In this document: in pieces, positions 1 to 6,915 of the stretch
How the letters are laid out: each line of letters opens with the position of its first letter
Position numbering within the stretch: position 1 is the stretch's first letter
DNA from: a virus
Lineage: Duplodnaviria > Heunggongvirae > Uroviricota > Caudoviricetes
DNA length: 6,915 bases
IMG/VR virus record: IMGVR_UViG_3300000059_000098
Coordinates: 1-6,915 of that record
Reading direction: 5' to 3' (one strand)
Translations under genes and position numbers: made by a program
The notes under the pieces: model-generated
What the model saw: the letters and a program-made list of their open reading frames with translations, nothing else
Databases searched by the model: none
Told to the model about the DNA's origin: nothing

Positions 1-777
1 AGTGCCGCCAGCTTCGCTTCCCAACGCAGCAACATGCGGTGATTTTGCCTGTGCAACCTTTTCCATTGCCGCAGACGTACTTTCGGTATATTCAATCTTC
101 CAGTGCGGATAACGATTAAGGAATTTGCTGCATTGCTGGAATGGCTGCGGATGGCTGTAGACCGTATTGATGGTGGATAAATCAGTAGTGCCGGAGACCA
201 ACAAACAATGGTCGATAGTTAACGTCATCTCGCCAACAATCGACAAGCTGGTATGTTGCAGCAGATCGTAAACGTCGTTTATGGCACCGGAGCTGGTATT
301 TTCAATCGGTACGACGGCATAGTCGGCCTGGCCGGTTTCCACCTGATTAAAAATATCGGCAAATTTGGCGCAGCCACTTTCAATGAATTGCTCAAAGTGA
401 CGGGCAGCATACTGGCGCGCCGCAAGATGGGAATAAGAACCTTTGGGGCCGAGAAAAGCGATGCGTGCTGAGTGCGGATTAATTTTATTGAGATGTTGCT
501 GGAGCAAAGCCTGCTGAGTTAATACGGAATCTTCAATGATGAGCTGGAACAGGCGAGTAATGTAATGGGCGTCCAGATGGTGCGCTTTACCGAGCGTAAT
601 TAATCTTTCCAGCAAATCGCGTTCACGATCAATATCACGTACCGGGCGATGCGAGAGCAGTTTGGCTTTTCCCACCTCGACGGCCAGTTCGCGCCGCTCT
701 GCCAGTAATGCTAATAATTTTTCATCCAGCGCGCTGATTTTCTCTCGCAGCGCCAGTAACGGGTTTTCCGATGTCAT
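1..777 (-). CDS. pheA: Chorismate mutase / prephenate dehydratase PheA, N-terminal 259 codons (C-terminus lies beyond the left edge)
   Basis: Minus-strand frame is open from the ATG (reverse complement of 775-777) to position 1. Translation begins [41 protein letters not shown] and reaches ...[20 protein letters not shown] at the edge, which I recognise as enterobacterial PheA. Absent from the ORF track because there is no in-window stop. Confidence 0.95.
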
Positions 778-798
778 AGTGTTGCCTTTTTGTTATCA

Positions 799-828
799 AT
801 AAAAAAGGCCCCCCGATTTGGGAGGCCT
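799..828 (-). terminator. pheA attenuator terminator (leader hairpin plus U tract)
   Basis: GC-rich inverted repeat ggcccccc (807-814) / gggaggcc (820-827) with a 5-nt loop; on the minus-strand transcript it is followed by a run of U (plus-strand A-run 801-806), directly between pheL and the pheA start. Confidence 0.8.
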
Positions 829-875
829 TATTGTTCGTCTTCGCATTCTGTTTCACACGACGAAACGCCTCCCAT

Positions 876-923
876 TCAGGGGAAGGTAAAAAAGAATGCG
901 AAGAAAAACGGTGTGTGTTTCAT
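876..923 (-). CDS. pheL: phe operon leader peptide, 15 aa, [15 protein letters not shown], seven Phe codons
   Basis: Minus-strand ATG at 921-923, stop TGA at 876-878; Phe-rich leader immediately upstream of the attenuator hairpin and pheA. Too short for the ORF track. Confidence 0.9.
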   Translation of the reverse strand: [15 protein letters not shown]

Positions 924-939
924 GTTTGTTTCCTTAAGT

Positions 940-980
940 GACTTTAGTACAGTACCCGTACTGTTTTCACGCTGTCAACA
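940..980 (-). promoter_or_regulatory. pheL-pheA promoter region
   Basis: Consensus -35 TTGACA on the minus strand (plus 973-978) about 50 nt upstream of the pheL ATG. The -10 element is not confidently assigned; candidates lie around 949-956. Confidence 0.55.
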
Positions 981-983
981 AAA

Positions 984-1001
984 AACGCGCCCGAAGGTGC
1001 G
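984..1001 (-). terminator. Terminator-like hairpin insulating the pheA promoter from transcription coming from the integrase side
   Basis: Minus-strand RNA would read CGCACC-UUCG-GGCGCG followed by UUUUUU: a 6-bp stem with one A/C mismatch, a UUCG tetraloop and a U6 tract. Confidence 0.35.
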
Positions 1002-1005
1002 TTGT

Positions 1006-1091
1006 AAAACCCACTGAATTCAATGTTTTCCCTTTGTTTTCAGTGGGTTTTGTTATTGGTGGGGGTTACTGATTACCCTATAAAACCCACT
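1006..1091. repeat. Inverted and direct repeats of AAAACCCACT between the host promoter and the integrase stop; candidate att junction or integrase/IHF binding sites
   Basis: aaaacccactgaa (1006-1018) is the exact reverse complement of ttcagtgggtttt (1039-1051), a 13-bp perfect inverted repeat around a 20-nt spacer. A third direct copy, aaaacccact, lies at 1082-1091 and overlaps the integrase stop codon. Confidence 0.45.
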
Positions 1092-2080
1092 TATGTGGAT
1101 GAAATGTGGATGCCTCCTTTTAACGGATTAAGTGAAATTGCATCCTGGAGGAAATCAGGAGCGAGGTGCGCATAGGTCATAGTTTGCTGGATCGTGGCGT
1201 GCCCCATAATTCGCTGGAGCGTAAGTATATTTCCTCCATTAATCATAAAGTGAGCTGCAAAGGTATGGCGTAGAACATGTACAGCCTGTCCTTTTGGTAG
1301 GTCAGGCTTAACACTGCGGAGCACCTTGCGATATTCCTCATAATTGACGTCAAACAAAAGGCCGGATTTCTTTGTTTTGATCTCGCTAACAACTTCATCA
1401 GAGACAGGAATAATTCGAACTTTTCCGTTTTTAGTTTTGTTAAACGTCACGCGGTTATTGATGATGTGTTCCGCGCGCAGATTTTTCGCCTCTCCCCATC
1501 TCGCACCAGTACTGAGACAAAGTAGCGTAATCCGCCGGGCATCACCGCTTACTGCATCCAGTAATTTGGCGATTTCTTCCGTGGTGAGATACGTCATTTC
1601 GGGTGATTTTCGTTTCAAAGAGGGGAGGGCGCGGAGCGGATTTTCTCCGTGAAATTCCCCGGCATTTGTCAGGAGTGTAAACATTCCTCCGAGATCCGAC
1701 TCATCACGCCGAACAGTAGACTCTTTTACTCCCAAGGATAAACGGGAGCTTCGATAAGCGGCCATGAAACGAGCATTAATCTGGCTAACCCTTGGATCAT
1801 TCATTTCTTTGATGATTTTTTTCAACCTGGTTAGAACGCCGTTAGCATATGGCTTATTGCGTCCACCCAATTCCCACCATAACGGAAGCAGATCTGAGAG
1901 ATGACGTTGCTCTGTTGGTTTTTCAAGCCATTCCTTATCGTGCATGTGGCTGAGAACATAACGCTCAAAGGCCACTGCATCTGCCTTTTTCTTAAAAATC
2001 CGCTGAATCCGACGTCCACTTCGGCCACGCGGTCTAACATCCACTTTATACCGTCCACCATCGAGCGCTTTAATTGCCAT
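1091..2080 (-). CDS. int: Phage tyrosine integrase, P2 Int-like (329 aa from MAIKALDGGRYKV...)
   Basis: Complete minus-strand ORF. Tyrosine-recombinase catalytic residues are visible in order: TGARWGEA (Arg), HVLRHTF (His-x-x-Arg), and MTYAHL (Tyr) near the C-terminus. The N-terminus MAIKALDGGRYKVDVRPRGR resembles P2 Int as I recall it. Start chosen at 2080 because GGAGGG lies 8 nt upstream; the track's ATG at 2113 has no Shine-Dalgarno sequence. Confidence 0.9.
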   Translation of the reverse strand: MAIKALDGGRYKVDVRPRGRSGRRIQRIFKKKADAVAFERYVLSHMHDKEWLEKPTEQRHLSDLLPLWWELGGRNKPYANGVLTRLKKIIKEMNDPRVSQINARFMAAYRSSRLSLGVKESTVRRDESDLGGMFTLLTNAGEFHGENPLRALPSLKRKSPEMTYLTTEEIAKLLDAVSGDARRITLLCLSTGARWGEAKNLRAEHIINNRVTFNKTKNGKVRIIPVSDEVVSEIKTKKSGLLFDVNYEEYRKVLRSVKPDLPKGQAVHVLRHTFAAHFMINGGNILTLQRIMGHATIQQTMTYAHLAPDFLQDAISLNPLKGGIHISST

Positions 2081-2146
2081 TGGCAAGCCCTCCGGTGAAA
2101 CGAGGAAAGACATTTCCAGTTTGTAAAACGTAAGAATAATAAAGGG

Positions 2147-2449
2147 TTAACCAATTTTCCTTTCGGATGGGGGTAAATCCGTTGGTTCTTGCCCATAGTG
2201 TGCGAGAGCCGGAGCTATCTGCCCGGATTCAGGCGCAATTTTTCCAGTCATAAACCACAACGCATATTTCTCAAATCTGGGGTTATTTAGTATTTGCTCA
2301 ATTACTTCAGCATTAGGGATGGTTTTACCGCTTTCATATCTCCACAGAGCATCACGGTTTAAACCAAGCATTTTTGCTGTATCCGGGAGGCTAGTAAGTC
2401 TCTCGCTTTCACGCATGATTTTTATGCGTTCTCCAATAGTCATACGCAT
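2147..2449 (-). CDS. C: P2 C-type immunity repressor (about 100 aa, HTH)
   Basis: Minus-strand ORF upstream of and co-oriented with int. Translation MRMTIGERIKIMRESERLTSLPDTAKMLGLNRDALWRYESGKTIP...FEKYALWFMTGKIAPESGQIAPALAHYGQ matches my recollection of the 99-aa P2 C repressor in length, HTH position and the C-terminal IAPESGQIAPALAH segment. Start set at the first ATG (2449), which has GGAGAA 7 nt upstream; the track starts at a TTG at 2464. Confidence 0.8.
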   Translation of the reverse strand: MRMTIGERIKIMRESERLTSLPDTAKMLGLNRDALWRYESGKTIPNAEVIEQILNNPRFEKYALWFMTGKIAPESGQIAPALAHYGQEPTDLPPSERKIG

Positions 2450-2544
2450 GTTGCAATTCTCCAACGTCTGTATTAATGTTTATACAAATGAGTTTGATTT
2501 GGGGCATCCGTCGCAAGAAATACCCCAAACAGGGAGATTATCAC
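2450..2544. promoter_or_regulatory. Divergent switch region between the repressor (leftward) and cox (rightward); expected Pc/Pe promoters and operators
   Basis: 95-bp AT-rich intergenic region between divergent genes. A candidate rightward promoter is TTGCAA (2451-2456) with ATTAAT 16 nt downstream (2473-2478). A 7-bp inverted repeat tttgggg (2498-2504) / ccccaaa (2523-2529) sits just upstream of the cox ribosome-binding site. Operator assignments are not resolved. Confidence 0.5.
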
Positions 2545-2871
2545 ATGAATGAAGAACTATTGAGGGCATTGTTTAAGATCCCAGACCCCATCACCGTCGA
2601 TGAGTTTTCCCGCCGCACAGGTAAGACCGAATCAGCCGTAAGAAAGTTGGTAGAGCGTCGACTCATCCCTCTAACTACTGAGCGCGAGGTTTTAGGCGAG
2701 GAAGGGAGTTCGCGCCGTCTTCTCATCCTTTGGAATGAGTGGCTCGAAATGGTCTATGACGCAACGAAACAGCTTCCTCCTGAGCGTAAAGATTGGCGCA
2801 ATCACTGGCTTAAGAAAGCCAAGAAGCTGGCGGAAGATTTGGGATTAGGCTTTCTTAATTTTGCTGCATGA
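2545..2871 (+). CDS. cox: Cox-like excisionase / early-promoter regulator (108 aa)
   Basis: ATG at 2545 with AGGGAGA 7 nt upstream; first gene of the rightward operon, divergent from the repressor as in P2. The segment ITVDEFSRRTGKTESAVRKLVERRLIP resembles the Cox/excisionase HTH, and later ILWNEWLEMVY and PPERKDWRNHW resemble corresponding P2 Cox segments (from memory). Confidence 0.65.
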   Translation: MNEELLRALFKIPDPITVDEFSRRTGKTESAVRKLVERRLIPLTTEREVLGEEGSSRRLLILWNEWLEMVYDATKQLPPERKDWRNHWLKKAKKLAEDLGLGFLNFAA

Positions 2872-2889
2872 GATGCAGGGAGTTTTGAT

Positions 2890-3231
2890 ATGAAACAGCA
2901 ACGTAATTCACGCTTTCGTAATGGTGCTGAACGTCACGCTAACCGTTTCGCTACCAGTGCATCACGCAGCAACATCCGCTACAGCCTGAGCGATACACAC
3001 GCAACGCCGGATGGCTACCCTGTAAAACAAATCGGTGAGCATGCCTGGCTGATTGAAAAAGCTGGAATCGTGGTCCACAAATGCCCACGCAATCCGTTTA
3101 CCGGAAACCGCATTTTTGCATTGAGCTGCGGCGACAATCAGTTCGGGCAGGATTTCACATTATACGAAGCACTTCGCACGGTTGATCGTCTGCTTCGCGG
3201 ACAAAGTTTTATTAAACAGGTTGATTTATAA
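2890..3231 (+). CDS. Hypothetical protein, 113 aa, basic N-terminus
   Basis: ORF with AGGGAG 7 nt upstream of the ATG, 18 bp after the cox stop. No motif I recognise. Confidence 0.7.
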   Translation: MKQQRNSRFRNGAERHANRFATSASRSNIRYSLSDTHATPDGYPVKQIGEHAWLIEKAGIVVHKCPRNPFTGNRIFALSCGDNQFGQDFTLYEALRTVDRLLRGQSFIKQVDL

Positions 3232-3241
3232 CAGGTGATTT

Positions 3242-3520
3242 ATGACCAAAGAGTATGCACAAGGTGTATTTATCCGTTTTATTGATTTTCGCGGTGAACT
3301 GTTGTTACGTGCATCAGCTATTGATGCTGTAGCCCAGGCAGAAAAAAAAGCAGTTACTCACGTTTATGCGAACAACGCGCAACTGATCGTGGAGCTTCCG
3401 TACCAGACTGTACGTGAAGCCATTAGCGAAGCTGAAAAGGCACGTCAGATTAATAGCGATGAACCATACATCGAAATTATCTGCATGGATTCAAAAGCAG
3501 AAATCCAGAAGGCAGATTAA
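3242..3520 (+). CDS. Hypothetical protein, 92 aa
   Basis: ORF 10 bp after the previous stop with a GGTGA Shine-Dalgarno-like sequence; the same strand and tight packing support it as coding. Confidence 0.7.
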   Translation: MTKEYAQGVFIRFIDFRGELLLRASAIDAVAQAEKKAVTHVYANNAQLIVELPYQTVREAISEAEKARQINSDEPYIEIICMDSKAEIQKAD

Positions 3521-3531
3521 AGGGCGTTGCA

Positions 3532-3774
3532 ATGGACCAGGAATACAAAACTCTCGTCAATAAAGCACTTGAGCGCTTTCATTTTCGCATAAGCGCATCA
3601 GGCACTCATGCTGAGCTCGCAGCCCGAGAGTCATTGACCAGGGCCATCAAGAGTATATACGACACAGCTTTTTACATTGACGACCCGGACGCGCTCGACG
3701 AGCTTTCCATACTCGTCTGCGCCGCAGAAAACGGGGACCATATTGAGCCATATAAACTGGGGAATATTGCATGA
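3532..3774 (+). CDS. Hypothetical protein, 80 aa, acidic
   Basis: ORF 11 bp after the previous stop; its stop overlaps the start of the next small ORF (ATGA). Confidence 0.7.
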   Translation: MDQEYKTLVNKALERFHFRISASGTHAELAARESLTRAIKSIYDTAFYIDDPDALDELSILVCAAENGDHIEPYKLGNIA

Positions 3775-3884
3775 GTATATTTATCTCATGGCTTGTTCTG
3801 ATTATTTCGGTGGCCTGCGCCATTGGGATTATGCGAATTATTCATTCAGTAAAAAAGATTGAACGCTTTTTCACTGGTGAATAA
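3771..3884 (+). CDS. Small hydrophobic membrane peptide, 37 aa (MSIFISWLVLIISVACAIGIMRIIHSVKKIERFFTGE)
   Basis: ATG at 3771 overlaps the stop of the upstream gene (ATGA), with GGGGAA 7 nt upstream. It has one predicted transmembrane helix followed by a basic tail. Below the ORF-track size cutoff. Confidence 0.5.
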   Translation: MSIFISWLVLIISVACAIGIMRIIHSVKKIERFFTGE

Positions 3885-3977
3885 CGATACAAATAAAACA
3901 TCAAATTAAATAAGAAAACGTGAAAACCATCCGTATTAACGGAGGTATTCGCACACGAAAATAACGGAGATACAAAA
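3885..3977 (+). promoter_or_regulatory. AT-rich intergenic region with direct repeat TAACGGAG x2; possible internal promoter or regulator site
   Basis: 93-bp non-coding gap inside an otherwise tightly packed operon. TAACGGAG occurs at 3937-3944 and 3963-3970; the second copy supplies the Shine-Dalgarno sequence for the ORF at 3978. Confidence 0.25.
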
Positions 3978-4388
3978 ATGCACGCAAAAGAAGAAGGTAT
4001 CATCAGAGCACTGAAAGAAATTTCAAAGACAGAAAACGAAGTAGCGAAAAAAGCCATAGCAAATAATCATATGGACGTCGCAACCCACACACTGATAGTC
4101 GCAAGAGTCACGGCAGAAGCAGCCGAAATTATCGCACAACAGGATGCTGAACTGGCGGTTCTCAGAACACAACCAGTCACCGGACTGGATTTGTCTAACA
4201 CCGGACGCCTTATTTACACAATTGGCTCGGAGCTACAGCGATACACCATTATCGCCGGGTTACAGGATAAATACCTGATCACTCCTCACCCCATAAGGGA
4301 ATCAGAAATTCTGACAAATCTCCGCCTGATAGAGCGCTCTCAAGTCGCATTCATTGATGACGCACAGTGCACCGTATTTAACGCATAG
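3978..4388 (+). CDS. Hypothetical protein, 136 aa
   Basis: ORF with GGAGA 7 nt upstream. No motif I recognise. Confidence 0.75.
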   Translation: MHAKEEGIIRALKEISKTENEVAKKAIANNHMDVATHTLIVARVTAEAAEIIAQQDAELAVLRTQPVTGLDLSNTGRLIYTIGSELQRYTIIAGLQDKYLITPHPIRESEILTNLRLIERSQVAFIDDAQCTVFNA

Positions 4389-4411
4389 GGTTACTGGACA
4401 AAGGGGGCGCA

Positions 4412-4615
4412 ATGGCAATTAAGCATTTTCCCGTCGTTCGCTTTACCTCCAGAGGGCGCGAATACGAGGTCGACGAACGCCTGATTACCACTATCGACAA
4501 ACATCGTTCGGAAAAGGATGCACACCACATCTACCTCACTGACGGCACTTACTTCTGCGCCACGAATGTGGTGCGGGTGAACCTTATCCGACAGGTACAG
4601 GAGTCACGCAGATGA
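4412..4615 (+). CDS. Hypothetical protein, 67 aa
   Basis: ORF with AAGGGGG upstream; first of six consecutive genes that each overlap the next by ATGA. Confidence 0.7.
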   Translation: MAIKHFPVVRFTSRGREYEVDERLITTIDKHRSEKDAHHIYLTDGTYFCATNVVRVNLIRQVQESRR

Positions 4616-4878
4616 CCATTCTGGACTATATCGCTACTCATCCGGGTTGTAGCGGCGGAGAAATCGCCGCAGCACTGAATACTCCAACCACAGCCATTAA
4701 TGCTGAGTTACGCCGACTTTGGCGCAGCGGCTTAGTCATCAGAACAAACCGCAGCACAGGTGGTCACGCTCGCAAAACAGGAGGCCGGGCTTCTTACCAC
4801 GTAAACCCGATGCCGTTCGGGTGTGGCAACCCACTAACCCACATGTTTAACCAGCTACTGAAGGAAGCCAGAGCATGA
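4612..4878 (+). CDS. Small predicted winged-helix DNA-binding protein, 88 aa
   Basis: ATGA overlap with the upstream gene; AGGAG 8 nt upstream. The segment GEIAAALNTPTTAINAELRRLWRSGLVIRT looks like a helix-turn-helix plus wing. Fold assignment is by eye only. Confidence 0.7.
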   Translation: MTILDYIATHPGCSGGEIAAALNTPTTAINAELRRLWRSGLVIRTNRSTGGHARKTGGRASYHVNPMPFGCGNPLTHMFNQLLKEARA

Positions 4879-4997
4879 GCACCATCAACCACCAGGAACC
4901 ACGCGAACTGGCGACTGCCGTACAAAGAATGTCTACCCAAAAATCACTGCCATTCCGTGTGAGCCCTGTCCGACGGGTACAGGAGTCACACGGATGA
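4875..4997 (+). CDS. Small ORF, 40 aa (MSTINHQEPRELATAVQRMSTQKSLPFRVSPVRRVQESHG)
   Basis: ATGA overlap at both ends; AAGGAAG 7 nt upstream. Its C-terminus and 3' end duplicate those of the 67-aa gene. Below the ORF-track size cutoff. Confidence 0.45.
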   Translation: MSTINHQEPRELATAVQRMSTQKSLPFRVSPVRRVQESHG

Positions 4998-5212
4998 ACA
5001 GAAGGAGAATTACACGCAGACATCGCCGCACGCGCCTGAGCTCCCCGCCAACACTAAAGGAACTCATTCAAAGCGAGATCGGTGATTTCTTCGCTGGGTT
5101 TGGATCACCTAGCGAACCAGAAACACCAGAAGCGATGCAGCGCGAACTCATGATGCGCATCGATAACGTTTTTGACTTTTTCCTGAATAACAAAAGAGAG
5201 CAACCGACATGA
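4994..5212 (+). CDS. Hypothetical protein, 72 aa, arginine-rich N-terminus (MNRRRITRRHRRTR) and acidic C-terminal half
   Basis: ATGA overlap with the upstream gene; AGGAG 8 nt upstream. Confidence 0.65.
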   Translation: MNRRRITRRHRRTRLSSPPTLKELIQSEIGDFFAGFGSPSEPETPEAMQRELMMRIDNVFDFFLNNKREQPT

Positions 5213-5421
5213 ACGAAAAGACCTGGTTTCGCGCATACATGTGGGCGCTGGTATGCGTCCTCTTTTCTCTCATTCTGTATGCGGGACTACTCCCCCGAAT
5301 GATTTCATCAGACAGCTCCTTCCTGGTATTGCTGGGCATTTTTGTCGCCTTGCTGTACCCGGCGGGCGTTGTCCGCTTTTTCAGTAACTACATCAAAGCA
5401 ACTATGGAAACCAAACAATGA
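5209..5421 (+). CDS. Small integral membrane protein, 70 aa, two predicted TM helices
   Basis: ATGA overlaps at both ends. Hydrophobic segments WALVCVLFSLILYAGLL and FLVLLGIFVALLYPAGVV. Confidence 0.7.
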   Translation: MNEKTWFRAYMWALVCVLFSLILYAGLLPRMISSDSSFLVLLGIFVALLYPAGVVRFFSNYIKATMETKQ

Positions 5422-6242
5422 AAAAACTATTACCACTCATCCCTCTCCTGATGACCACACTTCTGGTTGGCTGTGACCGCGTGGAGCCGGGCAATGTAGG
5501 CATCAAAGTCAACAAACTGGGCGACGACAAAGGCGTCGGTGAAGTGGTTGGCGTTGGCCGCTACTGGACAGGCTGGAATACCGAGGTTTACATCTTCCCG
5601 ACCTTCAAACAAATGAAGACCTACGATGAGCCGTTCAGCTTTCAGATGAGTGACGGCACAACCATCGGCTATCACATCGGTGTGGCCTACAAGGTTGATC
5701 CATCCAAAGTTACTACAGTGTTTCAGACCTACCGCAAAGGCGTGGATGACATTACCGACACTGACCTGCGCCAGAAGATCGCCGATGCACTCAACCGACT
5801 GGCCAGCAAAATGACCACCGATAAGTTTATCGACGGTGGTAAGTCTGAACTGCTGGACTCAGCACTTAAAGATATTCAGGAAGAGATGACCCCCATCGGC
5901 ATTCAGGTCATGAGCCTCTCTTATGTCGGTAAACCGGAATATCCGCCAACCGTTATTGACAGCATTAACGCCAAAGTCACGGCAAACCAGAAAACCCTGC
6001 AACGCGAACAGGAAGTCAAGCAACGCGAAGCAGAAGCCAACATGCTGCGCGCAGAAGCTGCCGGACAGGCTGATGCCATTCGCACAAAAGCCCAGGCTGA
6101 AGCCGACGCCATTCGTTTACGCGGTGAAGCTCTGCGCCAGAATCCCGGCGTTATGGAGCTGGAAGCAATCAACAAATGGAACGGCACGCTGCCGCAATAC
6201 ATGACCAGCAACACCGCTGTTCCGTTTGTTCCGGTGAAGTAA
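5418..6242 (+). CDS. SPFH / band-7 (stomatin-prohibitin-flotillin-HflK/C) domain lipoprotein, 274 aa
   Basis: The N-terminus MKKLLPLIPLLMTTLLVGC-D has a signal peptide with lipobox LVGC and Asp at +2, predicting an inner-membrane lipoprotein. The body has SPFH-like composition and ends in an Ala/Glu/Arg/Gln-rich coiled-coil-like tail, as in HflK/HflC-type proteins. Confidence 0.85.
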   Translation: MKKLLPLIPLLMTTLLVGCDRVEPGNVGIKVNKLGDDKGVGEVVGVGRYWTGWNTEVYIFPTFKQMKTYDEPFSFQMSDGTTIGYHIGVAYKVDPSKVTTVFQTYRKGVDDITDTDLRQKIADALNRLASKMTTDKFIDGGKSELLDSALKDIQEEMTPIGIQVMSLSYVGKPEYPPTVIDSINAKVTANQKTLQREQEVKQREAEANMLRAEAAGQADAIRTKAQAEADAIRLRGEALRQNPGVMELEAINKWNGTLPQYMTSNTAVPFVPVK

Positions 6243-6248
6243 TTAAAC

Positions 6249-6273
6249 CCGGCCAGTGAAAATCGCTGGCCGG
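6249..6273 (+). other. Stem-loop after the SPFH gene (8-bp perfect stem, 9-nt loop)
   Basis: ccggccag (6249-6256) / ctggccgg (6266-6273). A T6 run follows only at 6287-6292, so it is not a canonical intrinsic terminator. Confidence 0.3.
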
Positions 6274-6319
6274 AGCAGTATCAGGATTTTTTAGTATGCC
6301 GTTCTCACAAAAAAACCGC

Positions 6320-6349
6320 TTGCCATGCCTCAATAGGTCAGGTTACATT
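6320..6349 (+). promoter_or_regulatory. Candidate promoter for the antisense-RNA / icd-like transcript
   Basis: TTGCCA (6320-6325), 18-nt spacer, TACATT (6344-6349). A moderate match only; placed just upstream of the first sense target block. Confidence 0.3.
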
Positions 6350-6380
6350 TCCGCTGCACCTCATAAAACGGGTGCCGGGA

Positions 6381-6404
6381 TTCTCAACCCGACACAGAGC
6401 AAAG
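6381..6404 (+). promoter_or_regulatory. Upstream sense target pair (a1/b1-like) for the c4-like RNA
   Basis: ttctcaac (6381-6388) and agagcaaag (6396-6404) are exact reverse complements of gttgagaa (6524-6531) and ctttgctct (6510-6518). Confidence 0.4.
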
Positions 6405-6410
6405 CGCATA

Positions 6411-6431
6411 ACCGCGCAAGCGGTTTTTTTG
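6411..6431 (+). terminator. Short hairpin with GCAA tetraloop and U7 tract; possible terminator or attenuator
   Basis: accgc-gcaa-gcggt followed by ttttttt (6425-6431). The 3' arm can alternatively pair long-range with accgcttgc at 6315-6323. Confidence 0.35.
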
Positions 6432-6471
6432 TGCGTACTGTATCGCCACGTCTTTTTCGCGTCAGAATTAT

Positions 6472-6547
6472 GGCGGGGCGTACGGGGCCGACTTTGGTCG
6501 GGCCGGATTCTTTGCTCTCCGGTGTTGAGAACCCTGTACGTCTCGCC
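6472..6547 (+). ncRNA. Candidate c4 / CI-type antisense immunity RNA (76 nt)
   Basis: ggcggggcgtacgggg (6472-6487) pairs with ccctgtacgtctcgcc (6532-6547) as a 16-bp closing stem with three G-U pairs. Inside are a 5-bp hairpin (6488-6501) and a second hairpin (6503-6507 / 6518-6522) whose loop carries ctttgctc, followed by single-stranded gttgagaa. These two segments are exactly complementary to two sites repeated upstream (6381-6404) and at the RBS of the downstream ORF (6557-6601). Confidence 0.45.
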
Positions 6548-6556
6548 ACCCCGAGA

Positions 6557-6602
6557 TTCTCAACTCTGGATGGTGAGTTATTTCTATCACCGAGCAAAGA
6601 GG
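6557..6602 (+). promoter_or_regulatory. Downstream sense target pair (a2/b2-like) overlapping the ribosome-binding site of the 76-aa ORF
   Basis: ttctcaac (6557-6564) and gagcaaagag (6592-6601); the second block covers the AAGAGG Shine-Dalgarno sequence at 6597-6602, 7 nt before the ATG at 6610. Confidence 0.4.
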
Positions 6603-6609
6603 CCACACC

Positions 6610-6840
6610 ATGGCAAACCGCAAACAGCACCGCGCTATCGCGGAGCGTCGTCACATCCAGACTGAAATCAACCGCAGACTTTCCCGCGCATTCCGCGTCG
6701 CTAAAATCATGCACATCAATATGTTGCATGAGCGTAGCTGCGAACTTTCAAACCTCTATTCATCCGCTGTTTTCAGCTATCTGGCGGATGATCTGCGCGA
6801 GCTTCAGCAGCTCATTCAGCAGCAAAACAAACTCCATTAA
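6610..6840 (+). CDS. Small basic protein, 76 aa; possibly an Icd-like first gene of an antirepressor operon
   Basis: ORF with a strong AAGAGG 7 nt upstream. Its position directly after a c4-like RNA and its target sites parallels the P1 c4-icd-ant layout. Functional assignment is by context only. Confidence 0.6.
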   Translation: MANRKQHRAIAERRHIQTEINRRLSRAFRVAKIMHINMLHERSCELSNLYSSAVFSYLADDLRELQQLIQQQNKLH

Positions 6841-6915
6841 TTCCTGTTCCGGGCCTTTCCTGCACCTTGCGGCGGGAGGCCTTCGCACATCTGTAGTAAA
6901 GAGGATTGCCGCAAT

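Follow-up and report, generated by a model that had tools for sequence, protein, structure and literature searches.

A P2-type lysogeny switch and a P4-type antisense-RNA cassette that may gate an epsilon-like antirepressor in a P88-like prophage

Among temperate phages, P2 is the textbook example of a non-inducible one and 186 of one that is inducible through Tum and LexA. The stretch of DNA analysed here (the window; 6,915 nucleotides, positions 1 to 6,915 of IMG/VR record IMGVR_UViG_3300000059_000098) raises the question of what an antisense-RNA locus does in a phage with a P2-type switch. An earlier note had proposed that a P2-type int–C–cox module is combined here with a P1-type antisense-RNA locus, and that an antirepressor, if one follows, would give the element an induction route that the P2 paradigm lacks. 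We compared the genes and RNAs of the window (Table 1) with those of P2, P4, P1 and a large set of related loci.

The prophage and its lysogeny switch

The content of the window identifies it as a chromosome–prophage junction (pheL and attL), beyond which lie the opening ∼5.9 kb of a P88-type prophage, P2-like and complete. The pheL leader belongs to the chromosomal flank, outside the phage, with pheA lying further to the left. The attL core is separated by 87 nt from the stop codon of int and is repeated directly at the right junction beside raiA in E. coli C11, the best genome match to the window (96.1%), with 20 nt exact or 27 nt with one mismatch; the uninterrupted att site was found in O157 Sakai. 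The whole prophage is ∼37 kb long and complete, and its target is the raiA terminator. A tRNA was considered as the integration target and none was found. Rfam matches to SpF19 (975–1061) and Arrc14 (794–940) were treated as chance because they score below the gathering thresholds and overlap the att site and the pheL leader.

Inspection of the flanking genes in relatives, which the earlier note had suggested, revealed P2-like structural genes: gpA is encoded together with portal Q, terminase P, scaffold O, capsid N, tail genes and ogr. Because it encodes its own P2-type virion genes, the element is classed as a helper-type phage and not as a satellite, and it does not carry the genes that mark a P4 satellite (alpha primase-helicase, sid, delta and psu). 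The prophage belongs to the Peduoviridae and is Xuanwuvirus-like, an ordinary and widespread kind in E. coli. Of 5426 complete E. coli genomes, 92 have matches over 80% or more of the window, an E. albertii locus matches the window at 84–90% nucleotide identity, and a relative of the 76-aa protein described below is encoded in 215 IMG/VR stretches.

Table 1. Positions of features in the window
Feature	Position	Strand	Basis
pheA leader (pheL)	799–924	−	Rfam Phe_leader, 132.2 bits; pheL/pheA annotation in E. coli C11
attL core, ACAAAAAACGCGCCCGAAGGTGCGTTG	978–1004		Left prophage edge, within the raiA terminator hairpin
Tyrosine integrase, P2 Int family, 329 aa	1091–2080	−	BLASTP with P2 Int; Pfam Int_N and Phage_integrase; phrog_1
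Immunity repressor C, P2 C family, 100 aa, HTH only	2147–2449	−	BLASTP, Pfam, PDB match
C–cox intergenic switch region	2450–2544		Pe/Pc and operators presumed, by position only
Cox-like protein, 108 aa	2545–2871	+	BLASTP with P2 Cox; PDB 4lhf; phrog_272, E 2e-4
Early-operon ORFs, cox to RNA cassette	2890–6242	+	Domain and PHROG searches; genes also in P88 and Sakai Sp13
Candidate cassette promoter, TTGCCA-18-TACATT	6320–6349	+	Consensus scan, 9/12 matches; position as P4 PLE
IsrK/P4 seqA-like leader RNA	6356–6430	+	Rfam isrK, 61.9 bits (gathering score 50)
Leader target site a1	6381–6388	+	Complementary to C4 segment
Leader target site b1	6396–6404	+	Complementary to C4 segment
Leader intrinsic terminator, with T run	6410–6425	+	Scan
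C4/P4 CI-type antisense RNA	6466–6553	+	Rfam C4, 77.6 bits, full model, E 1.9e-14
C4 recognition segment b′	6509–6518	+	Loop of hairpin 2
C4 recognition segment a′	6524–6531	+	Single-stranded junction
Downstream target sites a2 and b2	6557–6602	+	Complementarity to C4 a′/b′
Site a2, TTCTCAAC	6557–6564	+	
Site b2, GAGCAAAGA	6592–6600	+	
Shine–Dalgarno AAGAGG of 76-aa ORF	6597–6602	+	
76-aa homologue of P4 epsilon (derepression protein)	6610–6840	+	Pfam PF25738, BLASTP, hhalign, PHROG

The gene order read in the earlier note (integrase, a repressor of about 100 aa and a divergent Cox-like gene) was borne out by pairwise BLASTP against P2, with identities of 54% for Int (E 1e-135), 52% for C (E 5e-34) and 28% over 79 aa for the Cox-like protein (E 3e-9). 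Similarity to P2 was found for C and, more distantly, for Cox, where the note had named its lack as contrary evidence. The best solved-structure match of C is P2 C (2l49/2xcj, E 4.8e-25) and that of the Cox-like protein is P2 Cox (4lhf, E 1.7e-4); the Pfam Phage_Cox score of the latter, 25.3 bits, lies under the cut-off of 27.5. The mechanically called ORFs are longer than the genes in Table 1 (int extends to 2113, C extends to 2464 and cox begins at 2476), and the likely true starts are those indicated by relatives and by alignment with P2. The cox-like gene has the same position and orientation relative to C as in P2 and opens the rightward early operon, and its product presumably serves as both excisionase and Pc repressor.

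Only HTH domains are recognized in C by Pfam, with no LexA/S24 peptidase domain, in agreement with the earlier description of a short repressor of the non-cleavable type. The C-terminal helix-5 block, KY.LWFMT..IAPESGQIAPALAH, is near-identical to that of P2 C and in the pairwise alignment includes the equivalents of Thr67 and Ile70, two residues whose mutation in P2 C weakens the binding of P4 epsilon (PMC2995052). The homologies identify 1091–2871 as a P2-type lysogeny switch composed of Int, a protease-domain-free C and a divergent Cox-like gene.

A consensus scan of 2380–2620 returned no passing Pe or Pc promoter; the scan is a simple one that weak promoters may escape. An 8-nt direct repeat, TTCTCCAA, occurs at 2429–2436 and 2457–2464 with a spacing of 28 nt. 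It was considered as an operator pair and judged not to be operator-like because one copy falls within the coding sequence of C and the other forms its ribosome-binding site. No direct-repeat operators were found in the intergenic region in an 8-mer scan allowing one mismatch, which longer degenerate operators may escape; the region does contain a 10-nt inverted repeat at 2498–2507/2520–2529. The early operon that follows includes DUF4761, phrog_3800 and DUF4754 genes, ORFs of 136 and 67 aa, a MarR-type wHTH gene, a disrupted Ead/Ea22-like gene, and genes for a small membrane protein and an SPFH lipoprotein.

The antisense-RNA cassette and the epsilon homologue

A self-contained cassette lies ∼3.5 kb beyond the switch, immediately 5′ of replication gene A. 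Its order is candidate promoter, IsrK/seqA-like leader (a1, b1 and terminator), C4/CI RNA (a′ and b′), a2/b2 and the 76-aa ORF. The c4-like RNA that the earlier note had placed in this element proves to be a full-length Rfam C4, far above the gathering score of 45. Site b2 overlaps the Shine–Dalgarno sequence of the 76-aa ORF, and when the whole leader is folded a′ and b′ pair in cis with a2 and b2, leaving the ribosome-binding site sequestered (z = −4.8). The spacing of a2 and b2 agrees with that of P1 a2/b2/icd and of P4 seqC. The P4 counterpart of the candidate promoter, TTGCCT...GATATA, stands at an equal distance from the P4 isrK-like leader. No operator-like motif is common to the C–cox switch region and the cassette promoter, which share no 7-mers. 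By analogy with other phages, promoter activity, C4 processing and termination would all be expected at this locus.

The description of the locus as P1-type stands for the a1/b1/c4/a2/b2 layout but not for the coding part, which has no Icd and no Ant. P1/P7 immI (c4–icd–ant1/2) and N15 (cA RNA–antirepressor) share with the window the C4 family, a1/b1, a2/b2 and their spacing; compared with P1/P7 immI, the window element is without an Icd homologue, an Ant1/2 homologue or a C1 operator, and the host phage is P2-like. The P4 immunity region (PLE–seqA–CI RNA–seqC–...–epsilon–alpha) matches further: Rfam isrK and C4 occur in the same order, the b target overlaps the ribosome-binding site of the ORF that comes next, and an epsilon-family gene is followed by a replication gene. 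Because P4 carries the same isrK/seqA leader, C4/CI RNA, targets and epsilon order, the cassette is as much P4-type as P1-type, and its layout makes the P4 immunity region, rather than P1 immI alone, the closest model. P4 differs in having a ∼65-codon ORF between seqC and epsilon, an epsilon of 95 aa, other recognition sequences, and the alpha primase as its replication gene where window-type phages have gpA. Moreover, P4 epsilon acts on the repressor of its helper, whereas the candidate target in the window is the phage's own repressor.

P4 epsilon is an antirepressor that inactivates P2 C. The 76-aa protein is a distant homologue, with 29% identity to P4 epsilon and a score of 29.5 bits on Pfam PF25738 (Derepression), only 2.5 bits above the cut-off of 27, compared with 170 bits for P4 epsilon on the same model. 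The relationship is also recovered by hhalign (probability 93.9%, E 1.6e-7), and the PHROG cross-matches between the two proteins are reciprocal. The search found 148 homologues, and among the 120 listed about two thirds are named 'derepression protein' by their source. No solved structure was found for the epsilon family. By analogy with P4 epsilon, the 76-aa protein may bind this phage's own C.

The same ORF had been called icd-like. It does occupy the icd position after C4, but BLASTP gives no alignment with P1 Icd at E ≤ 100 and its similarity is to the epsilon family instead. It is therefore extremely unlikely that the module is of the P1 c4–icd–ant kind, with an Icd-like peptide coupled in translation to a larger downstream Ant: although the RNA part fits the P1 layout site for site, only the 121-aa orf121 and then gene A lie downstream in near-identical genomes, P88 and Sp13, a gene content that refutes this arrangement. 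Ant, Tum or another antirepressor was sought downstream of the 76-aa ORF in these genomes without success, as were Ant, KilAC and Rha-type domains. The orf121 product has no Pfam or NCBIfam family, matches phrog_3237 (unknown function) and shows no similarity to P4 orf151. The expectation that an antirepressor follows, whose failure the earlier note had counted against its proposal, thus fails in letter but not in spirit, because the small ORF is itself the antirepressor candidate.

Variation of the cassette and its partners

P88 (Xuanwuvirus P88, Peduoviridae) and its relatives P884B11, vB_EcoM-705R2, PhiR44_2 and Citrobacter phiSM share the early region from DUF4761 on at 84–91% nucleotide identity, and this group also has the isrK–C4 cassette, orf121, a 935-aa gpA, ParM/ParR and a P2-type virion module. 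Their 76-aa 'derepression protein' is 88–89.5% identical in amino-acid sequence in the E. coli P88-type phages and 69.7% identical in Citrobacter phiSM. P88 differs in int, C and cox, which give no megablast match (similarity starts at about window position 2911), and its C and Cox are heteroimmune variants relative to those of the window. The C4 recognition sequences also differ, with a=TTCTCAAC and b=GAGCAAAG in the window and a=TTTCCAC and b=CAACTACAG in P88. Sp13 of O157:H7 Sakai has a cassette that is 95% identical with identical C4 specificity, and a 76-aa protein (ECs_2631) that is 87% identical, followed by orf121, gpA and ParM in the same order. It differs in carrying a non-P2-C repressor (ECs_2620, 134 aa) and another small DNA-binding protein in place of Cox, in using the yecA/leuZ region as its integration site and in having lost most virion genes. 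The joining of int–C–cox to C4 and epsilon has precedent: this is how the early region of P88-like phages is built as standard, and the arrangement is common and already annotated.

Relatives of the 76-aa protein are encoded in 84 loci with enough flanking sequence, and in every one of them C4 lies immediately upstream. At least 17 a/b sequence combinations are found among these loci; the stems are constant, and a change in the RNA segments is accompanied by a change in all four targets. In the 79 loci that extend far enough downstream, the 76-aa ORF is always followed by gene A, at a constant 448 nt; all 79 have gpA and none has P4 alpha. This constancy would suit a cassette that is mainly a replication gate, a P4-like 'second immunity' in which C4 silences orf121 and gene A and the 76-aa protein is a passenger or has some other role. 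P4 CI RNA itself, which keeps the alpha primase silent, acts by premature termination before the replication genes (literature reviewed in PMC4825925), and the 76-aa protein shows no co-variation with repressor class. We nevertheless regard such a gate as rather unlikely to be the main function. In all specificity types the ribosome-binding site of the 76-aa ORF is exactly where b2 lies, which makes this ORF the direct target of C4, and the protein is highly conserved (84–100% identity across 83 tblastn-matched loci) and has a proven antirepressor of P2 C among its homologues. The roles of replication gate and antirepressor are compatible and not mutually exclusive.

The repressors that accompany the conserved protein are varied. 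A sequence-identical 76-aa protein occurs with P2-C-type repressors in 55 loci, where the repressors are 33–100% identical to each other, with an unrelated Sp13-type HTH repressor in 10 loci, and with no recognized repressor in another 10. This is not the pattern predicted for a strictly cognate antirepressor.

Conserved epsilon facing diverse repressors would fit a broad-spectrum weapon, one form of the proposal that the cassette serves conflict between elements, either through silencing of P4-like satellites and related phages by C4 or through derepression of other P2-like prophages by the epsilon-like protein. Defence against satellites by C4 has been proposed (Barquist et al. 2013, PMC3632133). 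The 80 loci of P4-like satellites show the same combinatorial a/b variation; the helper-type and satellite cassettes have a common architecture, and both diversify their recognition sequences in the way expected of immunity specificities under conflict. However, no a or b specificity is common, in the same sense, to the 84 helper-type and 80 satellite loci, and the only correspondence is that one helper 'a' variant matches a satellite 'a' exactly as its reverse complement. In this sample, satellite targets would thus escape recognition by a helper C4, and we consider conflict an improbable primary function.

A possible route to induction

The interpretation we favor, and think fairly probable, is that the P2-type switch is joined to a C4 cassette that gates an epsilon-like antirepressor, with out-titration of C4 leading to epsilon-like protein and the lytic pathway. 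On the precedents of P1, P4 and N15, the cassette promoter in a lysogen would yield mostly short leader RNA with some read-through, and C4 would be processed out of the read-through transcript. C4 would then pair with a2/b2 to block translation of the epsilon-like ORF, and would probably also cause premature termination ahead of orf121 and gene A. If C4 were titrated out, whether by the leader RNA serving as decoy in the way that IsrK does in Gifsy-1, or by a surge of early-operon read-through, the epsilon-like protein would be produced. Judging from its homology with P4 epsilon, this protein would bind C and strip it off the early promoter, turning on Cox, replication and the lytic pathway. 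The result would be a protease-independent induction or commitment route for a phage of the P2 C type.

Gifsy-1 isrK–orf45–anrP offers a parallel, in which an IsrK-type leader and terminator precede both a processed RNA of ∼80 nt (STnc1160) and the gene for an antirepressor; it differs in being a lambdoid prophage with an AnrP/Rha-type antirepressor. Its leader RNA acts in trans and switches on translation (PMC4825925), and from the discussion in that paper we infer that orf45/STnc1160 may be C4-type. 186 and the P2-like phage of E. coli HS are likewise P2-like and inducible through a small antirepressor (Tum under LexA) and not through self-cleavage of the repressor. 186 differs in combining a CI-type repressor with LexA/Tum, whereas the window combines a repressor of the P2 C type with antisense-RNA control. 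No LexA box (CTGT-N8-ACAG, at most one mismatch) was found in the window; in the full prophage and P88 the sole exact match lies inside gpA, has a GC-rich spacer and is not convincing. Tum is not annotated in the genomes of the relatives or in P88.

Treatment with mitomycin C led to the recovery of P88 (PMC5285337). Sp13 is induced ∼30-fold by mitomycin C although its repressor has no peptidase motif, and its epsilon-like gene was pointed to in 2009 (PMC2669165). Against the model, Sp13, the one relative with induction data, carries the non-C-type repressor.

It is possible, if somewhat speculative, that P88-like helper-type phages use the P4-type RNA-gated antirepressor cassette themselves, as an induction or commitment switch that needs neither RecA cleavage nor LexA and that would explain the mitomycin C inducibility of Sp13 and P88. 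In this wider proposal the many co-varying C4 types would amount to a second level of immunity, based on RNA, whose diversification is independent of that of the protein repressor and which may interact with the CI RNAs of satellites. The P88 type would then represent a third design beside those of P2 and 186, in which a P2-type repressor is opposed by an epsilon-type antirepressor held in check by antisense RNA. Confirmation would supply a mechanism for Sp13 induction in O157, flagged as unexplained in 2009, and would indicate that the immunity and derepression modules of P4 satellites and their helpers have a common origin. It would also turn the a/b combinations into a naturally occurring collection of RNA–RNA recognition pairs, orthogonal to one another and at least 17 in number.

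A P2-type prophage between raiA and pheL

The left ∼980 bases of the window are E. coli-type chromosome, comprising the 5′ portion of pheA together with its leader, pheL, and E. coli chromosomes match the window over its whole length. The closest is that of strain C11 (96.1% identical, covering 100% of the window), and 92 of 5426 complete genomes cover at least 80% of it. In C11, a complete P2-like prophage lies to the right of pheL. Its first half carries int, an HTH repressor, early genes, a 935-aa replication endonuclease (Pfam Phage_GPA) and ParM/ParR; its second half carries portal, terminase, GPO scaffold, P2-family capsid, lysis genes, baseplate, tail fibres, sheath/tube, tape measure and ogr, which is followed by a few morons and raiA. 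Both prophage junctions share the core ACAAAAAACGCGCCCGAAGG(T/C)GCGTTG, a 27-nt match with one mismatch between the window and positions 11882-11908 of L008 (the C11 prophage right end beside raiA), and the raiA–pheL spacer is uninterrupted in O157 Sakai. The integration target is therefore the rho-independent terminator hairpin of raiA, between raiA and pheL; no tRNA is involved. On the attR side, integration rebuilds most of this hairpin. Between ogr and attR (L008 10068-11780) lie genes for a Hok/Gef toxin, for a TM2-domain protein and for a Com-like regulator that is paired with a DNA methyltransferase in a Mu com/mom-like arrangement.

The P2-type int–C–cox module that the earlier note placed at 1091-2871 is confirmed by alignment to all three P2 proteins, distantly in the case of Cox. 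The repressor contains only an HTH domain and matches the solved structure of P2 C (E 4.8e-25). The divergent gene product finds P2 Cox as its best PDB match (E 1.7e-4) and scores 25.3 bits against Pfam Phage_Cox, slightly below the 27.5 cut-off; by these comparisons it is a distant Cox relative. Simple scans of the 95-nt C–cox spacer located no Pe, Pc or convincing direct-repeat operators. Because nucleotide similarity to Escherichia phage P88 begins only at ∼2911, the int–C–cox block is, judged from sequence, a mosaic replacement relative to P88.

Features of the window and their supporting matches
Feature	Position	Strand	Evidence
pheL leader	799-924	-	Rfam Phe_leader, 132 bits
att core	978-1004		
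Int	1091-2080	-	54% identity to P2 Int, E 1e-135
C repressor, 100 aa	2147-2449	-	52% identity to P2 C, E 5e-34
Cox-like gene, 108 aa	2545-2871	opposite to C	28% identity to P2 Cox, E 3e-9
Promoter-like site, 5′ of isrK element	6320-6349	+	TTGCCA-18-TACATT
isrK-type RNA	6356-6430	+	Rfam 61.9 bits (gathering score 50)
a1, within isrK element	6381-6388	+	upstream site
b1, within isrK element	6396-6404	+	upstream site
C4 RNA, full-length	6466-6553	+	Rfam 77.6 bits (gathering score 45)
b′ of C4	6509-6518	+	hairpin 2 loop
a′ of C4	6524-6531	+	single-stranded junction
a2	6557-6564	+	downstream site
b2	6592-6600	+	downstream site
76-aa ORF	6610-6840	+	Pfam PF25738, 29.5 bits (threshold 27)

Several early genes stand apart from the switch. 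An 88-aa MarR-type winged-helix protein (4612-4878), conserved in P88-like early operons and overlapping by 4 nt the stop of the 67-aa ORF before it, is a candidate second regulator. It is followed by a broken Ead/Ea22-like gene (4875-5212), in which ORF 4994-5212 aligns with phrog_4144 over its C-terminal two thirds only; the region is annotated as two partial pseudogenes in C11 and is intact in P88. A 70-aa small membrane protein and a 274-aa SPFH/Band-7 lipoprotein occupy 5209-6242. The segment at ∼5469-6208 is ∼92% identical to one in many Stx2 phages, annotated there as 'serine protease', and looks like a shuttling moron.

An antisense-RNA cassette and a P4 epsilon homologue

The C4-like RNA described in the earlier note is full-length and complete with target sites and with an isrK-type RNA that ends in an intrinsic terminator. 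Two segments of C4 have exact complements on both flanks, arranged in the order and spacing of the annotated a1/b1/c4/a2/b2/icd map of P1. The b2 site, GAGCAAAGA, extends into the Shine–Dalgarno sequence AAGAGG of the ORF starting at 6610, and in the unprocessed leader a′ and b′ pair in cis with a2 and b2 (z = -4.8 versus shuffles). In the immunity region of P4, Rfam likewise detects isrK (8615-8692) and C4 (8420-8507), which correspond to seqA and CI RNA, as already pointed out by Barquist et al. 2013 (PMC3632133) and Hershko-Shalev et al. 2016. As in the window, a2 of P4 lies immediately 3′ of the RNA and b2 overlies the ribosome-binding site of the first ORF after it; epsilon lies 245 nt beyond the RNA and precedes the replication gene. 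By its layout, the cassette is thus of the P4 as well as the P1 type. Long mechanical ORFs overlie these RNAs (6361-6729, minus; 6372-6665, plus), as do a 62-aa minus-strand ORF in P88 and the 'antirepressor protein' ECs_2630 of Sakai (8553-9170 in L093, prophage Sp13); such calls are probably spurious, over structured RNA.

The ORF at the end of the cassette had been called icd-like, an identity that we reject, as its 76-aa product does not align with P1 Icd. It passes instead the threshold of the Pfam 'Derepression protein family', whose exemplar is P4 epsilon (170 bits). The two proteins are 29% identical over 66 residues, their PHROG families cross-match reciprocally, profile–profile comparison gives 93.9% probability (E 1.6e-7), and the FSYL..D motif is invariant in both groups, as are several other columns. 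Database homologues number 148 (E. coli, Shigella, Salmonella), and about two thirds of the 120 listed are named 'derepression protein' by a source. On these alignments, the 76-aa protein is a P4 epsilon homologue. P4 epsilon binds C and thereby derepresses prophage P2 (Liu et al. 1998, as cited in PMC2995052 and PMC2669165), an interaction reduced by the P2 C mutations Thr67Ile and Ile70Asn (PMC2995052); the window C keeps the equivalents of both residues and the entire surrounding block.

An antirepressor expected further to the right did not materialize. In C11, P88 and Sp13 the 76-aa ORF is followed by a 121-aa protein without assigned family (orf121) and gene A, with no Ant, Rha or Tum. 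Gene A lies at a fixed distance in 79 of the 79 loci with enough sequence, and P4 alpha in none. The antirepressor candidate is the 76-aa ORF itself.

Co-variation of the recognition sequences

We compared 84 loci, 80 on IMG/VR contigs and 4 in genomes, that encode proteins related to the 76-aa one. C4 lies directly upstream in every locus with enough flanking sequence, and at least 17 a/b types occur, in which the RNA segments and all four targets change together while the stems stay constant. This co-change is strong comparative evidence that a′ and b′ pair functionally with their targets. For the window the pair is a=TTCTCAAC, b=GAGCAAAG; for P88 it is a=TTTCCAC, b=CAACTACAG. There is free recombination between a and b variants, a pattern with the appearance of immunity specificities.

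The same combinatorial variation is found in 80 P4-like satellites. The helper 'a' target TTTCCAC (loop GTGGAAA; L013-L092, helper-type loci) and one satellite 'a' (target GTGGAAA, loop TTTCCAC; L094-L173) are exact reverse complements of each other, and TTCTCAAC of the window stands in nearly this relation to GTGAGAA of P4. Helper C4 RNAs and satellite CI RNAs might make loop–loop contact. One idea is an anti-satellite role for the cassette; however, helper and satellite cassettes have no same-sense specificity in common in this sample.

A proposed route to induction

If the locus works like those of P1, P4 and N15, C4 transcribed from the promoter of the cassette itself would block translation of the epsilon-like ORF and would probably also stop transcription into orf121 and gene A. 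Once the block was relieved, either by the IsrK-like decoy, an action demonstrated in Gifsy-1 (PMC4825925), or by read-through from the early promoter, the 76-aa protein would inactivate C and the early operon would fire. Responses to mitomycin C lend this mechanism support by analogy. Sp13, whose cassette is 95% identical to that of the window with the same C4 specificity, is induced ∼30-fold although its repressor lacks a peptidase motif, and the authors of that study suspected the epsilon-like gene (PMC2669165); P88 was obtained after mitomycin C treatment (PMC5285337).

Unlike that of the window, the Sp13 repressor is not of the C type. An identical 76-aa protein accompanies P2-C-type repressors of 33–100% identity in 55 loci, the unrelated Sp13-type repressor in 10 and no recognised repressor type in 10 more, whereas strictly cognate partners should co-vary. 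We also found no LexA box or Tum to account for the mitomycin C response. For these reasons a credible, though less probable, alternative to the induction route proposed here is that the cassette is mainly a replication gate, like CI RNA in P4.

All components are already known and annotated, the isrK–C4–epsilon-like arrangement is the norm in P88-like phages, and a 2009 paper (PMC2669165) discussed the epsilon-like gene of a P2-like prophage. We found no stated description in the literature of a helper-type phage epsilon-like gene that is placed under a C4/CI-type RNA whose many specificities co-vary. Such control is a modest extension and not a new kind of system.

Gene A (27282-30089 in the P88-like relative L001) encodes 935 aa; the Phage_GPA domain begins only at residue 179, which leaves an N-terminal extension of ∼180 aa relative to the Pfam domain, and a long C-terminal part matches no domain. 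Right after gene A in integrated P88-like prophages comes a plasmid-partition pair, ParM/ParR (StbA/StbB) (L001 30166-31441; L002, a second such relative, 8856-10131; L093 12438-13716), an unusual feature in a P2-like phage that integrates, and a hint of a plasmid phase.

Follow-up and report, generated by a model that had tools for sequence, protein, structure and literature searches.

Six overlapping ORFs in a P88-like prophage early operon: a probable mosaic of three pieces that includes a two-gene SPFH lipoprotein module shared by many unrelated phages

The window analysed here, a stretch of 6,915 nucleotides assigned to a virus (IMGVR_UViG_3300000059_000098:1-6915), comprises E. coli pheA/pheL and the left end of a P88-like prophage (Xuanwuvirus, P2 family) that has integrated beside pheA, and E. 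coli chromosomes match it from end to end with 96% identity. The genes follow the order pheA, pheL, integrase, repressor and early genes (Table 1), continuing in relatives to the replication endonuclease, and synteny with E. coli C11 and phage P88 is retained through the replication endonuclease and ParM. Pfam matches and synteny reveal the layout of a P2-family (Xuanwuvirus) early operon, i.e. the integrase and the C repressor point leftward and a cox-like gene points rightward, the latter matching Pfam Phage_Cox with E = 1.3e-5 and 25.3 bits, slightly below the cut-off of 27.5. This cox-like gene, at 2545, opens a close-packed run of 12 ORFs in which no gap exceeds 93 nt, and in close relatives the same operon extends as far as the replication endonuclease. 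The six ORFs of interest (ORF1 to ORF6) are located mid-way in this operon, and the limits of 4412-6242 assigned to them in an earlier, sequence-only reading of the DNA are therefore too narrow. Upstream of the six, a further ATGA overlap is found at 3771, and some relatives have the 136-aa ORF whereas others lack it. No promoter-like site was detected on the plus strand between 2140 and 6320 in a crude consensus search, which a weak internal promoter active in lysogens could escape.

Table 1. Features of the window discussed in the text
Feature	Position	Strand	Evidence or remark
Integrase	1091-2113	minus	Pfam Phage_integrase
C repressor	2147-2464	minus	Pfam HTH repressor; faces cox-like gene
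cox-like gene	2545-2871	plus	Pfam Phage_Cox; opens rightward early operon; order as in P88 and E. coli C11
DUF4761 ORF	2890-3231	plus	Upstream early gene
92-aa ORF	3242-3520	plus	Upstream early gene
DUF4754 ORF	3532-3774	plus	Upstream early gene
37-aa ORF	3771-3884	plus	Upstream early gene; ATGA overlap with preceding ORF
136-aa ORF	3978-4388	plus	Upstream early gene
ORF1	4412-4615	plus	67 aa, small all-beta early protein; Escherichia prophages of this type only
Direct repeat (45 nt), copy 1	4574-4618	plus	ORF1/ORF2 junction
ORF2	4612-4878	plus	88 aa, minimal winged-helix (MarR-type) DNA-binding protein; Pfam, phrog_1687
ORF3	4875-4997	plus	40 aa, chimeric recombination scar; phrog_4144 positions 1-30 only
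Direct repeat (45 nt), copy 2	4956-5000	plus	Recombination joint; provides ribosome-binding site and ATGA of ORF4
ORF4	4994-5212	plus	72 aa, short variant of gp10-like gene; phrog_4144 positions 34-99
ORF5	5209-5421	plus	70 aa, two-helix inner-membrane protein; hydropathy, phrog_1130
ORF6	5418-6242	plus	274 aa, SPFH/Band 7 lipoprotein; Pfam Band_7, phrog_200, AlphaFold, Foldseek
3' hairpin of module	6249-6273	plus	11-bp stem; U-run 6287-6292 follows
isrK-like RNA	6356-6430	plus	Rfam 61.9 bits (cut-off 50)
C4 antisense RNA	6466-6553	plus	Rfam 77.6 bits (cut-off 45)
"Derepression" gene	6610-6840	plus	Pfam Derepression; immediately downstream of isrK/C4

The coordinates of the six ORFs proposed in the sequence-only reading are exact, the four-base ATGA overlap is found at all five junctions, and the product descriptions agree with our results, with ORF2 being a winged-helix protein (MarR_2, HTH_24), ORF5 having two hydrophobic helices, and ORF6 combining a Band_7/SPFH domain with a lipobox. 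Phage P88 carries a corresponding segment, gp08-gp12, i.e. an ORF1-like gene, the winged-helix gene, gp10, the two-helix protein and the SPFH lipoprotein, followed by isrK/C4, the derepression gene and the replication endonuclease, with 80-97% protein identity to the window and the same ATGA junctions. It differs from the window in having an intact 104-aa gp10 in place of ORF3 and the short ORF4, in lacking the upstream 136-aa ORF, and in its cox-like gene, which shows no relation to that of the window in this search. The overlaps had also been taken as a sign of fixed stoichiometry, but in P88 an overlap of 4 bases occurs at 10 of the 42 same-strand neighbouring gene pairs, lysis and baseplate genes among them, and ATGA overlaps therefore provide no argument for a complex of fixed composition.

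Based on comparison with related loci we consider it probable that the six ORFs represent part of a P88-like early operon made up of three pieces with separate histories, and that ORF5 and ORF6 are a pair with the envelope mechanism proposed below. The first piece would be ORF1 and ORF2, which are lineage-specific early genes. ORF2 belongs to phrog_1687 and scores above the Pfam cut-offs for both MarR_2 (30.4 bits, cut-off 27) and HTH_24 (24.8 bits, cut-off 21.9). Full-size MarR proteins typically comprise ~140-150 aa, and ORF2, with its 88 aa, is thus restricted to the DNA-binding core.

ORF3 and ORF4 together represent a single gene family, and the count of six genes cannot be upheld: along the 99 positions of phrog_4144, ORF3 covers the first 30 and ORF4 positions 34-99, and in a 96%-identical genome the NCBI pipeline PGAP calls both pseudogene fragments (Pfam yields no match for either). 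The first ~29 codons of ORF3 correspond to the 5' end of a P88 gp10-like gene (80% identity over bases 1-83), and the remaining ~11 at its end derive from the 3' tail of another ORF1 copy. From base 85 of ORF3 onward (window 4959-5212) the sequence shares 94.9% identity with the "ORF1 tail + ORF4" of a group of relatives, termed type B here, entering within the ORF1 tail, and the two copies of the 45-nt direct repeat are 82% identical to each other. We suggest that two phage variants recombined to give ORF3/ORF4: one of them would have carried ORF1, ORF2 and an intact ~100-aa gene and the other ORF1 directly followed by ORF4, and the crossover would have produced ORF3, a chimeric scar of 40 aa, together with the second copy of the ORF1 tail. 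This copy retains the ribosome site and the ATGA, and thus the scar still appears to be translationally coupled. ORF3 is truncated to 28 aa in one relative, and it could nevertheless be translated and be of some use. Unlike ORF3, ORF4 is a genuine short variant: it has a new arginine-rich N-terminus, MNRRRITRRHRRTR, it stands immediately after ORF1 in type B phages, where the 72-aa ORF is found in 11 of 12 loci, and its arginine-rich motif is retained in two diverged lineages via synonymous codon changes. An Ead/Ea22-like identity (Pfam PF13935) was considered for this family and rejected, as even intact P88 gp10 reaches only 20.5 bits (cut-off 27) in a match spanning no more than 24 residues.

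That all six products form one envelope-associated accessory system, with ratios fixed by translational coupling, is suggested by five ATGA overlaps in succession and by six co-oriented ORFs without gaps. A lack of conservation as a unit had been named beforehand as an outcome that speaks against such a system, and this is what the comparison revealed. Among 58 P88-like loci with the SPFH pair, 40 have the order ORF1, ORF2, intact 98-104-aa gene, ORF5 and ORF6, 12 (type B) consist of ORF1, ORF4, ORF5 and ORF6 and lack ORF2 and ORF3, and only six share the layout of the window. Xuanwuviruses devoid of the SPFH pair retain ORF1, ORF2 and the intact gp10-like gene, and in 5426 complete E. coli genomes ORF1 and ORF2 occur together in 1181, the P88-type pair in 145 and the split ORF3/ORF4 layout in 16. 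ORF2, which type B lacks, is thus dispensable. As the set is not co-inherited, as one of its members is a chimeric scar, as ORF5 and ORF6 enter unrelated phages on their own, and as ATGA overlaps are frequent throughout P88, the comparative data largely refute a common six-part system, which we regard as very improbable; the six ORFs are neither a self-contained operon nor a six-part system. What remains of the proposed envelope-associated system is that ORF5 and ORF6 are envelope proteins that belong together, whereas the six genes are not one cassette. In agreement with the sequence-only reading, no named defence or exclusion system was recognized: PADLOC-DB v2 gave zero matches for ORF1, ORF3, ORF4, ORF5 and ORF6 and weak helix-turn-helix noise for ORF2 (E 0.005 or worse), and NCBIfam returned sub-threshold HflK/HflC matches for ORF6 and nothing useful for the other five products. 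The stretch is thus not a new six-gene envelope system, but a mosaic part of a common prophage early operon in which one "gene" is a scar. It is a case of phage mosaicism in which a crossover placed a copy of the 3' tail of one gene within another, and, because the ORF1 tail brings along an ATGA and a ribosome site, the product resembles a designed array of six coupled genes, which should be a caution for readers of raw sequence.

The third piece would be ORF5-ORF6, a mobile two-gene module with its own 3' hairpin. The pair constitutes an optional insert of ~1.1 kb that separates the gp10-like gene from the isrK/C4 RNA region; in Xuanwuviruses without it the gp10-like gene is directly followed by the RNA region, and similarity to these phages picks up again at ~6293. 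The hairpin has a fold energy of -22.4 kcal/mol (z = -4.2), and the stretch 6249-6292 looks like a terminator of non-canonical spacing. The isrK and C4 RNAs lie outside the six-ORF set and are conserved both in P88 and in relatives lacking the SPFH pair. As for the features of a moron, insert boundaries and a 3' hairpin are present, no promoter was detected, and the start codon is linked to the preceding gene by translational coupling.

ORF6 matches Pfam PF01145 (Band_7) with 108.4 bits (cut-off 23.6, E = 5.5e-31) over residues 21-207 and consists of a signal peptide, the lipobox L-V-G-C19, the SPFH domain, a helix of ~65 residues and a C-terminal tail. Attachment to the membrane is indicated by the signal peptide with its lipobox and by the conservation of C-D-R among homologues, 93 of 120 of which fit the strict pattern G-C-D-R-V-[EQ]-P-G, most of the others listed also having C-D-R. 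The lipobox Cys19 (codon 5472-5474) is followed by Asp at +2, a position occupied by Ser, Glu or Tyr in more distant homologues. According to the "+2 rule" of lipoprotein sorting in E. coli, Asp at this position leads to retention in the inner membrane, so that ORF6 is predicted to be kept there, although Arg at +3 may weaken the retention. The AlphaFold model, calculated for the monomer, has a mean pLDDT of 75 and contains strands and helices from residue 18 to 175 and a helix from 177 to 241, the C-terminal 33 residues being of low confidence. Foldseek matches of this model are led by erlin, prohibitin, HflK/C, stomatin and flotillin (E 1e-13 to 1e-8), i.e. the nearest solved structures are all cage-forming SPFH proteins, at an identity of only 14-18%. 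Homologues of ORF6 are in part labelled "serine protease", but no protease domain was found with Pfam or NCBIfam; the label presumably goes back to the old COG name "membrane protease subunits, stomatin/prohibitin homologs".

ORF5 probably has both termini in the cytoplasm. The motif P-x-[LM]-[IV]-S is conserved in its short predicted periplasmic loop, and residues Y24, P29, S33, V40, G43 and P51 are invariant across six phage types. A word-indexed protein search gave 14 close clusters, and tblastn led to eight phage loci at which the gene neighbourhood was inspected; each of them has the SPFH gene directly downstream. Two other identities were rejected: the sole hint at a holin is a Holin_SPP1 match of the Stx2 variant (E = 0.17), and the lysis genes of P88 are located elsewhere; a match to RseC/MucC (16.7 bits, cut-off 24.4) comprises the hydrophobic helices only.

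ORF5 and ORF6 form a unit common to many unrelated phages. The pair was found in Stx2 lambdoid, P1-like, SSU5-like and N4-like phages (the latter from Erwinia, Klebsiella and Enterobacter; Schitoviridae), in rV5-like phages (Vequintavirinae), and in PVP-SE1, Vibrio phage CKB-S1 and Burkholderia phage phiE125. At the inspected loci from these phages a two-helix ORF directly precedes the SPFH gene, overlapping or adjacent, except in PVP-SE1, where a 54-aa ORF is interposed; SPFH homologues of Pseudomonas and Staphylococcus phages have no two-helix partner. In phrog terms ORF6 and ORF5 are plain members of phrog_200 ("lipoprotein"/"serine protease") and the upstream phrog_1130 ("membrane protein"), and pairs of these families elsewhere differ from that of the window in host operon and partner variant only. 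Across P2-like, lambdoid Stx2, P1-like and N4-like phages the lipoprotein shows 69-97% identity (~78% in SSU5), whereas the partner diverges far faster (21-88% across phage types). An SPFH homologue is present in 623 phage records, with hosts that include plant, soil and marine bacteria. The pair of the Stx2 phages is flanked by cI and xis/int, that of the SSU5-like elements follows genes for SSB, an exonuclease and a RecA-like protein, and that of the P1-like variants occupies a site between the tRNA genes and ban, which in reference P1 is part of the C1-controlled ban operon; the variants have no annotation of plp, upl or tciABC in this interval. The pair does not correspond to P1 plp/upl, as plp encodes 125 aa on the opposite strand in the reference P1 record; these are different genes.

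Several cellular SPFH systems provide points of comparison. E. coli HflK/HflC share with ORF6 an SPFH domain followed by a long helix, and HflK/C are located on the periplasmic side of the inner membrane, as predicted for ORF6. They differ in having an N-terminal transmembrane helix and in being encoded by a pair of K and C genes, whereas ORF6 has a lipid anchor, is the only SPFH protein of the window and has a small two-helix partner. SPFH-NfeD operons such as E. coli QmcA-YbbJ (PDB 8z5g, among the Foldseek matches of ORF6) resemble the module in that the SPFH gene has a co-oriented adjacent gene for a small membrane protein. No NfeD domain was detected in ORF5 (E up to 0.1) or in four homologues from other phages (E up to 1), however, and ORF5, with 70 aa and mostly helices, has no space for a soluble domain; moreover, QmcA faces the cytoplasm, in contrast to the predicted periplasmic location of ORF6.

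We propose tentatively that the pair is a pan-phage, early-expressed inner-membrane module that builds a periplasm-facing SPFH cage, a role that would be new for any phage. ORF6 would be exported, lipidated at Cys19 and held in the inner membrane by Asp at +2, and its SPFH domain and long helix may then come together as a ring or cage facing the periplasm, by analogy to HflK/C or prohibitin. ORF5 would reside in the membrane below ORF6, its conserved periplasmic loop serving as contact or as enclosed client. The pair belongs to repressor-controlled early operons in temperate phages and to early regions in groups known as virulent, and may therefore act early in lytic growth. The benefit might be a shielding of the infected cell at the inner membrane, e.g. 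against DNA entry of superinfecting phage, which we favour with due hesitation; an altered membrane proteolysis of the FtsH type appears somewhat less plausible, and the remainder of our expectation falls to something else. Imm and Spackle of phage T4, a small inner-membrane protein and a periplasmic protein, are early envelope proteins that exclude superinfecting phage and whose genes are not known to be adjacent. They may serve as a model for the favoured shielding by function only, as they are not SPFH proteins and neither sequence nor profile similarity was found (Pfam, PADLOC). The fast divergence of the partner fits awkwardly with a tight, specific ORF5:ORF6 complex. If the proposed cage exists, it may be a shield against DNA entry or membrane attack, or a phage substitute for HflK/C that takes over FtsH, and a near-identical lipoprotein with divergent partners would be a conserved scaffold with interchangeable adaptors. 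A full-text search of the published literature returned no experimental function for any phage SPFH lipoprotein, and the family is uncharacterised, its role being called unclear as of 2026 (PMC13239085). Apart from the case of mosaicism, the value of the locus lies in this widespread two-gene module. Structures of cellular SPFH cages have been solved only since 2022, and the role of the phage version is therefore a tractable, though not an obvious long-standing question.

Alternatively, the pair might confer protection when expressed by the prophage in the lysogen, i.e. superinfection exclusion, abortive infection or lysogenic conversion. The presence/absence variation and the 3' hairpin are moron-like, both products are membrane proteins, and the SPFH gene occurs in 576 of 5426 complete E. 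coli genomes (~1 in 10), on prophages and phage-plasmids. Moreover, the integrase-to-primase interval holds ~8% of the known defence systems of P2-like phages (PMC13586616). No PADLOC model matches, though, and by synteny the pair is situated within early operons in three temperate phage types. Lysogenic conversion in particular, one of the functions suggested previously, is weakened because the pair is translationally coupled, by a start codon overlapping the preceding gene, into a repressor-controlled early operon in which the scan showed no promoter-like site. N4-like and rV5-like phages are known as virulent groups without a lysogenic state, and their possession of the pair also argues against a role in lysogens, which we judge to be rather unlikely.

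ORF6 may also mimic or compete with HflK/C at the periplasmic side of FtsH, alone or in mixed rings, and so alter the stability of FtsH substrates in infected cells. HflK and HflC are nearest to ORF6 by sequence among solved structures and NCBIfam models, they are among the leading structural matches, and ORF6 is predicted to face the periplasm as they do. The leftward early operon of phage λ contains cIII, an inhibitor of FtsH, and the site of the pair in Stx2 phages is taken to be the corresponding leftward operon. The same role has been suggested by analogy in several genome papers (PMC4936722, PMC10269572). The scores of ORF6 are, however, far under the NCBIfam equivalog cut-offs (hflC 25.7 vs 134.4 bits, hflK 23.5 vs 159.4 bits), the low identity holds for any solved SPFH protein, and erlin and prohibitin score equally well. 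Furthermore, the gain for N4-like and rV5-like carriers is not obvious and the two-helix partner is left without a role, so that we give this mimicry little credence.

Finally, ORF6 might be a prophage-borne virulence or host-interaction lipoprotein. A precedent, comparable by description only, is PM0222 of Pasteurella multocida, a prophage-encoded, HflK/C-like virulence factor of the SPFH family that is released in vesicles and acts via TLR1/2 signalling (PMC9872710). ORF6 is a lipoprotein, and Stx2 phages of pathogenic E. coli carry homologues, but a virulence function is highly improbable given that the family extends across phages of plant, soil and marine bacteria, N4-like and rV5-like phages included, and that Asp at +2 favours inner-membrane retention over surface exposure.

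E. coli chromosomes match the window end to end at ~96% identity. The annotation of E. coli C11 lists, in this order, pheA, the pheL leader, tyrosine integrase, a helix-turn-helix repressor, small rightward genes, replication endonuclease, ParM and portal, and phage P88 (Xuanwuvirus, P2 family) has the same gene run. As, moreover, an Rfam match marks the Phe leader and Pfam recognizes the cox-like first gene and supports the identity of integrase and repressor, the window is the left end of a P88-like prophage adjoining pheA. About 170 nt separate the end of the integrase gene from the pheA Phe leader (799-1090), and no tRNA gene is found in the window; thus, the attachment site adjoins pheL instead of lying in a tRNA gene. 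The six ORFs that had attracted attention (ORF1-ORF6) form the middle of the prophage's rightward early operon, in which the stretch beginning with the cox-like gene and ending with the SPFH gene holds 12 ORFs with gaps of at most 93 nt. ATGA recurs as an overlap at 3771, upstream of the six, and a crude plus-strand scan of 2140-6320 yielded no promoter. The 136-aa ORF that precedes ORF1 is absent from ~20 P88-like loci, P88 itself included, and has 34% to 100% identity elsewhere.

Features of the window with their positions and supporting matches
Feature	Positions	Strand	Support or remark
Phe leader	799-924	minus	Rfam, 132 bits
cox-like first gene	2545-2871	plus	Pfam
136-aa ORF	3978-4388		just upstream of ORF1; phrog_9338; variable slot
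ORF1	4412-4615	plus	67 aa
ORF2	4612-4878	plus	88 aa, winged-helix
ORF3	4875-4997	plus	40 aa
ORF4	4994-5212	plus	72 aa, Arg-rich
ORF5	5209-5421	plus	70 aa, two-helix membrane protein
ORF6	5418-6242	plus	274 aa, SPFH lipoprotein
Hairpin closing the insert	6249-6273		11-bp stem, -22.4 kcal/mol, z = -4.2; U-run after it
isrK-like RNA	within 6356-6553	plus	61.9 bits, cut-off 50
C4 antisense RNA	within 6356-6553	plus	77.6 bits, cut-off 45
'Derepression protein' gene	6610-6840	plus	directly downstream of isrK-like and C4 RNAs

The sequence-only reading had taken the six ORFs for one envelope-associated accessory system of translationally coupled genes. Its description of the genes is accurate: the ORF listing returns all six on the plus strand at exactly the coordinates claimed, the four-base ATGA overlap is present at 5/5 junctions, ORF2 matches both MarR_2 and HTH_24 above the Pfam cut-offs, ORF5 has two hydrophobic helices and ORF6 matches Band_7/SPFH (E = 5.5e-31), its signal peptide ending in the lipobox L-V-G-C19. 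Four-base overlaps are, however, not peculiar to this stretch, since the P88 annotation has them in 10 of 42 same-strand neighbouring gene pairs, lysis and baseplate genes among them. The overlaps, read as a sign of obligate co-expression and probably fixed stoichiometry, thus show tight packing only and not a complex of the six products.

The idea of a conserved six-gene cassette does not survive comparison either. We collected 80 viral contigs encoding the SPFH protein and mapped each window protein onto them. Among the 58 P88-like loci that carry ORF5 and ORF6, 40 have ORF1, ORF2, an intact 98-104-aa gene, ORF5 and ORF6 (type A), 12 lack ORF2 and ORF3 and pass from ORF1 directly to the 72-aa ORF4, ORF5 and ORF6 (type B), and only 6 have all six ORFs in the order of the window (type C). 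Xuanwuviruses without the SPFH gene keep ORF1, ORF2 and an intact gene resembling P88 gp10, followed directly by the region before the derepression gene. Over 5426 complete E. coli genomes, ORF1 plus ORF2 occur in 1181, the SPFH gene (any match) in 576, P88-type ORF5 plus ORF6 in 145 and the split ORF3 plus ORF4 layout in 16 (coverage of at least 80% except for the SPFH gene). The six genes are not inherited as a unit, an outcome that the sequence-only reading had itself listed as refuting it, and the data do not support an envelope system made of all six. The ORF1 family is tiny (63 protein clusters, nearly all labelled Escherichia); its model is confident and all-beta, and a structural search with it gave no significant match.

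Recombination has split a single gene into ORF3 and ORF4. In PHROGs they cover positions 1-30 and 34-99, respectively, of phrog_4144 (99 positions), which in P88 is the single 104-aa gene gp10, and in E. coli C11 the NCBI pipeline flags both window-type ORFs as pseudogene fragments. A 45-nt direct repeat (82% identity) links the ORF1/ORF2 junction (4574-4618) with a segment spanning the ORF3/ORF4 junction (4956-5000). Over its first 83 bases ORF3 shares 80% identity with the beginning of P88 gp10. The segment 4959-5212 matches type B loci at 94.9% identity from a point inside their ORF1 tail onward, and the window is therefore a recombinant with a type A left and a type B right part. Accordingly, ORF3 is a chimera in which ~29 codons of the gp10-like gene run into the final 11 codons of a second ORF1 copy, and a 28-aa truncated form of it already exists in one relative. 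The scar looks coupled because the ORF1 tail carries its own ribosome site and ATGA, i.e. the coupling at this junction is inherited and not designed. ORF4 is a real gene, and two diverged type B lineages preserve its Arg-rich start, M-[NS]-R-[RK]-R-I-T-R-[RK]-H-R-R-T, via synonymous codon changes. In the window this opening is encoded by 4994-5050, MNRRRITRRHRRTR. Lambdoid N proteins contain arginine-rich RNA-binding motifs, which the ORF4 stretch appears to resemble.

In contrast to the six ORFs as a whole, ORF5 and ORF6 are a unit, and a mobile one. Similarity to phages lacking the pair ends at the ORF5 ATG and returns at ~6293, delimiting an insert of ~1.1 kb that is closed by a hairpin. 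A lambdoid Stx2 phage carries the pair between cI and xis/int, the two genes likewise overlapping by ATGA. The pair is also found in P1-like phages between tRNA genes and ban, within the region that in reference P1 forms the C1-controlled ban operon, in SSU5-like phage-plasmids after SSB, exonuclease and RecA-like genes, in N4-like phages of Erwinia, Klebsiella and Enterobacter, and in Vibrio phage CKB-S1 and Burkholderia phage phiE125. In all 8 inspected loci found by an ORF5 search the SPFH gene lies directly downstream. In the rV5-like Salmonella phage PVP-SE1 (L091, 1091-2325) a 54-aa soluble ORF, gp117, separates the two-helix gp116 from the SPFH protein gp118; further downstream lies another two-helix membrane ORF, gp120. 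An ORF6 homologue is present in 623 phage records, those of Pseudomonas and Staphylococcus phages having no two-helix partner. Across unrelated phage types the lipoprotein is 69-97% identical and the partner only 21-88%. DNA similarity between the window and Stx2-converting phages (92% identity) is confined to 5469-6208, the mature SPFH part after the signal peptide; signal peptide, partner gene and all flanks are unrelated. Recombination breakpoints thus lie inside the SPFH gene, and recombination swaps the mature lipoprotein between different partners. Klebsiella phage K17alpha62 (L103) has two-helix and SPFH genes on the plus strand at 1501-2521. Its record places pseudogene CDSs, among them one for a 'tail length tape measure protein', on the other strand of this interval, which is probably an annotation error.

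Taken together, the window holds an ordinary early operon of the P2 family, mosaic in make-up and marked by a recombination scar, and one more copy of a widespread two-gene module; its interest rests almost entirely on this uncharacterised pair. ORF6 is an SPFH protein. Its AlphaFold model (mean pLDDT 75) consists of an alpha/beta domain (18-175) and a single 65-residue helix (177-241), and the top structural matches, at 14-18% identity, are all cage-forming SPFH proteins, i.e. erlin1/2, prohibitin, HflK/C, stomatin, flotillin, QmcA-YbbJ and vault. In sequence, ORF6 comes nearest to HflK and HflC, yet scores far under their family cut-offs. As domain searches detect no NfeD domain in ORF5, the pair does not qualify as a classical SPFH-NfeD operon. 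No PADLOC defence model matches, in line with the initial reading, which could not place the set in any named defence or exclusion system. An identity of the pair with P1 plp and upl is ruled out by the reference P1 record. Many GenBank phage records label ORF6 homologues 'serine protease' (e.g. L003, 3447-4274; L002, 4084-4914); domain searches detect no protease domain in ORF6, and the name appears to be a mistake carried over from older annotation. In the full-text literature we found only genome papers noting the phage SPFH gene, one of which, from 2026, says that the gene's occurrence in a phage 'remains unclear' (PMC13239085), while others guess an HflC-like role in lysogeny (PMC4936722; PMC10269572). 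For Pasteurella multocida, a prophage-borne HflK/C-like protein is reported to act in virulence (PMC9872710).

Most of the 120 closest ORF6 homologues have Asp-Arg after the lipidated cysteine. According to the '+2 rule' of E. coli, Asp at this position keeps a lipoprotein in the inner membrane, and HflK/C sits on the periplasmic side. The first helix of the partner ends in a conserved motif, P-x-[LM]-[IV]-S, and the charge distribution of this protein suggests that both termini are cytoplasmic and that the conserved loop lies at the periplasmic surface. Based on the +2 rule and this charge distribution we propose that Asp at +2 would hold ORF6 in the inner membrane with the SPFH domain facing the periplasm, where it may assemble into a ring or cage covering ORF5 on the outer side of the membrane. 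N4-like and rV5-like phages are virulent; the occurrence of the pair in such groups and in repressor-controlled early operons points to a role in the first part of the lytic cycle and not in lysogeny. Its putative benefit could tentatively be a shielding of the infected cell's inner membrane, e.g. against DNA entry by superinfecting phages, or, somewhat less probably, an interference with FtsH; some other benefit is about as likely as these two together.

The ~370-nt 'intergenic' stretch after the SPFH gene harbours an isrK-like RNA and a C4 antisense RNA, both conserved in P88 and in relatives without the pair; some pipelines call this region an 'ash family' pseudogene or a 'transcriptional regulator' CDS. 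Together with the derepression gene it looks like an antisense control module of the P1/P7 immI type (c4-icd-ant) in a P2-family prophage. A 14-nt direct repeat lies inside the isrK-like RNA (6375-6388, CCGGGATTCTCAAC) and just after the C4 RNA (6551-6564, CCGAGATTCTCAAC), and its copies could be candidate paired target sites of the C4 antisense RNA. The promoter scan also returned a promoter-like site, TTGCCA-18-TACATT, at 6320-6349.

Follow-up and report, generated by a model that had tools for sequence, protein, structure and literature searches.

The window analyzed here is a 6,915-nucleotide stretch of viral DNA assigned to the Caudoviricetes (IMG/VR record IMGVR_UViG_3300000059_000098). 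Its plus strand contains a pair of overlapping genes that encode a small membrane protein and a larger protein of the SPFH (Band 7) family. The features of this locus are as follows.

5209..5421, plus strand: partner open reading frame, 70 amino acids, two transmembrane (TM) segments (open reading frame list, hydropathy, PHROG 1130)
5418..6242, plus strand: SPFH (Band 7) lipoprotein precursor, 274 amino acids (Pfam PF01145, PHROG 200, AlphaFold, Foldseek)
5418..5474, plus strand: lipoprotein signal peptide MKKLLPLIPLLMTTLLVGC with lipobox LVGC (read from the sequence)
5478..6038, plus strand: SPFH domain proper, amino acids 21–207 (Pfam envelope, secondary structure of the model)
5946..6140, plus strand: long single helix, amino acids 177–241 (AlphaFold model, composition, alignment to the HflK helix)
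6165..6239, plus strand: conserved C-terminal tail, amino acids 250–274 (invariant columns of alignment A1)
6249..6273, plus strand: GC-rich hairpin of 11 bp (folding energy −22.4 kcal/mol, z = −4.2)

The two genes share an ATGA overlap in which the TGA stop codon of the partner (5419–5421) follows the ATG of the SPFH gene (5418–5420) by a single nucleotide. The coordinates and coupling of the 70- and 274-residue products agree exactly with an initial annotation of this DNA, which had also proposed that the pair is prophage-encoded. Indeed, Pfam and PHROG searches identified genes for an integrase, a C-type repressor, Cox, and a DUF4761 protein upstream in the window, and a relative with a 99.8% identical gene pair runs on into genes for replication endonuclease A, Ogr, portal, and terminase. 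The same pair is found in phage P88, whose gp12 is 100% identical to the SPFH protein from residue 17 onward. The pair lies between cox and replication gene A not only in the window but also in P88 and an E. coli prophage. The element that harbors it is P88-like (Peduoviridae), a P2-family Escherichia prophage adjoining pheA. The related P2-like phage vB_EcoM-569R5 lacks the pair, which is best read as an accessory phage module.

A competing explanation holds that the SPFH gene is a chromosomal housekeeping gene, a copy of YqiK, QmcA, or HflK/C, that merely adjoins the element. The single point in its favor is shared membership in the Pfam family. The position of the pair inside the prophage and the identity to the protein of an isolated phage contradict this explanation, as does its patchy presence: of 5426 complete E. 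coli genomes, no more than 576 have the pair, and plasmids account for 227 of the 641 places that match. Moreover, the only NCBIfam hits were to HflC, HflK, and FloT, with scores of 25.7 bits against a cut-off of 134.4 for TIGR01932 (hflC), 23.5 against 159.4 for TIGR01933 (hflK), and 20.7 against 660 for NF008181. The equivalog cut-offs for HflK and HflC are thus missed by more than 100 bits. The protein is not a copy of HflK/C, QmcA, or YqiK, and the housekeeping explanation, to which we assign practically no probability, is refuted by these four lines of evidence.

Assignment of the larger protein to the SPFH family, which the initial annotation had proposed pending a profile search, is secure. 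The Pfam Band_7 profile (PF01145) matches residues 21–207 with an E-value of 5.5e-31 and a score of 108.4 bits (gathering cut-off, 23.6), covering profile positions 2–176 of 176. The protein also matches PHROG 200, annotated “lipoprotein,” with an E-value of 1.5e-111. SPFH proteins such as HflK/C, prohibitins, stomatins, flotillins, and erlins form membrane cages whose role is debated. The architecture typical of these cage-forming proteins is present in an AlphaFold model built from a 143-sequence alignment (pLDDT 80.1; a single-sequence model with a pLDDT of 48 was discarded). Amino acids 19–93 form a β-rich part resembling SPFH1, amino acids 95–174 form an α/β part resembling SPFH2, and a long helix and a C-terminal tail follow. 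A Foldseek search with the model identified HflK (7vhq_E) as the best match over the full length (E = 7e-14), followed by HflC, prohibitin, erlin, stomatin, flotillin, and QmcA; the full-length matches to HflK, HflC, prohibitin, erlin, and stomatin have E-values of about 1e-13. By homology to these proteins, we infer that the SPFH protein assembles into a ring- or dome-shaped oligomer.

Residues 177–241 are modeled as one unbroken helix with block-mean pLDDT values that are mostly 84–91. Alanine, glutamate, arginine, and glutamine make up 54% of these 65 residues compared to 15% of the remaining mature protein, which confirms the coiled-coil-like tail described earlier. This helix corresponds to the CC1 helix that forms the wall of SPFH cages. 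The C-terminal tail (amino acids 250–274), over which AlphaFold confidence is low, is a candidate cap or oligomerization element. It carries the motif A-I-x-K-W-[ND]-G-x-L-P ... P-F, within which W254, G256, P259, and P269 are invariant and F270 is nearly so among the 143 SPFH sequences of alignment A1 (down to 33% identity). Proteins of this family are often mis-named “serine protease” at NCBI, where they also appear as “SPFH domain-containing protein.” The former name, given in the Stx2 phage and P88 records, finds no support in any profile search and was rejected as a legacy misannotation.

The 70-residue partner contains two hydrophobic segments (TM1, amino acids 10–28; TM2, amino acids 37–55, which contains a proline), as had been claimed from the sequence. 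The short loop between them bears the motif P-R-M-I-S-S-D-S-S, and the C-terminal tail is rich in lysine and arginine. The predicted topology places both termini in the cytoplasm. The partner matches PHROG 1130, annotated “membrane protein” (E = 5.6e-22). Pfam returned neither an NfeD hit at E ≤ 0.01 nor a family for the partner, and none of 120 partner relatives contains a Pfam domain. A relation to RseC_MucC was considered and rejected; the match reached 16.7 bits against a cut-off of 24.4, was confined to the TM region, and was not seen in relatives. The initial annotation had noted that SPFH proteins are commonly paired with a membrane partner. A translationally coupled membrane partner is indeed present, but it is not of the usual kind.

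How widely is this pairing conserved? In 82 of 83 related loci, the gene immediately preceding the SPFH gene encodes the partner. This count derives from a viral-contig scan in which all relatives are at least 93% identical; evidence from more diverse genomes comes from annotated phage records and encoding contigs. The two proteins diverge to different degrees in phage-plasmid-type and larger viral contigs, where identity is about 94% for the SPFH protein and only about 48% for the partner. Alignment of the partners (alignment A2) reveals a conserved loop motif, P-x-[ML]-[IV]-S-x-x-[SD]-[ST], in the loop that prediction places in the periplasm. An upstream partner with this motif is also encoded by the Erwinia N4-like phage S6, Y. 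pestis plasmid pMT1, a Stx2 phage, Burkholderia phage phiE125, and prophages of P. chlororaphis and Kaistia, and the partner is found directly upstream in phages of alpha-, beta-, and gammaproteobacteria. In Salmonella phage KE23, the motif-bearing gene is located one gene further upstream. The partner is not universal; the LUZ24-like phage TL, CcrSwift, and PhiSH19 have different small membrane open reading frames upstream of the SPFH gene. In PhiSH19 the immediate neighbor is an unannotated 72-residue open reading frame with two TM segments. A product named “superinfection exclusion protein” that is encoded upstream in the same phage was rejected as a lead, being a soluble, acidic protein of 106 residues with no family support.

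Fusions provide a second line of evidence for the partnership. In at least 16 of 150 representative clusters, the partner, a signal peptide with lipobox, and the SPFH domain are joined in this order in a single polypeptide. Together with homology, these fusions suggest that the two separate proteins make physical contact. The SPFH gene itself belongs to a large, already annotated phage family; the novelty lies in the conserved pairing, the motif in the partner loop, and the fusions, of which we found no mention in the literature on phage SPFH proteins.

The N terminus of the SPFH precursor reads MKKLLPLIPLLMTTLLVGC followed by DRVEPG. An MKK n-region and the h-region LLPLIPLLMTTL precede the lipobox L-V-G-C, a layout that conforms to our definition of a lipoprotein signal (a positively charged n-region, a hydrophobic h-region, and a lipobox of the form [LVI][ASTVI][GAS]C). 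Cys19 is the predicted acylated N terminus of the mature protein, with Asp20 at position +2 and Arg21 at position +3; the signal was thus read correctly in the initial annotation. Among 116 close relatives, 105 have a lipobox, and 100 of these also have aspartate at position +2; a lipobox likewise occurs in 95 of 124 representatives with a locatable domain start. Some close relatives have tyrosine, tryptophan, or phenylalanine in place of the cysteine, leaving an uncleaved signal anchor; the N terminus remains hydrophobic in these variants and in relatives that lack a lipobox.

The initial annotation had deduced from the aspartate at +2 that the protein is retained in the inner membrane and faces the periplasm. 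Asp20 is indeed present; however, a strong Lol-avoidance signal usually combines Asp at +2 with D, E, or Q at +3 and has no basic neighbor (PMC6469965). Because a basic arginine follows the aspartate, the +2 argument alone is weaker than claimed. The proposed location nevertheless draws support from elsewhere, namely from the signal-anchor relatives and from the natural fusions, in which the SPFH domain follows three TM segments. The fusions contain a linker rich in lysine and arginine between TM2 and the signal peptide, which fits a cytoplasmic C terminus of the partner and a periplasmic SPFH domain. For the TM-anchored and fused variants, the inner membrane is the only possible location. These considerations suggest that the SPFH protein is probably attached to the inner membrane on its periplasmic side.

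The cassette is distributed over both temperate and virulent phages. It was found in 623 phage records and in 674 mostly non-mobilizable plasmids, the sampled ones being phage-plasmids or pMT1. Homologues occur in virulent groups that include Schitoviridae, Vequintavirinae, Ackermannviridae, phiCbK-like phages, jumbo phages, and Kayvirus. In the proteobacterial phages examined, the pair resides in early or accessory regions rather than in lysis cassettes; a Stx2 phage and a Pseudomonas prophage carry it in the leftward block between repressor and integrase.

In the window, the pair closes a chain of four open reading frames linked by ATGA overlaps in the early operon from cox to A. A crude consensus scan of the plus strand (2300–6320), which could miss an internal promoter, detected no σ70-like promoter upstream. 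The position of the pair leads us to infer early expression, and the ATGA chain in the early operon, the lack of a detectable promoter, and the homologues in virulent phages suggest that expression occurs in lytic development. For the same reasons, the context does not point to lysogenic conversion or to exclusion by a protein made in the lysogen, and expression from the repressed prophage is doubtful. The hairpin begins 7 nucleotides past the stop codon of the SPFH gene, with a run of T residues 13 nucleotides further on, and is possibly a terminator or a 3′-end stabilizer that closes the cassette. Similar hairpins or terminators are found 3′ of the gene in the Stx2, pMT1, CcrSwift, KE23, Kaistia, and P. 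chlororaphis copies. A moron, an autonomous cargo cassette of a prophage, would have its own promoter and terminator and be expressed in the lysogen. The pair has the terminator-like hairpin, no promoter-like site was detected upstream, and ATGA overlaps tie it to the early genes before it.

These observations bear on the idea that the prophage expresses the protein as a lipoprotein for lysogenic conversion or virulence, which would travel to the outer membrane or to vesicles and act on an animal host as a TLR2 agonist or at the cell surface. The hairpin resembles those of morons, and Arg at +3 may weaken retention in the inner membrane. PM0222, an HflK/C-like SPFH protein encoded by a Pasteurella multocida prophage island, was reported in outer-membrane vesicles and activates TLR1/2, and its deletion attenuates virulence (PMC9872710). 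This report would run counter to an inner-membrane location if PM0222, which resembles the window protein by description, belonged to the same subfamily. The pMT1 homologue YPMT1.49c is listed together with YPMT1.49Ac, perhaps the small gene next to it, in an omics-based, predicted virulence network of Y. pestis (PMC3521224), a listing that hints at expression from a resident element. On the other hand, no promoter was detected upstream of the pair, which lies within a repressed early operon, the same module is carried by virulent phages of plant, soil, and water bacteria, and the TM-anchored and fused variants are compatible only with the inner membrane. A role in virulence is therefore very unlikely.

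The model we favor, which we hold tentatively and at somewhat less than an even chance, starts from the observed sequence features, fold family, phage distribution, conserved synteny, and gene fusions. It states that the pair is an accessory module, expressed early, whose products assemble a scaffold resembling HflK/C on the periplasmic side of the inner membrane. Transcription would occur with the early lytic genes and not from the repressed prophage. Because the open reading frames overlap in ATGA, both products would be made together, probably in similar amounts. The 70-residue protein would form a hairpin in the inner membrane, its two termini cytoplasmic and its short conserved loop periplasmic, while the 274-residue protein would be exported, lipidated at Cys19, and kept on the periplasmic face. 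Through its long helix and C-terminal tail, the SPFH protein may oligomerize to form a ring or dome around an enclosed membrane patch, in the manner of HflK/C, prohibitin, stomatin, and erlin. The hairpin protein would supply the transmembrane part, making the pair equivalent to a TM-anchored SPFH protein in two pieces.

For the effect of such a scaffold, the reading we prefer is a speculative one: it would condition or shield the inner membrane during infection, against competitors or damage to the envelope, and might for instance keep the genome of a second phage from entering, as the early T4 proteins Imm and Sp do. We hold this proposal to be rather doubtful. Blocking of DNA entry and modulation of envelope proteases, both suggested in the initial annotation, are guesses. 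The present data do not discriminate between exclusion, protease gating, membrane stabilization, and lysis timing. An unlikely elaboration of the favored model is a widespread two-component device, a split HflK/C-type cage in which the hairpin acts as a “fence” subunit and which, deployed early by phages of many lifestyles, captures or shields host machinery such as FtsH or genome-entry channels. If true, superinfection exclusion or host takeover would gain a new mechanism, and the function of SPFH cages could be studied in a minimal system that is genetically tractable.

An alternative to exclusion is that the module mimics HflK/C and gates the host protease FtsH, with the phage cage enclosing or excluding FtsH from the periplasmic side and altering turnover of membrane or regulatory substrates. 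The analogy would be the influence of cIII and HflKC on cII in phage λ, where cIII sits in the leftward early block; the Stx2 phage and the Pseudomonas prophage carry the pair in such a block. HflK and HflC are the closest solved relatives by sequence and fold and account for two of the three NCBIfam hits, the domain is predicted to face the periplasm as it does in HflK/C, and the universal occurrence of FtsH in bacteria fits the wide host range. We nonetheless consider FtsH gating to be of low probability. Scores of 24–26 bits against equivalog cut-offs of 134–159 and 17% identity in the structural alignment indicate a distant relationship; the module has a single SPFH gene and a lipid anchor with no FtsH contact surface seen, and it also occurs in virulent phages that make no decision between lysis and lysogeny.

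A further alternative, quite unlikely in our estimation, is that the scaffold stabilizes the membrane or times lysis, keeping up the proton-motive force until lysis and buffering holins or pore-forming effectors of abortive infection. Cellular SPFH proteins act in membrane stress and repair, as exemplified by B. subtilis YdjI with PspA (PMC8581546). In the Staphylococcus Kayvirus, the SPFH gene mbpS is located between the lysis genes for endolysin and tgl, beside a holin-like small membrane protein (PMC7150955). A general physical role of this kind would also explain the very different hosts and lifestyles. The early or accessory location of the pair in proteobacterial phages argues against it, as do its dispensability in close relatives and the absence of any link to holins or spanins among the loci seen.

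In broader terms, phages keep a stripped-down SPFH system consisting of one gene, a predicted lipid anchor, and a membrane partner of 60–80 residues that is sometimes fused to it. The spread of this system over alpha-, beta-, and gammaproteobacterial hosts and both lifestyles implies a selectable, probably simple function at the inner membrane during infection. Should the pair serve to exclude rival phages or to gate a host protease, it would represent a new class of phage–phage competition or host takeover, with a bearing on roughly one in ten complete E. coli genomes, as well as on Stx2 prophages and Y. pestis pMT1. If it is instead a general membrane stabilizer, it would still provide a convenient model for SPFH biology. 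The reason for the presence of SPFH proteins in phage genomes “remains unclear” according to a recent report (PMC13239085, 2026), and our search of the literature on phage and prophage SPFH proteins found no study of their function in infection. Apart from entries in genome annotations, it yielded a conjecture on Kayvirus MbpS, the work on PM0222, and the Y. pestis listing.

Comparison with known systems places the pair as follows. Both proteins are ordinary members of their PHROG families, 200 and 1130, which are annotation families without function; the categories of the two are “other” and “moron/host takeover,” not exclusion. Phage T4 produces two early proteins, Imm and Sp, that block genome entry of a second phage, and Imm, like the partner, is a small protein with two TM segments. 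Imm and Sp, P22 SieA, and HK97 gp15 resemble the products of the pair in being small, early, accessory phage proteins of the inner membrane or periplasm, a functional likeness that is speculative. Unlike the pair, these systems contain no SPFH scaffold, and no sequence relationship to them was detected with PHROG or PADLOC (PADLOC-DB v2 returned 0 families for either protein at E ≤ 0.01).

The arrangement also recalls operons in which an SPFH gene lies beside the gene for a small membrane protein of the NfeD type, such as QmcA-YbbJ (PDB 8z5g) and the archaeal stomatin PH1511 with PH1510; QmcA is a fold match of the phage SPFH model (E = 3e-8). The phage partner differs in having no NfeD or OB-fold and in being encoded upstream rather than downstream. 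Moreover, QmcA faces the cytoplasm, whereas the phage SPFH protein is predicted to be exported.

The closest resemblance is to HflK/HflC (PDB 7vhq, 7wi3, 9cz2). HflK is the best sequence match among solved structures (E = 1e-4), the order of SPFH1, SPFH2, long helix, and C-terminal tail is the same, and the SPFH domain of the phage protein is predicted to be on the periplasmic side, as in HflK/C. Identity in the structural alignment is only about 17%, and scores fall below the equivalog cut-offs. In place of the HflK/C heterodimer, each subunit of which has an N-terminal TM helix, the phage module has one SPFH gene and a lipid anchor; it is phage-borne and dispensable, and it is accompanied by a 70-residue hairpin neighbor.

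The prophage carries a pair of overlapping genes, encoding a small membrane protein (the partner) and a lipoprotein with an SPFH domain, that lies among the following features of the window.

Features of the window
1 to ~1000: host DNA including pheA (sequence match)
799–924, − strand: Phe leader pheL (RNA family match, 132 bits)
1091–2113, − strand: tyrosine integrase (profile match)
2147–2464, − strand: C-type HTH repressor (profile match)
2476–2871, + strand: Cox (profile match)
Between Cox and the MarR-type gene, + strand: DUF4761 protein (profile match) and several small ORFs
4612–4878, + strand: MarR-type wHTH protein, upstream of the pair
5209–5421, + strand: partner, 70 amino acids (ORF)
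5418–6242, + strand: SPFH lipoprotein precursor, 274 amino acids (ORF, Pfam Band_7)
6320–6349, + strand: sigma-70-like promoter site, preceding both sRNAs
6356–6430, + strand: IsrK Hfq-binding sRNA (61.9 bits; gathering score 50)
6466–6553, + strand: C4 antisense RNA (77.6 bits; gathering score 45)
6610–6840, + strand: ORF of the 'derepression protein' family, 76 amino acids, 3' of both sRNAs

The 274-amino acid product matches Pfam Band_7/SPFH with E=5.5e-31 (108 bits; gathering score 23.6). Its N-terminus, MKKLLPLIPLLMTTLLVGC-DRVEPG, reads as a textbook lipoprotein signal peptide with the lipobox LVGC, Cys19, and Asp at position +2. Ala, Glu, Arg, and Gln make up 54% of residues 177–241, compared to 15% of the rest of the mature protein. 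Hydropathy analysis of the partner revealed two hydrophobic segments (amino acids 10–28 and 37–55) and a Lys/Arg-rich C-terminal tail; an ATGA overlap joins its stop codon to the SPFH start codon. PHROG places the SPFH product in family 200 ('lipoprotein') and the partner in family 1130 ('membrane protein'). The descriptive statements of the initial annotation, namely both ORFs with their exact ends, the lipoprotein signal, the SPFH identity, the coiled-coil-like tail, and a translationally coupled partner with two TMs, are all borne out.

An AlphaFold model of the SPFH protein (pLDDT 80.1), built from an alignment of 143 sequences with 33–93% identity to the query, consists of a β-rich SPFH1-like part (residues 19–93), an α/β SPFH2-like part (95–174), one long helix of 65 residues (177–241), a short helix, and a tail. 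Foldseek matched this model over its full length to subunits of solved SPFH cages in the PDB, including HflK (7vhq_E; E=7e-14), HflC, prohibitin, erlin, stomatin, flotillin, and QmcA. Residues invariant in the alignment form an F-P-T-F motif (amino acids 60–63) and the C-terminal pattern W254-x-G256-x-x-P259 ... P269-F270, which are plausible candidates for membrane-contact and cap elements. The structural likeness to HflK could be taken to mean that the protein gates FtsH in the manner of HflK/C; we regard this as unlikely, and the NCBIfam search of the SPFH protein yielded nothing beyond matches far below threshold (HflC, 25.7 bits against a cut-off of 134.4; HflK, 23.5 bits against 159.4). 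These scores also bear on whether the gene is a near-identical copy of a chromosomal housekeeping gene, as the initial annotation had allowed. Such a copy is ruled out by the scores together with a patchy occurrence in E. coli, in which only 576 of 5426 complete genomes contain an SPFH match and plasmids hold 227 of the 641 matching places.

Gene order places the pair inside the early operon of the P2 family rather than beside the element. In an E. coli prophage with a 99.8%-identical pair, genes for replication endonuclease A, ParM, Ogr, portal, and terminase lie further on, and the isolated phage P88 (Peduoviridae, Xuanwuvirus) shares this order (int-C-cox-...-membrane protein-lipoprotein-derepression protein-A). 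The E. coli prophage is integrated beside pdxB with a different integrase, whereas the window prophage lies beside pheA; the best full-length match among the 5426 genomes reaches only 96.1%. The related P2-like phage vB_EcoM-569R5 carries other genes at the position of the pair, which is thus accessory.

Four ATGA overlaps in series (starts at 4875, 4994, 5209, and 5418) couple the MarR-type gene, two small ORFs, the partner, and the SPFH gene translationally, with the pair as the last link. A consensus scan of the + strand found no sigma-70-like promoter from 2300 to 6320, and a strong 11-bp hairpin (−22.4 kcal/mol, z = −4.2) follows the SPFH stop codon. The IsrK and C4 antisense RNAs lie in a 370-nt gap 3' of the SPFH gene, and a 28-nt inverted repeat (6296–6323/6416–6443; 86% complementary, 92 nt apart) flanks the IsrK match. 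The region looks like an anti-repression cassette inside a P2-family early region, resembling P1/P7 immI (c4-ant) or Gifsy-1 IsrK. A 122-amino acid ORF on the − strand (6361–6729) overlaps both sRNAs and is probably spurious.

The SPFH protein is widespread. By tblastn, it was found in 623 phage records, with temperate carriers that include P88, Stx2a/Stx2d-converting phages (95.7% identity), and Burkholderia phiE125 and phi1026b. Further matches fall in N4-like Erwinia phage S6, Vequintavirinae, phiCbK-like Caulobacter phages, and jumbo phages, all of them known as virulent groups; remoter ones include Staphylococcus Kayvirus MbpS and haloarchaeal viruses. Among 674 plasmid records with the protein, 631 are non-mobilizable; carriers include Y. 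pestis pMT1 and an 89-kb E. coli phage-plasmid with capsid, portal, tail, ddrB, Icd, and lytic-replication genes. Searched against 1.84 billion cluster representatives, the protein matched 216 clusters with E<=1e-30 and 2887 with E<=1e-3. Both distant members that were located in genomes reside in prophages, one in Kaistia (81-amino acid ORF, SPFH, GpA-type terminase) and one a lambdoid prophage of P. chlororaphis (cI-like repressor, GerE, 82-amino acid ORF, SPFH, ..., integrase).

Operon position, the ATGA chain, the scan for promoters, and the presence in virulent phages suggest that the module would be made with early lytic genes and not in the repressed lysogen. The initial annotation is partly right, in that the proposed SPFH lipoprotein is phage-borne, has a membrane partner, and probably sits at the inner membrane, but it gives too much weight to lysogenic expression. 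The pair might also stabilise the membrane or influence lysis timing, which we think unlikely and slightly less probable than FtsH gating. In the P. chlororaphis prophage (locus L093, 4480–6828), the pair lies two genes 3' of a cI-like (HTH + Peptidase_S24) repressor on the same strand, recalling lambda cI-rexAB; with this layout, lambdoid carriers may co-express the pair during lysogeny.

The partner is a true and conserved part of the cassette, with no Pfam family and no NfeD domain in Pfam searches of it and its relatives. Of 83 related loci, 82 have its ORF directly 5' of the SPFH gene, and the arrangement recurs in Erwinia S6 (gp044/gp045), pMT1, a Stx2 phage, phiE125 (gp44/gp43), and the P. 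chlororaphis and Kaistia prophages; Salmonella phage KE23 has the motif-bearing gene one position further from the SPFH gene. On viral contigs that are larger or of the phage-plasmid type, identity to the window is ~94% for the SPFH protein but only ~48% for the partner. Aligned partners have in common TM1, a loop motif (P-x-[ML]-[IV]-S-x-x-[SD]-[ST]), a proline-containing TM2, and a basic tail. The positive-inside rule predicts that both termini are cytoplasmic and the loop motif periplasmic, the compartment predicted for the SPFH domain.

In at least 16 of the best 150 representative clusters, partner and SPFH protein form single polypeptides of 320–390 amino acids (P0244, P0250, P0255, P0257, P0259, P0263, P0265, P0266, P0284, P0286, P0288, P0289, P0291, P0329, P0339, and others). 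These begin with a partner that carries the loop motif; a basic linker comes next, then a signal-peptide-like segment that includes a lipobox, and last the SPFH domain. As classical gene-fusion evidence, they are the most telling indication that the two proteins act together, and their predicted topology fits only a periplasmic SPFH domain. Retention of the internal lipobox raises the question of signal peptidase II cleavage into two proteins.

Phage SPFH genes appear, as a general rule, to come paired with a small membrane protein. In more distant clades, different small membrane ORFs occupy the partner position: LUZ24-like phage TL has one with 1 TM and CcrSwift one with 3 TM, MbpV lies beside MbpS in Kayvirus (PMC7150955), and an unannotated 72-amino acid two-TM ORF (2432–2650, − strand) overlaps the SPFH lipoprotein gene start in the Vi01-like Salmonella phage PhiSH19. 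The product of a neighbouring PhiSH19 gene, labelled 'superinfection exclusion protein', has 106 amino acids, is soluble and acidic, and lacks family support. Stx2d phage Stx2_112808 contains an unannotated 62-amino acid partner ORF (3765–3953, + strand; motif VPFLISMKDT) 5' of a gene labelled 'serine protease'. That name in Stx2 and P88 records gained no support from any profile search run; Klebsiella and Kosakonia records use it too, and it seems to have been propagated as a misannotation.

The initial annotation sited the SPFH protein at the inner membrane by Asp at +2. Of 116 close relatives, 105 have a lipobox, with +2 Asp in 100 and Glu in 5, whereas +2 in more diverse representatives is S, T, D, G, and others; this pattern would be expected if Asp is an adaptation to the enterobacterial sorting rule. 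However, a 'strong' Lol-avoidance signal is described as Asp without adjacent basic residues (PMC6469965), and here Arg occupies +3, a position that is basic in the family consensus C-x-[KR]-V-x-P-G. The initial annotation thus leans too heavily on the +2 rule, but the location has support on other grounds. In abundant close relatives (P0060-P0064, P0106, P0114-P0120), Tyr, Trp, or Phe stands in for the lipobox Cys, the change to Tyr requiring a single base; the larger Cys-less clusters (for example P0106 and P0114-P0120) come from ~110-kb contigs that are apparently phage-plasmids. Such copies could not be lipidated and would keep an uncleaved signal anchor, and some representatives without a lipobox still have an N-terminal TM segment. 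Because neither these forms nor the fusions need the +2 rule, the periplasmic face of the inner membrane is the likely, not proven, location. An outer-membrane, vesicle, or virulence lipoprotein has precedent in Pasteurella PM0222, a prophage SPFH protein reported as a TLR1/2-activating virulence factor (PMC9872710); set beside the anchor variants and fusions, we consider this very improbable here.

The literature searched contained no functional study of a phage SPFH cassette in phage infection, and no PADLOC model matches either protein. The reason for an SPFH lipoprotein in a phage genome 'remains unclear' according to a 2026 phage-genomics paper (PMC13239085), help with secretion was a speculation for Kayvirus (PMC7150955), and pMT1 YPMT1.49c and 49Ac appear in an omics-derived virulence network (PMC3521224). 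Existing annotation already places the SPFH gene, as an ordinary member, in a large phage family without assigned function; the conserved partnership, periplasmic-loop motif, and natural fusions go beyond that annotation.

The pair is a phage-borne accessory cassette. One of its products is an SPFH protein of the cage-forming type that has a lipobox and is exported; the other, a hairpin membrane protein, is co-translated with it and is evolutionarily linked, and sometimes physically fused, to it. The SPFH protein may assemble into an oligomeric ring or dome at the periplasmic face of the inner membrane, with the hairpin partner as the transmembrane component. The result would be an HflK/C-like module, split and lipid-anchored, that many phages use. 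We are highly confident of the structure and organisation and have low confidence in the effect, which leaves the explanation as a whole a little short of even. We speculate, tentatively, that the cassette shields or conditions the infected cell's inner membrane, most probably to counter genome entry by a second phage, since it is accessory, varies between close relatives, and would act where early exclusion proteins act. T4 Imm and Sp are such early exclusion proteins, and the likeness of the cassette to them lies in its proposed site of action.

Follow-up and report, generated by a model that had tools for sequence, protein, structure and literature searches.

A C4/CI-family antisense RNA locus with a P4-like layout predicted upstream of the replication gene A in a P88-type prophage of E. 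coli

In C4/CI systems, the mature RNA is about 77 nt long and is cut from a longer precursor, with its 5′ end generated by RNase P. Phage P2 is the textbook non-inducible temperate phage and has a single protein repressor. The c4 RNA of P1 and P7 blocks translation at a ribosome-binding site (RBS), and its a and b sequences set the specificity of the system, which is the basis of P1/P7 heteroimmunity (PMC12197685). In P4, CI and seqA control termination, and this control is overridden by the translation of eta (PMC10111431). IsrK of Gifsy-1 acts as an activator of the downstream antirepressor, and processing of read-through transcripts yields STnc1160 (PMC4825925); both RNAs are expressed in lysogens under every condition tested (PMC7067206). 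Constitutive expression of the Gifsy-1 C4 homologue failed to relieve IsrK toxicity (PMC4825925); thus, the picture in which C4 represses and the leader titrates it may be incomplete. The use of Rfam C4 and isrK matches as a means of recognizing CI and seqA relatives has already been reported (PMC10111431).

The window analyzed here is a 6,915-nt stretch of DNA, which we assign to a P88-type (Xuanwuvirus, P2-like) E. coli prophage adjoining pheL. Its identity to Xuanwuvirus P88, an inducible, plaque-forming phage (PMC5285337), was 89.6%, a value that applies only to the 666-base query covering positions 6250-6915. Based on annotation and Pfam, the gene order int, C, cox, early genes and A is that of the P2-like phages (Peduoviridae) and is the same as in P88 and the pheL prophage. 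The Pfam matches of the window included HTH, DUF4761, DUF4754 and integrase, while Phage_Cox scored 24.6 bits, slightly below its cut-off of 27.5. The RNA cassette described below is located in the early operon, just 5′ of the replication gene A, and, among 5426 complete E. coli genomes, 1293 (approximately one quarter) contain a match to the locus. The cassette is absent from the corresponding early region of P2, where neither the C4 nor the isrK model gave a match even at E ≤ 1. A search of the window for LexA boxes, allowing up to 3 mismatches to the full consensus or up to 1 mismatch to CTGT-N8-ACAG, found none, and a Tum/LexA-type SOS input at the locus is unsupported.

The Rfam C4 model (RF01695) matched the plus strand at positions 6466-6553 (core 6471-6548) over its full length, model positions 1-87, with 77.6 bits against a cut-off of 45, in agreement with the C4-type RNA proposed in a preliminary description made from the sequence alone. 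The minimum-energy fold of 6466-6553, which coincides with the centroid, has the RF01695 architecture of a closing stem and two hairpins; its energy is -47.6 kcal/mol (z = -5.3), and none of 200 shuffled sequences was as stable. The closing stem had been described as 16 bp long; it is present, with 17 bp in this fold owing to the additional pair U6471-A6548. The segment b′ (6508-6518) is displayed in the loop of hairpin 2, as described for its ctttgctct portion (6510-6518), except that U6518 pairs with A6507, which leaves 6508-6517 as the loop proper. The segment a′ (gttgagaa, 6524-6531) is unpaired and lies 3′ of hairpin 2. Across 43 distinct sequences, every intramolecular helix is fully (100%) paired, and hairpin 1 shows covariation. 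The 3′ context GCCACC is conserved, and an acceptor-like stem is visible. Judged by its sequence and predicted folding, the locus genuinely belongs to the known family of C4/CI antisense-RNA immunity loci.

Upstream of the C4 element, the isrK model (RF01394) identified an IsrK/SeqA-type leader RNA at 6356-6430 on the plus strand, with 61.9 bits against a cut-off of 50. It consists of a first hairpin (6356-6375), a second hairpin (6376-6391) that exposes the target a1 (ttctcaac, 6381-6388) in its loop, a single-stranded segment with the target b1 (agagcaaag, 6396-6404), and, according to both the fold and a terminator scan, an intrinsic terminator (6410-6425) followed by a U-run, which completes the three-hairpin arrangement of isrK. 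The fold energy of the leader is -24.2 kcal/mol (z = -2.9). The leader start is predicted at approximately 6356, downstream of a sigma-70 promoter-like site at 6320-6349 on the plus strand (TTGCCA, a spacer of 17-18 nt, and TTACAT/TACATT), which gave 9 of 12 matches in a promoter scan. In distant homologues, the hexamers of this site are conserved and its spacer is divergent in sequence and constant in length. The locus had been delimited as 6377-6610, a box that captures it and is too narrow on the left, where the leader and the promoter-like site extend it. The P1-type leader model c4-a1b1 (RF03163) reached only 15.2 bits against a cut-off of 46.7. Because the leader is of the IsrK/SeqA type with a terminator and the c4-a1b1 model failed, the nearest relative is the P4 immunity cassette rather than P1 immI.

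Two pairs of target sites are located on the same strand, one on each side of the C4 element, as in other C4/CI systems. The downstream pair consists of a2 (ttctcaac, 6557-6564, plus strand), which is the exact complement of a′, and b2 (6592-6602, plus strand), whose sequence gagcaaagag (6592-6601) overlaps the Shine-Dalgarno (SD) sequence AGAGG (6598-6602), 7 nt before the ATG at 6610 of a 76-aa ORF. Every segment of the preliminary description was found at its coordinates, including the overlap of the second pair with this SD sequence, which is kept in all variants. The blocks had been called exactly complementary; for b2 this is not quite so, since its tenth pair is a G-U, and in the window b2:b′ comprises 9 Watson-Crick pairs and 1 wobble (G6601 with U6508). 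Between a2 and b2, the fold predicts a plus-strand hairpin at 6571-6590 with the conserved block CTCTGGATGGTGAG just 5′ of it; two sequence versions of this hairpin occur at the same place.

Within the single sequence, TTCTCAAC occurs three times in the 6915-base window, always at the locus, against 0.30 expected copies, and three of the four copies of GAGCAAAG (0.33 expected) are at the locus as well. The individual duplexes are short (7-10 bp, -10 to -15 kcal/mol), and 1 to 71 of 500 target shuffles matched their energy, which is marginal for this one sequence. Since these single-sequence energies are modest, the strong evidence is comparative. Among the 43 distinct sequences, pairing of b1:b′ is complete (100%), and both partners have changed at 7 of its 9 pairs; for b2:b′ the paired fraction is 94.9%, with changes in both partners at 7 of 11 pairs, and for a1:a′ and a2:a′ it is 90.4% each, with such changes at 5 of 8 pairs. 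Taken together, pairing holds in 98.4% and 97.5% of cells, compared with 37-46% when the partners are slid, and the observed pairing was reached by none of 500 shuffles. The four duplexes are kept paired in homologous loci via compensatory changes, and the complementarity first noticed in one sequence is in this respect conserved.

These changes define at least 5 a-types and at least 12 b-types in 18 combinations, of which 15 (a′,b′) combinations come from 82 loci and 3 from divergent lineages; CTGCGAA / CTTTGGTTG is an example of a natural alternative a/b type. In the 15 tabulated specificity combinations the b2 duplex measures 8-14 bp and reaches the SD sequence, and the three further types, for which the alignment was read by eye, reach it too. 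Directly next to the variable part of b2 comes AGAGG, which hardly varies (one b-type has GGGG) and whose pairing partner in the b′ loop, UUCU, is itself largely constant.

The 76-aa ORF (6610-6840, plus strand) belongs to the P4 epsilon 'Derepression' family (PF25738), with a score of 29.5 bits that is just above the cut-off of 27, P4 epsilon itself scoring 167.9. By BLASTP it is 32% identical to P4 epsilon over 50 aa (E = 2e-8). Homologues numbered 148, mostly with a precomputed PF25738 assignment, and those named by their source are called 'derepression protein'; NCBIfam gave no match for this ORF. Based on this homology, we propose the 76-aa protein as a candidate antirepressor of the P2-type C repressor, which in the window is a 105-aa protein encoded at 2147-2464. 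As an Icd homologue the ORF was rejected, given that it gave no BLASTP alignment to P1 Icd. The preliminary description had raised the question of a KilAC/Ant-like antirepressor gene beyond position 6915; neither P88 nor the closest E. coli prophage has an Ant/KilAC gene downstream, and the 76-aa ORF is followed instead by a 121-aa hypothetical ORF and gpA. Two further ORFs across the locus, one of 97 aa (6372-6665, plus strand) and one of 122 aa (6361-6729, minus strand), have no Pfam match and are crossed by the hypervariable blocks, and for these reasons we treated them as non-coding.

When these elements are considered together, the closest relative of the locus by sequence and order is the P4 immunity region (seqA-CI-seqC-epsilon), combined with an RBS-masking layout like that of P1. 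The P4 region has nearly the same Rfam scores (C4 74.9 and isrK 60.8, versus 77.6 and 61.9 in the window), which bears out the suggested relation to the P4 CI RNA; its PLE region, including the -35 region, aligns with the promoter-like site of the window, and its first downstream target position is also aligned. Further likenesses to P4 are a promoter inside a long ORF that spans the RNA sites and is in frame with an AUG at the 5′ end of the RNA, and a PF25738 epsilon-family gene followed by a replication gene. In P4 the long ORF is eta, nested with kil, which covers seqA, CI and seqC and encloses a constitutive promoter, and the RNA sites are therefore translated only on transcripts that began further upstream. 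P4 is, however, a satellite, whereas the cassette described here resides in a complete P2-like, helper-type phage. The epsilon-like gene begins 57 nt after the RNA and within the long frame, whereas P4 epsilon lies approximately 245 nt after eta; the second downstream target covers the SD sequence as in P1, unlike in P4; and the replication gene encodes gpA, a rolling-circle nickase, instead of the alpha primase-helicase.

The preliminary description had assigned the locus to the immI architecture of P1/P7, which was right for the spacing and the RBS masking and wrong for the leader type and for icd-ant, which is absent. The order and spacing of the promoter, a1, b1, C4, a2, b2 and start codon are nearly identical to those of P1/P7 immI, b2 is placed over the RBS of the first gene, and the output is an antirepressor (a candidate one here). 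In P1, however, the pattern of leader scores is the reverse of that in the window (c4 68.8 with RF01695, c4-a1b1 51.0, isrK 35.1); P1 has icd followed by ant, whereas the first gene of the window is unrelated to Icd and is accompanied by neither Ant1/2 nor KilA; and the C1-type operator of P1/P7 immI is absent. With the isrK-STnc1160/orf45-anrP region of Gifsy-1, compared here from publications, the locus shares an IsrK-type leader with a terminator, a structured RNA and an antirepressor gene. Gifsy-1, nevertheless, is lambdoid, its output is the large AnrP, reached by coupling from orf45, and its published model stresses activation by IsrK over C4-like repression.

Based on these comparisons, we consider that the locus is probably a C4/CI-family RNA immunity and antirepressor switch of P4-like build, carried upstream of A by a P88-type phage, and the idea of an RNA-based switch raised in the preliminary description is supported by the Rfam matches, the covariation, the SD overlap and the P4 epsilon homology. 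E. coli and Salmonella lineages, among them a lambdoid-like mosaic, also keep isrK, C4, the epsilon-like gene and Phage_GPA in this order and at constant distances, while their epsilon is only approximately 57-77% identical. The promoter at 6320-6349 would start an untranslated leader RNA at approximately 6356, and most transcripts would end at the leader terminator (6410-6430), leaving a short RNA of the IsrK/SeqA type with a1 and b1 exposed. Transcripts that read through would produce a C4-like RNA of approximately 78 nt (6471-6548), presumably excised as in P1 and P4, whose loop segment b′ and single-stranded a′ would pair with b2 and a2 on the mRNA. The b2 duplex would then hide the SD sequence and leave the 76-aa epsilon-like gene untranslated, and downstream expression, including that of gpA, would probably be lowered via polarity or termination. 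The a1 and b1 segments of the leader may tune the system by competing for these C4 segments, either in cis or, when part of the short RNA, in trans. Once made, the epsilon-like protein may act on the P2-type C repressor as P4 epsilon acts on the C repressor of P2, by inactivating it.

The main role of the cassette could instead be a P4-type termination immunity over replication, with the masking of the epsilon-like SD sequence as a secondary effect, a reading to which we give a real but minority chance. Pairing of C4 with a1/b1 and a2/b2 on the nascent RNA would cause a premature stop and keep gene A off both in the lysogen and in superinfecting phages of the same specificity. This proposal accords with the fact that P4 CI acts by termination (PMC10111431, PMC4825925) and with the presence of an isrK/seqA-type leader with an intrinsic terminator, as in P4. 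It is also favored by the position of the cassette, which is inserted in the early operon before A and has no counterpart in P2, and by the finding of Phage_GPA 3′ of the cassette in all lineages examined, directly adjoining it in two. Nevertheless, b2 lies on the epsilon-like SD sequence in 18 of 18 types, which points to a control of translation initiation as in P1. Termination and a translation block are compatible, because a translation block causes polarity.

A positive control of the type described for Gifsy-1 IsrK is, as the main role, rather unlikely in our estimate. The leader would act in trans, remodeling the read-through RNA or titrating C4 so that the downstream ORF is translated, and the C4 segment would mostly be part of an inactive mRNA conformation instead of a free antisense RNA. 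Such a role would be in line with the isrK score above the cut-off and with a1/b1:a′/b′ helices that covary as strongly as those of a2/b2; in Gifsy-1 itself, IsrK activates orf45-anrP translation and is needed for induction, and compensatory mutations support a helix between the leader and the C4 region (PMC4825925). However, covariation is equally strong in the a2/b2 duplexes, which cover the SD sequence, and a purely cis model needs neither of these features; moreover, the established repressor in P1/P7 and P4 is a free, processed C4/CI RNA. IsrK-type control is a complementary layer to the C4-type switch and not a true alternative to it.

The RNA locus is embedded in a long eta/Ash-like frame (6296-6915, plus strand; approximately 206 codons) that is in phase with the AUG at 6470. 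Its start site (6283-6298, plus strand) comprises AGGA at 6283-6286, a 9-nt spacer and ATG at 6296, 5′ of the internal promoter-like site. The frame spans the leader, the terminator, C4, a2/b2 and the epsilon-like ORF, relative to which it is in the +1 frame, and its TGA (6914-6916), one base beyond the window, overlaps the ATG of the next gene (ATGA). In L002, a locus that is 97% identical, the long frame has 206 aa. A start with an SD-like site is located 57-61 codons 5′ of the C4 AUG in four divergent lineages, and the frame is open in 46 of 49 distinct upstream regions, with an in-frame stop in L039, L042 and L047. Stops per upstream sequence amount to 0.08 in the long frame versus 1.7 and 2.4 in the other frames. 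Downstream, 144-150 codons are open in approximately 86 of 90 loci, with a shortened frame in L046, probably L078, and L047; the ATGA end on the next gene is found in L002, L089, L087 and L091, even though the next gene differs. The openness and the end point of the frame are conserved in these loci. Inside epsilon, 20-81% of synonymous-codon permutations left the +1 frame open, and its openness there is not significant; the case for the long frame rests on its upstream region and its ATGA end.

With regard to the function of this frame, transcripts from the early promoter Pe would contain the ATG at 6296, and ribosomes translating the long frame would cross the leader, the terminator, C4 and the targets and thereby override the RNA block. 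As has been described for P4 eta, the ATGA overlap may then hand ribosomes on to the next gene. Homology links the frame with P4 eta and with the Ash domain of the antirepressor of phage ASU11, and its Pfam Phage_ASH score is 18.7 bits, below the cut-off of 26. That the region is a mere protein gene or remnant ('ash family protein') with incidental RNA features is nonetheless very improbable: the length of the open frame, this weak match and a partial RefSeq pseudogene annotation would agree with it, but two covariance models score above their cut-offs, and the variation is concentrated in six short blocks that change together to keep the pairing. The amino acids of the long frame, besides, are poorly conserved, with overlap and tail identities of 39-49% and 18-32%, respectively, versus 56-74% for epsilon, whose frame is the more conserved of the two. 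In the through-frame of Gifsy-1, nucleotides are likewise conserved and amino acids variable (PMC4825925, PMC12197685). That the complementarity is due to chance, or that a P4-like element has decayed here into a non-functional relic, is hardly credible, since although the single-sequence duplex energies are near those of shuffled controls, the 8-mers are approximately 10 times more frequent than expected and concentrated at the locus, the locus persists in the 1293 genomes mentioned above and in an inducible phage, and the covariation of 18 specificity combinations, equaled in 0 of 500 shuffles, effectively refutes it.

The presence of a C4-type switch had been considered unexpected for a P2-type element. 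The host is indeed P2-like and the early region of P2 has no C4 match; however, the find is less unexpected than claimed, because an epsilon homologue in Sp13 and the use of C4/isrK matches had already been published (PMC2669165, PMC10111431). Sp13, a P2-like prophage of O157 Sakai, has a P4 epsilon homologue, and it is inducible with mitomycin even though its repressor has no peptidase motif, for which the epsilon homologue was proposed as the explanation; that report mentions no RNA switch before the epsilon gene (PMC2669165). The O157-type loci L089 and L090 of our set carry the cassette. Our literature search, whose incomplete coverage makes it weak evidence of novelty, found no paper on C4 in P2-like phages. 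Switches of this kind are known, but their occurrence in a helper phage has seldom been described. Here, a common P2-like lineage has a predicted second, RNA-based layer before a homologue of the protein with which P4 derepresses P2.

A broader scenario, which we put forward tentatively and regard as rather unlikely as a whole, is that P88-type phages have, behind their protein repressor, a P4-type RNA immunity, which concerted triple compensatory changes and reassortment have diversified in E. coli and Salmonella into a combinatorial set of 18 or more specificities. The RNA would gate the phage's own antirepressor of the epsilon type, and this protein would supply the induction route that has been missing for P2-like prophages with an uncleavable repressor, while the unconserved ORF would serve only the override from Pe; the P4 cassette and epsilon would share an ancestor with the helper cassette, with transfer in either direction. 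If the switch model outlined further above holds, such prophages would have a concrete induction pathway, which may be compared with the induction of Sp13 (PMC2669165), helper and satellite would have an immunity module in common, and the a- and b-types would form a natural library of orthogonal short RNA:RNA pairs.

Pairs of prophages in the same genome were limited to four (n = 4); in three of them the b-types are different, and the remaining pair is probably a single prophage divided between two contigs. In some genomes, the RefSeq entry for the equivalent region is a partial pseudogene of an 'ash family protein'; current annotation gives the RNA locus wrong labels, either 'ash family' pseudogene or hypothetical proteins.

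The C4/CI-type antisense-RNA locus proposed in a preliminary description, which had also suggested a search with the C4 covariance model, is borne out by Rfam matches to C4 and isrK and by covarying duplexes, and the element is confirmed as belonging to the C4/CI family, its leader being of the IsrK/SeqA type. Three matches in the window scored above the Rfam gathering cut-offs, among them C4 antisense RNA at 6466-6553 (77.6 bits, cut-off 45) and isrK (61.9 bits, cut-off 50), whose match at 6356-6430 is the upstream target region. As controls, the P4 CI RNA reached 74.9 bits with the C4 model and P4 seqA 60.8 bits with the isrK model, nearly the scores of the window; P1 gave 68.8 bits with C4, 51.0 with c4-a1b1 and 35.1, below the cut-off, with isrK. 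Since the window passes the isrK model, as P4 does, and fails the c4-a1b1 model (15.2 bits), its leader is assigned by sequence to the P4/Gifsy-1 type. The closest system is thus the P4 immunity cassette, with a P1-like target that masks the ribosome-binding site; in the annotated P1 immI region, the promoter, a1, b1, RNA, a2, b2 and start codon are spaced nearly as in the window.

On the plus strand, the isrK-type leader (6356-6430) consists of hairpin 1, hairpin 2 with the target a1 in its loop, the single-stranded target b1 and an intrinsic terminator (6410-6425; terminator scan and fold) with a U-run after it. A promoter-like site identified by the promoter scan on this strand (TTGCCA, 17-18 nt, TTACAT) has its 3' end seven bases upstream of the isrK match. 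The C4 region on the same strand (6466-6553) folds at -47.6 kcal/mol, with z = -5.3 relative to dinucleotide shuffles. Its 17-bp closing stem is U6471-A6548, a first hairpin is followed by hairpin 2, whose loop (6508-6517) carries the recognition segment b', and an unpaired stretch coincides exactly with the second recognition segment, a' (6524-6531). A sequence check found all the segments listed in the preliminary description where it had placed them, and the two 8-mers are essentially confined to the locus, about 10x above expectation in the window count. Nevertheless, in the window sequence alone the duplexes have only a modest energy advantage over those with shuffled targets, so that the pairing observed in this single sequence is suggestive, not decisive. 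A fourth copy of GAGCAAAG, at 502-509 in host DNA left of pheL, lacks a neighbouring partner a-site and most likely arose by chance. Between a2 and b2, the plus strand contains the block CTCTGGATGGTGAG and a hairpin directly 5' of b2 (6565-6591). The block is almost invariant in all homologues, and the hairpin occurs at the same position in two different sequence versions; this element may serve in RNA processing, as a site for Hfq or RNase E, or to present b2.

The strongest evidence for functional pairings, drawn from sequence comparison, is the concerted covariation among homologous loci, which were collected from 80 viral contigs with the 76-aa ORF, from P88 and the closest E. coli prophage, and from three divergent lineages reached via more distant protein homologues. 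In the alignment of the 80 contigs, P88 and the closest prophage, the promoter hexamers and most of both the terminator and the C4 outer stem are unchanged, and almost all the variation falls in six short blocks, namely a1, b1, b', a', a2 and b2. These blocks vary in concert, yielding 5 a' cores, 12 b' cores and 15 combinations, each of which keeps 7-8 bp in the a duplexes and at least 9 bp in the b duplexes; three more types occur in the divergent lineages. The a-types and b-types reassort, as illustrated by two different a' cores found with the b' CTTTGGTTG. This wide combinatorial diversity of recognition segments is one of the less ordinary properties of the locus. Pairing was counted in a 48-sequence alignment with 43 distinct rows. 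The b1:b' duplex was paired in 100% of the cells (7 of 9 pairs changed on both sides), b2:b' in 94.9% (7 of 11), and a1:a' and a2:a' each in 90.4% (5 of 8), with failures of the two a duplexes limited to the terminal pair. For the whole structure, 98.4% and 97.5% of the cells were paired, versus 37-46% when the partners were slid by 1-3 columns. The complementarity on whose conservation the preliminary description had staked its proposal is therefore kept in homologous loci, with the six blocks changing together and the observed pairing values reached by 0 of 500 shuffles. Next to its variable core, b2 has a near-constant AGAGG, whose pairing partner is the largely constant UUCU in the b' loop; thus, in all specificity types examined, the b2:b' duplex extends into the Shine-Dalgarno sequence. 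Three of four same-genome cassette pairs (L017/L041, L026/L038 and L028/L075) share the a-type and differ in the b-type, and the fourth (L077/L079) looks like one prophage on two contigs. Although four pairs are far too small a sample, this pattern would fit a requirement for different RNA specificities in co-resident prophages.

The 76-aa ORF downstream of b2 matches the Pfam family PF25738 ('Derepression protein family') with 29.5 bits (cut-off 27), a family defined by P4 epsilon (167.9 bits), to which the ORF is 32% identical over 50 residues (E = 2e-8). Its 148 database relatives mostly carry precomputed PF25738 assignments, and the named ones are called 'derepression protein'. P4 epsilon binds the P2 C repressor, leading to P2 derepression. 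The analogy drawn earlier with the c4-controlled icd-ant operon holds for the overlap with the ribosome-binding site and fails for the genes: the ORF has no similarity to P1 Icd, and no KilAC/Ant gene lies downstream in P88 or the closest E. coli prophage, where a 121-aa hypothetical ORF and then the replication endonuclease gpA follow. The order isrK, C4, epsilon-like gene and Phage_GPA is kept in lineages whose proteins are only ~57-77% identical, and the distance from the C4 RNA end to the ATG is 57 nt in 7 of 7 loci checked, among them Salmonella prophages and a lambdoid-like mosaic that carries a Q antiterminator. The block in lambdoid-looking mosaics (L091 and L092, with Ead/Ea22, DUF1627, DUF968 and Q antiterminator) indicates that the cassette and the gpA replication gene form a module that moves between phage types. 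Also less ordinary is the presence of such a cassette in a helper-type phage, ahead of an epsilon homologue. An epsilon homologue in Sp13, a P2-like prophage of O157 Sakai, has been proposed as the cause of the prophage's unexpected mitomycin inducibility, with no mention of RNA control (PMC2669165).

A third less ordinary feature is a read-through frame of unconserved sequence across the RNA genes. This eta/Ash-like frame runs on the plus strand from 6296 to 6916, its last base outside the window; its stop (6914-6916) overlaps the ATG of the next gene (ATGA). An AGGA lies nine bases 5' of ATG 6296, a start that places the frame's beginning upstream of the internal promoter. The frame spans the leader, terminator, C4 and a2/b2, is in phase with a conserved AUG at the C4 5' end (6470), overlaps the epsilon-like ORF in the +1 frame, and encodes 206 aa in L002 (8047-8667), a locus 97% identical. 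Its upstream part is stop-free in 46 of 49 distinct upstream regions, versus averages of 1.7 and 2.4 stops in the other two frames, and the hypervariable blocks often hold an out-of-frame TAG or TGA. Downstream, 144-150 codons from the C4 AUG to the stop are kept in ~86 of 90 loci, although openness inside epsilon, taken alone, is not significant. In four divergent lineages, a start codon with an SD-like site precedes the C4 AUG by 57-61 codons, and the ATGA end falls on the next gene, either the 121-aa ORF or gpA, in 4 of 4. Over the overlap, amino-acid identity amounts to 39-49%, falling to 18-32% in the tail; the epsilon frame has 56-74%. These comparisons provide evidence that the frame is maintained, but probably not for its protein sequence. 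Coordinate arithmetic identifies it as the frame of P4 eta and of the phage ASU11 Ash-Rha antirepressor, and what the Pfam Phage_ASH domain represents appears to be a translated seqA-CI RNA region, which would explain the partial 'ash family protein' pseudogene that RefSeq places over the RNA locus in L084 (1548-1811). The P88 record (L001) has the hypothetical protein gp13 there (5033-5221, minus strand); neither record contains an RNA feature at the locus.

In the switch that we propose, the lysogen would produce an untranslated leader from the internal promoter, with most transcripts ending at 6430. Read-through would yield C4, which would pair with a2/b2 and hide the Shine-Dalgarno sequence of the epsilon-like gene, and the a1/b1 copy in the leader would compete for C4. 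Transcripts from the early promoter Pe would be translated from 6296 through the whole locus, overriding the block and coupling ribosomes to the next gene. We infer this mechanism from relatives, the experimental support being confined to P1/P7 c4 (PMC12197685), P4 CI (PMC10111431, PMC4825925) and Gifsy-1, whose IsrK and STnc1160 are expressed in every condition tested in lysogens (PMC4825925, PMC7067206). In P4, when eta is translated from transcripts that start upstream, CI-dependent termination is prevented, and those that start at the internal promoter escape translation and give CI (PMC10111431); by analogy, this override logic would fit the P88-type locus. No LexA box was found in the window.

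The prophage adjoins pheL/pheA: the host pheA leader (Phe_leader, 799-924, minus strand; Rfam, 132 bits) lies 166 bases from the integrase gene (1091-2113, minus strand), indicating insertion of a P88-type prophage at this site. E. coli 23CRST027 has the same junction, and no tRNA gene was found in the window. The integrase is followed by an HTH repressor, Cox, DUF4761, DUF4754, further early genes, an SPFH lipoprotein and the RNA locus, and annotation and Pfam give the same order of gene types in P88 (Xuanwuvirus, Peduoviridae), a phage recovered after mitomycin C treatment (PMC5285337). The 666 bases at 6250-6915 are 89.6% identical to P88, and the region is matched in 1293 of 5426 complete E. 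coli genomes. As anticipated, the P2 paradigm does not predict this locus: neither C4 nor isrK matches the P2 int-C-cox-A region, even at E <= 1, so that compared with the P2 prototype the cassette is an extra element. Just upstream of the locus, a 274-aa lipoprotein-like SPFH/Band-7 gene (5418-6242; PF01145, 108 bits) precedes a GC-rich hairpin (CCGGCCAG...CTGGCCGG, 6246-6275) without a proper U-run. In P88 the counterpart of this gene is annotated as 'serine protease', and the gene may be a moron or an accessory gene of the early operon.
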